In this document: piece by piece, positions 1 to 64,000 of the stretch
Layout of the letters: each line of letters begins with the position of its first letter
How positions within the stretch are numbered: the stretch's first letter is position 1
Sequence record: NC_048195.1
DNA from: Escherichia phage vB_EcoM_WFC
Reading direction: 5' to 3' (one strand)
Length of the DNA stretch: 64,000 bases
Made by a program: the position numbers and the translations under genes
The notes under the pieces: generated by a model
Database searches by the model: none
Seen by the model: only the letters and a program-made list of their open reading frames with translations
What the model was told of the DNA's origin: nothing

Positions 1-68
1 ATTTTAAAAACATTTATATTAATTTTTTTCATATCCTCATACTTATGTTAATTTATATATTTAACGTA

Positions 69-131
69 TTATCCGTAAGATATAAGTAAAAACAAAGACT
101 TGCGGCAATACGGATGATACGTCATGATACG
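69..131. repeat. Iteron-like repeat units (TTATCCGTA; ACGGATGATACG-TCATGATACG) in AT-rich region
   Basis: Read directly: attatccgtaag at 69-80 and atacggatgatacgtcatgatacg at 108-131; same unit family recurs at 15969-16234. Confidence 0.5.
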
Positions 132-335
132 CTTCGACCAGCCAGCAGCGGCTAAGTCATTGATTTGCATAACAAGCGGCAAAAGGGATGGATTTCTTTT
201 ATACGTATCAAACAGTACACCACGCACCACGGTCCGCAATCCACGCAGCATTATGATTTGTGTACTTTTATAGCCATAATGAACATCAATCTGCACTTGA
301 ATATAATGTCCATCCATTGTATAATTCACACTATT

Positions 336-1543
336 AATTTGCACTATGGGATTTTGCACTATGAGTCAAGATTATGTAGCGATGCCTGAAGACTTTGAAG
401 ACCCGCGATTCGCAGAGCACAATCAGGCTTTATTCGATGAGTTCATTGACCTTGTTATTCAGGGCCATGACATGCGCGCAGCTTTTGCACTAGTATTTGG
501 AATGGAAGTTGCAACGGATAACTACACTGGCCAGCGAATCCTTTGCACGCAACGCAATCCATACTACAAGATGCGCTTCAAAAAGCGTATGGAAGAGATG
601 CCACTCAAGGATTTGTGGAGCGTAAAAGGTGCAATTCACAATTTGGTCAAGCTTGTGCGTGATCCAGAAGTCGCGGCGTCAGCCAAGCTTAATGCTATTC
701 GTGAACTGAATATCATCTACGGCATCACGATGATTGATGAAAACGGCAATAGTAAAATGGGCCGTTCCATGGACGATTTCTACAAGGATTTCGGAGAGGC
801 GGCCAAAGAAGGCGAGCAATTTTCCCGCCACTAGCCAATTTGCACTATAAAACGGCCCTAGAACACATTTTCTCCACTTCTAGGGCCATCGGTAATACGA
901 CGGGGAAGGTTGCAACCATAAACGCGTTAGAAAGTGTATTATTATAAGTCATCTTTTAGTCACTTTACGTAACAATTTACGACCTTCAACCGTCCAATCG
1001 AACGACTCCACCAGCAGATTCGCACTATAACCTAAGACGATGCGCCCTTTCTCGTTATCGACCCGCCAACAAGTCTCGAATAGCATTCGATTTGCACTAT
1101 TAACTATTGCCGCAACTCGCGTAGGATAAGCGCAATTTGCACTATGGTCGTAAAGGGATAAGGTGCGACCACTTCCGATGGACAACGTAGCGATGAGAAT
1201 AAGCGTATTCATAAGCCACCAATTTGCACTATGAAAAGCGACCCCGAAGGGCCGCCATTCGATTAGATAATCTGGAAGGTATAGGACTTGTTGCCGAACT
1301 CGAAGTTCAAGCGTCCAGCTTCTTTAAGCTTCATGCGGAAGCGAATGTGCTTGCTATCCGGTAAGCCCAGCGCGGCGAACGCTACGCGGACCGATTTGAA
1401 CTCGCCTACACCCTCGACCATAACGCCGTTACGGGTAAGACGCTTTTGCGCCACTTCCTTATTATCCCAACTTTTTGCAATGCCTTCGCTATTCGAACGG
1501 CGATGGGAAGGAGTTCCATTTTGCACTACGCAATTTGCACTAT
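336..1543. repeat. Dispersed 12-bp motif AATTTGCACTAT (about 9 copies incl. variants)
   Basis: Copies read at 336-347, 351-362, 837-848, 1018-1028 (ATTCGCACTAT), 1089-1100, 1134-1145, 1221-1232, 1518-1529 (..CACTAC), 1532-1543; two tandem pairs spaced about 14-15 bp. Confidence 0.6.
346..834 (+). CDS. Hypothetical protein (162 aa)
   Basis: Six-frame ORF; alternative in-frame ATG at 361; both starts sit directly after a GCACTAT motif copy. Confidence 0.5.
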   Translation: MGFCTMSQDYVAMPEDFEDPRFAEHNQALFDEFIDLVIQGHDMRAAFALVFGMEVATDNYTGQRILCTQRNPYYKMRFKKRMEEMPLKDLWSVKGAIHNLVKLVRDPEVAASAKLNAIRELNIIYGITMIDENGNSKMGRSMDDFYKDFGEAAKEGEQFSRH

Positions 1544-1889
1544 CGTTTAAACCGCTCTTAACGAAGGCTTCATACTCTTCGTCGGTCATCGCGTCGAGTT
1601 CTTCCTGCGTCGGCTCGGCCTTTTTAACGACCGCACGCGCCTTATGCGTTTTTACATCGCTGGACACTTCCTCGCGAGACTTCGCGTCGGGGATGGGCGA
1701 TTCGTTGGACGGCTCATCGAGCGCGTTTAAGGACTCGATTAACGCTATTACGCGAGTCTCGGCGGTCCGGCGGTCCGCAAATTTTTTAATCGGCTTCGAA
1801 CCGGAATTTGCATTATAAAATGCAACGAGGTCGGCGGTCTTAGTTGCGATAACGTCGCCGCTAGTCGAGAAACGATTTAAGCTAACCAT
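1263..1889 (-). CDS. Hypothetical protein (208 aa)
   Basis: Long ORF with protein-like composition; lies in CG-dinucleotide-rich island with distinct codon usage. Confidence 0.5.
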   Translation of the reverse strand: MVSLNRFSTSGDVIATKTADLVAFYNANSGSKPIKKFADRRTAETRVIALIESLNALDEPSNESPIPDAKSREEVSSDVKTHKARAVVKKAEPTQEELDAMTDEEYEAFVKSGLNDSANCVVQNGTPSHRRSNSEGIAKSWDNKEVAQKRLTRNGVMVEGVGEFKSVRVAFAALGLPDSKHIRFRMKLKEAGRLNFEFGNKSYTFQII

Positions 1890-1969
1890 AATGAACTCCT
1901 ATTTGTTAGGGCGCTAGGCGCGAAAGAATTTTATTAAAGCGCCGCGCACGACGCTCTAAAAATCCTCTC

Positions 1970-2284
1970 TTACTCTTCGTCATCTTCGATTAATTCGAGG
2001 GCGAAGGCGTAAGCTTTGCTATCGTAATTAACTAAAACGGCGAGTTCGAACTCGTTAATAAACGCCGTTTTACCGCATAAATTTAATTCCGCATCGACTT
2101 CGAAGAATCCGTTTTCGTCGCGCTCTAAGCGAGAAGCAGCGAGTTGCTCGATTACCGTCGCGTCGTTAATTTCTTCGCCTAAGCGAACGCCGGAGAATTT
2201 CGCGAGAATTTCGCCGTAAGTAAGCGTAACGCCCTGGACTTCGGCGGTTGCGTTTTCGAGGGTAAAGCGGGTAACGATAGCCAT
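1970..2284 (-). CDS. Hypothetical acidic protein (104 aa)
   Basis: ORF ending in acidic tail EDDEE; same island composition. Confidence 0.5.
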   Translation of the reverse strand: MAIVTRFTLENATAEVQGVTLTYGEILAKFSGVRLGEEINDATVIEQLAASRLERDENGFFEVDAELNLCGKTAFINEFELAVLVNYDSKAYAFALELIEDDEE

Positions 2285-2424
2285 AATAAACTCCTAGTTG
2301 GGAGAGGCGTTAACGACCTATTCGTTAACTCATCCCGTCCCGATATGAGTACATTATAATATAGTGTAGAAAAAAGTAAAGCACTTTTTCGATAAAAATG
2401 CGATAAATTATTTTATCTTTTTTC

Positions 2425-2452
2425 TTTACTTCTTCGTACACTCGCGTATACT
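2425..2452 (+). promoter_or_regulatory. sigma70-like promoter (TTTACT-N16-TATACT) with conserved leader
   Basis: -35 TTTACT 2425-2430, -10 TATACT 2447-2452; 19-bp block CTTTACTTCTTCGTACACT identical to copy at 2823-2841. Confidence 0.4.
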
Positions 2453-2508
2453 TGTTTATATCGAGACGGGCGATGGCCCTTTCTTCTACTAGCATCGGGA
2501 GCTTTATT

Positions 2509-2811
2509 ATGACTACTTTAATCTCTTCCATCCTTACTTACGACGAAGACCGCTTAACCGTTCGCTCTCTTATCGCCGCCGTTAACGCGGAACTAGAATC
2601 TAGCGCCATTAAGGTCCGCGCGGTCGCCTTCATCGGCCTTTCCTTCGACGATATGAAGTATGCCGAACGTAGCGCCATCCGCTTCGCGAAGACCGACGAC
2701 GAAGCCGTTACCCTTATCGAGACGGTTACGCCGCGCGGCGAAGCGTTAATTATCGTCGAGTATATCGACGTAGAAGGCGATAAATCTTATAAACATTTTA
2801 TCGCAGAATAA
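2509..2811 (+). CDS. Hypothetical protein (100 aa)
   Basis: ATG at 2509 preceded by GGGAG RBS; track ORF begins at an upstream TTG (2452). Confidence 0.55.
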   Translation: MTTLISSILTYDEDRLTVRSLIAAVNAELESSAIKVRAVAFIGLSFDDMKYAERSAIRFAKTDDEAVTLIETVTPRGEALIIVEYIDVEGDKSYKHFIAE

Positions 2812-2823
2812 CGAAAAAAGTGC

Positions 2824-2852
2824 TTTACTTCTTCGTACACTAAGACTATAAT
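2824..2852 (+). promoter_or_regulatory. sigma70-like promoter (TTTACT-N17-TATAAT) with conserved leader
   Basis: -35 TTTACT 2824-2829, -10 TATAAT 2847-2852; shares TTTATATCGAGA-GGG leader element with promoter at 2425. Confidence 0.45.
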
Positions 2853-2919
2853 GTTTTATATCGAGAGGGGATGAGGTAGCGAATAGGTCGCTACCCTCCC
2901 GACTAACTAGGAGAATATT

Positions 2920-3210
2920 ATGATTACTTTAGCCGCTATCCGTTCCGCTCGCGTCGAAACTTCCGAAAACTCTAACGTATTTGGCGAAAAACTTAAAAAC
3001 GTTTATCTTTTTAACGTAGATGCGACTATCGAGGAGCTTCATAGTCCTATCGATTTTAGCGAATTTACGGAACTCGAAGAGGAAGATATTTCTACCTTCC
3101 GCGTTACTATCGAAGGCAAGGTTTATTTTGCTACGGAGTTCGGCGGCGAATATCTCGCGGTATCCGAAGGCGAAGGCCGTTACTCTTTCTTTAAAATCGT
3201 TTCCTTATAA
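2920..3210 (+). CDS. Hypothetical protein (96 aa)
   Basis: ATG at 2920 preceded by AGGAGA RBS. Confidence 0.55.
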   Translation: MITLAAIRSARVETSENSNVFGEKLKNVYLFNVDATIEELHSPIDFSEFTELEEEDISTFRVTIEGKVYFATEFGGEYLAVSEGEGRYSFFKIVSL

Positions 3211-3229
3211 TACCCATCCGTTACTAATA

Positions 3230-3255
3230 GGCCGCGCTTAGTCGCGGCTTTTCTT
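3230..3255 (+). terminator. Rho-independent terminator
   Basis: GCCGCG stem / CGCGGC with 6-nt loop followed by TTTTCTT, directly after stop at 3210. Confidence 0.6.
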
Positions 3256-3375
3256 CGTCCCTATCTCGATGCGCTTCTCCGCGAAAACTCCTTTATCCTT
3301 CCCTTCGTCGTCGCATAATCTTCGTCGAGATGCGCCTTAGTTCGCATAACAGGTATTACGTTAAATGGAGAACAT

Positions 3376-3448
3376 CGCGTAAGTCGTTGTTTTATATAGA
3401 CACCTATATCGGACCGTTAGCGAGGGTCGCGTAAGTCGTTGTTTTATA
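3376..3448. repeat. 21-bp direct repeat CGCGTAAGTCGTTGTTTTATA x2
   Basis: Identical copies read at 3376-3396 and 3428-3448 in noncoding region. Confidence 0.6.
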
Positions 3449-3573
3449 AAGGCGCAAAACTTTCCCTTCGTTCCGAACTAAAACGAGGAATATGCCGACC
3501 CTTCGCCCGAAAATAGTACGCATGCGATATTACCGACATCTAGAATAATCCCTCCCGATATTATTACGCGCTC

Positions 3574-3636
3574 AATCATTAGCTTTCGAATCATTATGCT
3601 GCATACTATTATGCGCCAAATCATTAGCCTTCGAAT
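3574..3636. repeat. 18-bp direct repeat AATCATTAGC(T/C)TTCGAAT x2
   Basis: Copies at 3574-3591 and 3619-3636 (1 mismatch); TGTAACG also duplicated at 3637-3660. Confidence 0.55.
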
Positions 3637-3909
3637 TGTAACGCTGGAAACTGTAACGTCGATTGATTATTGCGTTCGTGTGGTTTTTAGGACATGGGTC
3701 TTTTGGTGCGTTTTGCTACTTGATGGAATTTGCAGTACACTAATCAAAATACGACACATTTGGTCCACTAACTTTTCAAAGAAAAAGTCCTAGACAGTAC
3801 CGTACTATTTTGTACCCACAGGAAATTTGCCGTACACTCCTGCGCGGCAGGCAAAATAAAGGGGCCGCACTAAGCGACCCACGATTCACGGTTAAATCAG
3901 CAACACCCA

Positions 3910-4290
3910 CTATTCACTCTTATGGGCATCACCAAAGCCATCAGCAATCTGGCTGATCAACGACTCAATGGACACGGTTTTACCAATTGATCGAGCGGTA
4001 ATAGCAAGCATATTATCAATCAAACCACGATTGACTTCACATGTTCCAGGCTTTGACTCATCTTTAGGACCACCAAAAAGCTGGTCGCGCAGACTTTCAA
4101 GAGAACGCTCAATATTTTCCAACTTCTCTTCTAAATCGGATTGGCGACGTAAAACCCACGTCAAGTCACGGTTGCCAACTTCCAATCCATCAGAATAGCA
4201 AGGTGGAGCGTCAATTTTGATGCTGGAACCAAAAGCAATGCCGCTGCCTTTAGTATATGTGTGGCTAATAGAATCATTTTTATTTGACAT
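3910..4290 (-). CDS. Hypothetical protein
   Basis: Start refined to ATG at 4290 (AAAGG RBS) inside track ORF 3910-4356. Confidence 0.45.
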   Translation of the reverse strand: MSNKNDSISHTYTKGSGIAFGSSIKIDAPPCYSDGLEVGNRDLTWVLRRQSDLEEKLENIERSLESLRDQLFGGPKDESKPGTCEVNRGLIDNMLAITARSIGKTVSIESLISQIADGFGDAHKSE

Positions 4291-4469
4291 ATCATTACCT
4301 TTAATATTTGGGTGATTAACAATAACTATAATAAAGCCGCATAGCGCGGCATTCAAATCGGTTTGTTAATTGTAACGATTGAATTTACTTATCCAACCAA
4401 TCAATAAGCGCAATCATGGCTACAACAAATACTGCACTTATTGCTAATATGATCAAAAACATCACGAAA

Positions 4470-4706
4470 TCAACGTTCATCAATCGATACCAATTGTGCA
4501 GGGTCGCCGGATACAGTTGCGCCGATGATACCCATCTGAGAGAAAAATTCTGAATAAACTTCCTTCCAGTACTTGCGCGCAGCTTTCTGGGCTTGACCTT
4601 TTCGCTTGTAGCTTTTACCTTGGAAGATGAAACGGTCGTTTGCCGCGTTATATTCCACCACACCTTCCAGCCATTGTAAGAATGCTACTGATTCATTTTG
4701 ATTCAT
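4470..4706 (-). CDS. Hypothetical protein (78 aa)
   Basis: ATG at 4706 preceded by GAGG RBS. Confidence 0.5.
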   Translation of the reverse strand: MNQNESVAFLQWLEGVVEYNAANDRFIFQGKSYKRKGQAQKAARKYWKEVYSEFFSQMGIIGATVSGDPAQLVSIDER

Positions 4707-4713
4707 GTTAACC

Positions 4714-5181
4714 TCAATATTTTAATAAGAAAGCACCCAACCAACTTTCCTCAATCTCGCGGCCAGTAGCCACACGGTCGGTCTTGGCTATGGGTCTGGA
4801 TTCGCCGCAGGGCAATCCGTCCTGTAGTTGTGTACTATTGCCAATTCTCACCAGAACCTTTCCATCAGGGTCGATATAAGCGCGACAACCCATGATTTCG
4901 AGTCGTTGTAGACACTGGCGAATCGTTTTCAGCTTCTCACCGGACCGGATAGAGCGCGGTCGCGACCGCTGACCGTTCTTATTCACTGTACGCTTGAAGA
5001 CCGGAATATCATTGGTGCGTTGCGGCTTGGGTCGGTAATAAGCCTCTTCGCCAGGAGTCGCACCTGGCGTCAATTCGCGCTTGAGCGCCTTTTCAATATC
5101 AATGATCATAATTATGCCGCAGCAGCGTGAATTATTGCGTAAACAATTCCTAACAGGGCGACAACGCAAATCGTGCCCCAA
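4714..5181 (-). CDS. Hypothetical basic protein
   Basis: Track ORF; real start may be internal ATG at 5109; start uncertain. Confidence 0.4.
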   Translation of the reverse strand: MGHDLRCRPVRNCLRNNSRCCGIIMIIDIEKALKRELTPGATPGEEAYYRPKPQRTNDIPVFKRTVNKNGQRSRPRSIRSGEKLKTIRQCLQRLEIMGCRAYIDPDGKVLVRIGNSTQLQDGLPCGESRPIAKTDRVATGREIEESWLGAFLLKY

Positions 5182-5214
5182 AATGCAAAGCGCCGTGCCT
5201 CTTTATCCATTTAT

Positions 5215-5490
5215 TTATCCCCCAACGTCCATGAAATTAAACACTAATTTTGCCATGTCATCTTGTGAAAAGACACTGTAGTGTTTAGGCAAATTGCTTT
5301 CTGACAATACCTTCTGGGCTTCTTCTGCTGTCTCAAATAAAGGAATGCACCAATTAACTGCATCGCCAGATTCATTGCTATCAACTTGCTTTAAGAAAAC
5401 CAAGCGGTTATCTTCAGGATCAATACCGCAGATGACATATTTAGGCAAGGCCTTTGCTTTCTGAGCTTTATCAATATCTTCAAATTTCAT
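5215..5490 (-). CDS. Hypothetical protein
   Basis: Start refined to ATG at 5490 with GAGGTG RBS. Confidence 0.5.
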   Translation of the reverse strand: MKFEDIDKAQKAKALPKYVICGIDPEDNRLVFLKQVDSNESGDAVNWCIPLFETAEEAQKVLSESNLPKHYSVFSQDDMAKLVFNFMDVGG

Positions 5491-5544
5491 AAAACACCTC
5501 ACTTGTTAACGTATAATGAGTATAACTTAATTGCGCATAAAGTA

Positions 5545-5564
5545 AAGGCGCTTTTCAGCGCCTT
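5545..5564 (-). terminator. Hairpin downstream of tail fiber gene (putative terminator)
   Basis: AAGGCGC/GCGCCTT stem with 6-nt loop; weak T-tract on minus strand. Confidence 0.35.
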
Positions 5565-5571
5565 GAGTGAA

Positions 5572-7929
5572 TTATTTCGCTGCTTTCAGCGCGACTATCT
5601 CTGCCTCTAGGGATTCAACTTTTTTCATCAACTCCTGCACCACGTGCATAGTATCCAAAAGCATAGGCGTTGTGTCAAGTTCCTTTTGTTCAACAATCTC
5701 TCCTGGATCACTGCCAACATATTTACGCGTCTTAACATATAAAGGCTCAACAACCTCTGCTTGCTGTGCAATCACGCCATGCCGAACTCGATTTTGTTCG
5801 TCATTGTCATAAATGAACTCTACAAATTCCAGACCTTGGATATTAGAGTATGACTTTTCAACGCCAACAGGAGCGATGCCGTGTTTTACACGTGAGTCAG
5901 AAGTTCCATTTTTCGTATAGCTGAAGTTTCCATAATCCGTTGATCCATATATTTGACCATCAATGTCAAAAAAGTAACGGCAGAATTTTCCATTGTCTCC
6001 ACCGATAACTACACAGGCTATGCCAAATGCGTCATTACCTGGAATATACATGTGATATCCAACCTTTGTTGGGTATCCATTAGGTCTGGTGCCGCCGATA
6101 GAATATCCGCGCACCAGAAGATCTGAGCCGCTCGAAATGGCCACCCTGTCCATTCCGTTAGTTGTCAAGGTTGATGGATTGGCGTCAGTTATTCCATTCC
6201 ATGTGCCTAAAGGCGTATACATGCGGAATGGGTTGGTCTTCCCTGACTGTCGGAAGTCAACTGTGCCATCCTCATAGAATTTATAAGCGTGTTTTGAAGC
6301 GCCTTCTGACTCTATGACGGCGGCGTTAGAAGAACCCCATAAAGAACTTGAGTACAGACGTGCAAATTGTGATAGTGATGGGTTGCTGTATTTTGACTCT
6401 ACTTTGCCGCCGATAACCACAGTATCTACTGCTGGCGCGCTTGAATCTGCGTTTATCACACTCCACTGCGTATTTGCGGCAACAAATCCACCCGATGCAC
6501 GAATCACCCAAACGCCAACGAAGTTACGGCCCATGATTTCATCTGTTGCCGCGCCATAGATTGGACTTGAGCGTGATGCATCAATGTTGATTGTATTTAA
6601 ACGTCCCTCTACTGCGCCACTTCCAACGGGGATTGTGTCTCCAGCGCCTTGAGGATACAAATCGTTGTTTGTGTAAAAAGCACCTCGGACGGCTGTGCCA
6701 AAGATTTGCGCATAAGTACCTGCCGATACGCCTGCAGCTGAACCTGTTATGTTTGGTGCAGCGGATTCAAATATTTGGCCGTTCGCAGTCGAGTTGCCGC
6801 CGTCGCCACGCCCGTACAGCGCCCGTACAGAACCTGTTTGCACACCGTTCAGGTCTGGTACACGGAAAGTGGTTGTGCCGTTGCCCAAAGAATACTTTGC
6901 ACGTTTGAACTTATCAGCAAGCCAATCAGCATCTGCGATGGGAGAAAGCATTTGTGCATATGCCCAAAGTTCAGGCCAATCGGCACGGTTTAATAGTTGA
7001 CCGTCTGCAACGACTTCATACGGCTGGATGTATGAGCGACTATTTCGAAGGTGAAAATCACCTACGCCATAGTTCATAACACCGTTCATGCTTGGGCCGA
7101 CAGTGCCAGTGTTGACTAAGTTTTCCACCCAACGCTTTGTTGCGGCATCATAATCATTTACTGGGTCACCAGCCAGCGGCGTTGAGCCTTGTGGTCGGAT
7201 GTTAAGCCACGCCTGAGCATTGTCAGCAGAGCCAGTACCGCCCATAGAAGTAGGGACAATATTTTGATCAGCAACCGTTCCGAATCCAAAAGCAGACTTC
7301 ATGCCCTGAATGGTTGTTTGGCCTGTGCCACCATTTGCCACTGGGATGGTGCTTTGCGTACTGTACATTTGCACCCAGTCCGACCATAATGATGATCCGG
7401 CATTATATAACCTTTGGTATATGGCATTAATCCAATAAGGGGTGTATCTTTGAACGCAACTTTCTCCTGCAACGCCAGTTTTATAAACTTCAAGAATCCC
7501 GGCTTGCGCAACTGGATAATTCAAGGCTGTCGATGCCCCAGCATTGGCTGATTGGTGATATTGCCCGAACCAACTTCCAGTAAGCGCATTGAGATTTATT
7601 CCGTTAGGAATTTCTCCAAAATTACGCACGGTGTTGGTCAAGGTTGCAGCAGTAGTTCGAATGGAAAGCATGTCGCCAGCCGCCCATGCGCGCGCTGCAG
7701 TTCCTTCCTGTGCACGCTGCACGGTAAGGACGTTTCCGACCACGGCTGTTACGGTGACGATTTCGAATTGTAAGCCTGTTGCAGCGTCGACGATTGTCGC
7801 CACTACGCGCTCGTTTGCGCCCAAGGTCGGAAAGCCCGACCCTGAACGAATTGTGATGGTGGTGTCTGAAGTCGTGGTTGGCTGAGCCAGTGCGACCTCA
7901 AAGTTGTTTTTGAATATTAGCCTTGGCAT
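5572..7929 (-). CDS. Tail fiber protein with tail-collar-like motif and C-terminal intramolecular chaperone-like domain
   Basis: 785 aa; motifs TFRVPDLNG, YDAATKRWVE; Gly/Thr/Asn-rich repeats; C-terminal coiled coil ...VESLEAEIVALKAAK typical of S74-type chaperone; GAGGA RBS. Confidence 0.7.
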   Translation of the reverse strand: MPRLIFKNNFEVALAQPTTTSDTTITIRSGSGFPTLGANERVVATIVDAATGLQFEIVTVTAVVGNVLTVQRAQEGTAARAWAAGDMLSIRTTAATLTNTVRNFGEIPNGINLNALTGSWFGQYHQSANAGASTALNYPVAQAGILEVYKTGVAGESCVQRYTPYWINAIYQRLYNAGSSLWSDWVQMYSTQSTIPVANGGTGQTTIQGMKSAFGFGTVADQNIVPTSMGGTGSADNAQAWLNIRPQGSTPLAGDPVNDYDAATKRWVENLVNTGTVGPSMNGVMNYGVGDFHLRNSRSYIQPYEVVADGQLLNRADWPELWAYAQMLSPIADADWLADKFKRAKYSLGNGTTTFRVPDLNGVQTGSVRALYGRGDGGNSTANGQIFESAAPNITGSAAGVSAGTYAQIFGTAVRGAFYTNNDLYPQGAGDTIPVGSGAVEGRLNTINIDASRSSPIYGAATDEIMGRNFVGVWVIRASGGFVAANTQWSVINADSSAPAVDTVVIGGKVESKYSNPSLSQFARLYSSSLWGSSNAAVIESEGASKHAYKFYEDGTVDFRQSGKTNPFRMYTPLGTWNGITDANPSTLTTNGMDRVAISSGSDLLVRGYSIGGTRPNGYPTKVGYHMYIPGNDAFGIACVVIGGDNGKFCRYFFDIDGQIYGSTDYGNFSYTKNGTSDSRVKHGIAPVGVEKSYSNIQGLEFVEFIYDNDEQNRVRHGVIAQQAEVVEPLYVKTRKYVGSDPGEIVEQKELDTTPMLLDTMHVVQELMKKVESLEAEIVALKAAK

Positions 7930-7967
7930 TTTACGGTCCTCGTTTTGTCGACAACCGTATTATAACC

Positions 7968-8309
7968 TTAATTTCTTTTGAGAGGAATATGACGATTGCT
8001 GCCATTATTTGGTTTAATAATGAGCATAAATATGATCAAAAAGATGATGGCTGATATACTTAATTCAATCAGCGCGGCCTGAGAAATGGATTGGTCTTCG
8101 TGATATTGCTTTTGCATTTCGGCCTTCTTTTGAGCGCAAACTTCAGGCGATATATAATCACCTTTTGAATTGCCATAATAGATTTCGCCGTTTTCTGAAA
8201 TAAGGCGTCCGCAAATATCTGTTTCGGCTTTTGCGCTGGACATCATAATTACAGTTCCAATGATTGCCGCGATGGTCCAGATTAGCAGTTGTGATAAGGT
8301 GTTATTCAT
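7968..8309 (-). CDS. Membrane protein (N-terminal signal/TM and C-terminal TM)
   Basis: 113 aa; hydrophobic segments at both ends. Confidence 0.5.
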   Translation of the reverse strand: MNNTLSQLLIWTIAAIIGTVIMMSSAKAETDICGRLISENGEIYYGNSKGDYISPEVCAQKKAEMQKQYHEDQSISQAALIELSISAIIFLIIFMLIIKPNNGSNRHIPLKRN

Positions 8310-8506
8310 AATAATCTCTCTTTTAAATCCCTTCCCATTTCGGGAAGGGTAATATTATTTAACGCGGTAAAACAGACGCGTTCCACACAGCGAGTCCCAA
8401 CGGCCTTCGCCATCCCATACCGACCCAACGCCAGCGGTAATTGGGCCAGCAGAATTGGCGGCATTGGCCCAGGCTAGACGTTTCAACTTCCAACTGCACC
8501 ATCGAT

Positions 8507-8740
8507 TCACAGTTCATCTCCAGATTGCAAAATAAGACCCGCATAGAGGATTGCCAAAGCCAAAGGTGCACCACCACCAGCCTCTCTATTCTCTTTGATT
8601 TGAAGAGTATCCTTAAGGAATTGCAACTGAACGTTGAATTCATTTTCAATTCCAAGAACTCCAGCCAATTCTTTTACAGAATCTGCATATGCCTTGTCTA
8701 GCAATTCTTTTGGTACTGTTAAAGTCAATTCATTTGCCAT
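8507..8740 (-). CDS. Hypothetical protein
   Basis: Start refined to ATG at 8740 inside track ORF 8507-8758. Confidence 0.4.
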   Translation of the reverse strand: MANELTLTVPKELLDKAYADSVKELAGVLGIENEFNVQLQFLKDTLQIKENREAGGGAPLALAILYAGLILQSGDEL

Positions 8741-8951
8741 TTTCTTTCCACTCCACAAATGTGCTGCCGCTTGTTTCTCTATTTAGCAGGTATCTGCCGC
8801 GCATTCCATGAAGGCTGAATTCAACCGTCGATGGATTAGATTTTGAAAGCCATATAGGTTGTCCGTCGAATGGACCGCCTATGCATGTGTATTTAGCTTT
8901 TGGCTCACTCCTTTTGGGCCGTTTTGCCCGCTCTTTGATTGATAGTCTCAT
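8730..8951 (-). CDS. Hypothetical protein (73 aa)
   Basis: ATG at 8951 with AAGGTGA RBS. Confidence 0.4.
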   Translation of the reverse strand: MRLSIKERAKRPKRSEPKAKYTCIGGPFDGQPIWLSKSNPSTVEFSLHGMRGRYLLNRETSGSTFVEWKENGK

Positions 8952-9166
8952 CAGTCTTCACCTTGAGATTCCAGACAAGTAAGGACAAGCCACGTCATCG
9001 GAAGAATCAAAACCAGAGAAATGAGGGACCAGATAGACCAGCACAAGATGACAGACTTGAATGTGTGAACGTCGCCAAACGCAGCAGTAAAACAGAATCC
9101 CATCACAAATGCAATAGCGGTGGAATGGTTGTCTATGGCTTTTATGGCACGGTCGATGAGTTTCAT
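8951..9166 (-). CDS. Small membrane protein with two TM segments (holin-like topology)
   Basis: 71 aa; two hydrophobic helices; function not established. Confidence 0.4.
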   Translation of the reverse strand: MKLIDRAIKAIDNHSTAIAFVMGFCFTAAFGDVHTFKSVILCWSIWSLISLVLILPMTWLVLTCLESQGED

Positions 9167-9343
9167 ATTACCTCCGGTTTTGAGTTAATATGATTATAAC
9201 GCAGAGTCTCAGAAAGGCAAACTTTTTGTGAATTTTAATCAAAAAAATGGCCAGAAAAAATCTGGCCGAAAGATCACCCTTTATCCACTACTAAGCTGGA
9301 ATCATAATTTTACTTGATATAGCTTGTACAAGCAAACTATAAT

Positions 9344-10804
9344 ATGAATAAAATATTAACACATAATTGGAAATTCATGTACCAGTTGAATCCTGCTTTA
9401 AAAGAAGTCTGGAAGACAAAAGCGCGATACAAAGTAATATACGGCGGTCGTGCATCTTCCAAATCGCATGATGCCGCTGGTTTTGCTATTTATTTGGCGG
9501 CAAACTTCAAATTAAAATTCCTTTGCGTTCGACAATTCCAGAACAAGATTTCTGAATCTGTATATACTCTATTAAAAGATAAAATAGAGATTTCTGATTT
9601 TAAAGATGAGTTCAATTTATTAAAGAACTCTATCGAGCATAAAAGAACTAAATCTGAATTTCTATTTTACGGTATCGCACGTAACGTTGATGAAATTAAA
9701 TCAACGGAAGGTGTTGATGTTCTTTGGCTGGAAGAAGCGCACGCACTTACTGAAGAACAGTGGGACATTATTGAGCCGACAATCCGTAAAGAAGGGTCAG
9801 AAATATGGATCATCTTTAACCCTGATGAAGAGGCCGATTTCGTCTACCAAAACTTTGTTATGCGACCGCCGAAGAATGCCATAGTTAAAAAGATAAACTG
9901 GCAAGACAACCCATTCTTGTCGCAAACAATGCTGGATGTTATCGCAGGCATGTACGAGCGCGACCCGAAAAAGGCAGAGCACGTTTATGGCGGCGTGCCG
10001 AAGACTGGCGGCGATAAATCTGTAATCAACCGTGCATTCGTTAAGGCCGCTCTTAATCTCCACAAACACCCTACGCTGGGCTGGAGTTTGTCAGGGTCTA
10101 ACCGTATAGGCTTTGACGTAGCGGACGATGGCGACGACCTTAACGCCACTGCATTCGTCACAGGAAACGTATTGCGCGGCATCAAGACGTGGGAAGGTCT
10201 GGAAGATGAATTGTTGAAATCGGCAAGCGGAGTTTGGAAAGATGCGCTTACATTTGGCGCTTCTATAACTTATGACGCCATCGGTGTCGGCGCTTTTGCT
10301 GGTTCAAAATTTGATGAACTAAACGAGTATGCAATACATGAAAATCCATCATTTCCAAGAATCGAATTTAATGCGTTCAACGCGCAAGGGTCTGTTGATG
10401 ATCCTGATGACGTTTTTCTTGAGCTACCACACGTTGAAATACTCAATAAAGACCATTTCGCAAACATAAAAGCGCAAAAGTGGACTGAAATTGCAGAGAG
10501 ATTCAGAAAGACATACGAATATGCAACTGGGCAAGCCGTATATCCGACTGATGAATTGATTTCAATCGACACCGATGGTATACCGGAACTTGGGATTCCA
10601 GCTTGGACTACTGAAGAGATTGAGACGTTTCTTTTTGAGATGTCAGCGCCGCGCAAAGATACGTCTGTTCTTGGCAAGTTCAAAGTTGAATCTAAAAAGG
10701 ATATGGCAAAGCGTGGAGTCAAATCACCTAACAAAGCGGACGCAGCAATCATGGCATTGATGAAACCAATCGTTGCAGCATCCGGCTTCTTCTCTAACCT
10801 TTAA
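9344..10804 (+). CDS. Terminase large subunit
   Basis: 486 aa; Walker A-like YGGRASSKS, LWLEEAH, IIFNPDEE nuclease-domain-like motifs; precedes portal. Confidence 0.85.
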   Translation: MNKILTHNWKFMYQLNPALKEVWKTKARYKVIYGGRASSKSHDAAGFAIYLAANFKLKFLCVRQFQNKISESVYTLLKDKIEISDFKDEFNLLKNSIEHKRTKSEFLFYGIARNVDEIKSTEGVDVLWLEEAHALTEEQWDIIEPTIRKEGSEIWIIFNPDEEADFVYQNFVMRPPKNAIVKKINWQDNPFLSQTMLDVIAGMYERDPKKAEHVYGGVPKTGGDKSVINRAFVKAALNLHKHPTLGWSLSGSNRIGFDVADDGDDLNATAFVTGNVLRGIKTWEGLEDELLKSASGVWKDALTFGASITYDAIGVGAFAGSKFDELNEYAIHENPSFPRIEFNAFNAQGSVDDPDDVFLELPHVEILNKDHFANIKAQKWTEIAERFRKTYEYATGQAVYPTDELISIDTDGIPELGIPAWTTEEIETFLFEMSAPRKDTSVLGKFKVESKKDMAKRGVKSPNKADAAIMALMKPIVAASGFFSNL

Positions 10805-10807
10805 CAA

Positions 10808-11047
10808 TTAAAGCATTCCGTGCTGAAGGTCTAGTTTTCTTGCAGCAAATGACCTGGCACGGAATCGCTTACCCGCTCTTACTGCCTGCCGAATCTTCTT
10901 TTGCATACACTTACGGTCAAAATCGTTGCGGTCAACGGCTTCGAGCAAATCCCGACGCAAAGCACCTAGTGTCGCCTTTTCGGATAATTCTACGCCCAGC
11001 GCGGCTGCAACGTCTTTCAAAACATCGAGTTCGGTTAACGTTCTCAT
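10808..11047 (-). CDS. Hypothetical small basic protein (79 aa)
   Basis: Antisense to packaging module; 4-nt overlap with upstream ORF. Confidence 0.45.
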   Translation of the reverse strand: MRTLTELDVLKDVAAALGVELSEKATLGALRRDLLEAVDRNDFDRKCMQKKIRQAVRAGKRFRARSFAARKLDLQHGML

Positions 11048-11460
11048 TTGATGATCCCCTTGATGTCTGATTCTGCCATAAAGATTGGAGTGCCGCCGCC
11101 AGGAACAATCGAGCGCGTTACTTTGTCGAACATATCGTTCTCTTCAACTTGAATACGATAAAATTTATTTTTGGATGAAGATGGGCACAATCCAATAAAT
11201 TTACCAATGCCGCGAACGCATTCATCTTCAAAGTATACTGTTTCACCTTGAATGGATTCGATGTTTTCAACCGGATACACCTTGCGACCTAAAAGCCATT
11301 CATCCATGGTCGCCTGCAACACGTTTCGCGCATCCAAAATCCAAGGGTCAACTGTGGCACCTTCATATCGCGCAGCAGTGGCTTTTGCCAGCTCTTCATA
11401 TTCGCATACGTTTACTACTTCGCCTTGATGAAGGACGACAAATACAATTGTTGTGCTCAT
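11044..11460 (-). CDS. Hypothetical protein (138 aa)
   Basis: Antisense ORF between terminase and portal; first gene of a two-gene minus-strand cassette. Confidence 0.5.
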   Translation of the reverse strand: MSTTIVFVVLHQGEVVNVCEYEELAKATAARYEGATVDPWILDARNVLQATMDEWLLGRKVYPVENIESIQGETVYFEDECVRGIGKFIGLCPSSSKNKFYRIQVEENDMFDKVTRSIVPGGGTPIFMAESDIKGIIK

Positions 11461-11555
11461 TTCAATCTCCTTTCGTTTGGTTAACTAAAATATAACTCAA
11501 AATGATACAAAAGCAAAATATTTTATGAACTATTTATGATTACTATACATATCAT

Positions 11556-11584
11556 TTGCTTACAAACACATGAATATTTATAAT
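11556..11584 (+). promoter_or_regulatory. sigma70-like promoter TTGCTT-N17-TATAAT upstream of portal
   Basis: -35 at 11556-11561, -10 at 11579-11584; AGGTGG RBS and ATG 11623 downstream. Confidence 0.4.
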
Positions 11585-11622
11585 ATAGATTGATTCCCTT
11601 TCACTGTCAGGTGGCGTTAACA

Positions 11623-13998
11623 ATGAAAATTCTTGGCATAAAACTCTGGGAGAAGACGCAACCAGAAGCCGAACCAGCGGAGATGCCGCCAGGCGACCCA
11701 TTGGCACCGTTTGAACGCCTGGAAAGGCGCGGCAGCGGTCAACGCTGGGATAAGACCGAAAGCAACCGCCCGACCTTTAAAACCGTTGATGACTTTCCTT
11801 TATATGAGCCTGATATCAACGGGGACGGTGTTGCAATCATCAAAGGTCGCTCAGTAGATTCAGCAACCGTATCCAAAAAAGTTATGGATAATGCTTTGAA
11901 GAACATCAGTTCAGAAGGGCAGGTTAATCCATACACAGTACCTATTCAGTTGCAAAACTGGTACTTATCGCAATCATTTATCGGATATCAAGCTTGCGCC
12001 ATCATCGCGCAGCACTGGCTGGTGAACAAGGCTTGTTCCATGGTAGGCCGCGATGCGGTCCGTAAAGGCTGGGAAGTCAAATCCAGTTCTGAGTCCGAAT
12101 TATCAGTGCAGGCCAGCGAACGCCTAAAGCAAATTGATAAAGAATTTAATATCAAAGAGCACTTAGTTGAAGCCGAACGATTCAAAAATATTTTTGGTAT
12201 CCGCGTCATCATATTTGATGTGCGTAGCGATGACCCAGAATACTACAGTAAACCTTTTAACATTGATGGTGTGACAAAGGGGTCTTATAAGGGGATCATT
12301 CAGGTTGACCCTTATTGGATGATGCCATTTCTGACGTCTGAAAACACCGCCGACCCTGCTTCACAGCACTTTTATGATCCAGAATACTGGGTGATCAGCG
12401 GACAACGTTATCATCGCAGCCACCTCATCATATTGCGCAACGATGAGCCAGCTGATATTCTTAAGCCGACTTACATCTACGGCGGCATTCCTCTAACTCA
12501 GCAGATTTATGAACGCATCTATGCCGCTGAACGTACCGCTAACGAAGCACCATTGTTGGCGATGTCTAAACGTACAACGACACTACGGACCGACGTTGAC
12601 AAGGCGATTGCCAATGAGCGGTCTTTTGCCGAACGCCTGATGATGTGGATTAAGTACCGCGACAACTATGCTGTTAAGGTACTTGGCCAAAAAGAAGAAA
12701 TGGACCAGTTCGACATCAACTTGTCAGACTTCGACAGCATCATCATGAACCAGTACCAGCTGGTGGCCGCAATCGCAAAAGTTCCGTCGACCAAACTGCT
12801 TGGGACTTCGCCAAAAGGCTTTAACGCCACTGGTGAATTTGAGATGGTCAGCTATCACGAAGAGTTGGAAACGTGCCAGCAGCATGACCTGACAAAAATT
12901 CTCGACCGCCATTACAAAATCCTTCTCAAATCAGAAGGGGTGGAAGTCGACGTTAAGGTTGCATGGGAACCAGTTGGCTCACTTACTGCTACTCAACTTG
13001 CAGAAATCAACGACAAGCGAGCTAACACTGGCAAAACTCTCATTGATGCTGGCGTCATTTCTCCTGATGAAGAGCGCGACCGCATCAAAGACGACAAAAA
13101 CAGCGGTTACAACCGTCTGCCGGAAGATGCAGCAGAAGAAACCCCAGGGATGTCTCCAGAGAATATGGCATTGCTTGGCAAGTCTGCTGGTGAAGTCCTG
13201 CAAGGTAAGGCTGATATTGAACAGGCAAAAGCTGATGTCGTTAAGATGGGCGGCCAGTTCTATAGCGAGACTGGTATTATGCCAGAAGGTGCCGCGCGTG
13301 GTGAGTTGGCGGAAAACCCTGACAGAGCACCTGTCGAAATTAACATGGACGATACCGATGATGAATCAAACCATCAGGTTGATGTCCTAACGCAGTTGAA
13401 AGAAGGTCTGGAGGGTATTGCGGATTACTACCTGAAAGAAGGTCAGGATGTGGATTTTGACCCTCAAAAAGATTCACGGTCGGTGCAGCCGTCTACCCTT
13501 CCAAGCGTCAAAGGTAATGTCGTAAACTTACGACACAACGTTGGCGAGATGGACGCAGCATCATTACCTAAGATGAAGTTGCACGGAATGATTCTTGGGA
13601 TTGAGAATCCTCGCAACAGCATCCGTAGAGGAAATAGCCTTGACGGTGAATGGGCAGTCAAGATGCCGCACCACTACGGATTCATCAAAGGCACCAAGGG
13701 CGCGGACGGCGATGAAGTCGACTGCTTTGTTGGCACAAATCTGAAGTCGCCGAAGGTCTTTATCGTGAACCAAAACGATAACTACTCTGGCGAGTTCGAT
13801 GAACACAAGTGCATGCTTGGATTCGATTCAGCAGAAGAAGCAAAAGAAGCTTATCAGGCATCATTTGGTAACGGTTGGAACGGATTCGACTCAATCCACG
13901 AATTAGATGTGAACTCATTCAAAGAGTGGTTGAAGGGTGATTGCTCTCAAGCATACGGAGCACTCAATAATCCTACTAATTCACCGAAGCAAGGTTGA
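11623..13998 (+). CDS. Portal protein with C-terminal extension carrying an inorganic-pyrophosphatase-like motif
   Basis: About 790 aa; position after terminase; C-terminus has HHYGFIKGTKGADGDEVDCFV matching the family I PPase pattern D-[SGDN]-D-[PE]-[LIVMF]-D-[LIVMGAC]. Confidence 0.7.
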   Translation: MKILGIKLWEKTQPEAEPAEMPPGDPLAPFERLERRGSGQRWDKTESNRPTFKTVDDFPLYEPDINGDGVAIIKGRSVDSATVSKKVMDNALKNISSEGQVNPYTVPIQLQNWYLSQSFIGYQACAIIAQHWLVNKACSMVGRDAVRKGWEVKSSSESELSVQASERLKQIDKEFNIKEHLVEAERFKNIFGIRVIIFDVRSDDPEYYSKPFNIDGVTKGSYKGIIQVDPYWMMPFLTSENTADPASQHFYDPEYWVISGQRYHRSHLIILRNDEPADILKPTYIYGGIPLTQQIYERIYAAERTANEAPLLAMSKRTTTLRTDVDKAIANERSFAERLMMWIKYRDNYAVKVLGQKEEMDQFDINLSDFDSIIMNQYQLVAAIAKVPSTKLLGTSPKGFNATGEFEMVSYHEELETCQQHDLTKILDRHYKILLKSEGVEVDVKVAWEPVGSLTATQLAEINDKRANTGKTLIDAGVISPDEERDRIKDDKNSGYNRLPEDAAEETPGMSPENMALLGKSAGEVLQGKADIEQAKADVVKMGGQFYSETGIMPEGAARGELAENPDRAPVEINMDDTDDESNHQVDVLTQLKEGLEGIADYYLKEGQDVDFDPQKDSRSVQPSTLPSVKGNVVNLRHNVGEMDAASLPKMKLHGMILGIENPRNSIRRGNSLDGEWAVKMPHHYGFIKGTKGADGDEVDCFVGTNLKSPKVFIVNQNDNYSGEFDEHKCMLGFDSAEEAKEAYQASFGNGWNGFDSIHELDVNSFKEWLKGDCSQAYGALNNPTNSPKQG

Positions 13999-13999
13999 T

Positions 14000-14851
14000 A
14001 TGGCTTTTAAAGCTTCGAAAAAACGTGAACGCCGCTCACCCGATAGAATCGGGCGCGGCAGTCCGATAATCCCATCAAACGCTATTGCGATGGCCTACCG
14101 TCGTGAGATGAAAGGTCTTTGCTATGCGATGATTGATGACTATCAGGCAGGCATTTCAGAATGGCTTGACAAGAAGCAGGTGCAGAAGTTTTTTGCGCAA
14201 GACTCTGCTGATTCGACATTCCAGACCCTTATGAAACGGCTGCAACTGAAATGGGCAAAGGCGTTTGCACGTGTTGGGTCGAAGATTGCCGCTGATTTTA
14301 TCAAATCGGTCGAAAAGGGTGCCACTTCTGCTACATTCGCAAGCCTTAAGTCCGCAGGCATAGAAGCGCCAAAGGCCACATATAACAAATTCGTTGAGAA
14401 CACTCTTAGAACAAGCGAGAAGTTTAACACGACTCTAGTGACTAAGGTCGGCGAGGATATTCACAACAGAGTGTACGAAGCAGTCATGCTTTCGCTGACT
14501 TCTCCCGACCCAGCCCAGCAAGGCACGTCAGGCATTCAGGCGGCATTGCGAAACGTAAAACACTTCTCTGCAAAGAGAGTCGACTTGATCGCTAAAGACC
14601 AGACAAGCAAATTGTATTGCGTTCTAAGCGATGAAAGGATGCGCCAGAATGGAGTCGAAGAATTTGAGTGGGCGCACTCAGGAGCAGGAAAGGAGCCGCG
14701 AATCTCTCATGAACACGTCGACGGAATGAGATTCAAACTTGATGACAAGCGCCTATGGGAAGTTGGCGGCGAATTGAAGTTCAAAAAGGGTGACATCGGT
14801 CCTCCTGGATGGGCAATACACTGCAAGTGCAGAAAAATACCAATCATTTGA
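14000..14851 (+). CDS. Minor head / head morphogenesis protein (Mu F / SPP1 gp7-like)
   Basis: Follows portal; C-terminal ...EWAHSGAGKEPRISHEHVDGMRF... resembles MuF-like domain; start overlaps portal stop. Confidence 0.6.
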   Translation: MAFKASKKRERRSPDRIGRGSPIIPSNAIAMAYRREMKGLCYAMIDDYQAGISEWLDKKQVQKFFAQDSADSTFQTLMKRLQLKWAKAFARVGSKIAADFIKSVEKGATSATFASLKSAGIEAPKATYNKFVENTLRTSEKFNTTLVTKVGEDIHNRVYEAVMLSLTSPDPAQQGTSGIQAALRNVKHFSAKRVDLIAKDQTSKLYCVLSDERMRQNGVEEFEWAHSGAGKEPRISHEHVDGMRFKLDDKRLWEVGGELKFKKGDIGPPGWAIHCKCRKIPII

Positions 14852-14858
14852 GGTCATT

Positions 14859-15779
14859 ATGACGATACCAATCAGCACGTTTCCTCTATCTGGACAAACG
14901 CCAGTATTGCCTGCTGTATATGCTAACGGTTTGGCGATTGTTTCAGAATTTACATCCGATAAAAACCTGATTGTTCCATTGAGTCCGCCATTGGCGTCTG
15001 GATACAATTCAGTTGGTCAATTCTTTATGATCGGTAATGATGGCGATTCTACCAGCAAGCCGAATCTGACACTTTCAGTTCCCAAAATGAACATAACAGA
15101 CGTGCAGACTGGTTTAACTGCATCTACAATCACCATCGCTTTTGGAGAAGCAGTGATTATAGGAATGGAGTCTGGAGGGTCAAAGAATGCTGTCGCCGTT
15201 AAAGTGGTCAAATCAAGCGGCAACCAATACACGTTACCAGCGGCAACGGCTTCTGTTCTCGGCGGCGTCAAAATAGGAAGCGGAATAAGCGTCGCAGGTG
15301 ACGGTACAATTAGCGTTACTCAATACTCATTGCCGATTGCGTCAGCATCTACTTTAGGCGGCGTAAAGGTCGGTACAACTCTATCAATTGATGGTTCCGG
15401 TGTGCTTAACGCAGCGGAAAGCACCGTCCAGAATGCCACGAACAGTGTTAGCAATCCTCCAACCACTTTGGTTAATCTGGCGACCTTAAACCTTCCTGCA
15501 GGAAAGTGGCTTGTGACGGCAAGTCAGTTGACTGTCGCGACAGCAGGAATTCAAGCGAATACCGGAATTACAGCCAAATTGTCAACAAGCGATTCAGATA
15601 TTACGGATGATGCATTTACGATGTCAGCTGGCATTCGGGCTGCAGGTCGTTTCGGCGGCAATATTCCAACAAAGATAATCACTCTTGCCGCGCCTGGCAA
15701 CGTGTATCTAAACTATCAATGCACAGAGGCGTTGACATCTACCGTTTACGGACAGATCACCGCAATCAAGCTGAACTAA
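14859..15779 (+). CDS. Fiber-repeat protein (possible head fiber/decoration)
   Basis: Internal repeats TASVLGGVKIGSG... and ASTLGGVKVGTT... resembling phage fiber repeats; GAGG RBS. Confidence 0.5.
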   Translation: MTIPISTFPLSGQTPVLPAVYANGLAIVSEFTSDKNLIVPLSPPLASGYNSVGQFFMIGNDGDSTSKPNLTLSVPKMNITDVQTGLTASTITIAFGEAVIIGMESGGSKNAVAVKVVKSSGNQYTLPAATASVLGGVKIGSGISVAGDGTISVTQYSLPIASASTLGGVKVGTTLSIDGSGVLNAAESTVQNATNSVSNPPTTLVNLATLNLPAGKWLVTASQLTVATAGIQANTGITAKLSTSDSDITDDAFTMSAGIRAAGRFGGNIPTKIITLAAPGNVYLNYQCTEALTSTVYGQITAIKLN

Positions 15780-15789
15780 AGAGGAAGTT

Positions 15790-15927
15790 ATGCAAAAGAT
15801 TATTCAGTCACGTTATGTTAAAGTGCGAAATATTAATTGCAACTCTTTGCTTTCTTGGAAATGGGCTGTTTATGACTCAATGCTGATTGGCGTTTTAGTT
15901 GCAGGAGTGCTATTTAATATCCACTGA
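15790..15927 (+). CDS. Small hydrophobic protein (45 aa), not in ORF track
   Basis: ATG 15790 after AGAGGAAG; encodes MQKIIQSRYVKVRNINCNSLLSWKWAVYDSMLIGVLVAGVLFNIH. Confidence 0.25.
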   Translation: MQKIIQSRYVKVRNINCNSLLSWKWAVYDSMLIGVLVAGVLFNIH

Positions 15928-15968
15928 ATTCATCGGCAAAGGATTGCCGCGAGTTTTATACGTATAAT

Positions 15969-16234
15969 GACGTATCATACGTATCAAGTAAGTTATTGTT
16001 TTCAAAAGAATCTTACGGATGATACGGATGATACGCGTTGCCGCCGTACTATATAGGAATTCAAATAAATTAATTTAAAATTATATATCTAATTTAATTT
16101 TATTTTTTTATAAACTCTTATATATGAAAAGTATCCGTATCATCCGTATCATCCGTAGCACACCAGTGATAGCGCGGCTTATACACCGATACGGATAAAA
16201 ATACGCCTCATTTTATCCGTATCATCCGTATCAC
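15969..16234. repeat. Inverted iteron cluster flanking about 100-bp AT-rich core (candidate origin/operator)
   Basis: TACGGATGATACGGATGATACG at 16014-16035; reverse complement at 16136-16157 and 16213-16233; variant at 15969-15985. Confidence 0.6.
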
Positions 16235-16342
16235 ACTAATAAAGGCGCGGCTATATCGGTTGTTATACATATTCAAACCATAATTATTGTTTGCCTAAGT
16301 TTTTTTCATTAGATATAATACACAATACTTATTTGAGGGTGG

Positions 16343-17761
16343 ATGCGAATGCAAACGGCACGCGAAATTGACAAAAATGGATTCTTGACGATTATGGGTT
16401 GTCCAATTTCGTCATTTGGCATTTTTGATTATTCTGCTGGTCAAGTTGGTCTTGATGGTGATCCGAATCGCATCGTAAAAGTCTATCGCCCTGAGTCAGC
16501 GGTGAAAGACCCCGAAGCGATAGATTCATTCAAAAATATCCCTTTCATCGACAATCACGAAATGCTTTCTGGATTTGAAGGTGATGAGGATAACACAGCA
16601 CCCGAAGAGTATGGAGTTGATGGCGTTCTGACTGGCAATGTTTATTATGACAAGCCATGGATGCGCGGCGACCTTAAAGTGTTTAGCCGTCGTCTGAAGA
16701 AGGCCATTGATTCTGGAAAGGTTGACTTGTCTTTGGGCTATGACTGTGAATTCATCATACAGTCTGGAGAGTTTGACGGGCAGCCGTATGAAGTGGTGCA
16801 GACAACTCTTCGCGGCAACCACATTGCTCTCGTGGACGTTGGTCGAGTACCAGGTGCACGGGTGCTGGATGGTCGTTGCTTTGACCATCTTTGTTTGACG
16901 ACTGTAACACCATCCAACGAGGATTTAGACATGCCAAAACCGTTAAAAGGTAAAGCGCGTGATAATGCTGTTGAACAGCTGAAATCACTGATCCCTGCGC
17001 TCGAACAATTTCTGAACGAAGAGAGTACTGAAGCTGCTCATCAGGATGAAGTTGAAGTGAAAGCAGAAGAGAAGGACTCAACCGAAAATCGTGAAGAAGT
17101 AATGGTTGATCCAGAAGTCAAGGCAGAAGCAGAAGAAACCCCAGAAGGTGAAGAGAAGTTTGAAGTTGAAACTGAATCTCACGCTGGCGGCGAACTTCCG
17201 CAATTGATCAGCCAAATCGAAGCACTTATTGCAAAACTGAAAGGTGGCGCGGTAGGTGATGAAGAAGAAGTTGAAGCCGAAGTCAAAGACGAAGAAGTTG
17301 AAGTCAAGGCTGAAGATGTATCACCTTGCGACAAAGCTGAAGATGTGGTTAGCGGCCTGCAAAACAGCAACGTAAAGGGGGCTTCGGTCGAAAAAGATGA
17401 CAAACCGACAAAAGCGGCGAAAGCGTCGCCAGGTCCAGCAAAAGGGGAACACTCAATGGCATCTGATTCAGCAGTTGCTGCTTTCTACGCTGATTCTGCT
17501 CGTAAGAATAGCCTCTACCAGCGCCTGTCTAAAGTTGTTGGTGCCTTTGATCATGCAACTATGGACTCCAAGTCCGTAGCGAAATATGGCGCTAAAAAGT
17601 TAGGCTTGAAGTGCGTTGATGGTGCTGAGTTTGACGTGGTGGATAATTATCTGCGCGGCGTTGAGCACGGTCAGAAACAGCGTGTAGTCGCAAAACAAAA
17701 GGCCGCTGCGGATTCTGCAGCAACTGACGAAGCATTTGAAGCTTGGTTGAAAGGGGAATAA
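16343..17761 (+). CDS. Prohead protease/scaffolding protein (putative)
   Basis: 472 aa; conserved N-terminal domain then highly acidic E/K-rich central region typical of scaffolds; directly upstream of capsid gene. Confidence 0.5.
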   Translation: MRMQTAREIDKNGFLTIMGCPISSFGIFDYSAGQVGLDGDPNRIVKVYRPESAVKDPEAIDSFKNIPFIDNHEMLSGFEGDEDNTAPEEYGVDGVLTGNVYYDKPWMRGDLKVFSRRLKKAIDSGKVDLSLGYDCEFIIQSGEFDGQPYEVVQTTLRGNHIALVDVGRVPGARVLDGRCFDHLCLTTVTPSNEDLDMPKPLKGKARDNAVEQLKSLIPALEQFLNEESTEAAHQDEVEVKAEEKDSTENREEVMVDPEVKAEAEETPEGEEKFEVETESHAGGELPQLISQIEALIAKLKGGAVGDEEEVEAEVKDEEVEVKAEDVSPCDKAEDVVSGLQNSNVKGASVEKDDKPTKAAKASPGPAKGEHSMASDSAVAAFYADSARKNSLYQRLSKVVGAFDHATMDSKSVAKYGAKKLGLKCVDGAEFDVVDNYLRGVEHGQKQRVVAKQKAAADSAATDEAFEAWLKGE

Positions 17762-17763
17762 AC

Positions 17764-18381
17764 ATGACTTTCCAAACTAGTGTAGGCCGTCAATATACAA
17801 CTGGCTTTCCTGGCGACATCGTTCGCGACGGCCCACAGCGTGGGAAGCCAGGCCGAATCGTTAGCGCCAACGACGGTGCAAACGTAAACGCCATCAGCCG
17901 TGTGTTTGGTTTTAAAGCCGACGTATCATTAATGGGTACTGGCCAAACCAAAACCTTGGGCGCGCAGGACTTTGAAGTTGAACTGGGCGGCACCAATTAC
18001 TATGGCATCCTTGGCAACAGCAAGCGTTACGCTCTGTATGGCAACTCTACTGGTCCTTTGGGTGCCAGCATGGTTCTGCCTCAATATAGCGAAGGCGAGT
18101 TCTATGATATGTGCACGGGCCTCGTAGTTGAAGTATTCAACCCAAGCACCAGTCCGCAGACGCTGAACTACGGCGACCTGCTCGCTTATGTACCTAAAGG
18201 CATTTCCAGCGGTAACAACCCGAACAACTTGCCTATCGGTGCAATTATCGCCTATACTGGCTCACTGCCAACTGGCATGGTTGCCATTCCAGGCGGTATC
18301 GTGATTGACCCGACTGCTATTGCCCTTTCCGGCCCAAGCGTCCAGTCTTCCACTTATACCATTGTACAATTGACTCGTTAA
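17764..18381 (+). CDS. Head protein (possible decoration protein)
   Basis: ATG 17764 overlapping upstream stop; between scaffold and capsid genes. Confidence 0.4.
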   Translation: MTFQTSVGRQYTTGFPGDIVRDGPQRGKPGRIVSANDGANVNAISRVFGFKADVSLMGTGQTKTLGAQDFEVELGGTNYYGILGNSKRYALYGNSTGPLGASMVLPQYSEGEFYDMCTGLVVEVFNPSTSPQTLNYGDLLAYVPKGISSGNNPNNLPIGAIIAYTGSLPTGMVAIPGGIVIDPTAIALSGPSVQSSTYTIVQLTR

Positions 18382-18395
18382 TAGGCAGGTGAATA

Positions 18396-19535
18396 ATGAC
18401 TCGCATTAGCCAAACACACTCTCGCCTCCCAGCGAGCAAGGTGCGCCCTTTTGATATGCAATCCGTTACTGACGCGGCTGTTTCCCAGCTTGCTCGTATC
18501 GGTATTGTGTTTGATTCCGCGATTGTGCGTGATCAGATTGAGCACTTAAACCGTGCAGGCGCTTTCCGCGTAGGTGACGCCGCGTTTACTGCGCCGCAGA
18601 CTACTCCGTCAATCCCGACCCCGTTGCAGTTCCTGCAGCAGTGGTTGCCTGGCTTCGTCAAAATCATGACCGCTGCTCGTAAAATCGACGAGCTGGTTGG
18701 TATTGATACCGTTGGTCAGTGGGAAGATGCAGAAATCGTTCAGGGCATCGTTGAACCAGCTGGCACCGCAGTTGAATATGGTGATTTCACCTCTATTCCT
18801 CTGGCAAGCTGGAACGTAAACTTTGAACGTCGTTCTATCGTTCGTGGCGAAATGGGCATGGCAGTTGGTATGCTGGAAGAAGGCCGCGCATCCGCTATGC
18901 GTCTGAACTCCGCAGAAACCAAGCGCCAGCAGGCTGCTGTATCTCTGGAAATCATGCGTAACGCAATCGGCTTCTATGGTTGGTACAACGGGAACAACCG
19001 CACATTCGGCTTCCTGAATGATCCAAACCTGCCAGCAGCGATGACTTCCAACACCACTTCCGGCTGGGCTACTGCGACTTTCCAACAGGTAACTGCAGAC
19101 ATCCGTTTGATGGTTCGTCAAATTCGTGTGAACTCTCAGGACCAGATTGATCCAGAGAAAGTTGACATGACTCTGGCGCTGCCGACTAACTCTATCGATT
19201 GGCTGTCCAACACCACTGACTTCGGTATTTCTGTACGTGACTGGATCACCCAGACTTATCCGAAGATGAAGATCAAATCTGCACCGGAACTCAACGGCGC
19301 ACTTGGCAGTGACCCGACTTTCTTGAACGTGGCATACCTGTACGCCGATCACATCGATTCCTCAATCGATGGTTCAAGCGATGATGGTTCCGTATTCAGT
19401 CAGCTGGTTCAAACCAAGTTCATGACTCTGGGCGTTGAAAAGCGTGCTAAGAGCTACGTTGAAGACTACGCAAACGCAACAGCAGGCGTTCTGCTCAAGC
19501 GTCCGTTCGCAGTCGTCCGTATGACTGGTATTTAA
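18396..19535 (+). CDS. Major capsid protein (putative)
   Basis: 379 aa; canonical position after scaffold; followed by strong hairpin. Confidence 0.6.
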
Positions 19536-19560
19536 TTGCTGTGATTACACAGTAAAACAC

Positions 19561-19590
19561 ATGGGGCGTGGTCGAAAGGCTTCGCCCCAT
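19561..19590 (+). terminator. Stem-loop after capsid gene (attenuator/terminator candidate)
   Basis: 8-bp stem ATGGGGCG/CGCCCCAT; no clear T-tract. Confidence 0.35.
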
Positions 19591-19650
19591 ATCAATAGAC
19601 CTCAAGGGCTGTAGGGGCTTATCTGAGGCTTATATAAATAGGACTACAAA

Positions 19651-20115
19651 ATGTCAAAATACATCGTTTCAACTATGTCTATGTCAGTTAACTACACTTT
19701 CTATACGGAAGTGAAAGAAAACCCGAATGCAAAAGCTGGTTCAGGCGCTCTTCCAAATATTCGCAAACAGATTCTAATCAAGGGCGGCGCTGGTCTTACT
19801 TCAGCAACTTCCGGCTTTGGTGAAATGGCAAAAGGCGCTGACGGTGCACCTTTGTGGACTCCTGAAGGAATCGTCACCGTTGTAAGCGATGCAGATTTTG
19901 AGCATCTGAAAGATCATCACGTGTTTAAGCAGCATCTTGAAAAAGGTTTGGTGAAAGTCGTAAATCACGACATTGTTGGCAACCACAAAGCCGTCGCTAA
20001 AGAAGTTCGCGGCATGTCAGACGACCCGTTTGCGCCTATGACGCGTGAAACTGCTGACAAGCGCATCAAGGTAAAATTGAGCGGCGACCAAGACGATGAT
20101 TTATTCCGCGTTTAA
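19651..20115 (+). CDS. Hypothetical structural protein (154 aa)
   Basis: ORF in head-tail joining region. Confidence 0.45.
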   Translation: MSKYIVSTMSMSVNYTFYTEVKENPNAKAGSGALPNIRKQILIKGGAGLTSATSGFGEMAKGADGAPLWTPEGIVTVVSDADFEHLKDHHVFKQHLEKGLVKVVNHDIVGNHKAVAKEVRGMSDDPFAPMTRETADKRIKVKLSGDQDDDLFRV

Positions 20116-20129
20116 ATAAGGTGAATGCC

Positions 20130-20585
20130 ATGTCATTAGATTACGAAAAGTTCAGAATTAAATTTCCACAGTTTGCTGATCAGGTTAAATTTCCTGACAC
20201 AACACTTCAAGTATTCTATGACATGGCATGTGAATTTATTGAATCACAAGACAGTCCTTGTCGTGTTTTAAATGGCAGTAAATTGGAGCTGGCATTGGAA
20301 TATATGACGGCTCATCTTTTATGCATAGCCGCAGACCAGCAAGTGTCTGTGTCTTCTGGTGACGGAGTTGAACAAGGCGGCTTCGTGACTGGCGCAACAA
20401 TTGGTGACATCACAGTGAACAAAGTTGCGCCGCCTGCGAGTGATGGCTGGGAATACTGGCTGTCAAGCACTCCTTATGGCATGGCGTTGTGGGCGCTTCT
20501 TCAAGCACTGGCCGTTGGCGGCTTGTCATTCGGTGGGCTTCCAGAGCGCGAAGGATTTCGTAAAATTGGTGGGGTATTCTGGTGA
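20130..20585 (+). CDS. Head-tail connector/adaptor protein (putative)
   Basis: ATG 20130 after AAGGTGA RBS (track begins at GTG 20121); position-based call. Confidence 0.45.
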   Translation: MSLDYEKFRIKFPQFADQVKFPDTTLQVFYDMACEFIESQDSPCRVLNGSKLELALEYMTAHLLCIAADQQVSVSSGDGVEQGGFVTGATIGDITVNKVAPPASDGWEYWLSSTPYGMALWALLQALAVGGLSFGGLPEREGFRKIGGVFW

Positions 20586-20968
20586 GGATTCCTGGCGTAA
20601 ACTTATATCGAGTTGCGACAAAGGTCATCGGTCGCCAACCGATTCAATATTACATGTACAAGGGGCGCACCCTTGATAAGATGCGCAACTATGTAACTAC
20701 ATATGAAGAACCAATCACCTTACTTGCTTCGGTGCAGGCTGTACTTCGAAACCAATACGTTGAGCTTGGTTTAGAGCTTCAAAAGAACTATGTCAAAATC
20801 TGGGTGGACAAAGACATTGTTGACCTTGACCGCGACGCTTCCGGCGACTATTTTGTGTTTGGTGGCAAAACGTACAAGATGGAAGATGAAACGACATGGT
20901 TTGACCAAGATGGTTGGACGTCTTGCCTTGCCGTGGAAGTAAAACAAAGCTTTCCAGTGTCTACTTGA
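20582..20968 (+). CDS. Head-tail joining protein (putative)
   Basis: GTG start overlapping upstream stop. Confidence 0.4.
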   Translation: MRIPGVNLYRVATKVIGRQPIQYYMYKGRTLDKMRNYVTTYEEPITLLASVQAVLRNQYVELGLELQKNYVKIWVDKDIVDLDRDASGDYFVFGGKTYKMEDETTWFDQDGWTSCLAVEVKQSFPVST

Positions 20969-20969
20969 G

Positions 20970-21551
20970 GTGTATATGACAGATGTCGACCTGATTGACA
21001 TGCTGGCAACGCGAATTGAAGAAGGTCTGGCGGCGTATAGTCGTGCAGACCTTTCTGCTGTTCCGGTCCAGAAAAAATACCAACCGACTCAACAGGGCAT
21101 TCCGACTGGTGATCAGATTTGGTTTAACCTTTTATTCTCAGTCCCATTCGGTTGGTCAATGAGAAAGAATGAATTTGTCAATGATGAATCTCAATTCGTT
21201 AATGGCAAATTTAAAGATATTGAAGATCAGATATACGCAACACGTTTTCAAATTAGCGGCTTATTTCCAGAAGTTCCTGGCAATCCAGAAAAGCCTACGG
21301 CTAATGACGTTTTGACTTATTTAGCAAGATTCATAACCCACAAGGCTAATTTGAGGGATTGGTTTAAAAGGCATCAAGCTTCAGTATATAGAGTCGACAT
21401 GAACAACAATGAAAAGTTCTATGACGACATGTCTCAGTTTGAATCGTTTCCTTCTTTTGATTTGGTAATCCTTCACAGAAACGCAATTTCAATTTACACG
21501 CCTGCTGTTGCAAGAGCTGTTAATAACGATTTAGGCGATATTCCGGTGTGA
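20970..21551 (+). CDS. Hypothetical structural protein (193 aa)
   Basis: ORF in head-tail module. Confidence 0.45.
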   Translation: MYMTDVDLIDMLATRIEEGLAAYSRADLSAVPVQKKYQPTQQGIPTGDQIWFNLLFSVPFGWSMRKNEFVNDESQFVNGKFKDIEDQIYATRFQISGLFPEVPGNPEKPTANDVLTYLARFITHKANLRDWFKRHQASVYRVDMNNNEKFYDDMSQFESFPSFDLVILHRNAISIYTPAVARAVNNDLGDIPV

Positions 21552-21552
21552 T

Positions 21553-22038
21553 ATGACAAAATCAAAAATGATAGAAAAACAGATAAAGGCGCTTCAATCG
21601 ATGAAGGGTCTTACTGTTGAAGCAGGATGGTTTGATTCTACCAGATACCCTTCAGAAACTGGTGGGGAAGGCATGTTGGTGTCAGAAGTCGCGCGGCTTA
21701 ATGAATTTGGTCACATAGCCGTTTTGAACTTTGGGCAAGGGCCAGTCAGGGTAGAAGTGCCACCCAGACCATTCATGAGATATGCCTATGAATTATTCGT
21801 TAGTGAGCGCAGTGAAATAGAGAATAAAATTGCTAAAAAGATTTTTTCCGGTAAAATAGACGCTAGACAGGCATTAGGTCAGATTGGGCTTGCGATGGAA
21901 GCAAAGATTGTCGAATCAATTAAAAACGGACCTTGGCAAAGAAACGCCAGATATACCGTGCGTGTGAAAGGATTCGACAAACCTTTAATTCACAGCAGCC
22001 TTATGTGGCAATCTGTCAACAGCCAAGTCATTAAATAA
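21553..22038 (+). CDS. Tail completion/neck protein (HK97 gp10-like, putative)
   Basis: 161 aa; immediately upstream of sheath-like gene. Confidence 0.4.
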   Translation: MTKSKMIEKQIKALQSMKGLTVEAGWFDSTRYPSETGGEGMLVSEVARLNEFGHIAVLNFGQGPVRVEVPPRPFMRYAYELFVSERSEIENKIAKKIFSGKIDARQALGQIGLAMEAKIVESIKNGPWQRNARYTVRVKGFDKPLIHSSLMWQSVNSQVIK

Positions 22039-22050
22039 GAGGACACCGAC

Positions 22051-23589
22051 GTGATCAGTCAATCTCGTTATATTAAAATTGTATCAGGGGTCGGAGCAGG
22101 CGCGGCTGTTGCAGTTCGCAAACTGTCGCTTCGCATCATGACTTCCAATACAGTTCTGCCGCCAGGCATTGTAGCAGAATTTTCAACTGCTGATGCCGTT
22201 GGATCATATTTCGGTTTTTCTTCCGAAGAATACAAGCGTGCAGCACTGTATTTCGGATTCATCAGCAAGCAAATCAACTCGCCTGATTCAATCAGCTTTT
22301 CTCGCGTTGTATCCACGGCGATTCCTGCAATGGTTATCGGCGACACTGAGCCTAAAACGCTTGCTACTTTCCAGGCATTCACTGGCGCTATCTTAAGCAT
22401 CACTTATGACGGCACAGACTACCTGACTGACGCCATCAACCTTTCAGCGGCAACAAGTCTTGCCAACGTAGCGGAACTTTTGGAAACGGCAATCAACACC
22501 AAGTTTGCAGCAGAAGGTGGCACGTCGGTGCCTGCACTTGCTGATGCGGAAGTGTATTGGAATGCCAACACCCAGCAGTTCACTTTGGAAGCCGCTCCGT
22601 CGACCGCTGGTGCTGGAAACCTTTCGATTAACGTCACAGGTCAACCGACAGACCCATCTCAGGCGCTTGGTTGGACGACTACTGGCACCGTTACGGTTGC
22701 TGGACAGGGTGTAGCAAGTCCGGTAGAAGCCATCGCGGCATCTGTGGAGATTTCCAACAACTTTGGCTCATTCCTTTTCGCTGGAGCAGACCGAACGCTG
22801 GAAGAAATCACAGCCGTTGCAGCTTGGACTCACTCGCAGAACAACATGTACATGTATCTGTTCTCGACTGCATTCGCCAACATCGGCTCATACTATACCG
22901 CGTTGAAAGGTTACTCAGGCGTTGGTATGATGATCCGTGCAACTAACCTCGCGAATGATTACATCGACCAGGCACCTGCTGAAATTCTTGCGGCGACAAA
23001 CTATAACACTGTAAATGCAACTCAAAACTATATGTATTATCAGTTTGAAACGCGAAATGTAACCGTATCGACTGATTCACGCGCAGATACTGCTGATCAA
23101 AACCGTGCAAACTATATCGGTGCGACTCAGCAAGCTGGTCAAACTCTCGCGTTCTTCCAGCGTGGTGTTCTGATGGGCGGGTCTACCGCAGCAGTTGACA
23201 TGAACACTTATGCCAACGAGATGTGGCTTAAATCTGCTATCACTTCTCAGCTGTTCAGCATGTTCTTGAATCTTGGTCGCGTGCCTGCAAACGAAGAAGG
23301 CAAAGCGACTGTCCAAGCCATGATTCAAGTTGCTGTTGACAATGCGAAGGTTAACGGCACCATCTCTGTCGGTAAGGCGCTGACGGAAATTCAGAAACAG
23401 TACATCACGCAAACCTCCGGTGACAACACTGCTTGGCGCCAGGTTGAGACTATCGGTTATTGGTTGACTGTCGATTTTGACACTGAAACCACTTCCGATA
23501 ACCGCACCGAATACTATGCAACATACACGCTAATCTACTCTAAAGATGATGCTGTGCGTCGCGTTGAAGGTCGTGACGTTCTTATTTAA
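22051..23589 (+). CDS. Tail sheath-like structural protein (putative)
   Basis: 512 aa; position upstream of tube paralogs; GTG start after AAGAGGA RBS. Confidence 0.5.
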   Translation: MISQSRYIKIVSGVGAGAAVAVRKLSLRIMTSNTVLPPGIVAEFSTADAVGSYFGFSSEEYKRAALYFGFISKQINSPDSISFSRVVSTAIPAMVIGDTEPKTLATFQAFTGAILSITYDGTDYLTDAINLSAATSLANVAELLETAINTKFAAEGGTSVPALADAEVYWNANTQQFTLEAAPSTAGAGNLSINVTGQPTDPSQALGWTTTGTVTVAGQGVASPVEAIAASVEISNNFGSFLFAGADRTLEEITAVAAWTHSQNNMYMYLFSTAFANIGSYYTALKGYSGVGMMIRATNLANDYIDQAPAEILAATNYNTVNATQNYMYYQFETRNVTVSTDSRADTADQNRANYIGATQQAGQTLAFFQRGVLMGGSTAAVDMNTYANEMWLKSAITSQLFSMFLNLGRVPANEEGKATVQAMIQVAVDNAKVNGTISVGKALTEIQKQYITQTSGDNTAWRQVETIGYWLTVDFDTETTSDNRTEYYATYTLIYSKDDAVRRVEGRDVLI

Positions 23590-23636
23590 ATAATTGCCGC
23601 CGTAAATGGCGGCCATCTCTCTGAGAGGAATCTGTA

Positions 23637-24104
23637 ATGATTAACGTTTCCGGTTTTGGCGCTTCGATTCGTTTGGTAGCATCAAACACTTTTCCGAATG
23701 GTGTGACTCTTTCTGATTTTGCAGATGATGCTGATCCGATTGACGCGCCGGACCTGCAAATTTCTGAGGCTGCAATGGGCCTTAACGGTGACTTAGTAGT
23801 ATGGAACCGTGCAAACCCGCTTGAAGTAGGTGTGAACATCATCCCTACTTCTGAAAGTGATGTCAACTTGGACGTTCTTGCAGCTGCAAACCGCGTAGGC
23901 AAGCGTAAGAACTCTGCAAAAGACGTGATCACACTTGTGCTGACTTATCCTTCTGGAATGGTTATCACGCTAAACAAAGGCACCTTGACAACTGGTTCAG
24001 TAATTCCTGGCATCCAGTCTCAAGGTCGTGTGAAAACACGTCAATATCGCTTCAAGTTTGAGAACGTAGTCAAAACTGGCGTGAGCAACCAAGAGATTTT
24101 ATAA
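23637..24104 (+). CDS. Tail tube protein (paralog 1)
   Basis: 155 aa; N-terminus MINVSGFGASIRLVA... paralogous to 25055-25552. Confidence 0.5.
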   Translation: MINVSGFGASIRLVASNTFPNGVTLSDFADDADPIDAPDLQISEAAMGLNGDLVVWNRANPLEVGVNIIPTSESDVNLDVLAAANRVGKRKNSAKDVITLVLTYPSGMVITLNKGTLTTGSVIPGIQSQGRVKTRQYRFKFENVVKTGVSNQEIL

Positions 24105-24433
24105 TGTATCAAATACCACTTGACAGCGTACCTAACCAGAATATCAGCTTTAACGTTGACGGTGCATATTGGCAGTTGCACATTTTTGCCGCTATCGAGC
24201 ACATGTGCGCCGACGTATACCGCAACGGTGAACTTTTGATTCAAGGGGTGCGCTGTTTTGGTGGTATCCCAATGGTGCCTTATAAGTATCTCATGATTGG
24301 GTACGGTAATTTCATTTTCGACAGCGTACCTGATTATGAAAGTTTTAACTCTGGCGGCTGTAATCTATATTACATGTCAGAATCTGAGTTGGCTGAATTC
24401 CAGGCCACTGCTGAAGCGGAGTTTGCAATTTGA
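24104..24433 (+). CDS. Hypothetical tail-associated protein
   Basis: ORF overlapping stop/start with neighbours. Confidence 0.4.
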   Translation: MYQIPLDSVPNQNISFNVDGAYWQLHIFAAIEHMCADVYRNGELLIQGVRCFGGIPMVPYKYLMIGYGNFIFDSVPDYESFNSGGCNLYYMSESELAEFQATAEAEFAI

Positions 24434-24786
24434 CAACTCTAACCATTGAAGTGAACGAAAATAATGACCTTTTTCTACCTGATGGAAGAAACTTAAATAT
24501 TCTTTCAGGAGAAAAAGCGATGGTGCAAGTAATCAAGGCCGCGCACCAGATGCGACTTGGCGAGGACTTGTACGATATAGAAAACGGTGTCGATTATTTG
24601 GGGACCGTTTTCAAGTCGCCCGTTGACGAAGACGGTGCGCGAAAGTCGATTGCAGATGCTATTCTGAAGAAAGCAGACGTTGCCGGAATCGACTCATTGA
24701 CTGTCACCATCCAAAACGGTATCCTTGGATTCACTGCAGAAGTGGTGACTATTTATGGCGAACGTATAAAGGTGAGTAATCAATAA
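24430..24786 (+). CDS. Hypothetical tail-associated protein
   Basis: ORF, 4-nt overlap with upstream gene. Confidence 0.4.
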   Translation: MTTLTIEVNENNDLFLPDGRNLNILSGEKAMVQVIKAAHQMRLGEDLYDIENGVDYLGTVFKSPVDEDGARKSIADAILKKADVAGIDSLTVTIQNGILGFTAEVVTIYGERIKVSNQ

Positions 24787-25052
24787 TGGCACAAGTAATT
24801 CATTTTGCAAATGGCGTCATGAAATTTGGCGAAAAATTTGAAGACGCATCAGAGCTGTTTAATAAGAAGGTTGAGCCTGTTGCAGAAATCAAAGAGCAGG
24901 TCGAAGAAAAATCCGTTGAACAAAAACTAGATTTTGATTCCATGAGCGTTTCAGAATTGAAGTCTTATGCTAAAGAAAATGGCATTGACATCAAGGGTCT
25001 TTCTTATAAGGATGAAATTCTTGCTGCAGTTAAATCTGCATCTGCGGAGTAA
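24786..25052 (+). CDS. Hypothetical protein (88 aa)
   Basis: ORF between tube paralogs. Confidence 0.4.
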   Translation: MAQVIHFANGVMKFGEKFEDASELFNKKVEPVAEIKEQVEEKSVEQKLDFDSMSVSELKSYAKENGIDIKGLSYKDEILAAVKSASAE

Positions 25053-25054
25053 AC

Positions 25055-25552
25055 ATGGTCAATATTAGTGGATTTGGCACAAGCATTAGAATTGTCGCTC
25101 TTCAATCTTTTCCTGTTGGGCTGAATATCAGTTCTTTGTCTGATGACCAGGATTCGCTAATTATTGAGGAAGTTGAATCAGTAGGTTATCAACTTACTTA
25201 CGACGGCGGCATTTGCATATACGACAAAGCCGCCGTCGTTCGCGTATCCATTGCGGTCATTCCAAACACTGAAGACGACATAAATCTTAAGCTTTTATTA
25301 TCTGCCCGTAAAGGTGGATTCAAGTGGTTGCCAATTCAGGATGTGACATCGATGCTCATTACATATCCTGACGGTGGAAGGGTGGCATTCTCTAACGGAA
25401 CGATAATCAGCGGTCCGCTTGGCGACTCCATAGAGCAATCAGGCCGTCGCAAGACAAACCGATACACATTTGTGTTTGCCAGCTACGGTGGCGCACAGAG
25501 CACGTCTCAAATTGCCAAGGGCGTGGTGCAGAGCATATTGGGGTCCATTTAA
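25055..25552 (+). CDS. Tail tube protein (paralog 2)
   Basis: 165 aa; MVNISGFGTSIRIVA... clearly related to 23637-24104. Confidence 0.5.
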   Translation: MVNISGFGTSIRIVALQSFPVGLNISSLSDDQDSLIIEEVESVGYQLTYDGGICIYDKAAVVRVSIAVIPNTEDDINLKLLLSARKGGFKWLPIQDVTSMLITYPDGGRVAFSNGTIISGPLGDSIEQSGRRKTNRYTFVFASYGGAQSTSQIAKGVVQSILGSI

Positions 25553-26085
25553 TGGCTATCGATTTACTGTCATATAGTCTATCAAACAGAAGCTTCACGA
25601 TAAAGAGCTTCAACCTTGGAGAAGTATCCACGCTTGGATGGGCCATAGTCAACGTCAAAATAAGACTCCAAGCGAAGATATTCAAAAACCAAAGGGAAGA
25701 CGGCAGCTATATTGTCGATGGCAGAGTAAAGATGCCGCGAATACTCACTGTCACCGTGATAGCTCAGACGAAAAGCGCATCAGATGCAATAGCTAAGATG
25801 TTGCAAAACAGGTCGACTATATACACAATTAATTCCCGTGGTCTAATATTCGAACGTATGGTGCTGCAAAATAACAACTTCAGCCAGGACGCTGACAATA
25901 TAACGTCTCAGCCCATACAATTGGTCTTCCATGAGATATTAACACAGCAGGATGTGTCTATTCAAACAGCGCAGGCAGGCGACTCAACAGTAATAGAGCG
26001 CGGCATTGCATACATAAAAGAAACTTCTGCCAGCGTCACTGGCGTCGCTACAAAGGTGATGAATGGTATCAAGGGGATGTTCTGA
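25552..26085 (+). CDS. Hypothetical tail protein
   Basis: ORF in tail module. Confidence 0.4.
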   Translation: MAIDLLSYSLSNRSFTIKSFNLGEVSTLGWAIVNVKIRLQAKIFKNQREDGSYIVDGRVKMPRILTVTVIAQTKSASDAIAKMLQNRSTIYTINSRGLIFERMVLQNNNFSQDADNITSQPIQLVFHEILTQQDVSIQTAQAGDSTVIERGIAYIKETSASVTGVATKVMNGIKGMF

Positions 26086-26645
26086 TGGACTTCGTTTCGA
26101 TTCTGCTTTCTGGTCAATCTTTGGCCATAACGAATGAGTCAACAGGTCTTCCTGTCTGGACAAGGCTTTCACCTGTTTCTGCAGAAATAACATCCCCAGC
26201 AGAAACAACTCAATTCCCTCTTGCTGGTACAGCCATGCAGGTTGTCGAAGTATCAAGCACGTCATCAGTAAGCAATTTACAGGCGGCAAAGGTTGTAATG
26301 CCAGCCCATATGGCGTTAAACGTAATTTGCAATGACCAGTCTACAATTGAAAATATCATAAATTCATTTGATGATGACGAAGTCACATTTTCAATAACTT
26401 CTCGAAGCATCATTGCCAGTAAAATGTCGATGTCCGACGTTGAAATAACCCAGTCAGAAGAAAACTTGAATGGAGTCTCAATAGTAATAACTTTCGAGCA
26501 AACGTCATTTAGCATTCAAGGAAGCTTCGACCCTAAACAATCTGCAGACGAATCATCAAATGGTGTTGCCATTAAAGAACCAGTCAGTTTGACTACAACT
26601 GTGAGTTCGTTATATAATAAAATAAAATCAACAGTAGGAATATAA
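26085..26645 (+). CDS. Hypothetical tail protein
   Basis: ORF in tail module. Confidence 0.4.
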   Translation: MDFVSILLSGQSLAITNESTGLPVWTRLSPVSAEITSPAETTQFPLAGTAMQVVEVSSTSSVSNLQAAKVVMPAHMALNVICNDQSTIENIINSFDDDEVTFSITSRSIIASKMSMSDVEITQSEENLNGVSIVITFEQTSFSIQGSFDPKQSADESSNGVAIKEPVSLTTTVSSLYNKIKSTVGI

Positions 26646-26646
26646 A

Positions 26647-27063
26647 ATGAAGATCACCAACAAACAAACTGGTCGTACAGTAGAAATTAAAATCAGCAAA
26701 ATGACTGCGATGGAAGGCTGGAATATTCAGCGTCGATTCGTAGAATTTGCAATGTCGAAAGACCCTGCTTTTCGTTCAGAGTATACGATGGAAGTGTTGA
26801 GCTTTGCAAAAGTCGAGCTTGACGTGGGACAAGAAATCCCATTAAGCACTGGTGCACTAATTGACAACCATCTTGGTGACTGGGAAAACCTTAAAGAAGT
26901 ATTTGAAGCAGTTCTCATGGAGAACGGTATAAACCCAGACACCCACGCCGAGCGTGAAGGCTACTGGGAACAAGCTGGCGGCGAAATGGCTGCAGCATTC
27001 ATCGGCGAATCGATGCGATTAATCGCGCCATTCCTCAGCGGCGAGACTCCAAACAAGGGGTAA
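26647..27063 (+). CDS. Tail assembly chaperone (putative)
   Basis: 138 aa immediately upstream of tape measure gene. Confidence 0.4.
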   Translation: MKITNKQTGRTVEIKISKMTAMEGWNIQRRFVEFAMSKDPAFRSEYTMEVLSFAKVELDVGQEIPLSTGALIDNHLGDWENLKEVFEAVLMENGINPDTHAEREGYWEQAGGEMAAAFIGESMRLIAPFLSGETPNKG

Positions 27064-27066
27064 ACT

Positions 27067-29247
27067 GTGTCTGACTCATTAGAAAAATTTGTGCTTCAAT
27101 ATACGGTGGACTTGAAAGAGTCCATCAATCGTCTTGAGCAATTGCAAGATAAGGTTGATCAGACAAACAAAAAGGCAAAATCCGCTGGCAAAGATTTCTC
27201 TGGAGCATTCAAAGATGTTTTTGGCGAGCTAAAGCCGCTTACTGGTGAGCTAGGGTCAATTGACGGAATACTTGCGCGACTGACATATCGTTTTGCCGCG
27301 CTCGTTCCTGTTGTCGCAGGATTGGCCGTCGTCGTCAAATCCATCGTTGATGTTCGAAAAGAATACGAAGCGCAAAGAAAGCTTGGTTTTGAAGCCGGAC
27401 TCTCTCCAATGGGTGTCGAGCAACTACAACGACAGTTGAATGAAAGTTCAGGCGGCATCCTTGGCGCACAGGGGTCGCGAGATTTAATCAGCAAAGCTTC
27501 TAATCTGGCATTCAATGCATACACCAACCCCGATGTGATGAACAAGGACAACTTGTTGTTGAACAAGATGGGGACAAGTCCTTTCAACAGTAACGGCGGC
27601 ATCAAAGACACGAATCAGCTGCTTGATGAAATTGGAACAAAGCTGAGAAGTGTTAATGAGCAAACCGCTCGTGCCATTGGTGCTCTGGCAGGTTTTACCG
27701 CCGATGAAGTCCGCGCCCTTCGCGAGCGCAACCAGTCTGTGAAAGAAAGCACACGCATAAGCGATGAGGAAACGGCAAAGCTGCAGCGCCAACAAGCTGC
27801 TCTTGAGACTATACGAAATAGTATGGGGCAAATTCAAGAAGATTGGCGACGTATTGAATTGGTCATCGGTGAAAACGTTATGCCTGCATTCTCGACGCTT
27901 GTCAGCAAAACCGCCGATACAGTCGAAGGATTCCAGATGATGTTCCAAAGAATGTCTGACGGATGGAGCGAATTTGTCGACAATTTCATTGCTGACTTGA
28001 AACACCCGTTTGATAAACAGGCGGCTGTTAACGAGCGTCACGAGCGTGCCGTTGATAGATGGATCACGCAGATGGCCGAAGGCGATGTGAAACGCCAGAG
28101 GAACCAGGAGCAAAACGCAGCTGAACAACGTTCTGCGCAAGCACTTTTCACTCGCGATATAAACCTGTTTTCAAGCGCCGTTTCAACATTTGCTGGCGTC
28201 ATTGATGAGCGACAAGCATGGGCTGCATGGGCTGGTGAAATAGGACGAAGCGCAGGTCAATCTGCCATGCCTGGAACACCAGCACTAAGTACTGGCGCGA
28301 CCGTAGGCAACAACTTGGGATCAGGCAATCCGACCGCTTACGACTCAATATATGAGGAAGCATCCAAGCGTTATGGAATCCCTGTTGCGATGATGAAGGC
28401 CGTAACAGAAGTCGAATCTGGATTCAACCCCAATGCCGTAAGCGGAGCAGGTGCGACCGGACTGATGCAAATCATGCCTTCCAACTTCAAGGGTCTTGGT
28501 ATCACAGACGGCAACGACCCTAGACAAAACATTATGGGCGGTGCTCAACTGTTGAAAGAGTATTTAAACGCTGCCAACGGCGATTGGAATCTTGCGCTGA
28601 CGATGTATCACGGCGGCTACGACCGCAGCGGCTGGGGCAAGAATACACGCGCTTATCCTGGAAAGGTCATGGCCGCTCTCGACCGACAATCCAATGGTGA
28701 GTATGCCACGGCAGCGCCGCAAGGTGCACCAGTTGCTCCAGTACTTAGCGGTAGCGGAGCGGAAGCACCAAAGGGCAGCTATGCACCAGTACAAGGCCAA
28801 TCGCGCCAAACGGTGCAATACAGGCAATTGCAAGAAGCCATTGCAGGATACCTGAACGTACCAGTTGAGCAGTTGATGCAGGGACAAGTAAACAAAGGTG
28901 ATATTGACTTTGCTCAAACTTACCTTAAGCTTGGAACGCAAAGGGATTATATTAAAAATATGCAGCTGGCTTCAACTCCAGGTGTAAGACCGAACATTCA
29001 AGCCGAAGCGATGAAAAACGCTCGTCTTGCTGCATTCCAACTTGAAGCATTCCAGAAATATGGCGGCGACCTTTCCGCGAATAGTCGACCTGGTGGGCGT
29101 GATATTACTATGGGTCAGAAAAACGTTGTCATCAACGTCAACGGCGCTCAAGACCCACGCAGCACGGCGTTCGAAACGAAACGGGTGCTTGAACAAGATG
29201 ATATCAACGACATAAACAACCTTACTGCTACACCTTTGAAGTGGTGA
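27067..29247 (+). CDS. Tail tape measure protein with lytic transglycosylase (SLT) domain
   Basis: 726 aa; coiled-coil N-terminus; SLT motifs TEVESGFNPNAVS...GLMQIMPSNF...MYHGG. Confidence 0.75.
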   Translation: MSDSLEKFVLQYTVDLKESINRLEQLQDKVDQTNKKAKSAGKDFSGAFKDVFGELKPLTGELGSIDGILARLTYRFAALVPVVAGLAVVVKSIVDVRKEYEAQRKLGFEAGLSPMGVEQLQRQLNESSGGILGAQGSRDLISKASNLAFNAYTNPDVMNKDNLLLNKMGTSPFNSNGGIKDTNQLLDEIGTKLRSVNEQTARAIGALAGFTADEVRALRERNQSVKESTRISDEETAKLQRQQAALETIRNSMGQIQEDWRRIELVIGENVMPAFSTLVSKTADTVEGFQMMFQRMSDGWSEFVDNFIADLKHPFDKQAAVNERHERAVDRWITQMAEGDVKRQRNQEQNAAEQRSAQALFTRDINLFSSAVSTFAGVIDERQAWAAWAGEIGRSAGQSAMPGTPALSTGATVGNNLGSGNPTAYDSIYEEASKRYGIPVAMMKAVTEVESGFNPNAVSGAGATGLMQIMPSNFKGLGITDGNDPRQNIMGGAQLLKEYLNAANGDWNLALTMYHGGYDRSGWGKNTRAYPGKVMAALDRQSNGEYATAAPQGAPVAPVLSGSGAEAPKGSYAPVQGQSRQTVQYRQLQEAIAGYLNVPVEQLMQGQVNKGDIDFAQTYLKLGTQRDYIKNMQLASTPGVRPNIQAEAMKNARLAAFQLEAFQKYGGDLSANSRPGGRDITMGQKNVVINVNGAQDPRSTAFETKRVLEQDDINDINNLTATPLKW

Positions 29248-29251
29248 TAAT

Positions 29252-30124
29252 TTGAAAAAGAGAATCCTTAAAGTCACCTTATCTATGCCGGATGGCACAA
29301 GCCAAGTGCTTGATGAAGGATTGATGCTTAGATGCCGAATCAAAAAGGCAGCACTTTCCGTGCAAAATAAGGCCACAATCGAAGTCGCAGGATTGACAGG
29401 GTACTTGAGAGAGTACCTGCTTTCCAACTTCACCGCATTCAACAAACGTCTGCGTGATCAAGGCCAATTGGCGGCGAATCACGTCAACGTAACAATTGAA
29501 GCTGGATATAGAGAAGGCAACGTTGTTAGCAGCAACTTAGTCTACAAGGGGCAAGTCACAACGGTCGAGATAACAGCGCCGCCGCCGAACATCGTCATAC
29601 GCATCACTTGCTACACCAACCAGATAAACAGGACTAAGTTCATCACTCAAGCTGCACCGTCAAACCCAACATTCAAAGAGTTTGTGGAGTGGTCGGCAAA
29701 GCAAATGGATATTGATACTGTTATATGCGATACTTCGATTAACAATCAGCGTCTTGTTAACCCAGGCCGCACAACATATGTTGCAGCCGCCTTGCTGCTT
29801 GAGATTCAGAACTATCAAAGGAACTCTATTGCGGCATATATCGATGATGATACGCTCATCGTCAAGGATAAAGACAAAATTCTGAATCCAGAACAGATAA
29901 CGGTGATTGAGGAATTTGTCGGAATACCGATGTGGAACGAGTGGGGTGCTGACTTCACTTGCATGTATAACGCGGATTTGAAGCTTGCCCAAGGTGTGAA
30001 ATTCAAATCAGTCTTAAACCCAAGCTTGAACGACACCACATTCGTCATCATGCAACTTGAATATGATTTAGCAAGTCGTGATGACATATTTACGGTGACG
30101 GGCGGCGTTGCACCATCGGCCTAA
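29252..30124 (+). CDS. Baseplate/distal tail protein (putative)
   Basis: 290 aa; TTG start; follows tape measure. Confidence 0.45.
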   Translation: MKKRILKVTLSMPDGTSQVLDEGLMLRCRIKKAALSVQNKATIEVAGLTGYLREYLLSNFTAFNKRLRDQGQLAANHVNVTIEAGYREGNVVSSNLVYKGQVTTVEITAPPPNIVIRITCYTNQINRTKFITQAAPSNPTFKEFVEWSAKQMDIDTVICDTSINNQRLVNPGRTTYVAAALLLEIQNYQRNSIAAYIDDDTLIVKDKDKILNPEQITVIEEFVGIPMWNEWGADFTCMYNADLKLAQGVKFKSVLNPSLNDTTFVIMQLEYDLASRDDIFTVTGGVAPSA

Positions 30125-30126
30125 AT

Positions 30127-30648
30127 ATGAGAAAGAATAAAGTAATTGAGTTGTTTGGAGTTACTTATGAAATACATCAATTCAGCGCAATAGATGCGTT
30201 TGAAATGGTTGATGCGATAAGCATATTAACTCCACTTGAATTATTAAGTGAATGTCATGTTATTAAATATGACGGAACTAAAGTCAGGCTGAATTCTGAG
30301 AAGGCCATCAGTGAAGAAGTGAAAAGTGTGCCAAATCACTTGCCGCCCAACCTTGTATTGAAAGTTCTAATGGAAGCGGTAAAGAAGCACAATTTTGGAT
30401 TCCTCAGTGATTGGAAAGGCACTAAGATTCCAAATAGATTCTTGGCTGACGTTCCGACCGTGGAGCCTAATTATCTTGAGCCGATGGTTGCAAGCCTAAT
30501 AAACAATGGTCTTGCTTCGTTAAAAGAATTGGAAGAATATTATTCATTGCGTGATGCATTCGCCATGTTTGATGGACTAATAGCAAAATCACTTAATGAA
30601 GCCTACTCAAACGAAGCTGCCATTAAAGAATCAAAGTCAAATCGCTAA
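30127..30648 (+). CDS. Hypothetical baseplate protein
   Basis: 173 aa ORF. Confidence 0.45.
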   Translation: MRKNKVIELFGVTYEIHQFSAIDAFEMVDAISILTPLELLSECHVIKYDGTKVRLNSEKAISEEVKSVPNHLPPNLVLKVLMEAVKKHNFGFLSDWKGTKIPNRFLADVPTVEPNYLEPMVASLINNGLASLKELEEYYSLRDAFAMFDGLIAKSLNEAYSNEAAIKESKSNR

Positions 30649-30660
30649 AATATTGCTTAT

Positions 30661-30705
30661 AGACTCCTTATAGATTATAATTTGTTGATCAGATATAAGG
30701 AGTCT
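30661..30705 (+). promoter_or_regulatory. Perfect 12-bp inverted repeat sequestering the RBS of the spike gene
   Basis: AGACTCCTTATA (30661-30672) and TATAAGGAGTCT (30694-30705) with 21-nt loop; AAGGAG RBS is inside the 3' arm. Confidence 0.5.
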
Positions 30706-31434
30706 ATGATGGCAGAAAAGTTAACCCAACTTACAAGCCCCAACCAAACTGACAAATCAAGTATGTTTGCCGCGCTGCAGGGAATGCTGGACCGTGGCAA
30801 GTATACCACTGACGGCATGATTCCTGCACAAGTAATATCTTATGACCGCAAACAGAATTTAGCAGTCATAAAGCCTGTTATTCATTTCGTAAGTCTTGAT
30901 GATAGACCAGTGGAGCGTCAACCACTGGTGTCAATTCCTGTATTGGCAATCGGCGGCGGCGGCTTCGTAATCAACTTTCCTCTGAAAGAGGGTGATTTGG
31001 GCTGGATATTCGCTGGCGACCGCGAGTTGTCGACATTCCTTGAAGAATTGAAGCCGACCGCGCCTACCAATGGCCGCGCGAAAACTTTCGCTGATGGACT
31101 GTTCATACCGGATGTATTTAGAAAATACACCATAAGCGGAGAGGATGCAGGCTCAATGGTAATCCAGTCACTCAGCGGCGCTGTCCGCATTGCATTAAGT
31201 GATGACTCGATAAACATAACTGCATCGGCTGGAGTAAATGTGAAAACACCAATAACCACTATCGACCAACAATTGATAGTTAATGGAAAGGCAACGTTCA
31301 ATGGTGGTATAGAAGGGAAAGAAGGAACGACGGCAACGCTTCCGACTGGCACAACAATCGGCGGCACAAATGTATCCACTCACGGTCACATAGGTAACGG
31401 ACCTGGAAACAGAACTGGGGATATGATAGAATGA
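30706..31434 (+). CDS. Baseplate central spike protein (gpV-like, putative)
   Basis: Gly-rich core; C-terminal STHGHIGNGPG His motif reminiscent of spike apex. Confidence 0.5.
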   Translation: MMAEKLTQLTSPNQTDKSSMFAALQGMLDRGKYTTDGMIPAQVISYDRKQNLAVIKPVIHFVSLDDRPVERQPLVSIPVLAIGGGGFVINFPLKEGDLGWIFAGDRELSTFLEELKPTAPTNGRAKTFADGLFIPDVFRKYTISGEDAGSMVIQSLSGAVRIALSDDSINITASAGVNVKTPITTIDQQLIVNGKATFNGGIEGKEGTTATLPTGTTIGGTNVSTHGHIGNGPGNRTGDMIE

Positions 31435-32702
31435 GTGCACAATATTCTTACATAGTAAGCACTGGTGTAATAACCATCGACACAGCCGATTTGCTGGCTG
31501 ACGTTCAAAGTGAATGGATTGAGTCATTAGGGGTCGGGCTTGACGTTGATGCCTCGACACCGCAAGGCACCCTAATCGCGACAGAGACTTTGGCAAGAAC
31601 TTCAGTCATGAAGAACAATGCCGAGCTGGGAAGTCTCATCAACCCTAATTATTCATATGGCGTATACCTTGATGCCATCGCGGCGTTGCTTGGTATTGAG
31701 CGAACGAAAAACATCAGCACGATGTTGAAAGGAATTACCGCAGAAGGAACGCCGCTGTTGGAAATTCCTGCTGGAAGTTTGCTGACGGATTCAAACGGTA
31801 CATACTGGTATGTTCTTGAAGACGTTCAAATCACTTCGACTGGCAAGACAGGCAATATGACTCTTGCATCAAAAGAGTATGGCTCATTTACTGTTGCGCC
31901 TGATGAAGAGTTTACCGTGGTGCAAGGATATGACGTCATCGGATGGTCAAGAACGTATTCAACATCAGCAACGACGACCGTACCAGGTACGCAATACATG
32001 GGCGACGGAGCGTTAAAGGCCGCTCGCGTTAAGCGCCTTTACCAGCAGGGAATTGCATCGCTTGGTGCTATTCGCGCTCGCGCCATGTCGGTCGACGGCG
32101 TGGAATCGGTGATGGTCGTGGAGAACGACACGGGATTGCCTGGAACGGTGCGCGGCATCACCTTTTCAACGCCTAACGGTGTCTGGGTGTGCGCAAGCGG
32201 AACGTTCGATAAGCAAGTTTTTGCTGAGACTATTTTCAAGGCAAAGATGGGTGGCCAGCCGTGGGACTTTGGTGCTACCAACCAGGGTGATCCAGTCAAC
32301 TCGCCTGATGGAATAGAAGTTGTCGACGAAGAATCGCAACTGTCTTATTTCGTAAAGTTCAACACTGCTGTCATATATGACTTGTATGTCGACATTACTG
32401 TTGTAAGAGGCACCGCAACCGCCGATGCCGAATCTATTATTGCCGCTGTGTTGAATTACGGTAATGGAAATTTTAACGGCGAGCAAGGATATGCAGTGGG
32501 CCAATCTCAATCTTCTTTTGAGATTGCTTCAGCAGTGTCTTGCGAGTATCCAGGTCTGTACATTAAAGATTGCAAAATTGCAGCAGTAAAAAGCGGACAG
32601 GCAGCGCCAAATTATCCATCCGATTACGGCAGCGAGTGGATTGCCAATCCTTGGGATAAGGCTAATACTATGCGCGGCTTCATCAACGTTAAATTTGTGT
32701 GA
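31431..32702 (+). CDS. Baseplate J-like protein
   Basis: 423 aa; position and size typical; 4-nt overlap with spike gene. Confidence 0.55.
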   Translation: MSAQYSYIVSTGVITIDTADLLADVQSEWIESLGVGLDVDASTPQGTLIATETLARTSVMKNNAELGSLINPNYSYGVYLDAIAALLGIERTKNISTMLKGITAEGTPLLEIPAGSLLTDSNGTYWYVLEDVQITSTGKTGNMTLASKEYGSFTVAPDEEFTVVQGYDVIGWSRTYSTSATTTVPGTQYMGDGALKAARVKRLYQQGIASLGAIRARAMSVDGVESVMVVENDTGLPGTVRGITFSTPNGVWVCASGTFDKQVFAETIFKAKMGGQPWDFGATNQGDPVNSPDGIEVVDEESQLSYFVKFNTAVIYDLYVDITVVRGTATADAESIIAAVLNYGNGNFNGEQGYAVGQSQSSFEIASAVSCEYPGLYIKDCKIAAVKSGQAAPNYPSDYGSEWIANPWDKANTMRGFINVKFV

Positions 32703-32708
32703 GGAACT

Positions 32709-32981
32709 ATGCAAAAGTTTGACACAAACCTGTTGCAAAACCTTAAGTGGATGCAGAACAATGCGCCAAACATCACATCTTTGGTGCAAAAGAAAAGTGA
32801 CTGGTATGAAAGATACCAAGATCAGTTTTGGACTGACTGGTACAATAACATTTTTAACATTGACACTTGTGATGCAATGGGCATTTATATTTGGTGCGAC
32901 ATTCTTTGCATACCAAGAGACTTTGTGGACTTAAGCAATTATGAGCACAACTGGGCGTTTGGACCGACGCGACAACTTTGA
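32709..32981 (+). CDS. Baseplate/tail fiber-associated protein, N-terminal segment (possibly frameshifted gene)
   Basis: 90-aa ORF overlapping next ORF in +1 frame. Confidence 0.35.
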   Translation: MQKFDTNLLQNLKWMQNNAPNITSLVQKKSDWYERYQDQFWTDWYNNIFNIDTCDAMGIYIWCDILCIPRDFVDLSNYEHNWAFGPTRQL

Positions 32982-33219
32982 AGGTGCGGACAACATCGGC
33001 GGCAACTTCTTTGGTGCTGGCGGGAAGGTTGTAAAGAATATCGAAGAAGCACGCATACTTCTTAAGCTTCGTTATCTGACGCTCACAAGTGATGGCCGCA
33101 TCGAAAGTATCAACCGCATGCTTAAGTGGATTTTCAACCGTGGAGAGGCTTGGGATTACTCTTCATCACGCTACGCATACGTGGACCGACAACACTCAAG
33201 GCGCAGTATCTTCATCTGA
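32941..33219 (+). CDS. Baseplate/tail fiber-associated protein, second segment (possibly frameshifted gene)
   Basis: 92-aa ORF overlapping both neighbours in different frames. Confidence 0.3.
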   Translation: MSTTGRLDRRDNFEGADNIGGNFFGAGGKVVKNIEEARILLKLRYLTLTSDGRIESINRMLKWIFNRGEAWDYSSSRYAYVDRQHSRRSIFI

Positions 33220-35446
33220 ATCAACAAATGGATCATTCCTTCTATACGACTGGCAGGGGTCAACTGAGATTCAGCACGATTATAAGCAGATACTTTTAAG
33301 CCATGGCAACAACGCCGGACTGACTATCAGCGGAGTGTCAGGCACCGTGTCACGGATGGCGCATCCAGATTGGTACTCATGGGGGAATGGTTCCGGCACA
33401 GGTCTTGTCGGCGGCGACACAAGACAGTATGGCGGCCCTGATTACTATGGGCAGTTGTGTGGCGATTACCCAGGTGAGGCAATAGAGAATTTTGCCAACG
33501 CAGTAAGGGTCGTCAAGACGGCTTCAAGCGGTGAGCCTGTGTATTCTTTGGCCAATAATCCAAGCGCACAGTCAATTGCCCTTCCTTCGCAGGCTGGCGT
33601 TAACGTTTGCTATAGCTTCTACATAAAGGTGCTTTCTGAAAACGTCGCTTCTGTTTCTGTTACAGAGAATAGTGATGCATCGAGTAATGGAAAGCTGTTT
33701 GACCCCGTCACTGGCCAGTTCAACTTGGACCCGTCATTGAGCTATTTCATCAAAGGTAAATTCGATGGAGTAAGAAGGGAATCAAACCGTGGTGGCATAA
33801 AAGCAATTGGCGGCGATTGGTATCGAATCTGGATTGTAGAGCAGACGGCAACCGCTGCTTCTGGAGTAAGTACCAGCTTTTCAATAGAGTTGAAGGCGAC
33901 TGCCGCTGGATCAACTCAAACTCGTGAATTGCCTGAAGGGTCTGATGCTCTTTTGTTTGGATACTCGATTTGCGTCTGCGACCCTGTTCAGAATCCAAAT
34001 GGACCTGAGCCTTATTTTTATGGAACGCAAAACCCTCCTTCTGACGGAACAGCAATCCTGTCTGTAACGGCGGGAACGCTCAATAACATCTCCTGTGCAA
34101 ACGGACCGCTGACGACAAGAAACGGTGTAGTTGGCGAGTCATTCATGCAACCTGGCTCATCACTTGCATACTCTGGCTCAATCGGTGGCTACCCGTACCC
34201 AGGGAACGCCACGCTGATTGCAGAGACTGATGGAATCAGACGCTCATGGAACGTTAGCAGGCTGGATGGAGTACCGCCGCCGCCGACCGCCGACTATTAC
34301 ATGGAATACGTCATCGGACCTTATTTCGCCAACAACCTGTCTGACAACTTTAAGACGCTAGTTGGCGACAGGAATGAAGGATTCTTGCCAGCAAATGCCG
34401 GAATACGCTGGCAGCTTTACCAAGAAGTCGCAGACTTATCTGATATCGATTTGACTGTCAACGACATAACAGACACGCGCGTAGGATTTGAAACGGAAGG
34501 TGTTGCGTGGATTAACACTGACGGTATCATTAGAGTTGGCGGCATCAACGAGTGGCCGCTGAACAACTTCAACGGTGTGATACGCCAGCTTGAATCTTTG
34601 AAAGGTGTAAACCAGGTCGTCGACGGCGCACTTGTCAACGACTATTCAATCTCAAAAGCATCAAGAGATGACTTTGGTCGTGAAATACCACGCGCGGCAA
34701 TCACTAACTATTGGCGCTACACACAGCCAAACGACGGTACATCTTTTGGCAATATCATTGAGGATGGCGCAAACACTGTCACAGCTACGCCAATCAGCGG
34801 TGTGCCCAACCAGTTCCCATCATTCAAGCTTTCCGCTACAATAGGGACTGTGCCAGCGTCCGGTTATGCACGCGCTGTACTTGCTACTAAATACACTGGC
34901 ACCCTGACTGGCCCTTTGTCATTTATCGCAATAGTCAAAAACAACACGGTTAACGGTCAAAAACTTTTTGTAACTGTACCGGATGGGATGGGTGGCTATA
35001 TCCCTAAATTCTACAACATAGGCGCAGGTGATTTGCAACGTATCGAAATTGACCTTGCCGCTGAGATTGTTGAAGGCGCTACCTGGGATGGATCAACAGG
35101 CGGCATCAGCATCGGTTTGATATCAGGGAAAGACTTGCCGACCGAAGTTGGTACGACTCTTGAACTTGATATTTTAAGCTTGATGCTTGTGTCTGGTAGT
35201 ACGATGAATGCGCTTGCAATTTCAACAAGCGAAGATTTCGCAAAGAAAACTGCGACTTCTATATACATCAAAAACCCAGGATCACTTGCCACTGGAGTTC
35301 AACTGATTGCTTCTAATGGTGATGTTGTAGCAACAGTAAACTTTCCGAGAAGTGCTGCTGGTGGTTATGTTTCAAGCATGAACATAACTGACTTAACTGG
35401 TGATTGGGCAACAACCCTTTTGTCAAAAATTAAATACATCGTGTAG
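33089..35446 (+). CDS. Tail fiber / baseplate wedge protein
   Basis: 785 aa, Gly/Ser/Thr/Asn-rich; tail-gene context; N-terminus overlaps upstream ORF by 130 nt. Confidence 0.5.
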   Translation: MMAASKVSTACLSGFSTVERLGITLHHATHTWTDNTQGAVSSSESTNGSFLLYDWQGSTEIQHDYKQILLSHGNNAGLTISGVSGTVSRMAHPDWYSWGNGSGTGLVGGDTRQYGGPDYYGQLCGDYPGEAIENFANAVRVVKTASSGEPVYSLANNPSAQSIALPSQAGVNVCYSFYIKVLSENVASVSVTENSDASSNGKLFDPVTGQFNLDPSLSYFIKGKFDGVRRESNRGGIKAIGGDWYRIWIVEQTATAASGVSTSFSIELKATAAGSTQTRELPEGSDALLFGYSICVCDPVQNPNGPEPYFYGTQNPPSDGTAILSVTAGTLNNISCANGPLTTRNGVVGESFMQPGSSLAYSGSIGGYPYPGNATLIAETDGIRRSWNVSRLDGVPPPPTADYYMEYVIGPYFANNLSDNFKTLVGDRNEGFLPANAGIRWQLYQEVADLSDIDLTVNDITDTRVGFETEGVAWINTDGIIRVGGINEWPLNNFNGVIRQLESLKGVNQVVDGALVNDYSISKASRDDFGREIPRAAITNYWRYTQPNDGTSFGNIIEDGANTVTATPISGVPNQFPSFKLSATIGTVPASGYARAVLATKYTGTLTGPLSFIAIVKNNTVNGQKLFVTVPDGMGGYIPKFYNIGAGDLQRIEIDLAAEIVEGATWDGSTGGISIGLISGKDLPTEVGTTLELDILSLMLVSGSTMNALAISTSEDFAKKTATSIYIKNPGSLATGVQLIASNGDVVATVNFPRSAAGGYVSSMNITDLTGDWATTLLSKIKYIV

Positions 35447-35456
35447 AGGAACGGCA

Positions 35457-37241
35457 ATGCCAACACTTATTAACAGACCTTTCGCGCAAAGCGGTGATGT
35501 ATCCGTGGTGCCGGATGCAAGTCCAAGCGGTTATGTGAACTTCCAGCGCGGCTACACCCCTGACTATGCACTTGCGCTGGAAGCCGGAAACGTCGCCGCG
35601 AAAGCAGTTGAACGTGAGTCGATGAACTGGTTGCTGAATCTGATCACCGACAACCTTATGTTCATCCAGGACCACGGCGCTCAACAGTATTTCTCGTCTG
35701 ACTTGAAGCCAGATGGATACCCGAAAAATGCCATCGTTGTCAGCAACTCCGGCACCCCTTCAGCGCCTGAATGGCGCATTTTCCAGAGTGTGGTAGACGG
35801 CAACACCAGCGCAGTCCCAGCTAACGGCGAAACGGAATCTTGGCAGGAATTGACGCTGCCTAGCGAAGCGCGAAAATATATTCCTATGCCTGCTGGCGGC
35901 GATGCGCAAAACCCGTATTTTGTTCGCGGACTGATTTCAAACTTTGTGGACTTTGATAATATCACGACTTCCACAACTATTGTTATTCAATCTGACGCAG
36001 TCGCCGCTCTCTGCTCTAACATCCCGAACGCGGTTGGTGCGACGAAGGTTGCAGGTCGTCTCCAGGTTTGCGCTTGGCAGGTTAATGCGCAGACTTTCGC
36101 CCTGCAACAATACACGTCAATGAACGGATATGTTTTCACCCGCTCTTATACTTCTGGTGCCTGGAGTGCCTGGATTCAAAATGCTACTGTTCAAGACGTG
36201 CAAATTGGAACGCCGAATCTTGCATCAGGTAAAGGCGCACAAGATATAATCCTTACCGTTCCAGCAGGTTATTCATGGCCTCCGTCAGCAGGTAGTCGCC
36301 TGACCATCATTAATGATGTCACGACCACCGGACCTGTCACCGTGACCATTGGTGCAAACAAAGTTGCAGTCCTTGGATTCGACGGCGGCGAGCTGCCAGC
36401 AGGGTCCATCGTCGGGCTTCTTCCTTTTACTATTATTTATGACGGCACCGTTTGGCGTCTTCTTCAAGCATTCGGCGCGGCGCAAATCGGTGTCGATGCT
36501 AGTGAGCCGCAACAGTTTGTTACAAAGCGCCAACTCGATGCTTTGGCCGCGAAGTTGATCACTATGGGTGATGTGTTCGAAGTCGGTGAGACTCGATTCT
36601 TGACTAATGGCACCAACCCAAATACTAAACTGGGCGCTTACGGTCAGGTATGGACCAGGTTGCCTGATAACATGGTCATCAGGACGTCTGGCACGGCAAG
36701 AAACGGTCTTGACACTGGAGGTGCAGACTCTGTTACTCTTACCGCCGCCATGCTTCCTCTCCACAATCACAGCGTGGACATCACTACGCGACAAAGTGGT
36801 CCATGGTCCAATACCACTGGAGACGCAGGCAACCATAACCACACAGGCGATACTAGTCAGAACGGTGCTCACGTGCACGGAATGGATGCCGCTGGTAATC
36901 ATTATCACGACAGTGGCTGGGGTGAGGCTTATGCAGACCAGGCTAGATACGGGGTATATGATGGCACGCACAATAACCTTGGAAGTGCAAGATCTGATTA
37001 TGACAACTATAAATACAACACCTCAACTAACGGCAACCACGTTCACAATATTCAATCTTCTGGGTCACACACTCATGGGTTGAATATAAATTACGCTGGC
37101 AATCACAGCCATGGATATACCCTCCCCGCTCACACTCACGATGTGGTCGGTAACACTGGCGATGCAGGGCAGTCCGTCCCAACGGCTGTTTCAACTCTGC
37201 CGCGATATGTCGTCTTGAACGGCTGGTACAGAAGCGCATAA
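35457..37241 (+). CDS. Tail fiber with His-x-His repeat tip (gp37-like metal-binding motifs)
   Basis: ATG 35457 with GAGGA RBS; C-terminal HNHTGD, HVHG, HYHD, HVHN, HTHG, HSHG, HTHD repeats. Confidence 0.65.
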   Translation: MPTLINRPFAQSGDVSVVPDASPSGYVNFQRGYTPDYALALEAGNVAAKAVERESMNWLLNLITDNLMFIQDHGAQQYFSSDLKPDGYPKNAIVVSNSGTPSAPEWRIFQSVVDGNTSAVPANGETESWQELTLPSEARKYIPMPAGGDAQNPYFVRGLISNFVDFDNITTSTTIVIQSDAVAALCSNIPNAVGATKVAGRLQVCAWQVNAQTFALQQYTSMNGYVFTRSYTSGAWSAWIQNATVQDVQIGTPNLASGKGAQDIILTVPAGYSWPPSAGSRLTIINDVTTTGPVTVTIGANKVAVLGFDGGELPAGSIVGLLPFTIIYDGTVWRLLQAFGAAQIGVDASEPQQFVTKRQLDALAAKLITMGDVFEVGETRFLTNGTNPNTKLGAYGQVWTRLPDNMVIRTSGTARNGLDTGGADSVTLTAAMLPLHNHSVDITTRQSGPWSNTTGDAGNHNHTGDTSQNGAHVHGMDAAGNHYHDSGWGEAYADQARYGVYDGTHNNLGSARSDYDNYKYNTSTNGNHVHNIQSSGSHTHGLNINYAGNHSHGYTLPAHTHDVVGNTGDAGQSVPTAVSTLPRYVVLNGWYRSA

Positions 37242-37249
37242 GGTGATTT

Positions 37250-37894
37250 ATGATTAATGCAAACGTAATATCTAAAGGGACCGGATGCAGCATGGATGTT
37301 GCTGAAAAATGGGTCGACCCCTTCAAGCAGGCTTGTGAGCACTACGGAATCAAAAGCAAGAATGCCATCGCGGCGCTGCTTGCAAACGTAGGAGTGGAAA
37401 CAGGCAGCCTGAAGACCTTTGTGGAAAACCTGAATTATTCCGCTCAAGGTCTTGCTAATACGTGGCCTAGCCGTTACAGCGCCAGCGGTCGTTTCGGTGG
37501 CGCACCAAACTCCTTGGCATTGTCGATTGCCCGTAAACCAATGGAAATCGCCAATAATACATATGCAAACCGAATGGGAAATGGTTCGGTAGCATCTGGC
37601 GACGGTTGGAAGTACCGTGGCCGTGGTGCCATTCAGCTGACTGGAAAGGCTAACTATGCAGAGTATTCAAAGCAATCAGGGTATGACGCATTGAATAACC
37701 CTGACATTTTGACTGAGCCGAAATACATCGCTGACAGCGCGGCGTGGTTCTTCAAGAACAGCGGTTGCATTCCACTTGCCGATGCGGGTGCATTTGATTC
37801 GACCGTGAAGCGGATTAACGGGGCCGCGCCGAATACGGCTAACCATGGGGATTTGCGACGGAAGCGTTACAAGGATGTACTAGCAGTCATGTAA
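37250..37894 (+). CDS. Endolysin, glycoside hydrolase family 19 (chitinase-like lysozyme)
   Basis: 214 aa; YRGRGAIQLTGKANY motif characteristic of GH19. Confidence 0.8.
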   Translation: MINANVISKGTGCSMDVAEKWVDPFKQACEHYGIKSKNAIAALLANVGVETGSLKTFVENLNYSAQGLANTWPSRYSASGRFGGAPNSLALSIARKPMEIANNTYANRMGNGSVASGDGWKYRGRGAIQLTGKANYAEYSKQSGYDALNNPDILTEPKYIADSAAWFFKNSGCIPLADAGAFDSTVKRINGAAPNTANHGDLRRKRYKDVLAVM

Positions 37895-37895
37895 G

Positions 37896-37926
37896 AAAAA
37901 GGCCCATATGGGCCTTTGTTTATTTT
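37896..37926. terminator. Bidirectional rho-independent terminator between convergent genes
   Basis: GGCCCA-TA-TGGGCC hairpin flanked by A-tract and T-tract. Confidence 0.6.
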
Positions 37927-38150
37927 ACGGCTTCAACCTGGACAGGCGGCGCGGAACTTGTATCAATGTCTGGCAAGTCGAAGTAATACCCCGCCATGCC
38001 AATCACGCCAACAATCGCGGCCCGTGCCACCTTGTTGCTAATTGACTCCCCAATAAGCTTTACCAACAGGGACAAGATTTGAGACGTCAAAGCCTTTTTC
38101 AGCCTTTTGTTTTCTTCCAAATCTTTCTGCATAACTACCACCCATGTCAA
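37920..38150 (-). CDS. Small membrane protein (1 TM)
   Basis: 76 aa; hydrophobic AAIVGVIGMAGYYF. Confidence 0.4.
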   Translation of the reverse strand: MTWVVVMQKDLEENKRLKKALTSQILSLLVKLIGESISNKVARAAIVGVIGMAGYYFDLPDIDTSSAPPVQVEAVK

Positions 38151-38689
38151 CGCACATCCTGTGTCTTAACATTACCTGAAGCATCTCTTAAGGGCAGTGG
38201 ATAGTAGGCCATTTGGTAGTCTGATACGCCTTCAACATGATAAAACACGATTACGTCTTTGCTGTTGATGAGCATGTTAACGACATCTGATTTATCTTCT
38301 GGAGTGAGTATGAGTGCGCCGCCTGTCCTGCTGTCTACTGCAACAGGGTATGTCTTGTCGACAAGGCCGCTGTCCAATGTATTATACCTGACAACGATTT
38401 CAGCGGCATCAACTTTTGCAATTGACATTCCGAACACAAACGAAACGACTTGGCGACCGCGATCATTCATTACGCACATCTTTTCCTTATCAAACCTTTT
38501 CTTTATCACATCATATTTGTTCCAGCAAAATTCGAACGATTGGCCGTTGTTAAAATATCTCGTTAACACTTTGGCATTACTATTTGGCGGCGTAAACATA
38601 CTTTCAGCCGCTGCACTTTTGGTGAAGAACAAGACTGTCAGCATAGCCATGATGGTGATCAAAACAATCTTTAAAGTTTTCGATTTCAT
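38147..38689 (-). CDS. Secreted/periplasmic protein with N-terminal signal peptide
   Basis: 180 aa; MKSKTLKIVLITIMAMLTVLFFTKSAAAE signal-like N-terminus. Confidence 0.5.
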   Translation of the reverse strand: MKSKTLKIVLITIMAMLTVLFFTKSAAAESMFTPPNSNAKVLTRYFNNGQSFEFCWNKYDVIKKRFDKEKMCVMNDRGRQVVSFVFGMSIAKVDAAEIVVRYNTLDSGLVDKTYPVAVDSRTGGALILTPEDKSDVVNMLINSKDVIVFYHVEGVSDYQMAYYPLPLRDASGNVKTQDVR

Positions 38690-38760
38690 TATAATTCACC
38701 TTTTGATTACGAATATTAATAGTATAGGCCGAAGGTTTTGAAAGTAAATAAGGCGAAAGG

Positions 38761-38793
38761 TAAATAAAAGAAAAGCCGGAGATTTCCGGCTTT
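38761..38793 (-). terminator. Rho-independent terminator (minus strand)
   Basis: AGCCGGA/TCCGGCT hairpin followed on minus strand by TTTTCTTTTATTT. Confidence 0.55.
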
Positions 38794-38865
38794 ATGTATA
38801 CACTGTATATTAAATTCTATAAAACGACGCGATAGATTATCCGCACCAATTATTTATCTAGTGTC

Positions 38866-39828
38866 TTAAAAATACTCCATATCGGTAATATCACGGAAGC
38901 ATTTATACAAAGCAGAGCGCGGCACGTCGACGATGCCAAAGTTAAAGAATTTATACGTTAGGTATTTATCGCGATAGTTCTCGCGATTCTCCCAAAGCAT
39001 TTTACGCTCTGCCATAGGCATTGAACCAGCGGAGACGCGGAAAGGAATCATTTCACCTTTCTCATCCACATATTTTGGATTGACGACTACGAATGAGCCA
39101 AGGTATCCTTTCGCAACTAAACCTTCAGCCTCTTTTGAACGCTTGGTGCGACCCAATTCGTCAATGAATGCTTCGTTGTTATTCTCCATCATCTCAACGA
39201 AGTCTATGATCAACCCTTCTTCATCGGTCCACGGCTTGTCCTTCCACACATCACGTGACTTCGGCGTCGCGCGCCCATGCTTATATTTGCCCGTCCAAGA
39301 CTTGCCATACAAGCCTTCATATCCAAGCTGGTCTGCTTCGATTTGCATCGCCGCGTACTGTTCCATATTTTCGATGTTTCGATATTCGAGAGCGCGAAGG
39401 AATGGGCGTCGACCATGGTTGATGAGATGTTGATTAACTTCAGCAACTCTAGCTCGATAGTTTGCATAACGCTTTTCAAAAGGCAGATCAGGGTCGCTGA
39501 AGTCATCAAACACCCACCATGTAAAGTTAGTGATTGCATCAGTATTCATGCATGCAGTATAGGCCTGTTGCATGACGTTCTTATCATTTGGATTGCCGTC
39601 GATTAGCTCTCCATCAAGTCCGTGAATTAGTTCACCCAAAAAGAGGAACTCTTTTTTGATTTGAACGTTGCGCAACGGCATGCCGGAAGTGCCCATTGGC
39701 AAGTTGTCATACGCCATTGCACGTATGCCATCGACCTTGAATGACAGTCCGCAAGGCAGCGGCACGTCCTCGCCGCGCTCGATAATCTGCTTACGTTGGC
39801 AACCCTTCATTGGTTTTAATGCTGTCAT
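38866..39828 (-). CDS. ATP-dependent DNA ligase (phage-type)
   Basis: 320 aa; nucleotidyltransferase motif I KVDGIR. Confidence 0.6.
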   Translation of the reverse strand: MTALKPMKGCQRKQIIERGEDVPLPCGLSFKVDGIRAMAYDNLPMGTSGMPLRNVQIKKEFLFLGELIHGLDGELIDGNPNDKNVMQQAYTACMNTDAITNFTWWVFDDFSDPDLPFEKRYANYRARVAEVNQHLINHGRRPFLRALEYRNIENMEQYAAMQIEADQLGYEGLYGKSWTGKYKHGRATPKSRDVWKDKPWTDEEGLIIDFVEMMENNNEAFIDELGRTKRSKEAEGLVAKGYLGSFVVVNPKYVDEKGEMIPFRVSAGSMPMAERKMLWENRENYRDKYLTYKFFNFGIVDVPRSALYKCFRDITDMEYF

Positions 39829-39830
39829 AA

Positions 39831-40454
39831 TTATTGTCCTGTAACTTCTCTGATCACACGGTCTTCAAGTTCCAGCTTCTTTACCATTTTGCAGGAGTGC
39901 TCATAAGCGGGATCAGTAGATTTGATGAACGTTCCGTTGTACATGACACCTTTGCGGTCCTTGATGTCTTCGTAGGCCGCTTGCGCACAGTCGGATAAGC
40001 GAAGGCCATAATCATGAGCTACGCCGGAAAGGTAATCGACTGCGGCCATGATGGTGACGTCAATATCCATGGTCTGATTCTTAGCAATAGCATCACCAAG
40101 CCGTCCAAGGGTCTTTGCCAGGCGAAGGATGAATGAATGAGGGTGAGCGCCTTTATCAGCGCAACCGCCGCCATTAATGTTTTCGATTTCAGTACCGTTT
40201 TGCGCCGCCAGGATGGTCAACACAACAAGACAATCGCCAATGTCGTCCTTGATTGCAGCTTGCAAGTCACAGATGGCCTGCTCTGTATATCCAATTTCAG
40301 GGTCGAAGAACACAAGGTCATGGAGTTGATCAACGTGGTCGGTTAACTCCCCAAACTCGCTGATAAGCTTCGGGTATTGGTCCTTAAGGTCGCAACCTTG
40401 GATGATGTTACGGTCAGAAGCCCACTGGCGAATGTTTGCATAAATCTGTTTCAT
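39831..40454 (-). CDS. MazG-like nucleotide pyrophosphohydrolase
   Basis: 207 aa; two MazG-like helical repeats with EFGELTDHV and DIGDCLVVL signatures. Confidence 0.6.
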   Translation of the reverse strand: MKQIYANIRQWASDRNIIQGCDLKDQYPKLISEFGELTDHVDQLHDLVFFDPEIGYTEQAICDLQAAIKDDIGDCLVVLTILAAQNGTEIENINGGGCADKGAHPHSFILRLAKTLGRLGDAIAKNQTMDIDVTIMAAVDYLSGVAHDYGLRLSDCAQAAYEDIKDRKGVMYNGTFIKSTDPAYEHSCKMVKKLELEDRVIREVTGQ

Positions 40455-40970
40455 CTATTTTTCCTTTGATGCATTGAATTGATCGATTTTTATTTTAGCC
40501 TGATTATAAGTATCAATCAAGCTATTAACTTTCTCTTTTAATCGATTTGTTTCTGCGGCGAACTGAACAAGAAATCTGACATCCTCTTCTGATAGTCCAC
40601 AGTTTCCTTCTGGGATAGAGAGGCGTCCAGTGGTCGCAGAGTCGGGCACACTCCTGAGTAACTCACGGGAGCAGCTGAGTTGCTCGCGCAACTTGACATT
40701 CCCAGACTTGTAACGAGCAATAGTGTCATCAGCAACCAGTTGCGCTTCCTGGCGACCCTTCTCATATGCCGATGCCGATTCAACCTGTAAAGTTGCAATT
40801 TGCTCTTCGAGTGCATTTATCTTGTCCTTACGCTCATTAAGCGATGTCAGATATTGATTATCCTTGGCCAGTGATGCGTTGGTTTGCTGCAGGTCTTCAA
40901 CGTATGATCCAGCGGCAAACGCGCCAACAAGGGCCAGAATCTTCAGGAGCGGTACAATTCTTTCTATCAT
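40455..40970 (-). CDS. i-spanin (Rz-like)
   Basis: 171 aa; N-terminal TM then coiled coil; embedded +1 frame lipoprotein ORF. Confidence 0.55.
   Translation of the reverse strand: MIERIVPLLKILALVGAFAAGSYVEDLQQTNASLAKDNQYLTSLNERKDKINALEEQIATLQVESASAYEKGRQEAQLVADDTIARYKSGNVKLREQLSCSRELLRSVPDSATTGRLSIPEGNCGLSEEDVRFLVQFAAETNRLKEKVNSLIDTYNQAKIKIDQFNASKEK
40538..40765 (-). CDS. o-spanin (Rz1-like) embedded in Rz frame
   Basis: Embedded ORF with signal-like MRRVARKRNWLLMTLLLVTSLGMSSC and near-lipobox Cys; start uncertain (40765 or 40729). Confidence 0.4.
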   Translation of the reverse strand: MRRVARKRNWLLMTLLLVTSLGMSSCASNSAAPVSYSGVCPTLRPLDASLSQKETVDYQKRMSDFLFSSPQKQID

Positions 40971-41027
40971 GATGCACCAGATAAATAAAAGGCCGCCAAA
41001 CGGCAGCCTTGTTGATTTGATTGTCGA

Positions 41028-41888
41028 TTAAAACTCTTCTGCGTCGGTCGGAGTTTCATTGACAGGACCAGCGGCACCGCTTGCTTCTTCCTGCTTGCTG
41101 CGGTCGATGTTAACGTTACCGCCAACTACGTCGTTGTGGAATGCCTTGGCGACTTCGTACAGGCCTTTGTCCTGCACCAGACCTTCCAGCTCAAACTTCA
41201 GAACAGACCAGGTGTTGCCGTCTTTGGACTGGGATGCAGTACCCATGCGAACGATGTTCATAAAGGTCGGCGGCGTTTTCAGACCCTGCGGAGTCTGAAC
41301 TTTCTTCTGCTGCAGAGCGGTCATCAGCATGCGAGACGGCTTGATCATGGAAGAAGTCAGAGACAGCATTGCGCTACCAAATTCACCAGTTTCTTCGTTC
41401 AACAGAATTACGAAGTGGTTGCGTGTATCTGCGTAGTAAGGAGATTTCTTCTCGTGCACCTTGCCGTTTTCGTCCGGCACGAATACCTTACCGTTGATCT
41501 CAACAGCGCGGCCTGCCGCGACTTCTGCATCAACGTGCTCTTTGGTGAATTCACCTTTAAAGCCTTTATCGTCGGACTCGCGACCGCCCCAAAGAATGAA
41601 GGTGCGTTTGAATGCGCAAGGGATGATTTGCACGCCTTTCTTGCCGTCATACAACTCACCAGTAACGGTGTTGTAAAGCATGCCAGCTTTTGCGCCAGGA
41701 ACGTGTTTTGGATCATCTTCGTCGACCATAGGAGACATCTTCTGCAGTACGACGATAAAAGGAATGGCATACGCATCGGCATCGGCACCTTCAAAACCAG
41801 CGCCAAAATCGGTCATGTCGACAAAATCAGCCATAGCGGACATCTGGGTGTTTTTCACTGCAACTTCGGTGGTTTCTTTCTTAGACAT
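41028..41888 (-). CDS. Hypothetical replication/recombination-associated protein
   Basis: 286 aa; function not recognisable (ssDNA-binding/annealing role is a guess). Confidence 0.35.
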   Translation of the reverse strand: MSKKETTEVAVKNTQMSAMADFVDMTDFGAGFEGADADAYAIPFIVVLQKMSPMVDEDDPKHVPGAKAGMLYNTVTGELYDGKKGVQIIPCAFKRTFILWGGRESDDKGFKGEFTKEHVDAEVAAGRAVEINGKVFVPDENGKVHEKKSPYYADTRNHFVILLNEETGEFGSAMLSLTSSMIKPSRMLMTALQQKKVQTPQGLKTPPTFMNIVRMGTASQSKDGNTWSVLKFELEGLVQDKGLYEVAKAFHNDVVGGNVNIDRSKQEEASGAAGPVNETPTDAEEF

Positions 41889-41947
41889 TTGATATTTTCC
41901 TATAGTATCAAGTTTCGTGGCAACCTGATTTCAAGATAAAGGTTAAA

Positions 41948-42505
41948 TTACTTTTTGCTTTTAGGCAAGGTTATTTTAGCTTCTTTGTATTCAAAAACGC
42001 TAATATCTTCACTAACTGGATTGCCCGCTTCCAGCTGTTCTTTTACAAACGACTTCAGTGTAGCAGAATGAACGCCTTGTTTCAACGTGGCTTCAACACC
42101 ATCTTCACGCAGCGCAGCAACAATCTCTTGCGCCTGTTCGATTTCTTCGCGACCGAACTCAGCCGTGACGCTGGACTTGATCAAGCCGCCGTAACCGTTG
42201 TTGACAAGCCAATCGAAAACTTTTAATTCGTTTTCTTTCTTGATTGAAGCGTTCACCCTGGACTCGACCTTGATTTTGGTCTTGTCCTCAAGCTTGATTT
42301 CGGACACGCCAAGCTCATCCATAACGCCAGGAAGCAGAACAGTTTTGATTTCACTGATGCGCTGCTTTTGCATATCAGCTTCATCTTCAAGCTCTGTCAA
42401 AGCTTCTTGTCGTTCTGCCAGTTCAGACACTAAGCGCGCAAGGCGCTCTTGAATGCTCTCAGGAGCAACCTGCGGCAAATCATCTTCCCAATTAATATTG
42501 CTCAT
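41948..42505 (-). CDS. Hypothetical acidic coiled-coil protein
   Basis: 185 aa ORF. Confidence 0.45.
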   Translation of the reverse strand: MSNINWEDDLPQVAPESIQERLARLVSELAERQEALTELEDEADMQKQRISEIKTVLLPGVMDELGVSEIKLEDKTKIKVESRVNASIKKENELKVFDWLVNNGYGGLIKSSVTAEFGREEIEQAQEIVAALREDGVEATLKQGVHSATLKSFVKEQLEAGNPVSEDISVFEYKEAKITLPKSKK

Positions 42506-42765
42506 ATTTTACCTTCTTGCATTAGCCCTTCAACACGGGTCATTTGATAACGTTCAGGTTTCCAAGCCGCCAAAGCCTTCTCAGCGCCTTTCAAGGTTTT
42601 ATATGCCTTGATGCCAGGCATAATAACGGTATTCACCCCAGCACCGTTGCCATAATCAAACTCTTTAACAACGCGGAACATCCCGTCAATTTCTTTGACC
42701 AAAAGACGTTTGAAAGCGATTGCGCCAGTAGCTTCATTTTTGTAACGTTCAAGGATGCGTACCAT
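42502..42765 (-). CDS. Hypothetical protein (87 aa)
   Basis: ORF with 4-nt overlap to downstream gene. Confidence 0.45.
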   Translation of the reverse strand: MVRILERYKNEATGAIAFKRLLVKEIDGMFRVVKEFDYGNGAGVNTVIMPGIKAYKTLKGAEKALAAWKPERYQMTRVEGLMQEGKI

Positions 42766-42839
42766 TTTGTGTTCCTCTGTTTCGTTTCGATGAAGTAATT
42801 ATGACTCATCTTCCATGACAAGTCAAATTATTTTTGATA

Positions 42840-44363
42840 TTAATTCATCTTTTTGCCGTCGAGGATGTGATCAGCAAGCATAGATTTCATGCTCAGTGAA
42901 CGCTGAATTTCTTCGTCGATGGTATCAACGCCAATAAAATCAACATACAACACGCTTGATTTGGTGCCGATGCGGTGATTTCGGTCTTCGGATTGCTTGC
43001 GCAACTCGTTGTCATAGTTGCAAGAATAATAGATTGCCAAGTCGGCGGCTGTAAGCGTGATTCCGATGCCTGCCGCTGCAGCGTGGCAAACCAAGACTTG
43101 TGTTCCACCGTTCTCGACTGTGTTTTTCTGGAAGTCATCAATCAAGAACTCTCGCTGCTCTTTTGACGTTTCACCGTTGTATACACCAGTGACCACGCCT
43201 TCAGACTCAAGCCAATCCTTAATCTGGTTCATCTCTTCCTTGAAGATGGCCCAAACAATGAATTTGCGCCCTGGGTCGTCTTCCAGCACCCCTTCCACAT
43301 AATCCTTAAAGGCCGTGAATCGTGGGTTGTCTTCCATGTAGACCATCTCATCATACACCTTAACAAAGCCTGATGTCACCTGCTTCATCTTAGTGCGAGA
43401 TGCGATCATCTCAAACTTAACGTTTTCTTCTTCGCCTTTGTACTCCATCAGATAGTTGTACTCATTCTTGAGTTCATCGTAGACATCGCGCTGCTTAGGC
43501 GACAACTCGAAGTCGATAAACTTGTACACCTTCTCTGGAAGGTCCGGCAAGTATTCCGCTTTTGTCGCGCGGAAATAGTGCGGCTCCATCAGCCGGATAA
43601 GCTTGTCAAGGTTTTTGTACATCGGTCGACCAAACTGGTCTTTGCGCGGCACTTGCGGAATGCCATAACCGTTGCCGCCGATTTTCTTGAGAATGGCCTG
43701 CATCTCTGGGTCGTGCGCTTCAAGTAGCACTGTGAATTCAGAGTTGAATGCACGGAACGATTTGGTGCCGAGCAATCCTGCTTCAAGGAAGTGGTATTGC
43801 ATGTAAATATCCGCAGGGGAGCGCGGCAACGGCGTGCCAGAAAGGATTCGACGGGCCTTGGCCAGCCGTCCCAATTCCACAACCTTGATGGAGCGTTTGG
43901 CTGTGTTATTCTTGATGCGCGTTGATTCGTCGATGATCATCAGGCAGCGGTACTTCTTCAAGACCGACTCGATGTGTTGATAACCTACTGGTGTGTTGAC
44001 GGTATCGATGTTGAATGAGAAGATGCGCGCAGGCACTTCACCTTCAGGGTAGTGATCAGCAAACATCTTCTCCCAAAGCGCCTTGCCCTTTTTAGTTTTC
44101 ATCTTATCGTTGCCGCGCCAGTAGTGCCCAATCCACTTGATGGAAAGGTGCTCTGGTGCTTCACGACGAATCCAGTTTGAGTGGACCCCGTTTGGAGCGA
44201 TAACGACCATGGCGTCGAACGCGCCAGCGGTGAAGTGCTTTTCAAACTCTGCCAAAGCGGTCCAAGTTTTACCAAGACCCTGTTCCATGAAATAGGCAAA
44301 GTATTTTCTGCGGCCTGCTTTATCAAGCGCCAGAAGCTGGTGGCGCATCCCTTGTGTTTTCAT
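42840..44363 (-). CDS. SNF2-family (DEAD/DEAH-like) helicase
   Basis: 507 aa; Walker A GLGKT, DEST box, C-terminal QSEDRNHRIG motif VI. Confidence 0.75.
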   Translation of the reverse strand: MKTQGMRHQLLALDKAGRRKYFAYFMEQGLGKTWTALAEFEKHFTAGAFDAMVVIAPNGVHSNWIRREAPEHLSIKWIGHYWRGNDKMKTKKGKALWEKMFADHYPEGEVPARIFSFNIDTVNTPVGYQHIESVLKKYRCLMIIDESTRIKNNTAKRSIKVVELGRLAKARRILSGTPLPRSPADIYMQYHFLEAGLLGTKSFRAFNSEFTVLLEAHDPEMQAILKKIGGNGYGIPQVPRKDQFGRPMYKNLDKLIRLMEPHYFRATKAEYLPDLPEKVYKFIDFELSPKQRDVYDELKNEYNYLMEYKGEEENVKFEMIASRTKMKQVTSGFVKVYDEMVYMEDNPRFTAFKDYVEGVLEDDPGRKFIVWAIFKEEMNQIKDWLESEGVVTGVYNGETSKEQREFLIDDFQKNTVENGGTQVLVCHAAAAGIGITLTAADLAIYYSCNYDNELRKQSEDRNHRIGTKSSVLYVDFIGVDTIDEEIQRSLSMKSMLADHILDGKKMN

Positions 44364-44782
44364 GACAATTCCTCTAAATACTTGATGATGTGGTGAATAG
44401 TTCCCTTCACGATTATCTCACGTTGAACGTCTGCAATATTATAACGCTTTAATTCAATCGAAGGGTGGACTAAATAAAACATCTTCTCAGAATCGACTTT
44501 AAGCAAAACAAATGATGGGTATTTCCAATCATTCCACGAAGAAAGAAAGCTGCACTGGCCTTTCTCAAATGCATTTCTGAAAGGTGCAGTGGTGGCCCTT
44601 GCAGGCCACGATTCAAAGAACTTCATTTCAAGCCAAAAGCCGCGACCTTTCCGGTTGGTGCCGATTACGTCCGGCACACCATCACCCGTCATGGATTCGA
44701 TTCTTTGAAGCTTCAATACTGATTCTGAATGCTTCTTCAGAGGCACAAAAATGTATTTTTGTTCACGGTTGTTTGTTGCCAT
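44360..44782 (-). CDS. PD-(D/E)xK nuclease (VRR-NUC/resolvase-like, putative)
   Basis: Start refined to ATG 44782 (AGGTG RBS); DGVPDVIG...FWLEMK motif pattern. Confidence 0.45.
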   Translation of the reverse strand: MATNNREQKYIFVPLKKHSESVLKLQRIESMTGDGVPDVIGTNRKGRGFWLEMKFFESWPARATTAPFRNAFEKGQCSFLSSWNDWKYPSFVLLKVDSEKMFYLVHPSIELKRYNIADVQREIIVKGTIHHIIKYLEELS

Positions 44783-47666
44783 CTGGATACACCTGTTTGA
44801 TAACGTCGACGATGAACATATCAATGCCTTCAAGCTTGCGGCCTTTCATCAGGAAGAATGCACCGTTCCCGACGTTCTCTGCGATGTACTTCCCGTATTT
44901 CTGGAACTTCTCTGGGCGAATCCTGAAGCGCATTGGCGAGTCGGTTGAGTCATCCTTGCACATAAGGTCGATGAACTGAGTCTCAAGCTTGTTTCCATAC
45001 TGGTCAAACTCTGCGTAGCGACCATCAGCTTGAAGACCCTTTTTAAGTTTGCCGTGCTTTGTGTAAATGCCGCGCTCAAGACGTTTACGGATGCGTGTTG
45101 CTTCGTTCTCGTCTGCCAGCACTTTCTTGGTCAGTTTGCCGATTACTATTGCACGCTCATCATCGCCTACTTCCTTCATCTGGCGTATTGAAGCGCCGGA
45201 AGTGACGCCAATAAGATATGGGTCATTATATGCCCAGCCGAACTTGGTGTGCATCTCTGTAAGGTCGCCGTATTTGACTTCAGCATTGGCCAATGCATCC
45301 TTCTGCTTTTGCGTTAAGGTTCCGGCTTCACGTGCTTCGATGTACTTCATCGCCTTCACCATTCCGTACCCTTTAGCGTTCATGATGCCGCCGATTAGCT
45401 TTCCGTTAGCGATGGTCCAGTTCATTGAAGAGTGATCAGGGTCGATTGGCACATAATCCACGCCTTCCTTCGCAAGTTCACGTAATATCGCAATCGTCTG
45501 GTCTTCGTCCTTAGCAGCGCGTAAGCAAGCAGCGGCAAATTCCAACGGGTAGTGTCGTTTAAGCCACAAGGTCCAGTAGGTCACGACCGCGTATGACACG
45601 GAGTGTGACTTGTTAAAGCCCCATGACCCGAACGTCGCCATCGCCTGCCAAAGCTTTCTTGCATCCGCTTCCGGTACGCCATTATTTATTGCGCCTGCAA
45701 CGAAGTCTTCGCCAAGCTTGTTAAAGTATTCCTCACCCTTACGGCCTGACATCGCCTTACGTACAGCGGATGTTTTCGCCCAGTCAAATGAACCAATCTC
45801 TTTAACCACGGCCATGATTTGCTCTTGGTAAAGAAACACGCCGTAAGTCTCTTTTAAGTACGGCTCAAGCTGCGGCACATCATACTCAATCGGTGCACGC
45901 CCTGCCGCGCGTTCGATGTATTTCTGGGCCATACCGGATGACAACGGGCCAGGTCGACCAAGTGCTGTCAGGTTATCGATTTTGTTAAAGTTATCAACGT
46001 GCACAAAGTTGGTTACTGAGCGTACAGCGTCACCTTCAAACTGGAAGATGCCTGACATTTTGTTTTCGTTAAGGATGTCAAGGACGCTTTGATCATCAAG
46101 CTTGATTCCGTACAGCGTTTCAGCATCTATCACGCCAGTATCAGAAATGATGCCGAGGGTACGAAGGCCCAACGCATCAAGCTTCAAAAGGTTAAGGTAT
46201 TCGCTGTCAGGCTTATCAATTTGCGCAATCCCTTCTGCAGTTACAGTACAGTAATCAGAGATTGGGTCATTACACACAATGATTCCCGCTGCGTGAACAC
46301 CTGTGTGAGACGGGTGAATCTCAAGGTCACCCATGCAACGCGCGGCGTCAGGATATTTCGCCACGAACTCTTGACCCGTGGTCGTTGTTGCAAAGGTATC
46401 CTCCAGGCCGTGACCATAACGGGCGTCACCGGATGAGTATTCAAGCAGTGCGTTTTTAATGTTGGCCGTTTCGTGGTATCCAATGTTGAACTTCTTACCA
46501 ACCTGCGCCATTACTGAGTTGGCCTTAAGCGTGTTGATGTTGCCAAGCTTTGCAACGTTCATTTCGCCGTATTTCTCTTTAAGATAATCAAACACCATAT
46601 AGCGTTTGGTATCTTCAAAGTCGATGTCGATGTCAGGAAGGTCGGCGCGGCTTACGTCGATGAATCGGGCAAACAGCAGCTTATACGGTATTGGGTCCAC
46701 TTCCGTGATGCCGAGGCAATAGCAAACAAGTGAACCAGCCGATGAGCCGCGTGCAGGACCGACAAGCATTTTTGTTTTTGCGAATCGTACAAGGTCGGCT
46801 ACTACCAGAAAGTATGAGTCGAAATCTTTCAGCTGAATCTGGTGAATTTCTTCGTTGAAGCGGTCCTCATATTCCTGAGTCCATTCTTTGATGTGACCTG
46901 CTTTTAGACGGTACTCCATCCCCTCGCGAGCAAGCTTTACCATGTCACCAGCAAGGTGAATAATCGGTGCCTTACGCAATTTCAAGTCAAGTCCGACTAT
47001 GCCGTTTGCTATGTCAACAGCATTGGCCGTTGCCTGATTGAGCTCATCTTCAGTCAAGATGCCTTTAAGCTGTTTGCGCAAGTCTTCCACGTCAACGATG
47101 CAATGCGGCTTCACAGTGTCGCGAACTTCCCAAGCATAAGCGAAGTCAACGTGCTCAGGAGAAGGCATGTGATTGTATCCGGTTAAAACCAGCGGCCTTC
47201 CACCGCTACGATGAGCCAATGCCTGGCGCTTTGCCAAAAGGAACGATGATGGGTTGACGTCTATATAGTCGTAGTCCTCTGGCCGCAGCAGCTCCACGGC
47301 ACCGCCACAGAATTTAACGACGCCATCGAGCGCCCCGAACTCTGCACGGGTAAGTCCACCGCGCTGCGTTGCAAGTGTTGTAGCGTTGTAAAAAGATTTT
47401 AAGTCAAGGGCCAATATCCAAGCCTTCGGTTTGAATCCCTTTTTCGGGTCCGCATCAGGGTCGATGATTGGAATCTCCATCCCAAACATAGGCTTAATAT
47501 CATTTTTCTGGCATTCCTTTTCCCAGCGAACGTGACCCCATGTATTGTTATCAACTAATGCCGCGACTTCGCAGCCCAACTCTTTGAGCCGTGCTATAAT
47601 TTCAGGATGCCGTCCATAAACTTCTTTGAACGTGTAACCGCTGCGAACTCTCAATTGTGGAAACAT
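44763..47666 (-). CDS. dnaE: DNA polymerase III alpha subunit-like replicative polymerase (PHP + Pol IIIa)
   Basis: 967 aa; conserved Pol III alpha core segments incl. GPARGSSAGSLVCYCLGITEVDP and PDIDIDFE. Confidence 0.85.
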   Translation of the reverse strand: MFPQLRVRSGYTFKEVYGRHPEIIARLKELGCEVAALVDNNTWGHVRWEKECQKNDIKPMFGMEIPIIDPDADPKKGFKPKAWILALDLKSFYNATTLATQRGGLTRAEFGALDGVVKFCGGAVELLRPEDYDYIDVNPSSFLLAKRQALAHRSGGRPLVLTGYNHMPSPEHVDFAYAWEVRDTVKPHCIVDVEDLRKQLKGILTEDELNQATANAVDIANGIVGLDLKLRKAPIIHLAGDMVKLAREGMEYRLKAGHIKEWTQEYEDRFNEEIHQIQLKDFDSYFLVVADLVRFAKTKMLVGPARGSSAGSLVCYCLGITEVDPIPYKLLFARFIDVSRADLPDIDIDFEDTKRYMVFDYLKEKYGEMNVAKLGNINTLKANSVMAQVGKKFNIGYHETANIKNALLEYSSGDARYGHGLEDTFATTTTGQEFVAKYPDAARCMGDLEIHPSHTGVHAAGIIVCNDPISDYCTVTAEGIAQIDKPDSEYLNLLKLDALGLRTLGIISDTGVIDAETLYGIKLDDQSVLDILNENKMSGIFQFEGDAVRSVTNFVHVDNFNKIDNLTALGRPGPLSSGMAQKYIERAAGRAPIEYDVPQLEPYLKETYGVFLYQEQIMAVVKEIGSFDWAKTSAVRKAMSGRKGEEYFNKLGEDFVAGAINNGVPEADARKLWQAMATFGSWGFNKSHSVSYAVVTYWTLWLKRHYPLEFAAACLRAAKDEDQTIAILRELAKEGVDYVPIDPDHSSMNWTIANGKLIGGIMNAKGYGMVKAMKYIEAREAGTLTQKQKDALANAEVKYGDLTEMHTKFGWAYNDPYLIGVTSGASIRQMKEVGDDERAIVIGKLTKKVLADENEATRIRKRLERGIYTKHGKLKKGLQADGRYAEFDQYGNKLETQFIDLMCKDDSTDSPMRFRIRPEKFQKYGKYIAENVGNGAFFLMKGRKLEGIDMFIVDVIKQVYPDGNKQP

Positions 47667-48208
47667 TATTTACTCCAGATGTCATATACGCCAATTTGTT
47701 GGCAGACTTTGTGCAGTAATATTACGTCGTCTAATGCACGGTGCTTCTGTTCATATTTTCCGAAATATAATTCATACAGCTCTTGAAGCTTAACTCTTCG
47801 GCCAAAAATAGGCAAGGTTTGCTCAACTGTACATATGTTTATTTCTGGAAAATTAACATCATCAAGCGTAAGTCCTTCGCGCTGTAGTGCATAATCAAGA
47901 ATGTTTTTATCGAACGCATGGTTGTGCGCGATAGTTGCATCAGTCTTCTTGAAGATTTCTTTTAGCTGCGGGACGAAATTGATGAACGGTGGATTGCACT
48001 CAAGATCTTCATTTGTTAATCCGGTAATCTTTGTGATAATTTCTTCAATCACGATTTCAGGATTAATTATGAATTCAAACGTTTCAAGAATCTCTTTGCC
48101 GTCTGTCAGCAAGCCTGCAAATTCAATAGGGCGCGGCTGCATCCCAAGCGGCGCTTTCGGGTGCACGGTCAATCCGGTTGTTTCGAAGTCATAAGGGAGA
48201 AATAACAC
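47666..48208 (-). CDS. DnaQ-like 3'-5' exonuclease (proofreading subunit)
   Basis: 180 aa; Exo I DFETTG, Exo II HNHAFD, Exo III H-x4-D. Confidence 0.8.
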   Translation of the reverse strand: MLFLPYDFETTGLTVHPKAPLGMQPRPIEFAGLLTDGKEILETFEFIINPEIVIEEIITKITGLTNEDLECNPPFINFVPQLKEIFKKTDATIAHNHAFDKNILDYALQREGLTLDDVNFPEINICTVEQTLPIFGRRVKLQELYELYFGKYEQKHRALDDVILLHKVCQQIGVYDIWSK

Positions 48209-48219
48209 ATTAGCCTCCT

Positions 48220-48246
48220 ACAAAAAGGCCGCCCATTAGGACGGCC
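48220..48246 (-). terminator. Rho-independent terminator (minus strand)
   Basis: GGCCG/CGGCC hairpin followed on minus strand by TTTTTG. Confidence 0.5.
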
Positions 48247-48262
48247 ACAGATTCACGATTCG

Positions 48263-48814
48263 TTATACAGTGTACGGAGTACCGTCTTGATTCAAGCGCA
48301 CGATAAACTTCAAATCAACGCCGATGATTTCACGCGTATCAAAGATCACATAGTTGTAACGACGTTGACCAGCAATGTTTGGGTTGGTGTGAGAGTCGGT
48401 CACAACTTCCTGCGCAACCTGAATGCCTTCTTCTTTAAAGAACTTGCGCCATTCAGCAAGTTCAGCGGCAGTCACGTGCATACCAAGATGGCTAACCTGA
48501 TTGTCGTGCGCATCGATGTATTCGATGTTTTCGTGAATCCAGTTGCAACCTTTTGTATAGTCAAGAATTTCAAGCTCAAGAGGCTTACCAGCGCCGCCAT
48601 CGGTGCCGTTGCCAGCCTGATAGTTGAAGCGCAAGTCAGCTTCGTTGGTGCAATCGCCGCGCTGACCCTTAAAGACATCAGCTTCAAATACGCGACCAGT
48701 AGCAACAACGTGATCATGGAACCATTCTGTCAGGCCGATTTTAGCCAGGAAATTCTGTGCGCGCTGAGCACCTGGAATTGACAGGGCGATTTGTTCAATT
48801 TTAAAATGTGGCAT
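48263..48814 (-). CDS. Hypothetical enzyme-like protein (possible VOC/glyoxalase fold)
   Basis: 183 aa; fold assignment weak. Confidence 0.4.
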   Translation of the reverse strand: MPHFKIEQIALSIPGAQRAQNFLAKIGLTEWFHDHVVATGRVFEADVFKGQRGDCTNEADLRFNYQAGNGTDGGAGKPLELEILDYTKGCNWIHENIEYIDAHDNQVSHLGMHVTAAELAEWRKFFKEEGIQVAQEVVTDSHTNPNIAGQRRYNYVIFDTREIIGVDLKFIVRLNQDGTPYTV

Positions 48815-48910
48815 TTTGTTTCCTTAATTAAATATTATTGATTAATTACTGTGTTGTCTTCGTCCTGTTTCTTTTCAGGAGCGGGTGTGACAACTTCAAA
48901 TGTTCGTGAT

Positions 48911-49594
48911 TTATTTACCAAATGGAATATCAGTGCCAGACATAAAGCGCCATGCGCCCGTAATTAAGATATGGCGAATGAAGTCAGCAATTACTTGCGG
49001 CTCAGTCTCCAATCCATTCATCAATGCCTTTTTCTGGTATTCAGCGGCGTATTCAGGAGTCCAGCCGCGAGTCGCGCAAACGGCATCTTCAATCTGTTTA
49101 GACATGCCAGTGCCGCGCAACTTGTTAGGACTAATAGAGAATACCGTGATGCCGTACTTAGGCGTAAGTTCGTGAGCCATCTGCTTGCTGATCATAAGCG
49201 CAGCAGCCTTGGATGCATTATAACATAAGCTGGACGTCATAGGAATATGCGCAGCGTTGGAAACGATGTTGATCACAAAGCCTTTGTTGTCGATAAGACT
49301 TTTCAGCGCAGCCTGAGTCGTGTTAACGAAAGAGAATGCGTTGGTGTGCATAACGCGGTTAAACTCTTCATAGTTTACATCTTCAAACCAATTGTTAGAG
49401 TTGACACCAGCACAGTTGATCAAGCCTTCAACATCATATGGGCTTAAAATTTCTTTCATCTGTTTAGCATCGCGGACGTCATATCCGTATGCTGAATCGA
49501 TGCCAAGCACGTTATGACCGTAAGCGCCAAGGGTGTCAAAAATAGATTTACCAAGACCGGAATTGGAACCTGTTACAACAATTACTTTTTTCAT
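48911..49594 (-). CDS. Short-chain dehydrogenase/reductase (SDR) family oxidoreductase
   Basis: 227 aa; N-terminal TGSNSGLG (TGxxxGxG) and catalytic YNASK (YxxxK). Confidence 0.75.
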   Translation of the reverse strand: MKKVIVVTGSNSGLGKSIFDTLGAYGHNVLGIDSAYGYDVRDAKQMKEILSPYDVEGLINCAGVNSNNWFEDVNYEEFNRVMHTNAFSFVNTTQAALKSLIDNKGFVINIVSNAAHIPMTSSLCYNASKAAALMISKQMAHELTPKYGITVFSISPNKLRGTGMSKQIEDAVCATRGWTPEYAAEYQKKALMNGLETEPQVIADFIRHILITGAWRFMSGTDIPFGK

Positions 49595-49660
49595 TTATTT
49601 ATCCTTTTTTGGACTTCGTTTCGATGAGGTAAATATAACTCATCGAAACGCACAAGTAAA

Positions 49661-50536
49661 CTATTTATTGAAATTAATATTATGGGTGTTGACAAGACGT
49701 TCACACATGGCGCTATAAACACCATCATCGTGTATCGAGTCTTCATGCTTCAGGCCGCTGATTGCGAAGCGTGTAAGCTTGACAATCTTAAGCTCGAACA
49801 GGTGCCACATGTGGTAGTCTTCCGGTGTCTTCAACGTTACGCCATTAGGGAACAACACCTGCATAACCTGACCTACCATCACAGCGTTATCGCCATAAAC
49901 GGCATTGCGCTCACGGAAGGTCGCGGCCATCGCATCAAGAATATCAGCAGCGGTTGCTGGGGCTTGTTGTTCAACTTCAACAAGTTTAGTCTCTTCTTTC
50001 CCTGTTGCACTTGGATCAACTGCTAATTGTTGCACCACTTCACCTGCCTTGCAAAGATTAAATGTAAAGGCGATTTTATTTTGCGCCATGGAATTATAAT
50101 GCAAAGCTTCTTCTTGCATCCGCGCGAGTACGTCTTGTCTATCTTCAAATACGTTGATTATTCGATAATCGCCGTGTCGCAATACATACGATAACCATGC
50201 AGATTTCATAACAGTTGATGGACGCTTGTCGCCATGTTCTCTCATCTTGATTGTGAATTCATCAAAAGGGAAAACGTTGTCCAGACGTTCAAAAGTGACT
50301 TGTCTGTATTTTTCTGGTCTTGCAGTCCAATATTCAACCGCCTCACCGCGAAGTGATGCCGTCTCTACTGCTGACGCAATGTTAGGATAGAACTGATCAT
50401 AACCAATGCCGCTGTGGTAATCATCATAGTCGGACAACGGGCCTGCCACCCTGATACGGTCTAAGCGCCAACGGTCATCAAACAGAGTTCCGTCAAGGTC
50501 GAATACGTTTAAGATTTGGTTATTTTTGATACTCAT
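49661..50536 (-). CDS. HAD-superfamily phosphatase fused to C-terminal domain of unknown function
   Basis: 291 aa; HAD motif I FDLDGTLFDD; about 150-aa C-terminal extra domain. Confidence 0.55.
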   Translation of the reverse strand: MSIKNNQILNVFDLDGTLFDDRWRLDRIRVAGPLSDYDDYHSGIGYDQFYPNIASAVETASLRGEAVEYWTARPEKYRQVTFERLDNVFPFDEFTIKMREHGDKRPSTVMKSAWLSYVLRHGDYRIINVFEDRQDVLARMQEEALHYNSMAQNKIAFTFNLCKAGEVVQQLAVDPSATGKEETKLVEVEQQAPATAADILDAMAATFRERNAVYGDNAVMVGQVMQVLFPNGVTLKTPEDYHMWHLFELKIVKLTRFAISGLKHEDSIHDDGVYSAMCERLVNTHNINFNK

Positions 50537-51336
50537 CCTTTTGATACTCCATCTTTGGCAACTGGATTATTGGTGATTGGCATCGCATCCCAAAACTGGA
50601 TGCGCAACTCTTCTTGCTGTGCAGTGGTATCCATCCAATCACGATACCATGGGCAATGGGCCTTACCGTGACGAGGAAATGCGCACTTACCCATACCGAT
50701 GCACTGCGGCTGTAGTAAAGGATTGGCCCACGGGTGCACCTTAAGGACTTCCGCAACCATTGCACGGAATACTTCTTGATACTCGCCTTGAGTACGCGTG
50801 CACAAGCGGTTAGAGGCCATTTGTTGTAGAGTGCGCAAGTTGAACTTTGCCATGATATGCGTTTGCATATTAGAAGGCAACACGGCACGTGCATCTTGAA
50901 TCTCTGCGCCAGCCGCGCGAAGTTCTTGGTATAGGGCGTCAATGGTTGCCATTGCATCATCCCATTTCTCTGCCAGTTCAGCAGCCTTCTCGTCATGACG
51001 AGTCCATCCCTTTGGATCATCCTCTGGGTAAGTAAATTTGGCAGGACGAATCGCATCAAACGCTGATGACTCTTGAGCGCGGCTTGTGCGTTCTTGATAT
51101 GCACCTGTTCGTGTGCGCACCATCTGATGAGTCATATTCTTTGATACATCAGTGATGTCAAAGATATAGTCAACAAAGTCGAAAGGTGACTTGATGGTGT
51201 CAAGCATGTAGCGCCAGTGCTCTTGCTTCTCTGATTCTGTCATCTCAGAGACGGGCTTGCCAGTCATGCGCGTGTTCTTTGTTTCCAGCAAAAGGTCAAG
51301 TGCATCTTGGGTGTATCGAATTAATTCAACTTTCAT
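50533..51336 (-). CDS. thyX: Flavin-dependent thymidylate synthase ThyX
   Basis: 267 aa; THQMVRTRTGAYQERTSR aligns to ThyX core RHR...Y.E.S.R; second block ARAVLPSNMQTHIMAKFNLRTL; 4-nt overlap with HAD gene. Confidence 0.7.
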   Translation of the reverse strand: MKVELIRYTQDALDLLLETKNTRMTGKPVSEMTESEKQEHWRYMLDTIKSPFDFVDYIFDITDVSKNMTHQMVRTRTGAYQERTSRAQESSAFDAIRPAKFTYPEDDPKGWTRHDEKAAELAEKWDDAMATIDALYQELRAAGAEIQDARAVLPSNMQTHIMAKFNLRTLQQMASNRLCTRTQGEYQEVFRAMVAEVLKVHPWANPLLQPQCIGMGKCAFPRHGKAHCPWYRDWMDTTAQQEELRIQFWDAMPITNNPVAKDGVSKG

Positions 51337-51349
51337 TTTAATTATCCTA

Positions 51350-51796
51350 TTAACGGTAGTTAACTAGTTGCTGATCACCAGAGAAGGTGCAATGATAAAC
51401 GAATTGTGCGTTATAAAGCAACTGAAAACTTTTCTTTGGTTCATTATTAGAACTCATTGATGTAAAGATTTCTGCACCAGAACGGTTTTCACCAATAAGG
51501 TTGATAAAGCCGCCAGTTGAACGAGGTTGGACGAAAGTGAAACGTTGCATCCACGGAGTGCGGTTGGCACCTTTCCCTGTGAATCCCTGAATCTGAATAT
51601 TCAGACCTTCTTGCTCGTTCACACCGATGTAAGTGGTAATTGTTGCGCCAGTCGTCGCTGCAGTCTTGCCGTCCATCGCTTCGCAATCGTAAACAGCGAT
51701 TGAATCGGAAGTACGGACAGCGGCTTCAGTCGCTTCCATATACATGGTTCCGAGAATAGCAGTTGCGGCAAGCGCGATTCCAGTGATGCGTTTCAT
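51350..51796 (-). CDS. Small secreted protein with signal peptide (function unknown)
   Basis: 148 aa; MKRITGIALAATAILG... signal-like N-terminus; two Cys. Confidence 0.5.
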   Translation of the reverse strand: MKRITGIALAATAILGTMYMEATEAAVRTSDSIAVYDCEAMDGKTAATTGATITTYIGVNEQEGLNIQIQGFTGKGANRTPWMQRFTFVQPRSTGGFINLIGENRSGAEIFTSMSSNNEPKKSFQLLYNAQFVYHCTFSGDQQLVNYR

Positions 51797-51861
51797 TTTC
51801 GTTTCCTCTATGAGTTCTGCTTCAATGATTAAAGTATACGCCCATTGAAGCAGAAAGCAAA

Positions 51862-52857
51862 TTATTTATTAGCAATATAAGCAAATTTTTGATAGTTATT
51901 TGCTTTGATGAGTTTTTCAACTTCAGCAAGGTCATGGGCGACGTCATCAAGCAAAATGTTTCGCCAAGTAGCGAATCGACCGACACTAAATACGTTCAAA
52001 TCCATGGTCAGTTGCAGGAGTAGGGCGTGTCGTAAGTCTTTCGGAATGTCGACAATCTTGCCATACTTCTGGTCAACCTTTTCAACTTCTTCAAGAGCGA
52101 TGTCACTCCATGAGAGGCCAAAAGCCGTCAATACTTCGTCAACTTCTGCACGCAACTTAATGTCACGGTAACGAGTAATGCCGCCAGCGGCTTCAACTGC
52201 GGCTTCACTTACGCTAACCAAAGGAATTGTTTCAATGATCAGCGTGTCACCAGTGATTGATGCGCGGTAAGTTCTGACGGAGTAGTCAGGAAAGTAAATG
52301 GTTTGATACAGTTCACACTTGCGTTTAATCTTAAAGCGGTAAACACGAATGTTTGCCTTATCGAATGAGAAATCAATCTTTTGATCAATCCCAGCAAGCT
52401 TCATCATGACTGGCAGCGGCGATGTGTTGATGATTGGCGTCTCGCTATAGCCGCAAAGCGTGTCGACCGGAGTATTAAAGAATATACGGTCACCCAGTTT
52501 ATCGACAAGCTGATCATAAAAGTCATCAGGCGCAATATAACGCGTTGCAGTTTTAAGCTTCATGATTGAACGGCTGCCAAACTGATTGGTGACCTTCATG
52601 GAATACATATTGGCAAGGTTGATTGGGCAATGGTCGTGATAGTAGTTACCGCGAAAATACACAGCCTTGTCAACTGTCACGGCCTTAAAAGGGATTCCGG
52701 TAATACGGCTTACTTCTTCGCCGCGAAAGCGTAGCAGTGCCTTGTGCTGTGGCGCTCGCTCCCCTGCTTCGTACACAATAGAGTTCGGGAAGTGACACGC
52801 GGTAATAAGTCCTGCCAAACCGCCGCCGATAATCATTACAGGTTGTTTCATGTTCAT
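51862..52857 (-). CDS. FAD/NAD(P)-binding oxidoreductase
   Basis: 331 aa; N-terminal Rossmann dinucleotide motif VMIIGGGLAGL. Confidence 0.6.
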   Translation of the reverse strand: MNMKQPVMIIGGGLAGLITACHFPNSIVYEAGERAPQHKALLRFRGEEVSRITGIPFKAVTVDKAVYFRGNYYHDHCPINLANMYSMKVTNQFGSRSIMKLKTATRYIAPDDFYDQLVDKLGDRIFFNTPVDTLCGYSETPIINTSPLPVMMKLAGIDQKIDFSFDKANIRVYRFKIKRKCELYQTIYFPDYSVRTYRASITGDTLIIETIPLVSVSEAAVEAAGGITRYRDIKLRAEVDEVLTAFGLSWSDIALEEVEKVDQKYGKIVDIPKDLRHALLLQLTMDLNVFSVGRFATWRNILLDDVAHDLAEVEKLIKANNYQKFAYIANK

Positions 52858-52930
52858 TTGTCCTTTGTGGGTGATATGAGAAGTATAATAGCTAAATTAT
52901 TTTACAGCAACAAGTCATTTCTATTTAGTA

Positions 52931-52963
52931 CAGACGAAAAAAGACCCACAACAAGTGTGGGTC
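52931..52963 (-). terminator. Rho-independent terminator (minus strand)
   Basis: GACCCACA/TGTGGGTC hairpin followed on minus strand by TTTTTTCG. Confidence 0.55.
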
Positions 52964-52991
52964 AATTACCGCTATATAACCGTCCTACAGG

Positions 52992-53837
52992 TTATTCCGC
53001 TTGATCACCGTCTTCAGCATCGTCGTTGGATTCAACATCGACAAACTCGATGTGGCCCATCTCTTCCAGCTTGCTCAGGTAGGAGCGAACGGAAGCGCCA
53101 AACAGTTGATCTTTAACTTTTTCGCCCAGCTCATCGATAGACTGTGCCACACCAACTTCGCCTTCTTTGATCGCCGCCAGAACGCGTCCACGGGTGGAAT
53201 GCTCTTGCGGCTGGCTCAGGCCATTGCCAGTGTAGATGAAGTGAGTGGCTTTTGCACGACGCTGACCGTTTGCCTTTTTAGCAGCCTTACGTTCTGCGAT
53301 GGCTTTGCGACGTTCTTCAGCTTCTTTCTTACGCTGTTCTTTCTGCTGTTCTGCAGCTTCTTTCGCCGCAATCTTAGCAGCTTCACGCTCTGCCTTGCGT
53401 TTCGCTTTAGCTTCTTCTTTGGCCTTCTCTTTTTCGGCCTTCGCTGCAGCACGGGCTTGATCACGCTCTGCTTTCTTGGCCGCAGCCTGCTCAGCTTTCA
53501 GGCGCTTGGCTTCTTCTTTAGCCTTTGCCTTTTCGATTTCTTTTGCTGCTTTAGCGGCTTCACGCTCTGCTTTCTTAGCAGCAGCCTTTTCTGCACGCTC
53601 TTTAGCTTTCTTAGCTGCTTCTTCAGCACGCTTCTGAGCCTTCTCATCAGCAGCCTGCTTGCGTTTCAGCGCAGCTTCTTCACGCTTGGCTTGTTTTTCC
53701 TGCTCACGCTTCTGGCGTTTTTCTTCGGCTTCTTTCTTTTTAGCCAGGCGTTTTTCTTCAGCCACGCGACGACGTTCTGCTGCGGCTGCTTGTTTTTCTT
53801 CTTTAGATAATACTTTGATTGCTTCGGCCATATTCAC
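52992..53837 (-). CDS. Lys/Ala/Glu-rich low-complexity coiled-coil protein with globular C-terminal domain
   Basis: 281 aa; about 200 aa of KAEEKR-type charged repeats then about 80-aa non-repetitive C-terminus. Confidence 0.55.
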   Translation of the reverse strand: MNMAEAIKVLSKEEKQAAAAERRRVAEEKRLAKKKEAEEKRQKREQEKQAKREEAALKRKQAADEKAQKRAEEAAKKAKERAEKAAAKKAEREAAKAAKEIEKAKAKEEAKRLKAEQAAAKKAERDQARAAAKAEKEKAKEEAKAKRKAEREAAKIAAKEAAEQQKEQRKKEAEERRKAIAERKAAKKANGQRRAKATHFIYTGNGLSQPQEHSTRGRVLAAIKEGEVGVAQSIDELGEKVKDQLFGASVRSYLSKLEEMGHIEFVDVESNDDAEDGDQAE

Positions 53838-53990
53838 AGTCCTTAAATAAATTAGTTTATTTTATATTCCCCGTTTGGGATAACTTAATTATGCCTTCAG
53901 TCGCCGCCAGTAGCAACTAAAAACTATGGCGGCAATGCCACTTTAATTAAACTGATTTTCAGTTTTATTTTTCGTAAATTTACGTCAACA

Positions 53991-55175
53991 TTAACGCGCT
54001 TTCAAATCACGGTACACGGTCAGATTCTTCTTAGCGCGGGTGATTGCGGTGTACATCATCTTGGAGTACGGGACGCCGCGCAAGATTTCTTCCAGCACGC
54101 ACACATTATCCCACTCGCTGCCTTGCGATTTGTGCACCGTGATTACATAGCCATAGTCCATCCCGCCAACAGCGCGTTGCGCTTCTTTGCGCACTTCCTG
54201 ATCAGTAGAGAAGGAAAGAGGATTGATCTTCACCTTTATATCTTTACCATCAGTTAATGAACGCAAGTTGACATACATTATTTCATTCGACTCGTCTTCA
54301 TCCCTTTCAAAGTCCGGCACTGGTTCATAGCTAATAACAATCCCTTGCTCGCCATTACAGAATCCTGGCCCGTGCTGGTTGAAGGTGCAAATAACTTTCT
54401 CGCCGATTCCTGGCATTGGCGTTATACGTCCGCTCACTTGCCGTAATAATGAATTCCATTTATCTTTGGTGCTATTATAGGAGCAAATAATTTGATCATC
54501 TTCGCCCATGAATTTCTTCAATGCAGTAACGCGCGGCGATTCTGCCAATACTTTGACGTCATCGTATTCACGCGGAGGAAGGCGGTTGCCTTGGCGCACG
54601 AAGAAGGAGGCGCGGATTATATTGGACTCTTTCCCTTGCCGCATGATTTCGGTTAACAGCACGTCAACGGCATCTTCAGTAAAGTAGGCGGCGGCTTTTA
54701 CCGGAGGGACTTGTCCAATGTCGCCTAATGCCAGGACAGGGATGCGGTGATCAAGAAGGCGCTCTGTGTCCCACTCGCCAACCATCGACGCTTCATCGAG
54801 TACAACAAGGTGCGGCCTTTCATCCAGCTTTGACTTTCTCGAAAAGATTGGCTCATTGTCGTCATTTACGCCGCGCACGTTATAGATGAACTGGTGAAGG
54901 GTCTTAGCGCCACGACAGCCTTTTTGCTTTAATCGGCTTGCAGCCTTTCCGGTCGGCGCAATATAGATAGCGCCGTACTCACCGACACAGCGGCGCACAA
55001 TCTCACGAGCAATAGAGGTTTTACCAGTCCCTGCATAGCCAGCAATGAAAAACACACGCTTCGTCGTTTTACCGTCCTGCAATCGCTTGTACCATGCAAC
55101 GGCCTTCTCGATGGCATCGATTTGTTGCGCGTTAAACTGAATAACTGGCTCATCATTAAATTCTGGAATGTTCAT
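53991..55175 (-). CDS. Dda/RecD-like superfamily 1 DNA helicase
   Basis: 394 aa; Walker A GYAGTGKT, Walker B VVLDEASM, C-terminal VHKSQGSEWD. Confidence 0.8.
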   Translation of the reverse strand: MNIPEFNDEPVIQFNAQQIDAIEKAVAWYKRLQDGKTTKRVFFIAGYAGTGKTSIAREIVRRCVGEYGAIYIAPTGKAASRLKQKGCRGAKTLHQFIYNVRGVNDDNEPIFSRKSKLDERPHLVVLDEASMVGEWDTERLLDHRIPVLALGDIGQVPPVKAAAYFTEDAVDVLLTEIMRQGKESNIIRASFFVRQGNRLPPREYDDVKVLAESPRVTALKKFMGEDDQIICSYNSTKDKWNSLLRQVSGRITPMPGIGEKVICTFNQHGPGFCNGEQGIVISYEPVPDFERDEDESNEIMYVNLRSLTDGKDIKVKINPLSFSTDQEVRKEAQRAVGGMDYGYVITVHKSQGSEWDNVCVLEEILRGVPYSKMMYTAITRAKKNLTVYRDLKAR

Positions 55176-55501
55176 TATAACTCCACTACGCTGTCAAGGT
55201 CCAGATATACTGGAATAAAATGGCAATCTTCTTTTCGTTCAAACATCTCACCATCAACATGGCTGAAGAAAACAGTTGTGTTTGGTATCTTCCATCCTTT
55301 CTCGTCGCGCACTAAGTACGCCATGGATTCAACAGGGATGTACAGCGATACCGGATTTGCGGCAAAAATAAATTTGATTCTGTCTGGTTGACCCAGGAAT
55401 CGCATGATTGTTAGGCTTGAATTCAATCTTGTATTAAGGAAGGACTCAACGATTCCGACGTGTGTTGCACGTTCGCGTTGCTTCGTCTCTTTTTCGTTCA
55501 T
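55175..55501 (-). CDS. Hypothetical protein (108 aa)
   Basis: ORF at end of minus-strand operon. Confidence 0.45.
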   Translation of the reverse strand: MNEKETKQRERATHVGIVESFLNTRLNSSLTIMRFLGQPDRIKFIFAANPVSLYIPVESMAYLVRDEKGWKIPNTTVFFSHVDGEMFERKEDCHFIPVYLDLDSVVEL

Positions 55502-55604
55502 TTCAGGCGACCTTTGTTAGTGCGGAAATATTTTTTGATAGTATAATTGCAGATATAGTATAAAGCAAAGTAAATCGAAATTGTGAACTAAATGGTAAAT
55601 ATTG

Positions 55605-55632
55605 TTGACTTTGTATCACTCAATATTATACT
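55605..55632 (+). promoter_or_regulatory. sigma70-like promoter TTGACT-N16-TATACT for early operon
   Basis: -35 at 55605-55610, -10 at 55627-55632 in divergent intergenic region; ATG 55662 downstream. Confidence 0.45.
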
Positions 55633-55661
55633 GCAGGTATTGATCACCGAAGGAAAGAAAG

Positions 55662-56744
55662 ATGGCTAGTTTAAGAGAAGAAGCAAAAATAATTGAAGAG
55701 TTTTTAACAGAACTCCAAAGAGGCATTCCAGAAGATGAGCGCGTCATGACGGTGTTTGCTCCTGAAGCAACGGTACAGACCGACGAGCGCGGCAAGAAGA
55801 TTAACAGCAGCTTCTGGCCTAAGCCTTGGAAGTTGGGCAAGCCGCTCATGCAGCACCAAAACGGCTATGCTTGCATCAGTTCAATGCGTAAGTCTCCCAA
55901 CCCAAAGACGGGTGAGATGCGATACTGGCGTACAGAGTCTGCCTTTGGTCACGGCATGGCGATGATGGTTGATGACATCGGTCACGGTAAAGGGTCCAAA
56001 GGTGATTTAGATTTGGAATTCTTTTTCGAGCGACTGAAGCCGACTGTCATCGTCGAGACTTCACCGAACAACCACCAGCTTTGGTACTTCTTTAAAGAAC
56101 CGATTGACCATCTTATTCAGTTCAAAGCGTTCCTTGGGTCTTTCGTTAACATGGTACTCAAGAAGGGCGGCGACAACACGATTAAAGACGTAACGCGCGT
56201 GGGTCGTGTTCCTGGGTGCATCAATAACAAGCGTGTGACTCACGACGGCCCCTATAAATATGTCGATGAGAACGGCGACCCGTTCCGCTGCCGACTTGTC
56301 CATGCAGACTACTCCTTGCGCTACACCATCGAAGACATTTGTCAGGCATTTGGCTTTCACGTCGTCATGCCGCAAAAGCGTGAGATTCAAATTGACGTCG
56401 ATGAATACAAGTATGATGCTGTTTGGTATAAAATAGCCCAGCAGATTCTAGCGCGCAACAAGATGGGTGAAGGGTCTGATGGCGACGTCATCGAGAATAT
56501 GTCAGGCAAGTGTCGCATAATCTGTCCTTGGGGTGAAGAGCACACCAACGGCGACCCGTATGGCGCTTACTTTCGCGGCCCTATCCCTGGTGCAGAACAT
56601 GAATTTGTGTTCGGTTGCGCCCACGACTGCCACCGGAAAGGGGAAGGCAAGAAAGGTTGGACTGCTTTTGTTGAAGCAATCGTCATGCCTTATATTGAGA
56701 ATCAACTTGACATGATAAATCGTCGTGCAGGTGGCATAAAATAG
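55662..56744 (+). CDS. Primase-polymerase (archaeo-eukaryotic primase superfamily) with C-terminal Cys/His cluster
   Basis: 360 aa; AEP-like motifs MMVDDIG, TSPNNHQLWYFF, RVGRVPGCINNK; CPWGEEH...CAHDCH. Confidence 0.6.
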   Translation: MASLREEAKIIEEFLTELQRGIPEDERVMTVFAPEATVQTDERGKKINSSFWPKPWKLGKPLMQHQNGYACISSMRKSPNPKTGEMRYWRTESAFGHGMAMMVDDIGHGKGSKGDLDLEFFFERLKPTVIVETSPNNHQLWYFFKEPIDHLIQFKAFLGSFVNMVLKKGGDNTIKDVTRVGRVPGCINNKRVTHDGPYKYVDENGDPFRCRLVHADYSLRYTIEDICQAFGFHVVMPQKREIQIDVDEYKYDAVWYKIAQQILARNKMGEGSDGDVIENMSGKCRIICPWGEEHTNGDPYGAYFRGPIPGAEHEFVFGCAHDCHRKGEGKKGWTAFVEAIVMPYIENQLDMINRRAGGIK

Positions 56745-56802
56745 TTTGCTTTTATTTTCATAGCAACTATAATCATTTTATGAACTGAAGCAGAGGTGAT
56801 TC

Positions 56803-56949
56803 ATGCAAAGCGAAGAATTGAACATCGAGGTTGAATGTCTGTTAAAGTCGTTAGAACCTAAACCAGCAGAGCTTCCGACCCTTCAAGGAGTCATGGCTCA
56901 CCATCAAGCGGCTGCGGCCAAACACTACTCTGAATTTGTTAAGGAATAA
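56803..56949 (+). CDS. Small protein (48 aa), not in ORF track
   Basis: ATG 56803 after AGAGGTGA RBS. Confidence 0.3.
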   Translation: MQSEELNIEVECLLKSLEPKPAELPTLQGVMAHHQAAAAKHYSEFVKE

Positions 56950-56951
56950 AA

Positions 56952-57242
56952 ATGAACGAACCAAAAATGATGACCGTTGAAGAAGCACAAAAGCTTCGTG
57001 TTGAAAACGAGCTTAAGCTTGTCAACCAGATTCTCCCCTTGTTTGCAGGCTACGCAGTGGAGGAAGTTGTTGGGGCAATCCTTAACGTATCCACGCATGT
57101 CGCTATGAATCTTCAGGCAGAGCGATTCAACACGCTGCTGACTATTAAAGACCTTACAGTCAGTGCAACGTTCACCGTTGAGCCAGTCAATTTTGACGAA
57201 GCTTCAGCCGCGATTCAACAGCAAAGAGATCAAGAGGTGTAG
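56952..57242 (+). CDS. Hypothetical protein (96 aa)
   Basis: ORF in early block. Confidence 0.45.
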   Translation: MNEPKMMTVEEAQKLRVENELKLVNQILPLFAGYAVEEVVGAILNVSTHVAMNLQAERFNTLLTIKDLTVSATFTVEPVNFDEASAAIQQQRDQEV

Positions 57243-57243
57243 C

Positions 57244-57507
57244 ATGGGCGCTTTCCGTAACGAGTTCACCTGGAACGTTACCAGCAATCTCTCGACTTGT
57301 CCTAACTGTGCAAGCGATGTTATCAAGGTGCGGCAGCATCGCAACGCGGAGGAAGGTGCCTGGGAAGATGGCGACCTTGTAGAGTGCCAGTGCTGTTCTC
57401 ATGAAGGTGTTGTTGAGCTTCAAGCTGGCGAAGGTTGTCCACCAGCAGAACGTACAGCACGCGTTGAATGGGATGCAACAGACTCCATTGGTGATCCTCA
57501 ACAGTAA
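57244..57507 (+). CDS. Zinc-ribbon-like small protein
   Basis: ATG 57244 after AGAGGTG; CPNC...CQCC cysteine pairs. Confidence 0.45.
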   Translation: MGAFRNEFTWNVTSNLSTCPNCASDVIKVRQHRNAEEGAWEDGDLVECQCCSHEGVVELQAGEGCPPAERTARVEWDATDSIGDPQQ

Positions 57508-57626
57508 ATTTAGGTATAGATACTTATGAAAGCCGTAAAGAAATACACATTAATCATTTCCCTTGTCATCATCCTGGGGCTATTATATGTATTGGATATG
57601 GCATATTATTTGGCAGGGGTGAGTGG

Positions 57627-57917
57627 ATGAATATTGTAATTCTTTATGGTGAAAATATCAGCGATGACGACATCGAAGTTGCCGTTGATGTTTACGGTAT
57701 CGATGAGGTGAAACGTGTTGAAGAAATTAGTGGCGCAAATCTCAATGAGATTGTCAAAGAAGCTGGCTGCCCTTCGGAAGAGATTCTGGTGGTTACTAAC
57801 GATGACCTGTCTTCTATGGATCATTTGCGCCGCATCTTCACCGATTGCCAATACCTTCATGCTGTTCAATCAGTAAACAAATTGAGAAAGGCATACGCCA
57901 ACCAATTTCCTTGCTGA
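57627..57917 (+). CDS. Hypothetical protein (96 aa)
   Basis: ORF; preceded by possible 34-aa TM micro-ORF at 57526-57630. Confidence 0.45.
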   Translation: MNIVILYGENISDDDIEVAVDVYGIDEVKRVEEISGANLNEIVKEAGCPSEEILVVTNDDLSSMDHLRRIFTDCQYLHAVQSVNKLRKAYANQFPC

Positions 57918-58053
57918 TAGTTCACCAGTTATATTGCTTTAAATTGAGTTTTACTATATTAATATACAACGCCAGATTTCTGGCGTTTATTTACCGCACC
58001 CTGAAAGGATATATCCATGCAACAATATAACAAAGCCGTATCAGGAGGATTAA

Positions 58054-59724
58054 ATGTCAATTAATAATGACAATCTTCCAGAGGATACAGGTGATGAATT
58101 TGGTGCAATCTTTGACGAAATTCAAGATGCAGGCGTTTCGGAAGAAATGCAGGCAGCAGAGCAGCAAGGCACCAGAGCTAAAATCAGCCTTCAACATAAA
58201 GCTGTTGAAAAAGATTCAGAGCGCATGGAATGCTACGGTGAAGAAGACTTGGTTGAAAGAGCACGCTTGCTCGCCTCACTTCAGGTAATCAAGTTCCCTC
58301 ACTACAAGCCTACCAAAGATGACTTCGTTCTACAGGCAGACCGGACGAGTGACATGAACCGTTATGCGGTTTTCGACGCGTTGTTTGATAAGGGAAGTGG
58401 CGTTGTTCCATTCCCTCACAAAGATACTTTTCGTGGGCGCTTAGTCGACCATCGCGGCGAAACATTCACTGACCGTACCTTGGAAGTCACAGAGATAGTT
58501 GCCGCTGTCGACGCAGCAGGGTTGTCCAACCCAAACTCACGTCAGGTCGCTCAATCCTATAAGGAATGGGCCATGCGTTATCAGCGCGACGACCTGATGG
58601 ACTTCTTCTACAAGAAGCTGCCTGAATGGGACGGTACTGCGCGCATCGAGAAATACCTTATCGAGCTATTCCGACCGTTCGATACAGAGTTAAACCGACA
58701 AATCGGTGTGTATTTTTGGCTATCGCTCTACAACCGCCTGACCAACCCTGGCTGTCAAGCGCCAATCTCCATCGCGCTCATCGGCGGCCAGAACGCAGGG
58801 AAGAGTTATTTTAGCAAGCTGCTTTGCGAAGCTATTATGAACGACCGCCACGCAACACCGATTCCGTTGAACTTAGCCGCGCAAAACTTCAACCCGTTCT
58901 TGCGAGCTATCACGGGTCGCTCGATTATCGCGAACGTCGGCGAGATGACAGGCTTTAAAAAGGCCGACATCGAAAACATGAAAGCATTCCTGACTAAGAC
59001 GGAAGATGACCTGGACTTCAAATTTGAAGATACGCAGGTTAAACCACGCCAGTGGATTGCTATCATGGACGGCAACGAATACGCAGGCATGCAGCGTGAT
59101 GACACGGGCAACCGTCGTGTGTATCCTATCTTTGTTGGCCAACTCGCTGACAAGGACGGGCAACCGAACTGGTCGAAAGACTTCCAAGCTGACCTTTCCA
59201 CTTTGAAAGAAGACGTTTGGCAGCTTATGGCTGAGTGCGCTGCGTGGATGGAGAAGCACGGCGAAGCAGGCTATAACGCGTTTGTTGGTGAAACATCTCG
59301 CATGCTTACTGAGTTCAGTAAAAACGAAATGGAACGCGCTCGCGGCGTTATCCGTGATGAGATGGTTGATAACGACCTTGTTGAAGTCGTCATCACCGCG
59401 CCTTATGACCGACATCACAGCGGACGCTGGCACATCACCAGTGGTGCTATTGCTATGGGATTCAGAGCGAAGTGCGGCAAGTCGCCTTTCTCTCGTACCC
59501 TTGCGCCACACATGTCGAAGCTTGGTTTTGAGCCTGCGACCTATCGCAACCAGCGCGGTTACTTTACGCCGCTGATTAAGAATGAAGCAGGGGAATACAT
59601 TTCTGATTTGATGACCATCTTAGCGTATCTTATCCGCGATGAGTCTGACCCTGAAGATATTGAATTCTTGAAGAAGGTTATTGAGCGTAAACGTTCTTTG
59701 GGAAGAGATAAGGATGAATTCTGA
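58054..59724 (+). CDS. Primase-associated P-loop NTPase/helicase (VirE/D5-like)
   Basis: 556 aa; Walker A GGQNAGKS; VirE-like region. Confidence 0.55.
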   Translation: MSINNDNLPEDTGDEFGAIFDEIQDAGVSEEMQAAEQQGTRAKISLQHKAVEKDSERMECYGEEDLVERARLLASLQVIKFPHYKPTKDDFVLQADRTSDMNRYAVFDALFDKGSGVVPFPHKDTFRGRLVDHRGETFTDRTLEVTEIVAAVDAAGLSNPNSRQVAQSYKEWAMRYQRDDLMDFFYKKLPEWDGTARIEKYLIELFRPFDTELNRQIGVYFWLSLYNRLTNPGCQAPISIALIGGQNAGKSYFSKLLCEAIMNDRHATPIPLNLAAQNFNPFLRAITGRSIIANVGEMTGFKKADIENMKAFLTKTEDDLDFKFEDTQVKPRQWIAIMDGNEYAGMQRDDTGNRRVYPIFVGQLADKDGQPNWSKDFQADLSTLKEDVWQLMAECAAWMEKHGEAGYNAFVGETSRMLTEFSKNEMERARGVIRDEMVDNDLVEVVITAPYDRHHSGRWHITSGAIAMGFRAKCGKSPFSRTLAPHMSKLGFEPATYRNQRGYFTPLIKNEAGEYISDLMTILAYLIRDESDPEDIEFLKKVIERKRSLGRDKDEF

Positions 59725-60371
59725 TGAATAAAGCAATCAACATCGCTAAATTCTTTCAACATCTTGGTGAACTGAACAAAGAGAGTGACGTTCACGGAGA
59801 AGAAATGAACCGGATGATTTCAACCGTGTTGCGTGGCTTTGGTTATGATAAGGACTCCATCACTTGCAAGCGCACAAAGCTTGTCGATGAGTCTTATCTT
59901 TACTACGTAGAGCTGCGCATTGGTAAAGATGTAATGATCATTGACCCTAAACTGGAAGGTGCGCACTGTTTTGGCGCTCATCCTCGTGCGAGTGAATTCA
60001 AGGGTCGCGGTCGCAACCGAATCCAGAAACTTGATGACGCAGGCGACTTGAACATTGCCATGTTCCTTAAAGAGTTCCTTGCGCTACCGAAGGTTGCATC
60101 ATCCACTGGTCGTGATGACCCTTGCAAGATTGGATTCCGAACTAAAGATTTGCGCAATGCGCTACGCAAGAAGGGATTTGTGCCTTCTTATGACAATGTC
60201 GCCGCGCTGATGGCTTCAATGGAGGAAGCTGAAGCGATGGACAAGGTGCGCGGCTATTTCCTGAATACAGGCTTCACCATGTATGAATGGCACACGAAGG
60301 GATTGACTGTCGCCGACTTCATCTATTCATTAGAGCAGAAGTATGTACGCAATATGCAGGCCACAGGATAA
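59724..60371 (+). CDS. Hypothetical protein (215 aa)
   Basis: ORF with start overlapping upstream stop. Confidence 0.45.
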   Translation: MNKAINIAKFFQHLGELNKESDVHGEEMNRMISTVLRGFGYDKDSITCKRTKLVDESYLYYVELRIGKDVMIIDPKLEGAHCFGAHPRASEFKGRGRNRIQKLDDAGDLNIAMFLKEFLALPKVASSTGRDDPCKIGFRTKDLRNALRKKGFVPSYDNVAALMASMEEAEAMDKVRGYFLNTGFTMYEWHTKGLTVADFIYSLEQKYVRNMQATG

Positions 60372-60410
60372 TTATCATCAAAATATTTGCTTTTCTGACG
60401 AGGTGATATT

Positions 60411-60635
60411 ATGATTAATTTAGACAGGATTGAGTTAGCACTTAGTACCTTAATCAAATATTACCAGTTTGCGTTTAAGGCTAGTTTGTTTGGCTTGTTC
60501 AATCCTCATCAAGCAGCAAAGGCGAGAAGCAATGCCAACCGCCTGCGCTGTACTGGTATAGTTATCCATGACCGGATATTGACAGAGGGTAGATTCAGCC
60601 ATGAATACACAGGGGAGAATAACAAATCAACGTAG
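60411..60635 (+). CDS. Hypothetical protein (74 aa)
   Basis: ATG after GAGGTGA RBS. Confidence 0.4.
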   Translation: MINLDRIELALSTLIKYYQFAFKASLFGLFNPHQAAKARSNANRLRCTGIVIHDRILTEGRFSHEYTGENNKST

Positions 60636-60806
60636 GGCTTTACAAGTCCTCATCCACTACCTGTCACGCCTTTATCCAACGGCGCACGAGCAGAATCCAG
60701 CAACTGGTCATCTGTTTAAGCGCCGTAACCTTTCGCTAAAAACATTCGCTTTAATCCAATATGACCGCTACCTGGACGGGCGCTACTGCGGCCCGAAGGA
60801 TTCTCT

Positions 60807-61085
60807 ATGATTAATACATACAAAGTATTCTTTGTCAAGTGCACATCATCTATTGATGACCAATTTACTGCTGGCAAGAATTATCCCGTGATTTCTGAGT
60901 CAAGGCTAGATATAATCTTGAATGATCATGAAATCTATGAGCCGATGCCAGCGACTGCGTTTGATGTTATCGGTCACGTTCGGATTAAGACTAATGTTGA
61001 TACGATGCATGATCCGTTGTTCAAGAAGCAAATCAAGAATGCCATGCAAGACTTTTGCGCGGCTATGTTTAAATATTATAAGTGA
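60807..61085 (+). CDS. Hypothetical protein (92 aa)
   Basis: ORF. Confidence 0.4.
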   Translation: MINTYKVFFVKCTSSIDDQFTAGKNYPVISESRLDIILNDHEIYEPMPATAFDVIGHVRIKTNVDTMHDPLFKKQIKNAMQDFCAAMFKYYK

Positions 61086-61092
61086 GTTGAAG

Positions 61093-61314
61093 ATGAGCAA
61101 GAAAACCCTTAAGGCTGGCGACCGTATCCGTTGGATGTCAGGACAGAATATGCGCGCAGGCACCATCCTTGAGCTGGATGAATACCTTACCGATTCGCGC
61201 GGTCGCAATCATTACCGTGTCAGAATCGATACAGTAAAAGAAGATGACAAGTCACTTGTTGGTGAAGTGGTCATCGTTACTCCACGTCAAATCAAGGCGG
61301 CTTGTGAAGCATGA
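61093..61314 (+). CDS. Small protein (73 aa)
   Basis: ATG 61093 inside track ORF 60922-61314; in-frame start after upstream gene stop. Confidence 0.4.
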   Translation: MSKKTLKAGDRIRWMSGQNMRAGTILELDEYLTDSRGRNHYRVRIDTVKEDDKSLVGEVVIVTPRQIKAACEA

Positions 61315-61468
61315 ATAAATTTCAGTTCAACGATAACAAGATCAGTAAAGCAGACGCAATCAAGCAGCTTCGTCGCGTACTTGAAGCCAGTGGCCATACG
61401 AAAGAGCGTGCACGCGTCTTGGCCAAAGAACATTATAAACGTTTTGTGTCACAAATCAGAGGTTAATT

Positions 61469-61963
61469 ATGATCATCCATCGCCCTTTAATGTTAAAGAA
61501 AGAAGAGTGTGAAGAAATCTTACACGCATTGAGACGTGCAGAAGCAGATGTTAACCTTCGAATAAAGGTAAGAGACTTCATTATGAAGCAGTTCGAAAAT
61601 GATGATGTTGACTATGCCATTGATGAATTGCTGAATCGCAACGTCAAAGGCGCAACAAGACCCATTTGCCATCAATCACGTTGCGCAAGAGTCCCTATTC
61701 AAAATTATGTTCATAAAAAGCCGCGCCTTAAACCTGTTCCGGCTGATAAAATAGAAGTCGGTGATGTTATCGTCTGCGTCTATTACGGCAGTCAGATTTT
61801 CAATGCCGTTGTGGTAAGGCGATACAGCATAAACGGTTGCCAATACATGGAAGTGACAAACGCAAAGAAAGAACCTGGCAGCTTGAACGTGGCTTACGCA
61901 TTAAGGGAATTCAGCAGTCCTTCTTGCATTCTTTATAAGGTACTCGACCATGGCTCATGTTAA
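61469..61963 (+). CDS. Hypothetical protein (164 aa)
   Basis: ORF; C-terminal half has VGDVIV... pattern shared with neighbours. Confidence 0.45.
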   Translation: MIIHRPLMLKKEECEEILHALRRAEADVNLRIKVRDFIMKQFENDDVDYAIDELLNRNVKGATRPICHQSRCARVPIQNYVHKKPRLKPVPADKIEVGDVIVCVYYGSQIFNAVVVRRYSINGCQYMEVTNAKKEPGSLNVAYALREFSSPSCILYKVLDHGSC

Positions 61964-62297
61964 AGACGAAGTGCTGTTTGGCGCAGAGATTAAGAAACGT
62001 GTCAGAGAAATGGCAGGAGAAGAAAGAATGAAGCCGTTGCGAAAAGGTTTTGATCACATCAATGGCGTATCCGGCACGAAGGAGATGGGCGTGTTGGTGA
62101 AAGACATCCGCGTTGGCGATGTCATGGTCATCGACCGACAAGCGCGAGTCGTTATCCAGGTGCAACCTAACGATGATGAAGGATGTGTCCTATTGAAGCT
62201 GAAGAAGCTTTCATCCAGCCCAGCGAAAGCAGTCATCAAGAAGGTGTGGCCTGAAGGATTACGCAAACTCATCCGTCGACCCGTGGAGAATGCATGA
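61950..62297 (+). CDS. Hypothetical protein (115 aa)
   Basis: ORF overlapping upstream gene end. Confidence 0.45.
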   Translation: MAHVKDEVLFGAEIKKRVREMAGEERMKPLRKGFDHINGVSGTKEMGVLVKDIRVGDVMVIDRQARVVIQVQPNDDEGCVLLKLKKLSSSPAKAVIKKVWPEGLRKLIRRPVENA

Positions 62298-62533
62298 TGG
62301 AAGATTATATTAACGCGATGTATATGGCATTCTATGTCGTGCAACTTCCCAATGGCGCGGTATTTTATGGCGAGTATACCTTTGACGTTCAATACGACGT
62401 TTCAGAGCGTACAGTGTTGACAAGGGAGTTGATTGCGGACCTTAAGGACGACATCAAACGCGTCGCGCGGCAGCAGTTCAATTTGGATGACACAGTCATC
62501 GTTCGAATTACCGGAATAACAGAGGTGCAGTGA
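62294..62533 (+). CDS. Hypothetical protein (79 aa)
   Basis: ORF, 4-nt overlap. Confidence 0.4.
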   Translation: MMEDYINAMYMAFYVVQLPNGAVFYGEYTFDVQYDVSERTVLTRELIADLKDDIKRVARQQFNLDDTVIVRITGITEVQ

Positions 62534-62862
62534 TGACCCGTGATCAGATACTCGCCGCGCATGAGCGTGAGAAGGTGAAAGAGATTTGTAAAAGGCACAA
62601 ATCATTTGCTGACTCTTATGTGTTCTTAAAGTCTTGCATCAAACAAAACGCAAGGATGGATAACACTGTATTGACATTCAACCTTTTGTCTAACGGAGCA
62701 AAGCTTGATGCGATATGCGGGTGCAGAATTGCCAGCATGACGTTTGAACGAGGTGCTCACAAAGACTCTTTCTTCTATCAATTCTCCCATCGGACGGGTG
62801 ATACAAAGATAACAAGGACGCGGCACGAGATAGAGATTGACCTGCTCCACTATGTAAAATGA
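62530..62862 (+). CDS. Hypothetical protein (110 aa)
   Basis: ORF, 4-nt overlap. Confidence 0.45.
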   Translation: MMTRDQILAAHEREKVKEICKRHKSFADSYVFLKSCIKQNARMDNTVLTFNLLSNGAKLDAICGCRIASMTFERGAHKDSFFYQFSHRTGDTKITRTRHEIEIDLLHYVK

Positions 62863-62877
62863 ATATCAAAAAGGTGA
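62857..62877. repeat. 21-bp direct repeat AAATGAATATCAAAAAGGTGA (copy 1)
   Basis: Identical to 63070-63090; contains upstream gene stop TGA and AAGGTGA RBS. Confidence 0.65.
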
Positions 62878-62880
62878 TTT

Positions 62881-63075
62881 ATGAGTGTTAAACTAGACAT
62901 ACAGAAAACCCTTGACAAAGCTGCTGCAATAAAGAACTTCATGGATTGTTACGCCAGTTGCACGCTTTATGGAAGCGTTCCAAACGGTGATGTGAGACCG
63001 GAAAGCATGCTTGAGTGGCTTGTTGAGCACCGTTACATAATCGACATAGTTGATGAATACATAAAGCAGAAATGA
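62881..63075 (+). CDS. Hypothetical small protein (64 aa) flanked by 21-bp direct repeats
   Basis: ORF bounded on both sides by the identical 21-mer. Confidence 0.4.
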   Translation: MSVKLDIQKTLDKAAAIKNFMDCYASCTLYGSVPNGDVRPESMLEWLVEHRYIIDIVDEYIKQK

Positions 63076-63090
63076 ATATCAAAAAGGTGA
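63070..63090. repeat. 21-bp direct repeat AAATGAATATCAAAAAGGTGA (copy 2)
   Basis: Identical to 62857-62877. Confidence 0.65.
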
Positions 63091-63160
63091 GCTAAATGCT
63101 TGCCTTTTCTTTTATCAATACTTATACTCTTTTCATCAAGACGAACAAGTGAGGTGAATT

Positions 63161-63478
63161 ATGATTTACTTAGGAATGGACGAAGATGCGCACAAAGACC
63201 TTTCAAGGGTGCCAAACGTTAAGTTAGACACAGCTGTACACATCAAGCCTTGGCCAATCGCCCACCCTGACGTAGTTGTACCAGTCGCGCCTGGCACGCG
63301 TTACGTGGCCATTGATGACGACGGAGTAATTCACTGTTATTCGGAAAAACCAAAGTATATAAAGCAATATCACGGTTGGTTTTTGGACGAGCGTGCAATG
63401 GCGCGTTACTGCGGCGAAGTCGGTCTGGAAGGTTGGAGCTTCAAGGCTAGTGAATCGTGTGTCGAGGTGCAATTATGA
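63161..63478 (+). CDS. Hypothetical protein (105 aa)
   Basis: ORF after GGTGA RBS. Confidence 0.45.
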   Translation: MIYLGMDEDAHKDLSRVPNVKLDTAVHIKPWPIAHPDVVVPVAPGTRYVAIDDDGVIHCYSEKPKYIKQYHGWFLDERAMARYCGEVGLEGWSFKASESCVEVQL

Positions 63479-63693
63479 ATGCCGCGCTGGGTAAGTTGTC
63501 TTTCAATAAACGCAACGAGCTGCGCATGGTGTCGCGCTTTCAACAAACGTATTCATCACTAATAAAGATTACAAATAAGGCCGACTCTAGAGCTTGCCCT
63601 AAAGAAGAATGGGAAGCATTGAACGAGCGTCGTAAACAATTACAACATGCTGCATTCAAGCTGCAGCAATATGCTATGGAGTATGCAAAATGA
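63457..63693 (+). CDS. Hypothetical protein (78 aa)
   Basis: ORF overlapping neighbours. Confidence 0.4.
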   Translation: MCRGAIMNAALGKLSFNKRNELRMVSRFQQTYSSLIKITNKADSRACPKEEWEALNERRKQLQHAAFKLQQYAMEYAK

Positions 63694-63974
63694 AGATGCA
63701 AAGATGTCCCCATTGCTTGTCCACGATGCGGCTTACTGCTGAAGAATATTTACATCACGTTAACGTTTGTGAGGCTAATCCTGAAAACTCGACGCGTTAC
63801 TATTATCATTATCACGCAGAAGCGGAAGATGGATCAGGCGCAACAGGCATCGTCACCACTAAAGAAATGGTGATAACTAAAAAGGCATATGAAAGCTTGC
63901 TGGAGACGATTAAAGAAGTTTCTGGCAAAGAAATCACCTGTATTAAATCTTTATCTTTCTTGCACGAGGTATAA
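63690..63974 (+). CDS. Small Cys-containing protein (MKMQRCPHC...), paralog of truncated ORF at 63977
   Basis: 94 aa; next ORF at window end begins MRMKRCPY. Confidence 0.45.
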   Translation: MKMQRCPHCLSTMRLTAEEYLHHVNVCEANPENSTRYYYHYHAEAEDGSGATGIVTTKEMVITKKAYESLLETIKEVSGKEITCIKSLSFLHEV

Positions 63975-64000
63975 AATGAGAATGAAGCGTTGCCCTTACT

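Follow-up and report, generated by a model that had tools for sequence, protein, structure and literature searches.

Pbunavirus phages, which belong to those most widely applied in Pseudomonas therapy, carry a sugar-decorated thymine in their DNA, and the six-gene operon described here is the strongest candidate for encoding its synthesis. We assign a probability of about 0.5, held with moderate confidence, to the reading that this cluster takes part in thymidine hypermodification, i.e. that it helps to replace thymidine in virion DNA by a sugar-derived form of the kind found in the Pbunaviruses F8 and 14-1. A sequence-only reading of the locus had suggested that it might build a modified pyrimidine. 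This idea gains strong indirect support from the conserved linkage to ThyX, the divergence of this ThyX, the sugar-thymidine of Pbunavirus and the escape from restriction; a sequence-specific transferase acting at the DNA level was not found in the cluster. We infer each catalytic step as well as the link between genes and modification.

Locus layout and transcription unit

The window, a 64,000-nucleotide stretch of Escherichia phage vB_EcoM_WFC (NC_048195.1), belongs to a Wifcevirus with 99.2% identity to vB_Eco4M-7. Six minus-strand open reading frames run from 52857 to 48263, as the sequence-only reading had described for a single operon of enzyme-type genes, and they are bracketed by two strong hairpins:

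52943..52963, minus strand: terminator-like hairpin upstream of the unit (8-bp stem with 5 GC pairs, then TTTTTT)
51862..52857, minus strand: UGM-like FAD-binding flavoprotein, 331 aa, first gene of the unit (phrog_4828)
51350..51796, minus strand: 148-aa protein with a signal-peptide-like N-terminus (basic, then hydrophobic; no family match)
50533..51336, minus strand: non-canonical ThyX, 267 aa, with a Cys-containing C-terminal extension (Thy1 E-value 1.2e-30)
49661..50536, minus strand: Pnkp-type HAD phosphatase (residues 1-175) with DUF6378 (residues ~195-285), its start overlapping the ThyX stop by 4 nt
48911..49594, minus strand: classical SDR, 227 aa, accessory module (adh_short E-value 2.6e-31)
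48263..48814, minus strand: VOC-fold (glyoxalase/dioxygenase) protein, 183 aa, accessory, last gene (Glyoxalase_4 in homologues)
48227..48246, minus strand: terminator-like hairpin at the end of the unit, ahead of the Pol III epsilon gene (8-bp stem with 7 GC pairs, then TTTTT)

Since the two hairpins flank exactly these six genes, they support a single transcription unit, and terminators are annotated at both corresponding places in phage Mansfield. The 4-nt overlap between ThyX and the HAD gene is correct (50533-50536). The cluster is located within the replication module, with Pol III epsilon and alpha directly downstream and a Dda-like helicase upstream. The proposed proximity to the replisome holds for Pol III, whereas MazG (39831-40454) and the ATP-dependent ligase (38866-39828), which had been named as neighbours as well, lie 8-9 kb from the unit. 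The hairpin at 52943..52963 is also the end of the preceding K/A-rich gene.

Conservation of the gene module

The order flavoprotein, ThyX, HAD/DUF6378, optionally SDR and VOC, and then Pol III epsilon/alpha was found again in 80 metagenomic loci and about 300 genomes of Pbunavirus. Among the IMG/VR loci with sufficient DNA downstream, ThyX came after the flavoprotein in 62/62 cases, and DUF6378 was found in all 56 complete intervals. SDR and VOC were both present in 39 of these 56 intervals and both absent in 15. The linkage of flavoprotein and ThyX is far above chance. The cluster is common to Wifcevirus, Pbunavirus, Kyle, MTx, FoX7 and others, and in each lineage it is part of the block of replication genes. 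In Kyle, a MazG-like pyrophosphohydrolase is inserted between ThyX and HAD-DUF6378, and a 40-kb Ralstonia phage carries a minimal form of the module without the HAD part. Much of this conserved order can be put down to vertical inheritance, as most of the syntenic loci belong to a single large phage lineage with a common Pol III alpha/epsilon replicase. The linkage to ThyX is kept across hundreds of genomes and also in a second phage family, that of unrelated Rhizobium phages, of which RHph_Y65 (Kleczkowskaviridae) encodes the flavoprotein, ThyX and DUF6378 within 6 kb in another gene context.

Properties of the encoded proteins

The flavoprotein has a fold of the UGM, protoporphyrinogen-oxidase and amine-oxidase type, and within this group it falls into the UGM-type three-domain fold. 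It thus resembles UDP-galactopyranose mutase (Glf/UGM) in fold but not in sequence family, as no Pfam or NCBIfam model matched at E<=0.1; a PDB sequence search gave no match either. The family comprises about 1,900 members with many invariant Arg and Lys residues. A supply of reduced flavin to ThyX, which had been considered earlier, found no positive support; the fold is not of the flavin-reductase type. Known ThyX enzymes have their own FAD reduced directly by NADPH.

The identity of ThyX was borne out by a Thy1 (PF02511) score of 107.1 bits against a gathering cutoff of 24.8, though its active site is non-canonical and the score for the NCBIfam equivalog TIGR02170 (83.1 bits) stays under the cutoff of 87.9. 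The Thy1 fold and six substrate- and FAD-binding arginines (R78, R80, R90, R147, R165 and R174 in T. maritima numbering) are shared with T. maritima TM0449, and these arginines are kept in 80/80 members of the phage clade. In contrast, His53, which reportedly stacks on folate in a published complex structure of the canonical enzyme, is Ile in all 80, His79 is replaced by T/S/N in all 80, and Tyr91 is V/A in 79/80; the clade also has H59 changed to F and H178 to R. The signature RHR(X7-8)S with Tyr91 is absent from the window protein, which reads RTRTGAYQERTSRA at this place (H79->T, S88->T, Y91->A), so that the RHR motif is RTR. A further difference from TM0449 is a C-terminal extension of 60 aa with a CX4C...C pattern. 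Tyr91 and Ser88 have been called strictly conserved, and a Y91A variant uses the flavin carbinolamine, through which ThyX can also use free formaldehyde, more than 100-fold more slowly (PMC8316439). Judged by its residues, the window ThyX is a member of a divergent clade without residues essential in canonical enzymes, and it may nonetheless work as a thymidylate synthase.

The HAD domain contains the DxD nucleophile motif and scores above the cutoff of PF25109, which identifies it as Pnkp-type, and it is closest to the end-healing phosphatases T4 Pnkp and Pnkp1. Unlike T4 Pnkp, the phage protein has no kinase domain, carries its phosphatase at the N-terminus and is fused to a second domain; moreover, the phosphatase part is dispensable in some relatives that retain DUF6378 alone. 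The fusion had been recognised before, and its second domain is probably DUF6378 (PF19905), as judged through homologues: the model is matched by 13 of 17 aligned homologues (best E-value 3.2e-6) but not by the window protein itself. A comparison of DUF6378 with two MazG-like sequences by hhalign showed no similarity.

The SDR assignment was confirmed by the adh_short match and by both classical motifs in the translation, TGxxxGxG (TGSNSGLG) and YxxxK (YNASK). The protein also matches phrog_3142 (E-value 3e-46), FabG-like PDB entries (down to 1e-12) and, weakly, sugar epimerase families. The suspected VOC fold is plausible: 13 of 21 family members match Glyoxalase_4 (best E-value 2.2e-5), although the query itself is weak (E-value 0.09, 13.5 bits against a cutoff of 27) and its profile search gave no PDB sequence match. 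Invariant E82, H109 and D167, together with Q8, are candidate metal ligands of this family. For the 148-aa protein, the N-terminus is compatible with the signal peptide noticed earlier, but the protein is not part of the conserved set. Its homologues are confined to five Wifcevirus loci (L001, L002 and L007-L009), while Kyle and Pbunavirus have unrelated small ORFs at this position. It is therefore a Wifcevirus-specific insert that probably has no role in the pathway.

Modification and restriction escape in related phages

Pbunavirus DNA contains a hypermodified, sugar-derived thymidine at TG sites, about 1/4 of all T, as determined by LC-MS for F8 and 14-1 (Yee et al. 2025, bioRxiv, PMC12191111). 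The modified nucleosides have masses of 362 and 390, interpreted as tetrose-alcohol and cyclised pentose derivatives, and the authors report that genes linked to modification in earlier work are all absent (PMC12191111). Pbunavirus is the sister lineage of Wifcevirus. Both evade restriction, and both have the flavoprotein, ThyX and HAD-DUF6378 in the same order beside the same Pol III replicase, whereas the SDR and VOC genes are missing from Pbunaviruses. The LC-MS proof pertains to Pbunavirus, while the Wifcevirus side is known here from genes and plating data.

The Wifceviruses Bas98-101 have 30-38 EcoRI and 6-14 EcoRV sites, and their genomes were described as 'without any known protection mechanism' (PMC11990801). 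Plating efficiencies of Bas98-100 on EcoRI and EcoRV hosts are about 0.3-1.7 (PMC11990801 raw data). F8 DNA, in contrast, is cut by EcoRI (PMC12191111), so any Wifcevirus modification would differ in motif or extent. Since neither the EcoRI nor the EcoRV site contains TG, a TG motif does not account for the Wifcevirus resistance. Besides plating efficiencies near 1, a palindrome footprint gives indirect evidence of modification in Wifcevirus. Five genomes, with unmodified T7 and HeidiAbel as controls, were compared for 6-bp palindromes below a quarter of expectation. Depleted TG-containing palindromes numbered 0/16 in the window, 1/16 in the Ralstonia phage and 2/16 in F8, where they are thus weakly spared, compared to 6/16 in both controls. 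Of the palindromes without TG, 23/48 were depleted in the window and 16-28/48 across all five genomes. Palindromes with AA/TT are spared too, and likewise in T7.

Proposed pathway

The core of the module would consist of the UGM-like flavoprotein, the non-canonical ThyX and DUF6378, usually fused to the Pnkp-type HAD domain, with SDR and VOC as a frequent accessory pair. The ThyX-like enzyme would still bind dUMP and FAD and functionalise C5; without His53 and Tyr91, it would depart from the canonical course of the standard folate-to-methyl chemistry. The flavoprotein may handle a sugar or nucleotide-sugar, the HAD domain may take the phosphate off a sugar-phosphate or nucleotide intermediate, and SDR and VOC, in lineages having them, may reduce or epimerise the sugar to tailor it.

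To modify TG sites specifically, a step at the DNA level is required, which is not obviously supplied by nucleotide- and sugar-type enzymes: neither a glycosyltransferase, a base kinase, a dioxygenase or a transglycosylase nor any sequence-specific DNA-binding enzyme was found in the cluster. No further enzyme-like candidate was found among ten other non-structural ORFs, and the window lacks counterparts of ORF69-71, unknowns specific to Pbunavirus. In addition, the adducts of F8 and 14-1 differ while their flavoproteins share 97% and their ThyX 94% identity (HAD-DUF6378 79%, the extra divergence lying mainly in a repetitive linker), so the identity of the sugar must be set at least partly elsewhere.

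A more specific and rather speculative version, to which we give a slim chance, has the His53/Tyr91-less ThyX and the flavoprotein jointly transfer an aldose (phosphate) as a flavin-N5 iminium to C5 of a deoxyuridine nucleotide, giving a C-C-linked 'sugar-thymidine' in a so far undescribed reaction. By analogy, the iminium capture would follow UGM and the C5 transfer the methylene transfer of ThyX, with HAD stripping the sugar phosphate and SDR and VOC diversifying the sugar. The published Pbunavirus masses agree: dU (228.2) plus pentose (150.1) minus H2O plus 2H gives 362.3 for 5-(1-deoxypentitol-1-yl)-dU, i.e. thymidine with a tetritol chain, and dU plus hexose (180.2) minus H2O gives 390.3 for a C-glycoside, i.e. 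thymidine with a 'cyclised aldopentose'. O-linked 5-hmdU adducts have identical masses, so mass alone cannot separate the two linkages.

Alternative explanations

A possible but rather doubtful alternative is ordinary nucleotide supply with unrelated helpers. ThyX would make dTMP for rapid replication, HAD-DUF6378 would be a 3'-phosphatase that joins the phage ligase in healing nucleic-acid ends, the flavoprotein, SDR and VOC would be auxiliary metabolic genes unconnected to DNA chemistry, and restriction resistance would have another cause. The Thy1 match (1.2e-30), the fully conserved nucleotide- and FAD-binding arginines, the kinship of the HAD domain with T4 Pnkp and Pnkp1, the ATP-dependent ligase, the position within the replication module and the differing adducts of nearly invariant F8 and 14-1 enzymes all suit this view. 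It is, however, hard to reconcile with a clade that has lost His53, His79 (80/80) and Tyr91 (79/80), the last reported as strictly conserved and kinetically critical, or with the tie of the UGM-like flavoprotein and DUF6378 to this clade even in an unrelated phage family. Furthermore, type II escape with 30-38 sites needs protection at the DNA level, for which no other enzyme came up as a candidate.

A folate-independent or pool-editing thymidylate module without DNA modification is unlikely. Here, the amine-oxidase/UGM-fold flavoprotein would make a one-carbon aldehyde or iminium donor for the His53-less ThyX, or HAD-DUF6378 would degrade competing dTMP/dTTP or dUMP, like the dTMPase/dTTPase of uracil- or hydroxymethyluracil-containing Bacillus phages. 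The exchange of the reportedly folate-stacking His53 for Ile in all 80 clade members, the fold shared with amine oxidases, the translational coupling of phosphatase and ThyX by the 4-nt overlap and the MazG-like insertion in Kyle are consistent with it. The use of free formaldehyde via the flavin carbinolamine (PMC8316439) fits as well, but Tyr91, which aids this use, is lost too, DUF6378 is unlike the two MazG-like sequences, and both the restriction resistance and the Pbunavirus sugar adduct would be left unexplained. It is very improbable that the mutase-like protein, SDR, VOC epimerase-like protein, phosphatase and exported protein jointly form a sugar-nucleotide pathway for O-antigen/LPS remodelling and superinfection exclusion. 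The UGM-like fold, the weak epimerase matches of the SDR, the signal-peptide protein within the operon and the O-antigen as Wifcevirus receptor (PMC11990801) would agree with such a function. Yet the conserved partners are ThyX and DUF6378 rather than glycosyltransferases or flippases, the exported protein is limited to Wifcevirus, the module sits in the replication block in every lineage, and a strictly lytic phage that is reported to replicate very fast (PMC11990801) would probably gain little from slow surface remodelling.

Comparison with known systems and significance

Thymidine hypermodification as proposed here would have parallels in the 5-hmdU systems of M6, ViI, PaMx11, SP10 and PhiW-14, which also use multi-enzyme clusters near replication genes to replace part of T by a bulky adduct. 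These systems employ a ThyA-family dUMP hydroxymethylase, a P-loop 5-hmdU DNA kinase and aGPT-Pplase transferases, with a flavoenzyme involved in PaMx11 (Lee et al. 2018, 2021). None of the three enzyme types was detected by Pfam in the cluster and ten other non-structural ORFs. The module differs from these systems in having a pyrimidine enzyme of the ThyX type, and the adduct known from the sister genus Pbunavirus derives from a sugar instead of an amino acid.

The sugar-derived thymidine of Pbunavirus was shown only in 2025, and a conserved candidate gene set can now be named: a UGM-like flavoprotein, a ThyX clade without canonical catalytic residues, DUF6378 with or without HAD, and optionally SDR and VOC. 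This set also occurs in the E. coli Wifceviruses, of which the BASEL isolates Bas98-101 grow on engineered K-12. Even if the modification reading is wrong, the divergent ThyX clade still wants explaining. If it is true, DUF6378 and the flavoprotein family of about 1,900 members would gain a function, a new, ThyX-based instead of ThyA-based biochemical route to DNA hypermodification would exist, and it would be understood how Wifceviruses ignore most restriction systems.

Organization of the operon

The window has 99.2% identity to Escherichia phage vB_Eco4M-7 and 92-97% to other Wifcevirus members, including ECML-117, WFH, Mansfield and the BASEL isolates Bas98-101. Wifceviruses are virulent myoviruses of 66-72 kb that are distantly related to the Pseudomonas Pbunavirus (PB1-like) phages. 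The sequence-only reading had claimed six minus-strand ORFs from 52857 to 48263, and all of them were found at these positions. In transcriptional order they encode a UGM-like flavoprotein, a 148-aa product with a signal-peptide-like N-terminus that is confined to Wifceviruses, ThyX (Thy1 match, E 1.2e-30), whose 4-nt overlap with the following HAD gene is correct, a HAD-DUF6378 protein, an SDR (adh_short, E 2.6e-31, with TGxxxGxG and YxxxK motifs) and a 183-aa protein. For the latter, the suggested VOC fold is plausible at the family level, as 13 of 21 homologues match Glyoxalase_4. Strong terminator-like hairpins, one on either side, enclose these six genes and no others, which supports a single transcription unit. 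The proposed replisome neighborhood was only partly right: Pol III epsilon and alpha directly follow the operon, while 8-9 kb separate it from MazG and ligase. The gene that directly precedes the operon is:

52992-53837, minus strand, 281-aa protein combining a long, histone-H1-like stretch of low complexity (rich in Lys, Ala and Glu) with a small globular C-terminus

Its synteny extends to Pbunavirus, where it is annotated as a virion structural protein in phiKTN6; it may be a packaged DNA-binding protein.

Conservation of the gene linkage

The flavoprotein family comprises about 1,900 members, nearly all on phage-sized contigs. It occurs in 360 phage records, 292 of them from Pseudomonas and 25 from Escherichia phages, and also in phages of Serratia, Xanthomonas, Pantoea, Rhizobium and Ralstonia. 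A comparison of gene neighborhoods in 80 IMG/VR loci carrying a relative (39-99% identity) showed that the linkage to ThyX is conserved, with the order flavoprotein, ThyX, HAD, DUF6378, (SDR, VOC), Pol III ε, Pol III α and SNF2 helicase. In every one of the 62 loci that extend 3.5 kb or more downstream, the flavoprotein is followed by ThyX, and DUF6378 is present in 56/56 complete intervals. Of these intervals, 39 have both SDR and VOC, 15 (the Pbunavirus type) have neither and 2 have just one of the two. A single stop-to-stop reading frame spans HAD and DUF6378 in 35 loci, and in 19 they occupy separate frames; a 40-kb Ralstonia phage has the flavoprotein, ThyX and DUF6378 without HAD.

Vertical inheritance accounts for much of this synteny because most cluster genomes share one replicase type. 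The exception is Rhizobium phage RHph_Y65 (207 kb, Kleczkowskaviridae), in which flavoprotein, ThyX and DUF6378 are found inside a 6-kb stretch, with unrelated genes in between and with dUTPase and ribonucleotide reductase alongside. These three genes in an unrelated context are therefore considered the conserved core. Two RefSeq names in RHph_Y65 look wrong: the 'polysaccharide deacetylase' (7950-8912) is a UGM-like flavoprotein and the 'phosphoheptose isomerase' (13243-13965) is a HAD and DUF6378 protein.

Flavoprotein and HAD-DUF6378 protein

A role of the flavoprotein as flavin reductase for ThyX was rejected, since its fold is that of UGM, protoporphyrinogen oxidase and amine oxidase; the earlier idea that it supplies reduced flavin thus finds no support. 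At the sequence level, the flavoprotein, VOC protein and DUF6378 profile had no significant match in PDB. Structure and family checks of the HAD C-terminal domain, previously noted as unknown, pointed to a four-helix bundle that probably belongs to DUF6378 (PF19905 matched by 13 of 17 homologues, best E 3.2e-6), a family for which no function was found in the literature. From its four-helix model, DUF6378 was considered as a possible MazG-like all-alpha NTP pyrophosphatase. The hhalign probabilities were 0.9% against the window MazG-like protein and 0.2% against the small MazG-like protein of Pantoea phage Kyle, which leaves this relationship unsupported rather than excluded because single-sequence templates give low power. 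Kyle encodes an extra 96-aa MazG-like pyrophosphohydrolase (8723-9013) between ThyX and HAD-DUF6378, which hints at nucleotide-pool editing tied to the cluster.

Of all cluster proteins, HAD-DUF6378 differs most between the Pbunaviruses F8 and 14-1 (79% identity). As a clue to sugar identity this divergence is uninformative, as the differences lie mostly in a repetitive acidic linker, where F8 (10285-11349) carries an expanded AEDA repeat that is absent in 14-1 (7940-8956). The gene forms a local hot spot of 78-82% identity together with the small ORFs 58, 60 and 61, while neighbors are otherwise 94-99% identical.

A divergent ThyX clade

Eighty ThyX proteins adjoining the flavoprotein were aligned with T. 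maritima ThyX, whose numbering is used here. The nucleotide- and FAD-binding arginines R78, R80, R90, R147, R165 and R174 are invariant. In all 80 proteins, His53 is replaced by Ile, His59 by Phe, His79 by Thr, Ser or Asn, and His178 by Arg; in 79 of them Val or Ala stands in place of Tyr91, and Ser88 is mostly Thr. Tyr91 and Ser88 have been called strictly conserved in ThyX (Bou-Nader et al., PMC8316439). The score of the window ThyX does not reach the NCBIfam equivalog cutoff. When 1.8 billion cluster representatives were searched, 363 clusters matched at E<=1e-10; the motif was readable in 66 of the best 150, nearly all with R(T/N/S/Q)R…R(non-Tyr) and only two with RHR…RY. Judged by these residues, the proteins form a large and distinct clade of ThyX that is predicted to keep dUMP and FAD binding, with alterations around the carbon-transfer step.

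N-terminal extensions and insertions in longer ThyX-like homologues proved to be inteins or contained no domain. Among the representatives concerned (P0279, P0288, P0389 and P0336-P0379), some have inteins, and one subclade, whose motif reads RQR…RF, has a 200-300-aa N-terminal extension without Pfam match. Another feature concerns the C-terminus:

50533-50700, minus strand, C-terminal ~55 aa of ThyX with a conserved QCxxxGxCAFPRxG…C pattern

This pattern, which may be a metal site, occurs in 39 of the 80 proteins (Wifcevirus, Kyle and Pbunavirus types); the ThyX proteins of the Rhizobium and Ralstonia phages lack it.

Restriction phenotype and palindrome footprint

Bas98-101 genomes contain 30-38 EcoRI, 6-14 EcoRV, 87-93 EcoCFT_II and 82-90 EcoP1_I sites, and in the raw data Bas98-100 plate at ~0.3-2.4 on EcoRI, EcoRV, EcoCFT_I and EcoCFT_II (PMC11990801). 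On the EcoP1_I host they form no plaques whatever, although plating is at ~1 on all the tested restriction systems apart from this one. Escape from type II systems with so many sites would normally mean that the DNA is modified. The EcoP1_I block seems to exceed what type III restriction ordinarily achieves; EcoCFT_II sites are equally numerous.

In F8 and 14-1, roughly one in four T is replaced by new nucleosides (362 and 390 Da) that derive from thymidine; F8 DNA resisted five enzymes with TG in their site and was cut by five without it, and according to the authors none of the previously implicated modification genes is present in these Pbunaviruses (Yee et al., PMC12191111). No later paper assigning genes to this modification was found in the literature searched. 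A TG motif fails to account for the EcoRI or EcoRV resistance of Wifceviruses.

Depletion of six-base palindromes was defined as a count below a quarter of expectation, separately for TG-containing (hence CA-containing) palindromes (n=16) and all others (n=48).

Depleted palindromes in five genomes
Genome; status; TG-containing; others
Window (Wifcevirus); carries cluster; 0/16; 23/48
Ralstonia PY059YO380; carries cluster; 1/16; 21/48
Pbunavirus F8; carries cluster, TG-modified; 2/16; 16/48
T7; control; 6/16; 24/48
HeidiAbel (Bas97); control, restriction-sensitive; 6/16; 28/48

In the window the two classes differ with Fisher p 2e-4 under a mononucleotide and 1e-3 under a dinucleotide expectation; the comparison across genomes is a small sample of five, two of them controls. 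Of 45 metagenomic loci, 43 likewise showed weaker depletion of TG palindromes than of the others. Such sparing is expected if chemical protection of TG sites frees them from selection. AA/TT palindromes are spared too in the window, and likewise in T7. Palindrome avoidance in the window is extreme: 15 of 64 palindromes are absent from the 64 kb, including the BamHI (GGATCC), KpnI (GGTACC), XhoI (CTCGAG), SmaI (CCCGGG), NheI (GCTAGC), ApaI, AvrII and SacII sites. GATC (110) and CTAG (41) fall below their expected 247 occurrences, and there is a 2-3-fold excess of HindIII, SalI and BclI sites.

A scan of ten other non-structural window ORFs and nine 14-1 ORFs found no other modification enzymes, only matches to a VapE-like primase/helicase and to two conserved replication-module proteins shared with 14-1 (ORF51 and ORF52):

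41028-41888, minus strand, Pam3 gp34-like protein (E 4e-86)
41948-42505, minus strand, Pam3 gp33-like/DUF7307 protein (E 7e-37)

Pbunavirus ORFs 69-71 have no counterpart in the window.

Interpretation

The cluster is the sole enzyme-rich gene set common to the modified Pbunaviruses and the restriction-proof Wifceviruses, and since the ten other non-structural ORFs scanned yield nothing comparable, it is rated the best candidate for a sugar-thymidine hypermodification pathway or a part of it. The earlier suggestion of a modified pyrimidine is partly supported by the conserved linkage, the divergent ThyX, the Pbunavirus adduct, the escape from type II restriction and the palindrome footprint; a DNA-level, sequence-specific transferase was not identified. 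In this pathway, the ThyX-like enzyme would functionalize a deoxyuridine nucleotide at C5, handling of the sugar would fall to the UGM-like flavoprotein, the HAD domain would remove phosphate, and SDR and VOC, where present, would tailor the sugar. A weak point is that the adducts of F8 and 14-1 differ, yet their flavoproteins are 97% and their ThyX proteins 94% identical.

With its binding arginines intact, the cluster ThyX could yet be an ordinary thymidylate synthase. dTMP supply of the usual kind next to unrelated helper enzymes is unlikely but deserves serious consideration, given the intact arginines and the near-identical F8 and 14-1 enzymes on one side and the altered carbon-transfer residues and the trio in RHph_Y65 on the other. 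A folate-independent or pool-editing thymidylate module is improbable; free aldehyde (formaldehyde) can react directly with the ThyX flavin (Bou-Nader et al., PMC8316439), and Kyle has its MazG-like insert, but this module would account for neither the restriction resistance nor the Pbunavirus sugar adduct. A surface-polysaccharide pathway is highly improbable: the UGM-like fold of the flavoprotein speaks for it, but its conserved partners, ThyX and DUF6378, speak against it.

Within the hypermodification reading, a more specific chemistry can be considered. N5 of the reduced flavin is the covalent catalyst in both ThyX and UGM. A combined reaction, in which a ring-opened aldose would be passed as a flavin iminium to C5 of dU to give C-C-linked products, is quite improbable. 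Its product masses match the published ones (dU + pentose − H2O + 2H = 362.3; dU + hexose − H2O = 390.3), but O-linked 5-hmdU adducts have identical masses.

The cluster has so far no description as a modification pathway and would be a variant of phage thymidine hypermodification. Its presence in Wifceviruses makes the genetic basis of the Pbunavirus modification accessible to direct tests in E. coli.

Follow-up and report, generated by a model that had tools for sequence, protein, structure and literature searches.

What is a small protein with an export signal doing among the cytoplasmic enzymes of a phage operon? This question was raised by an open reading frame, here called ORF148, in a stretch of 64,000 nucleotides of Escherichia phage vB_EcoM_WFC (NC_048195.1), which was analysed as a whole and is referred to as the window. 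The initial annotation of this DNA had placed a 148-aa protein, endowed with an N-terminal signal sequence and two cysteines, between ThyX and an FAD oxidoreductase. The reading frame is indeed present, on the minus strand, with a good ribosome-binding site and under selective constraint, and its flanks are ThyX (Pfam Thy1) and a flavoprotein similar to UDP-galactopyranose mutase (UGM). The coordinates of these features are collected in Table 1. The 5-kb region around ORF148 is 99.8% identical to vB_Eco4M-7 (MN176217, a virulent myovirus of the genus Wifcevirus), in which ORF148 corresponds to gene 81 (gp81; vBEco4M7_81, QFG06902.1), and shares 93-97% identity with 25 other Wifcevirus records. 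In every annotated record the product is labelled "hypothetical protein", and this holds even for the Mansfield and BASEL Bas98-101 genomes, which were curated with care. The Wifcevirus phages are candidates for the biocontrol of E. coli O157; at least 60% of their genes lack an annotation.

Table 1. Features of ORF148 and its surroundings, and occupants of the corresponding slot between the UGM-like and ThyX genes in related phages. Positions refer to the window unless a locus is named.
Feature	Position	Strand	Description and evidence
ORF148 CDS	51350..51796	minus	ATG start, 148 aa plus stop; ORF list; CDS feature of MN176217 and of 26 further Wifcevirus records
Predicted Sec signal peptide, residues 1-25 (MKRITGIALAATAILGTMYMEATEA)	51722..51796	minus	SPase I site TEA↓AV; heuristic n/h/c and -3/-1 analysis; Hessa comparison
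Predicted mature periplasmic domain, 123 aa	51353..51721	minus	all-beta (~8 strands), net charge ~0; AlphaFold2 secondary structure, low pLDDT
Ribosome-binding site AGAGGA	51804..51809	minus	read from sequence; RBS feature in Mansfield record
Promoter-like element TTGCTT-N16-TATACT	51833..51860	minus	directly 5' of ORF148; recurrent motif, putative function
Perfect inverted repeat, 13-nt arms	51815..51855		repeat search; 14-bp stem as RNA, 13-15 nt loop
ThyX	50533-51336		flank of ORF148; Pfam Thy1 match (1.2e-30)
UGM-like flavoprotein, 331 aa	51862-52857		flank of ORF148; GxGxxG N-terminus; phrog_4828 match
Slot content, XcP1			no gene
Slot content, Serratia phages			one 86-aa ORF
Slot content, PB1			five small ORFs
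Slot content, Wifcevirus			ORF148
Slot protein of L025/L029, 137 aa	L025 4951-5364 / L029 3340-3753		...SLNAMA↓QP, two Cys; heuristic signal peptide
Slot protein of L031, 105 aa			...VSSAMA↓NQ; heuristic signal peptide
Slot protein of L045, 98 aa			...LSVQA↓TD; heuristic signal peptide
Slot protein of L089, 233 aa	L089 4273-4974		signal peptide, TM segment and C-terminal HNH nuclease domain; heuristic signal peptide

The GAGG core of the Shine-Dalgarno sequence lies 8 nt 5' of the ATG. When the protein was searched by tblastn, ORF148 was found intact and at full length in 27 of 27 Wifcevirus records, with 94.6-100% amino acid identity. Four Wifcevirus UViGs retrieved from IMG/VR likewise carry the complete gene. 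The idea that the gene might be variably present among relatives therefore fails within the genus. The comparison of nine orthologues gave pairwise dN/dS values of 0.02-0.13 (dS up to 0.36), and 46 of the 62 variable nucleotide columns are third codon positions. Since these ratios are low, the variable columns are mostly third positions and the frame is intact in all genomes, ORF148 is a genuine gene under strong purifying selection. The 13 variable residues in this set are conservative swaps (I/V, A/S/T, K/T, N/S and G/D), and substitutions so few and so conservative suggest that the target is conserved and that the protein is not engaged in an arms race.

The N-terminus of the protein consists of MKR (n-region, charge +2), followed by ITGIALAATAILGTMYM (17 uncharged residues, h-region) and by EATEA↓AV. 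Past the h-region there is a single good -3/-1 site, T-E-A (T at -3, A at -1), which would place the cut after residue 25. Kyte-Doolittle maxima are 1.82 for a 15-mer and 1.38 for a 19-mer, the latter being under the usual threshold for a TM segment, and 53% of the h-region is made up of Gly, Ala, Ser and Thr. On the Hessa scale, the sum for this segment is close to those of the OmpA and MalE signal peptides and of the SAR domain of T4 RI, and unlike that of the C-terminal TM helix that the phage itself has in ORF113. Residues 1-26 are invariant in all orthologues compared, and the predicted signal peptide (residues 1-25) is so in ten orthologue sequences. There is no lipobox ([LVI][ASTVI][GAS]C), the first cysteine being residue 38, after VYD, and no twin-arginine motif (S/T-R-R-x-F-L-K), the n-region MKRI being devoid of RR. 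By these heuristic measures, ORF148 has all the features of a Sec/SPase I substrate, namely a positive n-region, an uncharged hydrophobic h-region within the customary 7-17 residues, a polar c-region and small residues at -3 and -1. The signal sequence proposed in the initial annotation is thus borne out by a tripartite n/h/c layout, and export by means of a Sec signal peptide is a well-founded prediction, although it is a heuristic call rather than the output of a dedicated predictor.

The two cysteines reported for this protein are Cys38 (51683-51685) and Cys136 (51389-51391). In the predicted 123-aa mature chain they would stand 13 residues from the N-terminus and 13 residues from the C-terminus, respectively. 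This layout appears typical of a DsbA-oxidised periplasmic protein, and a Cys38-Cys136 disulfide is probably formed. A different reading is that the hydrophobicity of the N-terminus is fortuitous and that the product stays in the cytoplasm, or even that the ORF is non-functional. It is true that export is deduced heuristically and that proteomic detection has not been reported (PMC7048862). Nevertheless, the textbook tripartite architecture, together with the dN/dS values and the integrity of the ORF in all genomes, makes this reading very unlikely.

At the sequence level ORF148 is a complete orphan, with no detectable relatives beyond the genus. No match was obtained up to E≤10 in Pfam, PHROGs, NCBIfam and PADLOC, nor among PDB sequences (phmmer, E≤10). 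A word-indexed search of 5.8 billion proteins with the full-length and the mature sequence (E≤10) retrieved only the protein's own 90% cluster, and the same cluster was the only one found by exhaustive HMMER analysis of 1.84 billion representatives at 50% identity. Among phages, tblastn (E≤10) returned the 27 Wifcevirus records only. No meaningful counterpart was found in E. coli complete genomes or in PLSDB plasmids, and neither a paralogue elsewhere in the window nor an internal repeat was detected.

Structure prediction and fold search, which the initial annotation had recommended, were of limited help. AlphaFold2, run on shallow alignments, failed to give a confident model and yielded a pLDDT of 31.8 for the full-length protein and of 44.8 (pTM 0.41) for the mature domain. 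Both runs show beta-strands only, about eight of them, at low pLDDT, and the first and last strands, which bear the cysteines, are the least uncertain parts of the models. Foldseek against BFVD found only the independent model of the Mansfield orthologue, with a TM score of 0.35. Since the best match is the protein's own orthologue at such a score, the two independent predictions disagree with each other. The mature protein is probably all-beta, a small barrel or sandwich, and "all-beta" is the only claim that we make on its fold.

A small exported beta protein with a cysteine near each end recalls the periplasmic inhibitors of peptidoglycan hydrolases. We considered whether ORF148 may inhibit a host or phage hydrolase, in the manner of MliC/PliC or of Spackle, which would be a mechanistic sub-case of an action on the envelope. 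The sequence contains a superficial Y-x-C-[DE]...S-G-A...C pattern, with an SGA-to-Cys spacing like that of E. coli MliC, and the virion 79-kDa lytic transglycosylase is a possible target. However, the MliC HMM, whose reference sequence was checked against 2F09, scored -0.7 bits on ORF148, which is below many shuffled sequences (8.6 bits for the best of 500 shuffles), and hhalign gave a probability of 0.1%. Moreover, there is no Pfam MliC match (E≤10) and the motifs SxSGAxY and YxxxTKG are absent. An MliC/PliC identity was rejected on these grounds, and inhibition of a hydrolase is, in general, quite unlikely.

The position of ORF148 was then compared with that of its flanking genes in related phages. 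The UGM-like label of the 331-aa flank comes from the annotators of the Mansfield record, who used HHpred; in our searches it received no sequence support against the PDB. The gene order helicase, Ala/Lys/Glu-rich "TolA-like" virion protein, terminator, UGM-like flavoprotein, slot, ThyX, HAD/PNKP-type phosphatase and SDR is common to Wifcevirus, Myosmarvirus (Serratia), Carpasinavirus (Xanthomonas) and Pbunavirus (Pseudomonas), and the content of the slot differs among them (Table 1). The annotated slot proteins of the cultured relatives (Serratia phages and PB1) contain neither a signal peptide nor a TM segment. With an aligned set of UGM-like proteins as query, 80 further loci were collected from IMG/VR, and 79 of them have both flanking genes. 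Over these 79 loci the gap between the UGM-like gene and ThyX measures 8 nt at the least and 2,869 nt at the most, with zero to five unrelated ORFs in it. ORF148 is confined to five Wifcevirus loci, the window included, and phmmer at maximum sensitivity found no remote homologue of it among the surveyed slot ORFs outside Wifcevirus. In 75 of the 79 loci the two flanking genes are either adjacent or separated by unrelated ORFs, as expected of an accessory insertion that lies outside the conserved enzyme set.

These data bear directly on the hypothesis that ORF148 is a functional partner of the flanking enzymes (the UGM-like flavoprotein, ThyX, the HAD phosphatase and the SDR), for instance a membrane or periplasmic subunit. 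The tight packing of the operon, with 13 nt between ORF148 and ThyX, and the co-conservation with the flanking genes within the genus are in line with it. On the other hand, the same enzymes occur without ORF148 in Pbunavirus, Myosmarvirus, Carpasinavirus and dozens of uncultured relatives. Since in these relatives the same slot holds nothing or unrelated ORFs, ORF148 is independent of the flanking enzymes. The synteny survey largely refutes a partner or subunit of this kind, which we regard as highly improbable, and it likewise gives no sign of an enzyme subunit with a TM anchor that is conserved together with the flanks, which the initial annotation had set against its own proposal. ORF148 thus occupies an accessory hotspot in a genus-specific manner and does not travel with its neighbours as a subunit.

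As to the enzymes themselves, the module (48263-52857, minus strand, and loci L010-L093) comprises the UGM-like protein, ThyX, the HAD/PNKP phosphatase, the SDR and a VOC/glyoxalase-like protein, and is kept across Wifcevirus, Pbunavirus, Myosmarvirus and Carpasinavirus. It is a candidate pathway for the modification of DNA or nucleotides.

Among the possibilities raised by the initial annotation was a toxin-subunit-like moron. A secreted protein of this kind, whether a toxin subunit or a virulence moron, might act on a eukaryotic host or benefit the bacterium, and the predicted signal peptide, the two cysteines and the size of the mature protein, which is similar to that of AB5 B subunits, agree with it. 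Nevertheless, it is hardly credible for ORF148. No toxin family was matched in Pfam, NCBIfam or PDB (E≤10), and no gene for an A subunit is adjacent, the neighbours being ThyX and the UGM-like gene. Furthermore, the composition of the gene is not atypical and the gene is fixed in the genus. Its GC content is 0.456, and GC, GC3 and local CAI are indistinguishable from those of the neighbouring genes, so that no signature of horizontal transfer was seen. The phage vB_Eco4M-7 is virulent, it lacks lysogeny genes, and its authors' VFDB screen was negative (PMC7048862). A classical moron was rejected as well: a promoter-like element is present, but a terminator proper to the gene is lacking, ThyX is only 13 nt away, GC and codon usage match those of the neighbours, and the gene is found in 27 of 27 genomes. 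The phage, besides, is virulent (PMC7048862).

In at least four other lineages (L025/L029, L031, L045 and L089), the same slot is filled by proteins unrelated to ORF148 that carry a signal peptide according to our heuristic (Table 1). The 137-aa protein of L025/L029 gave a full-length but sub-threshold match to Pfam Adhesin_E (E=0.11). This match and one HNH domain are the only traces of a known family among these proteins, and no counterparts of them were found in cultured phages. Families with signal-peptide-like N-termini account for 6 of 57 in the slot and, in the flanks, for 6 of 320 (Fisher p=0.004, or 0.015 once a dubious case is removed), as counted by a home-made, start-codon-aware heuristic against an imperfect background. 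When signal peptides and TM segments were combined, there was no enrichment in the slot (p=0.14). The enrichment of exported proteins in the slot is therefore only suggestive.

A more ambitious view of these data is that ORF148 is the founder of a family of early periplasmic effectors with a new fold and that, together with the unrelated slot proteins of other Lindbergviridae, it reflects a convergent recruitment of envelope-directed factors to a promoter-proximal slot. We consider this view doubtful. Such factors might serve superinfection exclusion, interference with the receptor or O-antigen pathway, lysis timing or the fast infection cycle of Wifcevirus. A family-wide slot that recurrently hosts unrelated exported proteins would be a more interesting by-product of this analysis than ORF148 alone, and the slot just after the UGM-like gene would be a natural place to seek new effectors of the phage-host envelope interaction.

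The DNA 5' of ORF148 contains a promoter-like element that recurs in the window. The motif TTGCTK-N16/17-TATACT is present in three copies, as compared to 0.01 expected by chance. All of them are intergenic, on the minus strand and immediately 5' of a gene, namely ORF148 (51833-51860), the UGM-like gene (52882-52910) and the gp85/helicase unit (55540-55568). The motif probably represents a class of phage promoters read by host sigma-70. Six Wifcevirus genomes show no variation in the 65 nt upstream of ORF148. A special conservation of this region was nonetheless rejected, because the other intergenic regions of the operon (48100-54000) are also mostly 0-3.7% variable in their columns, versus mostly 11-18% in coding DNA; the exceptions to this pattern are the TolA-like gene (5.3%) and the glyoxalase-SDR spacer (26%).

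The same region contains a perfect inverted repeat (51815-51855), in whose loop the -10-like hexamer of the ORF148 motif is located. As RNA, this repeat folds with a dG of -19.1 kcal/mol (z -3.6). A second inverted repeat, at 49617-49650, 5' of the SDR gene, shares with it the core TTCRATG...CATYGAA (0.01 expected), and both repeats overlap a -10-like TATAYT. Since neither of them precedes a U-tract, they are not classical terminators, and the 51815-51855 hairpin was not flagged by the terminator scan either. It is possible that they function as operators of a regulator or as processing hairpins of RNase III type. Between ORF148 and ThyX no terminator was found.

A promoter is also predicted in the Serratia Myosmarvirus phages (L010 4398-4495 and L011 4410-4507), where a near-consensus sigma-70 sequence, TTGACG-N17-CATAAT, comes right after the UGM-like gene; the spacer contains a GC-rich hairpin. 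An internal promoter after the UGM-like gene may be a family-wide feature that feeds the variable slot.

Mass spectrometry of virions and lysates identified 33 proteins in vB_Eco4M-7 and 28 in ECML-117 (PMC7048862). Both gp81 and its ECML-117 orthologue are missing from these lists, which do include the neighbours gp77 and gp83 (PMC7048862). Neither transcriptomic nor mutational results for gene 81 were found in the papers on the phage. With regard to the two detected neighbours, the glyoxalase-like gp77 (48263-48814) and the Ala/Lys/Glu-rich "TolA" protein gp83 (52992-53837) are encoded among enzyme and replication genes and yet appear in the MS data (PMC7048862), which hints at packaged or ejected proteins.

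Two further exported orphans were recognised in the window. The first (113 aa, 7968-8309, minus strand) has a signal peptide ending in ...SSAKA↓ET and a C-terminal TM helix, and the second (180 aa, 38147-38689, minus strand) has a signal peptide ending in ...KSAAA↓ES. Neither has a PHROG match, and both are unrelated to ORF148.

The main rival to a role in exclusion or envelope protection is a role in lysis timing. In this case the N-terminus of ORF148 would remain uncleaved, or act as a signal-anchor-release segment, and the protein would be a membrane-tethered periplasmic regulator of lysis, antiholin-like as T4 RI, which could contribute to the unusual lysis timing reported for Wifcevirus. 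The T4 rI gene, too, is distant from the T4 holin gene, and the h-region of ORF148, rich in Gly, Ala, Ser and Thr and with a Hessa sum near that of the RI SAR domain, would suit this role. T4 RI is helical, in contrast to the predicted all-beta ORF148, which has in addition a good TEA↓A cleavage site. ORF148 also lies outside the lysis cassette, whose Rz-like spanin (40455-40970) is 10 kb away, and no holin, antiholin or spanin, nor any other lysis family, was matched in PHROGs. The very short latent periods reported for Wifcevirus would fit a regulator of this type (PMC11990801), but against the points just listed such a role appears unlikely. According to the same source, the receptor of these phages is the O-antigen, and they show broad RM resistance with no known protection mechanism (PMC11990801).

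We propose that ORF148 is transcribed alongside the early/middle genes for replication and metabolism. Its copy of the sigma-70-like promoter motif would drive this transcription, probably with a contribution of read-through from the promoter 5' of the UGM-like gene. The product would enter the Sec pathway by its N-terminal signal peptide and, once cut after Ala25, would be released as a soluble all-beta periplasmic protein of ~13.4 kDa, its first and last strands probably being tied by the Cys38-Cys136 disulfide. It would be neither a virion component nor a partner of the flanking enzymes, and most likely it would act on a conserved envelope target during infection. On balance, we think it probable that ORF148 is a genus-specific, early/middle, Sec-exported periplasmic accessory factor acting on the envelope. 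Host interaction or exclusion would be the most plausible role. More specifically, the exclusion of superinfecting phages or the protection of the envelope of the infected cell is put forward as the likeliest function, though a tentative one, by analogy with the few exported early proteins that have been characterised in virulent phages (T4 Sp/Imm, T5 Llp and T4 RI). A conserved, probably periplasmic, non-virion protein would be a testable handle on the manipulation of the host envelope, be it superinfection exclusion, lysis timing or receptor masking. If its function turns out to be mundane, little changes, and ORF148 will be one of many orphan genes of virulent phages.

Among known systems, T4 Spackle (Sp, gp61.3), T4 Imm and T5 Llp are early phage envelope proteins that mediate superinfection exclusion. 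Like them, ORF148 is small, comes from a virulent phage and bears an export signal at its N-terminus (predicted in the case of ORF148); its gene lies among early/middle genes (putatively so for ORF148), away from lysis and structural genes, and it is not a virion protein. The likeness is in logic only. There is no sequence or family relationship with these proteins, as no PHROG, Pfam or PADLOC match was found to the known exclusion families (Sp, Imm, Llp, Cor and Sie); besides, Sp is helical and Llp is a lipoprotein, whereas ORF148 is predicted to be all-beta and is devoid of a lipobox.

The comparison with MliC/PliC (PF09864; 2F09, 3F6Z) gives a similar picture. Small size, export, beta structure and a cysteine near each mature end are shared, as far as predicted for ORF148, and so is the S-G-A tripeptide at a similar spacing from the C-terminal cysteine. 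However, the profile tests fail, the mature chain of ORF148 is ~35 residues longer, and the motifs that insert into the catalytic site are absent. With the T4 antiholin RI, ORF148 shares a weakly hydrophobic, Gly/Ala/Thr-rich N-terminal segment resembling a signal peptide, a periplasmic location (predicted for ORF148), a virulent phage as its source and a gene away from that of the holin. It differs from RI in lacking homology to it and any link found to lysis genes, in being beta-rich and in being 50 residues longer.

From the point of view of genome organisation, the closest comparison is with accessory hotspots and with the small orphan ORFs scattered between conserved early genes of large virulent phages, such as the T4 nrdC.x and tk.x ORFs. 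Here, too, a lineage-specific ORF is found in a slot between core genes, and different, unrelated genes are found there in related phages. Unlike many ORFs of this type, ORF148 is fixed and highly conserved throughout the genus, and carries a predicted export signal. ORF148 would be a so far unclassifiable member of the exported accessory proteins of virulent phages.

What the first reader, a model, noticed from the sequence alone, without database searches (positions are those of the whole stretch)
52992..53837. Extreme Lys/Ala/Glu-rich repeat protein with a small globular C-terminal domain
About 200 residues of near-pure KAEEKR charged repeats (histone H1 / TolA-like low complexity) precede a roughly 80-aa ordered domain. 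The gene has its own terminator hairpin and lies between the Dda helicase and the enzyme cluster. Such a protein could act as a nucleoid-binding, DNA-condensing or host-takeover factor.
Basis: seen in the sequence. Interest (0 to 1): 0.45.

Follow-up and report, generated by a model that had tools for sequence, protein, structure and literature searches.

The report
Virion-carried charged-rod winged-helix phage protein
This gene of an E. coli phage (genus Wifcevirus) makes a protein found in purified virus particles, built from a 26-nm helix with one basic and one acidic face plus a small winged-helix domain; its job is unknown, and riding in and out of the capsid with the DNA is the best guess.

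Summary
The window is 99.8% identical to Escherichia phage vB_Eco4M-7. The ORF (minus strand, ATG at 53831, stop 52992-52994, 279 aa) is vB_Eco4M-7_83, annotated "TolA protein" or "hypothetical".

- **TolA and histone H1:** the resemblance is compositional only. There are no Pfam or NCBIfam hits.
- **Predicted structure (AlphaFold2):** one continuous helix (residues 10-186, about 26.5 nm), a basic arm (RRAKATH), a winged-helix domain (197-264) and an acidic tail.
- **The rod:** 16 uninterrupted 11-residue repeats. K/R lie on one face and D/E on the opposite face. This pattern holds in 20 of 21 relatives whose rods cannot be aligned.
- **Selection:** strong purifying selection (pN/pS 0-0.03 in the rod).
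- **Synteny:** the gene always sits just downstream of the Dda-like helicase, across five host genera.
- **Virion association:** published proteomics finds it in CsCl-purified virions (422 spectra, comparable to the portal). The Pbunavirus orthologue is annotated structural, yet is absent from DNA-emptied ghost particles.

Best reading (confidence 0.4): a DNA-associated internal virion protein released with the genome. The host-takeover or nucleoid-condenser idea is not supported. Function is untested. This is a new variant of a known kind, of moderate interest.

The parts
52992..53831 (-). Coding sequence, 279 aa plus stop (= vB_Eco4M-7_83 / Bas99_0053; PHROG 4765)
   Evidence: ORF. ATG start and Shine-Dalgarno. 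Identical annotation. PHROG 4765 at E 2.4e-84. Peptides including the exact C-terminus were seen by MS. pN/pS 0-0.12.
53805..53831 (-). N-terminal cap, residues 1-9 (MAEAIKVLS), predicted disordered
   Evidence: pLDDT below 50 for residues 1-9. Many relatives carry a His-rich N-terminus here instead.
53274..53804 (-). Rod: residues 10-186, one continuous alpha-helix of about 26.5 nm made of 16 uninterrupted 11-residue repeats, with a basic face and an opposite acidic face
   Evidence: AF2 helix 10-186, pLDDT up to 98. K/R at repeat positions 1, 4, 8, 11 and D/E at 3, 6, 9, 10, with faces 180 degrees apart on an 11/3 wheel. No 3.5-residue hydrophobic periodicity. The pattern is conserved in relatives.
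53244..53273 (-). Basic arm / linker, residues 187-196 (ANGQRRAKAT), containing the conserved G-x-R-R-x-K-A-T-H motif
   Evidence: R192 is invariant; R191, T196 and H197 are nearly invariant. Non-helical in the model.
53040..53243 (-). Winged-helix domain, residues 197-264 (b1-H1-b2-H2-H3-b3)
52995..53039 (-). Acidic C-terminal tail, residues 265-279 (DVESNDDAEDGDQAE)
   Evidence: Composition. Low pLDDT. Acidic tails of variable length occur in most relatives. The tail is intact in virions: peptide LEEMGHIEFVDVESNDDAEDGDQAE with 162 PSMs.
53840..53844 (-). Shine-Dalgarno AAGGA, 8 nt upstream of the ATG
   Evidence: Read from the sequence.
53888..53916 (-). Sigma-70-like promoter candidate (TTGCTA - 17 nt - CATAAT) in the 159-nt gap after the helicase gene
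   Evidence: Consensus scan only. Not experimentally supported.
52937..52963 (-). Intrinsic terminator: GACCCACA-CTTGT-TGTGGGTC followed by T6
   Evidence: The equivalent sites are annotated as terminators in WFH, LBL3 and KTN6.

Best explanation
The gene encodes a conserved, abundantly made protein of PB1-like myoviruses (Wifcevirus, Pbunavirus and relatives) that ends up in the virus particle.

It is a rod with a knob. A roughly 26.5-nm single alpha-helix is built from 16 eleven-residue repeats, with a continuous Lys/Arg face and an opposite Glu/Asp face. A basic arm, a small winged-helix domain and a disordered acidic tail follow.

My proposal:
- The protein sits inside the head, in tens of copies at most, and is not icosahedrally ordered.
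- It is held on the packaged DNA by the basic arm, the winged helix and the basic face of the rod.
- It leaves the capsid together with the DNA. A 1-nm-wide helix plus a ~3-nm knob could pass down a tail tube.
- It can therefore act on the incoming genome before any phage gene is expressed. Possible roles are protecting or organising the DNA, or recruiting partners such as the adjacent helicase through the acidic tail.

Shown: expression, conservation, predicted fold, charge geometry and presence in purified virions. Inferred: DNA binding, internal location, co-ejection and any early function.
For: **Virion association**
- CsCl-purified vB_Eco4M-7 virions gave 7 peptides, 25.8% coverage and the 6th highest score of 33 proteins.
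- That is 422 PSMs and area 3.1e9, against 559 PSMs and 2.0e9 for the portal.
- Only 32.6% of the sequence yields tryptic peptides of 7-35 aa, so most of the observable sequence was seen.
- The protein was also detected in phage ECML-117.
- In the Pbunavirus LBL3 record, the orthologue ORF66 is the only 'putative structural protein' outside the structural module within the first 50 kb of the 64-kb record. Several other Pbunavirus records carry the same annotation.

**Release with the DNA**
- In Pbunavirus SCUT-S1, proteomics was run on ghost particles after LiCl DNA release, DNase treatment and pelleting.
- The orthologue S1_069 is absent from the 31 proteins found, although it offers ten detectable tryptic peptides.
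- Its low-abundance neighbours ORF70 and ORF72 were detected in the same sample.

**DNA-binding potential**
- A conserved basic arm GxRRxKATH precedes the domain. R249 and K254 on helix 3 are invariant.
- The K/R stripe keeps a single 11/3 register along the whole rod in 20 of 21 relatives.

**Other support**
- It is not resolved in the text of the Pbunavirus cryo-EM atlases, which describe 19 (E217) and 21 (Pa193) built chains. That fits a flexible internal component.
- It is a real, constrained gene: no indels and pN/pS 0-0.12 within the genus.
Against: - The ghost-particle absence is negative evidence from a different phage and laboratory.
- The vB_Eco4M-7 virion list also contains clearly non-structural proteins (a DNA helicase, a glyoxalase-like protein), so carry-over does occur.
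- The gene lies in the replication module behind a sigma-70-like promoter candidate, not among late structural genes.
- The route into the prohead is unknown. Peptides from residues 11-20 indicate there is no large N-terminal processing of the T4 internal-protein type.
- The estimated abundance is only portal-like, too low for bulk DNA condensation.
Confidence: 0.4

Rival explanations
1. It is an intracellular replication-module factor. The winged helix and acidic tail bind DNA or replisome proteins, for example the Dda-like helicase encoded immediately upstream. Its presence in virion preparations is incidental carry-over of an abundant, sticky protein.
For: - The gene is invariably the next gene after the SF1 Dda/RecD-like helicase in Escherichia, Salmonella, Aeromonas and Pseudomonas phages and in two distant metagenomic phages. 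This holds even where the downstream enzyme genes differ.
- It has a sigma-70-like promoter candidate.
- Acidic C-terminal tails recruit partners in phage SSBs such as T7 gp2.5 and T4 gp32 (my own knowledge).
- Helicases also appear at low level in virion proteomes.
Against: - Its signal in CsCl-purified virions is several hundred-fold above the co-detected helicase (score 1198 against 2.2) and comparable to the portal.
- High-salt CsCl banding should strip electrostatic hitch-hikers.
- Independent Pbunavirus annotation singles it out as structural, while the helicase and polymerase are not so marked.
- Synteny alone may simply reflect a conserved ancestral module.
Confidence: 0.25
2. It is a structural or assembly component that does not bind DNA. 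One possibility is an internal strut, ruler or scaffold-like rod, with the winged helix docking on the portal, capsid wall or core. The oppositely charged faces of the helices could then let them stack side by side.
For: - It is present in virions.
- Basic and acidic faces 170-228 degrees apart are conserved in relatives and would allow lateral charge-zipper packing.
- Scaffolding proteins are typically elongated, helical and charged with a small C-terminal helical coat-binding domain; the Pa193 paper cites P22 and phi29 for this.
- The winged-helix core is acidic and resembles protein-binding winged helices.
- The rod length is exactly conserved within the genus.
Against: - It is not seen in the text of the E217 or Pa193 cryo-EM atlases, where a different protein (gp24) is proposed as the scaffold.
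- It is absent from SCUT-S1 ghost particles, which retain true structural proteins.
- Rod length varies from 88 to 263 residues across the family, which is poor for a ruler of a conserved capsid.
- The gene is not in the morphogenesis module.
Confidence: 0.15
3. It is a histone-H1-like or TolA-like basic protein that condenses DNA or the host nucleoid and serves host takeover.
For: - The window protein is very basic (rod net +25, pI 9.6) and Lys/Ala-rich.
- A winged-helix domain combined with a Lys/Ala-rich extension recalls linker histones.
- Weak, non-significant hits to the nucleoid-associated protein YejK/NA37 appeared in two searches.
Against: - There is no Linker_histone or TolA match.
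- There is no membrane anchor.
- In most relatives the rod is a near-neutral polyampholyte, so high positive charge is not the conserved feature.
- The extension is a folded helix with 20% Glu, not a disordered polycation.
- The YejK hits have E 0.45 and 0.008 before correction for 28 queries.
- Nothing links it to the host nucleoid.
Confidence: 0.07
4. It is an ejected conduit or pilot protein. About ten or more copies would assemble into a helical tube or periplasm-spanning bundle with the Lys/Arg stripe lining a DNA path. This would be analogous to the phiX174 H protein.
For: - phiX174 H is a virion-borne DNA pilot protein. Its hendecad and heptad helices form a 170-A decameric tube lined with amide and guanidinium groups.
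- Here, 16 hendecads place K/R at the positions that would face a core or lumen.
- Abundance is roughly portal-like.
- The 26.5-nm rod is about the width of the cell envelope (my own knowledge).
- The E217 authors raise the possibility of undiscovered ejection proteins in these myoviruses.
Against: - There is no hydrophobic seam for helix-helix packing. Ala shows no consistent phase, and only 7 aliphatic residues occur in 183.
- AF2 sees a lone helix.
- A contractile tail tube already crosses the envelope.
- A lumen lined by four Lys/Arg per 11 residues would grip DNA tightly.
Confidence: 0.05

Closest known systems
Pbunavirus (PB1-like) ORF66 / 14-1 gp67 / KTN6_066 / S1_069 'putative structural protein' (PHROG 4765)
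   Same: Orthologous. The C-terminal domain is about 54% identical. The architecture is the same (hendecad rod, GxRRxKATH arm, winged helix, acidic tail). The position after the Dda-like helicase and the flanking terminator are the same.
   Different: The rod sequence is not alignable and is close to neutral in Pseudomonas phages, against +25 here. The acidic tail is longer in Pbunavirus. No member has a tested function.
Packaged internal or ejected phage proteins (T4 internal proteins IPI-III and Alt, P1 Dar proteins, P22 ejection proteins)
   Same: It is a non-morphogenetic protein found in purified virions, encoded away from the head and tail genes, not part of the ordered shell, and apparently lost when the DNA is released.
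   Different: There is no sequence or fold relationship. There is no evidence for a cleaved capsid-targeting peptide. Internal location and ejection are not shown. The rod-plus-winged-helix architecture has no counterpart among those proteins (my own knowledge).
Winged-helix (wHTH) fold superfamily
   Different: No sequence-level match to any Pfam winged-helix family. An extra N-terminal strand is present. The core is acidic. Foldseek against the PDB gave nothing at E<0.001. The ligand (DNA or protein) is unknown.
TolA (domain II)
   Same: A Lys/Ala/Glu-rich, long helical segment. This is the source of the 'TolA protein' label in several GenBank records.
   Different: No N-terminal membrane anchor, no TolA C-terminal domain, and no match to TolA models in Pfam or NCBIfam. 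The resemblance is compositional.
phiX174 DNA pilot protein H
   Same: A virion-borne protein with long helices that include 11-residue (11/3) repeats, with polar or basic residues at the inward-facing positions, present at about ten copies.
   Different: H has hydrophobic helix-helix contacts, mostly heptads, Gln/Asn/Arg rather than Lys, and no winged helix. It serves a tailless ssDNA phage. No oligomer is predicted here.
Charged single alpha-helix (ER/K SAH) domains and 11-mer amphipathic repeats (group-3 LEA proteins, apolipoproteins, alpha-synuclein)
   Same: High E/K/R content and no hydrophobic heptads. It is predicted as one long isolated helix. The 11/3 periodicity matches the 11-mer repeat families.
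   Different: Classical SAHs rely on i/i+4 Glu-Lys pairs on one face. Here the basic and acidic residues are segregated to opposite faces, and Ala is 31%. No LEA or apolipoprotein Pfam match. The comparison with those families rests on my own knowledge.

Membership tests
TolA | N-terminal transmembrane anchor (domain I) | tested here: not met
   The N-terminus MAEAIKVLSKEEK is polar, and there is no hydrophobic stretch anywhere in residues 1-195.
TolA | C-terminal TolA domain III, or a full-length TolA model match | tested here: not met
   No Pfam or NCBIfam family at E<=1 / 0.1. The C-terminal domain is a winged helix.
TolA | Long Lys/Ala/Glu-rich helical domain II | tested here: met
   Composition and predicted helix 10-186. 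This is compositional resemblance only.
Linker histone H1/H5 | Globular winged-helix domain matching the Linker_histone family | tested here: not met
   No Pfam hit. The only H1 structure listed (1uss) has probability 0.09 and TM 0.25.
Linker histone H1/H5 | Disordered, strongly basic Lys/Ala/Pro-rich tail | tested here: not met
   The extension is N-terminal, predicted helical, Pro-free and 20% Glu. It is near neutral in most relatives.
Winged-helix fold | Three-helix bundle with beta-strand wing topology | tested here: met
Winged-helix DNA-binding proteins | Binds DNA through helix 3 and the wing | not testable with these tools
   Indirect only: invariant R249 and K254 on helix 3 and a conserved basic arm. 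The acidic core and protein-binding structural neighbours argue the other way.
PHROG 4765 / Pbunavirus ORF66 family | Full-length profile match and conserved synteny | tested here: met
   E 2.4e-84 over residues 1-279. tblastn hits in 355 phage records. The gene follows the helicase in all loci inspected.
Phage internal / ejected virion proteins | Present in purified virions | tested here: met
   Published MS of CsCl-banded particles, including supplementary peptide tables. Pbunavirus annotation agrees. This is literature evidence, not a new experiment.
Phage internal / ejected virion proteins | Located inside the capsid and released with the DNA | tested here: inconclusive
   The orthologue is absent from DNA-emptied SCUT-S1 ghosts despite having detectable peptides. 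This is cross-phage, negative evidence only.
Phage internal / ejected virion proteins | N-terminal capsid-targeting sequence removed by the prohead protease (T4 type) | tested here: inconclusive
   Peptides from residues 11-20 and 14-20 were seen in virions, so there is no large N-terminal removal. The peptide confidences were low to moderate.
Canonical (heptad) coiled coil | 3.5-residue periodicity of hydrophobic residues | tested here: not met
   Power at period 3.5 is 0.04, against a shuffle maximum of about 1.2. There are only 7 aliphatic residues in 183.
Charged single alpha-helix (SAH) | Long helix rich in E/K/R without a hydrophobic seam | tested here: met
Charged single alpha-helix (SAH) | Monomeric, stable helix in solution | not testable with these tools
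   Needs CD, AUC or SAXS. Opposite-face charge segregation differs from classical SAH patterns.
Scaffolding protein | Encoded beside the major capsid gene and (usually) absent from mature virions | tested here: not met
   It is encoded in the replication module and is present in mature virions.

The most novel reading that the evidence does not exclude
The protein is a genome escort. Roughly ten to a few tens of copies would ride on the packaged DNA. Each would thread through the tail tube as a 1-nm rod with a ~3-nm knob and enter the cell with the DNA. There it would shield or organise the incoming genome.

[quoted passage not shown] It might also contribute to their unusually fast infection cycle.

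A more exotic variant is a phiX174-H-like, Lys/Arg-lined conduit.
Probability: 0.12. Interest if true: 0.75.

Novelty: new variant of a known kind. Interest (0 to 1): 0.5.

Why it matters
Pbunaviruses are among the Pseudomonas phages most used for therapy, according to the BASEL paper. The same paper cites a report of exceptionally fast Wifcevirus replication (3-5 min) and finds these phages unexplainedly insensitive to most restriction systems.

A conserved, abundant virion protein that the published cryo-EM atlases do not appear to account for, and that no one has characterised, is an obvious gap in the parts list of these phages.

If it is delivered with the DNA, it would be a new type of co-injected protein. 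It would also be a candidate for the missing genome-protection or early-infection function.

Independently of function, the rod is an unusually clean natural example of a long helix with segregated basic and acidic faces. It runs 16 hendecads without a phase break and is conserved only as a pattern.

Tried and rejected
**Family and database searches**
- TolA and linker-histone membership: no Pfam, NCBIfam or PDB sequence hits for the whole protein, the C-terminal domain or the rod.
- Anti-defence or defence families: no PADLOC hit. The Pbunavirus anti-defence island is gp80-88, not this gene.
- Weak hits to nucleoid protein YejK/NA37 (E 0.45 in PDB; 0.008 for 1 of 28 queries in Pfam) are not significant after multiple testing.
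- The word-indexed homologue searches returned almost nothing new. The exhaustive search gave 29 representatives, none annotated.

**Sequence features**
- DNA tandem repeats: only a 15-bp x2 match.
- Heptad coiled coil: no 3.5-residue periodicity.
- A T4-like late promoter: TATAAAATA occurs upstream, but only 2 matches in 64 kb against 0.7 expected, and the longer motif is unique.

**Structure searches**
- Foldseek against the PDB gave no hit at E<0.001.
- BFVD returned only family members.
- The afdb50 library was unavailable.

**Literature I could not reach**
- Ceyssens et al. 2009, the source of the 'structural' annotation.
- The Pa193 LC-MS tables.
- The 14-1 transcription start and terminator tables.

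The Pbunavirus virion evidence therefore rests on GenBank annotations plus my recollection that they derive from mass spectrometry.
Full report
**Origin and gene model**

The window is a Wifcevirus genome. A 3.5-kb stretch around the finding is 99.8% identical to Escherichia phage vB_Eco4M-7 and 95-98% identical to 25 other E. coli/Shigella phages.

The ORF lies on the minus strand. The ORF listing start is a GTG at 53837. However, an ATG at 53831 has AAGGA 8 nt upstream and gives the 279-aa product annotated in GenBank. The deposited product name is 'hypothetical protein' or 'TolA protein'.

An 8-bp GC-rich hairpin followed by T6 lies 29 nt after the stop codon. The equivalent site is annotated as a terminator in three related genomes. 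A sigma-70-like hexamer pair sits in the 159-nt gap after the helicase gene. That is a consensus match only.

**Checking the observation**

- Residues 13-195 are 95% A/K/E/R/Q, with one Gly, no Pro and 7 aliphatic residues.
- There is no DNA-level tandem repeat.
- The gene is clearly functional. Four Wifcevirus genomes differing at 3-12% of synonymous sites show no indels. There are 0-1 non-synonymous changes in the rod (pN/pS 0-0.03) and 0-2 in the C-terminal part.

**Architecture**

I aligned the C-terminal ~100 residues of 28 family members. AlphaFold2 on that alignment gave a confident model, with mean pLDDT 88 and a core near 96. Its order is strand, helix 1, strand, helix 2, helix 3, strand.

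- RiPP recognition elements
- RPA32C
- BlaI/MecI, Fur/PerR, ArsR and CRP/Vfr regulators
- ScpB and Scc1-C
- T4 MotA-N and PBP2

Foldseek found nothing significant in the PDB. In BFVD it found only family members. The fold assignment is therefore solid at superfamily level, but it does not say whether the ligand is DNA or protein.

The full-length model has these parts:

| Residues | Feature |
|---|---|
| 10-186 | one unbroken helix, about 26.5 nm |
| 187-196 | linker |
| 197-264 | winged-helix domain |
| 265-279 | disordered acidic tail |

Invariant residues are R192 in a G-x-R-R-x-K-A-T-H arm, Q209, S212, R214, G227, and R249 and K254 on helix 3.

**The rod is the unexpected part**

- Hydrophobic residues show no 3.5-residue periodicity. 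Lys/Arg show a sharp 3.7-residue periodicity.
- The same K/R peak (3.65-3.70) exceeds the 95th percentile of shuffles in all 16 relatives tested, although their rods cannot be aligned.
- K/R autocorrelation peaks at lags 4, 7, 11, 15, 18, 22 and 26 in 16 of 16 relatives. This is the signature of 11-residue (hendecad, 11/3) repeats.
- Laid out in rows of 11, residues 10-186 form 16 repeats without a single phase shift.
- K/R occupy positions 1, 4, 8 and 11, with no acidic residue at 4, 8 or 11. D/E occupy positions 3, 6, 9 and 10.
- On an 11/3 helical wheel the basic and acidic resultants are 180 degrees apart. Ala is evenly spread.
- A single-register basic face is present in 20 of 21 relatives. 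The D/E direction lies 170-228 degrees from it in all 21, though D/E clustering exceeds shuffles in only about half.
- Net charge is not conserved: +25 here and about -8 to +13 elsewhere. Length also varies, from 88 to 263 residues.

What selection keeps is a straight helix with one basic and one acidic face. It does not keep a polycation or a fixed length.

**Family and context**

- PHROG 4765, of unknown function, matches end to end.
- tblastn with the C-terminal domain finds 355 phage records. These are mostly Pbunavirus (PB1-like) phages of Pseudomonas at about 54% identity. Serratia, Burkholderia, Xanthomonas, Pantoea, Salmonella and Aeromonas phages also appear.
- An exhaustive search of 1.8 billion representative proteins found only 29 clusters, all with the domain at the C-terminus.
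- In every locus inspected, the gene directly follows the Dda/RecD-like SF1 helicase in the replication module. This includes two distant metagenomic phages lacking the ThyX cluster.

**Protein-level evidence from the literature**

Necel et al. 2020 analysed CsCl-banded virions.
- vB_Eco4M-7_83 gave 7 peptides, 25.8% coverage and the sixth-highest score of 33 proteins.
- Their supplementary table lists 422 spectra and area 3.1e9, against 559 spectra and 2.0e9 for the portal.
- It includes the exact C-terminal peptide (162 spectra) and low-confidence peptides from residues 11-20.
- Only 32.6% of the sequence can yield tryptic peptides of 7-35 residues, so most of what could be seen was seen.
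- ECML-117 gave two peptides.

In the Pbunavirus LBL3 record, ORF66 is the only 'putative structural protein' outside the structural module within the first 50 kb of the 64-kb record. Helicase and polymerase are not so labelled. I recall that this annotation derives from virion mass spectrometry in Ceyssens et al. 2009, which I could not open.

In Pbunavirus SCUT-S1, by contrast, proteomics was done on ghost particles after LiCl-induced DNA release, DNase treatment and pelleting.
- The orthologue S1_069 is missing from the 31 proteins found.
- It offers ten good tryptic peptides.
- Its low-abundance neighbours ORF70 and ORF72 were detected.

The text of the cryo-EM atlases of E217 (19 gene products) and Pa193 (21 chains) does not mention it.

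**Interpretation**

The most economical reading is a flexible, non-icosahedral virion protein that is associated with the DNA and leaves with it. The basic arm, the winged helix and the basic face of the rod are the candidate DNA contacts. The slender rod and small knob are compatible with passage through a tail tube. I put this at 0.4.

Weaknesses:
- There is no direct DNA-binding evidence, and the winged-helix core is acidic.
- The ghost-particle result is negative evidence from another phage.
- The virion list also contains contaminants.
- The gene is in the replication module.
- The route into the prohead is unknown.

Rivals:
- A replisome or helicase partner whose virion presence is carry-over (0.25). 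Its strength is the invariant helicase linkage and the acidic tail.
- A non-DNA-binding internal strut or assembly factor using charge-zipper stacking (0.15).
- A phiX174-H-like conduit (0.05). H is a virion-borne protein with hendecads forming a 170-A DNA tube, but the rod here lacks any hydrophobic seam.

**What is known and what is new**

The gene is annotated and its product has been seen by mass spectrometry, so its existence is not new. I found no functional study. The Pbunavirus anti-defence island is elsewhere, at gp80-88, and the literature searches returned nothing on this protein.

As far as I could find, the following have not been described:
- the winged-helix assignment
- the 16-hendecad two-faced rod and its family-wide conservation
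- the rejection of the TolA label
- the contrast between full virions and ghost particles

[quoted passage not shown] A co-delivered DNA-bound protein is a testable candidate for that, though I rate it at only about 0.12.

Noticed in passing
window 53001..53810 (+): A 269-aa ORF runs antisense to the gene and is Phe/Leu/Ser/Cys-rich. It is a mirror artefact: the reverse complements of GCN, AAR, GAR and CGN codons contain no stop codons. It is not a gene.
   Followed up: partly
window 48263..48814 (-): This 183-aa product equals vB_Eco4M-7_77, 'glyoxalase family protein'. It is encoded next to the polymerase exonuclease gene. It is also strongly detected in CsCl-purified virions (8 peptides, 49.7% coverage, score 718). 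It may be a second non-morphogenetic virion passenger.
   Followed up: no
window 51862..52857 (-): This 331-aa neighbour has an N-terminal IIGGGLAG dinucleotide-binding motif but no Pfam match. It is labelled UDP-galactopyranose mutase in the vB_Eco4M-7 supplement. It follows the finding in Wifcevirus, Pbunavirus, Salmonella and Aeromonas relatives, but not in the two distant metagenomic phages.
   Followed up: partly
window 51350..51796 (-): This 148-aa ORF has a signal-peptide-like N-terminus (MKRITGIALAATAILGTMYMEA) inside the nucleotide-metabolism cluster. It has no Pfam match.
   Followed up: no
relatives P0006, P0014, P0015, P0018, P0019, P0020 (first 25 residues): Six of 23 family members start with a His-rich segment, for example MSHGHHNHGVSDAGHSHN or MHKHHNHDHN. 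The Wifcevirus and Pbunavirus proteins do not. This could be a metal-binding or anchoring head at the far end of the rod.
   Followed up: partly
L013 3161..5359: In one distant metagenomic relative the upstream Dda-like helicase is 732 aa. It carries a faint LAGLIDADG hit, suggesting an intein or homing-endonuclease insertion.
   Followed up: no
protein P0001 (E. coli assembly, contig 1127 bp): A 147-aa fragment 100% identical to the C-terminal half is deposited as an E. coli 'hypothetical protein, partial'. This is most likely phage DNA in a bacterial assembly.
   Followed up: no
window 53929..53941 (-): A weak terminator-like hairpin (5-bp stem) lies just after the helicase stop and before the candidate promoter of the finding. 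If real, it would make the gene a monocistronic unit bracketed by terminators.
   Followed up: no
whole window (literature): Wifcevirus phages are reported to be insensitive to all tested RM systems except EcoP1_I, with no known protection mechanism. A cited study reports 3-5 min from adsorption to progeny release. The ThyX, kinase, reductase and unknown-enzyme cluster next to the finding could alternatively point to DNA modification.
   Followed up: no

Follow-up and report, generated by a model that had tools for sequence, protein, structure and literature searches.

The window analysed here is the whole 64,000-nucleotide stretch of Escherichia phage vB_EcoM_WFC (NC_048195.1), and the locus of interest is a run of small plus-strand ORFs downstream of the primase gene. 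The conserved small upstream gene g78 (62294..62533, plus strand), defined from the ORF list and the annotation of relatives, ends in a TGA that overlaps the ATG of g110 (62533..62862, plus strand). The latter is a Wifcevirus-specific gene of 109 or 110 aa, found in 27/27 Wifcevirus records at amino acid identities of 70.6–100% and absent from two other loci, L029 and L036, that are described below. It is followed by g64 (62881..63075, plus strand), an accessory cargo gene of 64 aa that was identified from the ORF list and from relatives and whose product is WFC_00091 in the protein collection. Beyond a terminator/promoter composite element, the first gene is g105 (63161..63478, plus strand), which has its own RBS (GAGGTGA-ATT-ATG) and falls into PHROG 1972 (function unknown). 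Comparison of g64, g110 and g78 with Pfam and PHROG gave no match.

The gene g64 is bracketed by two copies of the 21-bp sequence AAATGAATATCAAAAAGGTGA, at 62857-62877 and 63070-63090 on the plus strand. An earlier note on this DNA had described identical 21-bp direct repeats around a 64-aa gene, and the matches at both positions are indeed exact. The sequence occurs exactly twice in the 64 kb, a search allowing up to 3 mismatches found no further copy in the window, and an independent repeat search returned the pair as a two-copy family, 100% identical, with a spacing of 213 bp. A chance repeat is ruled out by an expectation of 0.02 (shuffle mean) and by the occurrence of two or more matches in 0/100 shuffles. 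The earlier note had also allowed that the 21-mer might recur at many gene junctions simply as a conserved RBS context. The scan of the window gave no third copy, and with only two copies within 3 mismatches and none at any other gene junction, a generic RBS context is ruled out as well. One extra exact match was recovered from IMG/VR (L006); it lies in a helicase-like gene, in an AT-rich phage that is unrelated, and is a coding coincidence.

The two copies are identical in sequence and differ in context. The left copy (R-left, 62857..62877, plus strand) consists of the final Lys codon and TGA of g110 (AAATGA, with the stop at 62860-62862), the spacer ATATCAAA and AAGGTGA. Its GGTGA is the putative SD of g64, placed 3 nt before the ATG at 62881 (GGTGA-TTT-ATG), and this GGTGA-N3-ATG spacing is the same as that at the start of g105. 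In its own context R-left forms no hairpin (dG -6.0, z -0.94). The right copy (R-right, 63070..63090, plus strand) consists of the final Lys codon and TGA of g64 (stop at 63073-63075), the spacer and the first 9 nt of a terminator stem, these last 9 nt (AAAAGGTGA) being the beginning of an 11-pair hairpin. An 18-aa ORF after R-right (63097-63153) was considered as a real gene and rejected, its frame being broken in SP13, F13 and Bas99. Since this is the sole candidate and g105 has its own RBS, R-right is not the RBS of a conserved gene. Because R-left is unfolded, the 18-aa ORF is frame-broken and the hairpin begins in R-right, we read R-right as a stop codon joined to half a terminator stem, and only R-left as a stop codon joined to an RBS. 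Thus, the claim that each copy supplies the upstream stop codon is borne out, for g110 on the left and for g64 on the right, whereas the claim that each supplies a downstream RBS holds for R-left and fails for R-right, which serves no conserved ORF. An identical A-to-G variant is found in R-left of SP13, F13 and L031 and in R-right of L034, a small pointer that hints at copy-to-copy exchange.

The terminator-like hairpin that begins in R-right lies at 63082..63116 on the plus strand, with the stem-loop AAAAGGTGAGC-TAAAT-GCTTGCCTTTT (63082-63108) followed by a T-rich tail. Its 11-pair stem has a dG of -14.2 kcal/mol (z -4.1) and none of 200 shuffles was as stable; the stem is invariant in ~30 genomes, and the WFH record carries a terminator annotation at the hairpin. 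Overlapping the 3′ arm of the hairpin is the -35 box of a predicted sigma-70-like promoter (63100..63128, plus strand; TTGCCT-N17-TATACT), which matches the consensus at 9/12 positions. Both hexamers are invariant in ~30 genomes, with five spacer positions variable. Judged by sequence features, hairpin and promoter together make up a composite element like the promoter-early stem-loops (PeSLs) of T4-type phages (Arbiol et al. 2010, PMC2839356; Comeau et al. 2014, PMC4122927). A second, homologous element lies ~1.5 kb downstream in all relatives examined, past the window end, and has TCAAAAAGGTGAGCTAAATGCTTGCCTTTT, the TATACT box and TTCATCAAG in common with the first. The composite elements observed are one inside the window and a second from relatives; none besides these was seen, the last 4–8 kb of the genome lying outside the window.

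The enclosed gene is itself well conserved. Its protein is identical in the window, Bas100, SP13 and F13 in spite of 11–13 nucleotide differences (11 between the window and Bas100, 13 between the window and SP13), all of them synonymous. Among 14 copies, 24/24 segregating sites are third-codon positions, a figure biased towards dN = 0 by the 9/14 sequences that came from an exact-protein look-up, the INPHARED genomes and L038 having been retrieved otherwise. Because all differences are synonymous, g64 appears to be a functional gene under purifying selection. Homologues occur in Kagunavirus (ST20 and L027) and in Yersinia phage P400, the L027 homologue at 83% amino acid and 71% nucleotide identity and that of P400 at 41% amino acid identity. 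The Kagunavirus homologues are colinear with g64, with equal length and equal stop position, and therefore AAATGA is plausibly the native end of g64; the P400 homologue likewise has the length and stop position of g64. None of the Kagunavirus and P400 homologues is accompanied by the 21-mer. In all three phage groups the gene comes last ahead of an intrinsic terminator, and in Kagunavirus HSE2 an unrelated small ORF occupies the slot that holds the g64 homologue in its relatives. An exhaustive HMMER search with g64 returned 12 representative relatives only, all unnamed small proteins or repeats. The sequences have the motif F..CY..C.LWGS.PDGD...W in common, and g64 belongs to a small phage protein family. 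An AlphaFold model predicts three helices (pLDDT 77); Foldseek comparison of this model with PDB and BFVD gave nothing below E = 4.

Signals for the expression of g64 were also sought. No convincing promoter of its own was found, and only 3 nt separate R-left from the ATG. The sole plus-strand promoter-like match upstream (TAGAGA-N18-TAAAAT, 62831-62860) lies in the end of g110 and R-left and scores at the level of the shuffle controls. The terminator 3′ of g64 is the resident one, which is present in the empty allele too.

The earlier note had suggested looking in relatives for variants that lack the enclosed gene. Megablast of 62300-63700 recovered 27 phage records at 82–91% identity, all of them Wifcevirus-type E. 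coli/Shigella myoviruses of 66–72 kb, and in one of the relatives, SP13, coordinates agree with those of the window to within one base. Such variants are present, and three alleles of the slot can be distinguished: g110 only (state A), g110-R-g64-R (state B, the state of the window) and g64 only (state C). In state A exactly one 213-bp unit, that is g64 plus one repeat, is absent and a single 21-mer is kept at the empty site (...CACTATGTAAAATGAATATCAAAAAGGTGAGCTAAATGC...). This was checked base by base in 16 genomes. The state-A genomes are Bas98, FEC19, WFH, ECML-117, kaset, AV128, Mansfield, Bas99, Bas101, RCIP0319, EC150, CWP003 and three IMG/VR contigs. The missing stretch corresponds to 62878..63090 on the plus strand of the window (TTT, g64 and R-right) or equally to 62857-63069, the register being ambiguous inside the repeat. 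The interval between g110 and g105 is accordingly 132–134 bp in state A and 344–347 bp in state B (347 in the window; also Bas100, SP13 and F13); the exceptions in state A are EC150 and CWP003, where it is 385 bp owing to a separate 251-bp gene at the g105 start codon. By tblastn against INPHARED, 3/27 Wifcevirus records contain g64 and 24/27 do not. Exact-protein look-ups and a metagenome pattern scan added ~7 further independent genomes, so that state B is represented by ~10 distinct genomes from independent assemblies. State C comprises L029 and L036, in which g64 directly follows g78, g110 and R-left are missing, and the g78 stop overlaps the ATG of g64 in place of that of g110 (junction CAGTGATGAGTGTT, ...GAGGTGCAGTGATGAGTGTT...). 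It equals state B minus the DNA from the g110 ATG to the g64 ATG, with ATGA as the microhomology.

Each of the other two alleles can be reached from state B in one exact step, state A by deletion between the 21-bp repeats and state C by an ATGA...ATGA deletion. State B as a recombinant of A and C was rejected: its junction GGTGA-TTT-ATGAGTG needs filler when assembled from A (GGTGA/GCT) and C (GGTGCAGTG/ATGAGTG). States A and B differ by exactly one repeat unit, which supports the proposal that the enclosed gene is a recombination cassette between the repeats. The earlier note had offered duplication as the other possibility, and duplication of the gene itself is excluded, given that the two 213-bp units are alike only in the 21-mer. 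The same comparison bears on the idea that a 213-bp segment was duplicated in tandem and then diverged, which would make g64 the diverged 3′ part of g110 and would account for the head-to-tail geometry and equal spacing. Not only are the units dissimilar outside the 21-mer; the g110 and g64 proteins are unrelated (best BLASTP E = 0.58), and other phages carry homologues of g64. These unit and protein comparisons refute paralogy of the two genes, and we give this origin practically no credence.

The empty allele also helps to weigh a functional explanation, namely that the 21-mer is a cis-element (stop codon plus SD, for example in translational coupling) whose coincidence with an indel boundary is secondary. 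The 21-mer does hold a stop codon and a good SD, and both of its copies are nearly invariant across genomes in which g64 third positions differ by up to ~20%. Against this, the 64 kb hold no more than two copies of the motif and, within 3 mismatches, no other junction has it; that 21 identical bases arose independently is not believable; what sets the empty allele apart is precisely one repeat unit; and the SD-like part of R-right sits in a terminator stem, where it serves no conserved ORF. We therefore consider a primarily functional origin of the 21-mer very unlikely.

A further possibility is that an enzymatic mobile element carrying g64, such as a transposon, a homing element or an integron-like cassette, duplicated its target site and so produced the repeats. 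A direct repeat around an insert with a precise empty site is what such elements leave, and the g64 family does occur in unrelated phage genera. However, the 192-bp insert encodes g64 only. No nuclease, transposase or integrase signature was found for g64 in the family, fold and PDB comparisons, and neither attC nor terminal inverted repeats are visible in the insert sequence. Typical transposase target duplications are far shorter than 21 bp, and here the ends of the duplication coincide with stop and SD motifs. Moreover, the Kagunavirus and P400 homologues lack the 21-mer, and the repeats of neighbouring cassettes vary in length and sequence, as homology-driven joints predict. A mobile element of this kind is hardly credible as the source of the repeats.

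To trace the history of the polymorphism, neighbour-joining trees were built for g64, g110 and each of the two flanks. Genomes of states A and B are completely intermixed on them and the region is mosaic; the mixing on the flank trees implies recombinational spread or recurrent events. The g64 copies, which are at least 92.8% identical to one another, occur with both deep allele classes of g110 (75.8% nucleotide identity) and of g105 (72%). In the case of g110 the class divergence is confined to an internal patch (62561-62800) with flanks at least 95% identical. Third-position diversity is 0.123 for g64, 0.08–0.10 for g78 and 0.22–0.25 for g105. Because the diversity of g64 is as high as that of neighbouring core genes, the polymorphism appears to be old: on these sequence data g64 did not arrive recently, and the polymorphism goes back as far as the diversity sampled. 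It could equally be that state A is a recurrent deletion derivative of an ancestral state B.

The g64 slot is one of several variable sites. An all-against-all comparison of 16 Wifcevirus early regions revealed at least 10 gene-sized presence/absence polymorphisms in ~9 kb. Indel junctions lie at RBS/start codons, where neighbouring alignments overlap, and carry direct repeats of ~6–21 bp when perfect and up to 33 bp when imperfect. A 302-bp unit of SP13 is associated with a 14-bp perfect repeat (TATGAGTACCGAAG) and a 278-bp unit of CWP003 with a 15-bp repeat containing one mismatch (GGAGAATG[C/T]ATAATG). In Bas101 a 254-bp unit carries an imperfect copy, 24–27 bp long, of the 3′ end of element 2, and the 251-bp gene at the g105 start codon of EC150 and CWP003 carries one of 13–18 bp, here of the element 1 3′ end. 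With a 286-bp unit (window 63690-63974) goes an imperfect repeat of 33 bp between two paralogous N-termini. A 481-bp gene (window 61469-61963) has zero homology at its junction. The 21-mer around g64 is the longest perfect case of a junction pattern that is common in this region. The idea that such repeats are a possible means of early-gene shuffling, raised for g64, is thereby strengthened, since other gene-sized indels here also have short repeats at RBS/start junctions.

In another reading, R-left is the leftover of a second element that was once complete, terminator and promoter included. Under such a scenario g64 would once have been PeSL-flanked on both sides, and an internal deletion between the AGGTGA of a stem and the AGGTGA of an RBS would have removed the left terminator and promoter, fusing g64 to the g110 operon. 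There are two homologous composite elements per genome, and the insertions beside them in Bas101 and in EC150/CWP003 duplicate an element 3′ end. In addition, the end of element 2 (GAGGTGATTATGAGT) is one T off the g64 leader (GGTGATTTATGAGT), and the element-like part of the repeat (TCAAAAAGGTGA) is common to element 2. Yet GAGGTGA-N3/4-ATG is an ordinary RBS of this phage and the resemblance is therefore weak evidence. A full element upstream of g64 was seen in none of ~12 state-B loci or pattern scans, and the scenario requires two steps where one suffices. We regard it as unlikely.

Taken together, these data make it probable that the 21-bp repeats mark the two ends of a single-gene cassette of 213 bp. 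We infer both its interconversion and its origin at crossed joints from the sequences. The cassette sits in a variable small-ORF region at the end of a transcription unit, between the g110 stop and the conserved terminator/promoter element, and the ends of the repeat coincide with the stop context (AAATGA) and the SD/stem motif (AAGGTGA). States A and B would interconvert by recombination between the two repeat copies. In the direction from B to A this may be a deletion through replication slippage or short-homology recombination, and from A to B an unequal exchange or the integration of an excised circle. Either allele may then pass between co-infecting phages by ordinary homologous recombination in the conserved flanks. 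With 21 bp, the repeats are barely long enough to be used by homologous recombination systems; in Bas100, no recombinase annotation was found in the 30–49 kb stretch inspected.

As to how the duplication came about, the most likely course is that g64 became attached ahead of the terminator by means of two short homologies of a sort present on every gene of this region. At one joint the Lys-stop of g64 (AAATGA) would have paired with the end of g110, and at the other the SD of g64 (AGGTGA) with the 5′ arm of the terminator stem. The joints in the recipient would have been crossed, with the left joint downstream of the right joint, and because of this order the intervening 21 bp would have been duplicated. 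It would follow that g64 is translated from a copy of what was originally half a terminator stem, and that it shares the transcript of the g110 operon as its final gene, ahead of the resident terminator. A donor carrying g64 with the AGGTGATTTATG leader was not found by tblastn against phages, by a search of 5.8 billion proteins (two clusters) or by DNA pattern scans of IMG/VR and JGI metagenomes; the tblastn, context look-ups and pattern scans gave states A, B and C and distant homologues only.

A broader, more tentative suggestion, about which we are rather doubtful, is that the Wifcevirus terminator/promoter elements are built-in sites for the capture of genes. The hairpin's 5′ half (AAGGTGAGCTAAATG) would provide a latent SD and start, and the 3′ end of the element an RBS. 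An ORF joined at either end by short-homology recombination would be expressed at once and would leave a partial duplicate of the element as a footprint. Candidate footprints are R-left, the 24–27-bp duplicate of element 2 in Bas101 and the 13–18-bp duplicate of element 1 in EC150/CWP003. If capture of this kind does take place, the PeSL concept, including excised circles, would extend to an unrelated, very fast-replicating myovirus lineage. Separately, GGTGAGGTAAAT-ATG was observed in RCIP0319 and is a further possible footprint.

The g64 cassette is of interest in its own right as a natural gain or loss of a single gene resolved to the base pair, for which three alleles have been sampled and the junction is unambiguous. 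A unit of 213 bp with perfect 21-bp repeats offers a simple handle for measuring rates of short-homology deletion and insertion and for the detection of excised circles. The analysis also draws attention to g64 as an accessory protein that is conserved and under strong constraint and that three phage groups have in common. Wifcevirus is of interest for therapy and has entered the laboratory only recently; by title and abstract, none of ten papers mentioning the genus concerns the g64 locus.

Several known systems invite comparison. Deletions between short direct repeats are familiar from T4 rII and the T7 early region and from slipped-strand, RecA-independent deletion in E. coli. As in those cases, the intervening DNA is lost and one copy is left, and the dimensions are alike, with repeats of ~5–25 bp spaced by hundreds of bp. 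Those deletions are, however, laboratory mutants at chance repeats, whereas the g64 repeat would be a product of the gene's own insertion, and its alleles are natural, apparently old and both maintained. The morons of lambdoid phages (Juhala/Hendrix) are extra genes with their own promoter and terminator. Like a moron, g64 is an accessory gene between conserved genes and absent from relatives; unlike one, it has neither a promoter nor a terminator of its own and is inserted upstream of a resident terminator.

The closest comparison is with PeSL cassettes, in which an ORFan lies between composite promoter/stem-loop elements, a close relative has a single element, and excision circles have been demonstrated, as for ORFan192 of RB49 compared with phi1 (PMC2839356). 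Here too a small gene lies in a hyperplastic small-ORF region, relatives keep a single copy of the repeat, and the implied reaction is excision or insertion by recombination between repeats. At the sequence level, moreover, the Wifcevirus element is a stem-loop overlapping a sigma-70-like -35 box, which is one PeSL subclass. The differences are in the boundaries. The g64 repeat is only 21 bp, a stop codon and 9 nt of stem and no whole element, and R-left has no loop, 3′ arm or promoter, so that complete elements do not flank the gene on both sides. Because the left boundary has neither promoter nor complete hairpin, the cassette would not be transcriptionally autonomous; it seems to borrow the transcript of the upstream operon, with the duplicated stem arm as its SD. 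Two full elements are seen per Wifcevirus genome compared with dozens in T4-likes, and the phages belong to another lineage (Wifcevirus, related to Pbunavirus). On these features we do not class the g64 cassette as a bona fide PeSL-flanked unit. The T4-like modular shuffling of hyperplastic regions nevertheless appears to operate in Wifcevirus as well, and the g64 locus is a clean example, from a phage genus new to it, of a known type of modular gain and loss of genes rather than of a new mechanism.

At the slot occupied by g64, the small + strand gene that lies between identical 21-mer copies (62857-62877 and 63070-63090), a third allele exists besides g110 alone and g110 followed by g64. In two contigs, L029 and L036 (1265-1700), g64 is located directly 3′ of g78 at CAGTGATGAGTGTT, and both g110 and the left 21-mer are absent (compare window 62294-63160). 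This allele is an exact deletion, from ATG to ATG, with the microhomology ATGA. Moreover, the g78 of these contigs is the most divergent found, at 83-86% nucleotide identity.

Variation was also observed within the 21-mers. An identical A-to-G change (ATATC to ATGTC) is present in the left copy of SP13, F13 and L031 (loci L018, L021 and L031) and in the right copy of L034, and the A-run of the repeat varies in length from 3 to 6 A. This variation could result from exchange between the 21-mer copies or from a mutational hotspot. Within g110, the gene preceding g64, a divergent patch (window 62561-62800) shows 62-75% nucleotide identity to Bas100 and Bas98, and its flanks show at least 95%. The mosaic boundaries at g110 are inside the gene and not at the 21-mer.

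Other gene-sized indels are found nearby. An additional gene of 251 bp, coding for 83 aa, is present in EC150 and CWP003 (L026 1115-1363 and L014 about 4649-4900, respectively); its insertion point is exactly the start codon of g105, the gene downstream of g64 (window 63148-63163), with an imperfect repeat on both sides, GAGGTGAATTATG and GAGGTGTGATT[A/G]TG. A 164-aa gene at 61469-61963 is missing in kaset, WFH and CWP003, and no junction homology was found at this indel (gaggtt/gaccatgg); it is in the same region as the g64 slot and lacks bounding repeats. At window 63690-64000, a 94-aa ORF (MKMQRCPHC...) is followed by an apparent tandem paralogue that starts at 63977 (MRMKRCPYC...), both with a Cys-rich N-terminus. 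An imperfect 33-bp repeat spans the two N-termini, and the 286-bp unit here varies in presence or absence among relatives.

A terminator/promoter (TTCAAAAAGGTGAGCTAAATGCTTGCCTTTTTATTTGCCTGTATTATACTTAGTTCATCAAGCAAAGGAG...) homologous to the composite at 63082-63128 was found in relatives past the window end, ~1.5 kb downstream of 63090 (for example, L016 6108-6200). Next to this second element, Bas101 has an insert of 254 bp and RCIP0319 one of 1451 bp, the latter with the leader GGTGAGGTAAAT-ATG; both inserts carry partial copies of the element's ends. Across the terminator/promoter intergenic region, 30-aa CDSs are annotated in the Bas98 and Bas99 records in differing frames (L016 4553-4645; L025 4560-4652), and an 18-aa ORF at window 63097-63153 has its reading frame broken in SP13, F13 and Bas99. 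Such short reading frames probably represent artefacts of annotation over a regulatory region.

Further repeat motifs occur elsewhere in the window. Five copies of ATTTGCACTAT, all on the + strand, lie within 1.5 kb at the window start (336-1820); for AATTTGCACTATAAAA, allowing up to 3 mismatches, 5 matches were found vs 1.3 expected. The copies could be promoters, or a packaging or replication element near the genome end. Two more families of short direct repeats were noted (3375-3451 and 2447-2870): TCGCGTAAGTCGTTGTTTTATA[T/A]AG, with 2 copies spaced 52 bp apart, and TATA[C/A]T..TTTATATCGAGA.GGG, with 2 copies spaced 400 bp apart.

Lastly, in Kagunavirus (L027 1440-1830; L040 350-690) the homologue of g64 is the final gene ahead of a terminator, and the terminase genes lie downstream of that terminator. 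In the Kagunavirus HSE2 the same slot is filled by an unrelated, unannotated small ORF, and homology resumes at the start-codon overlap and at the terminator hairpin.
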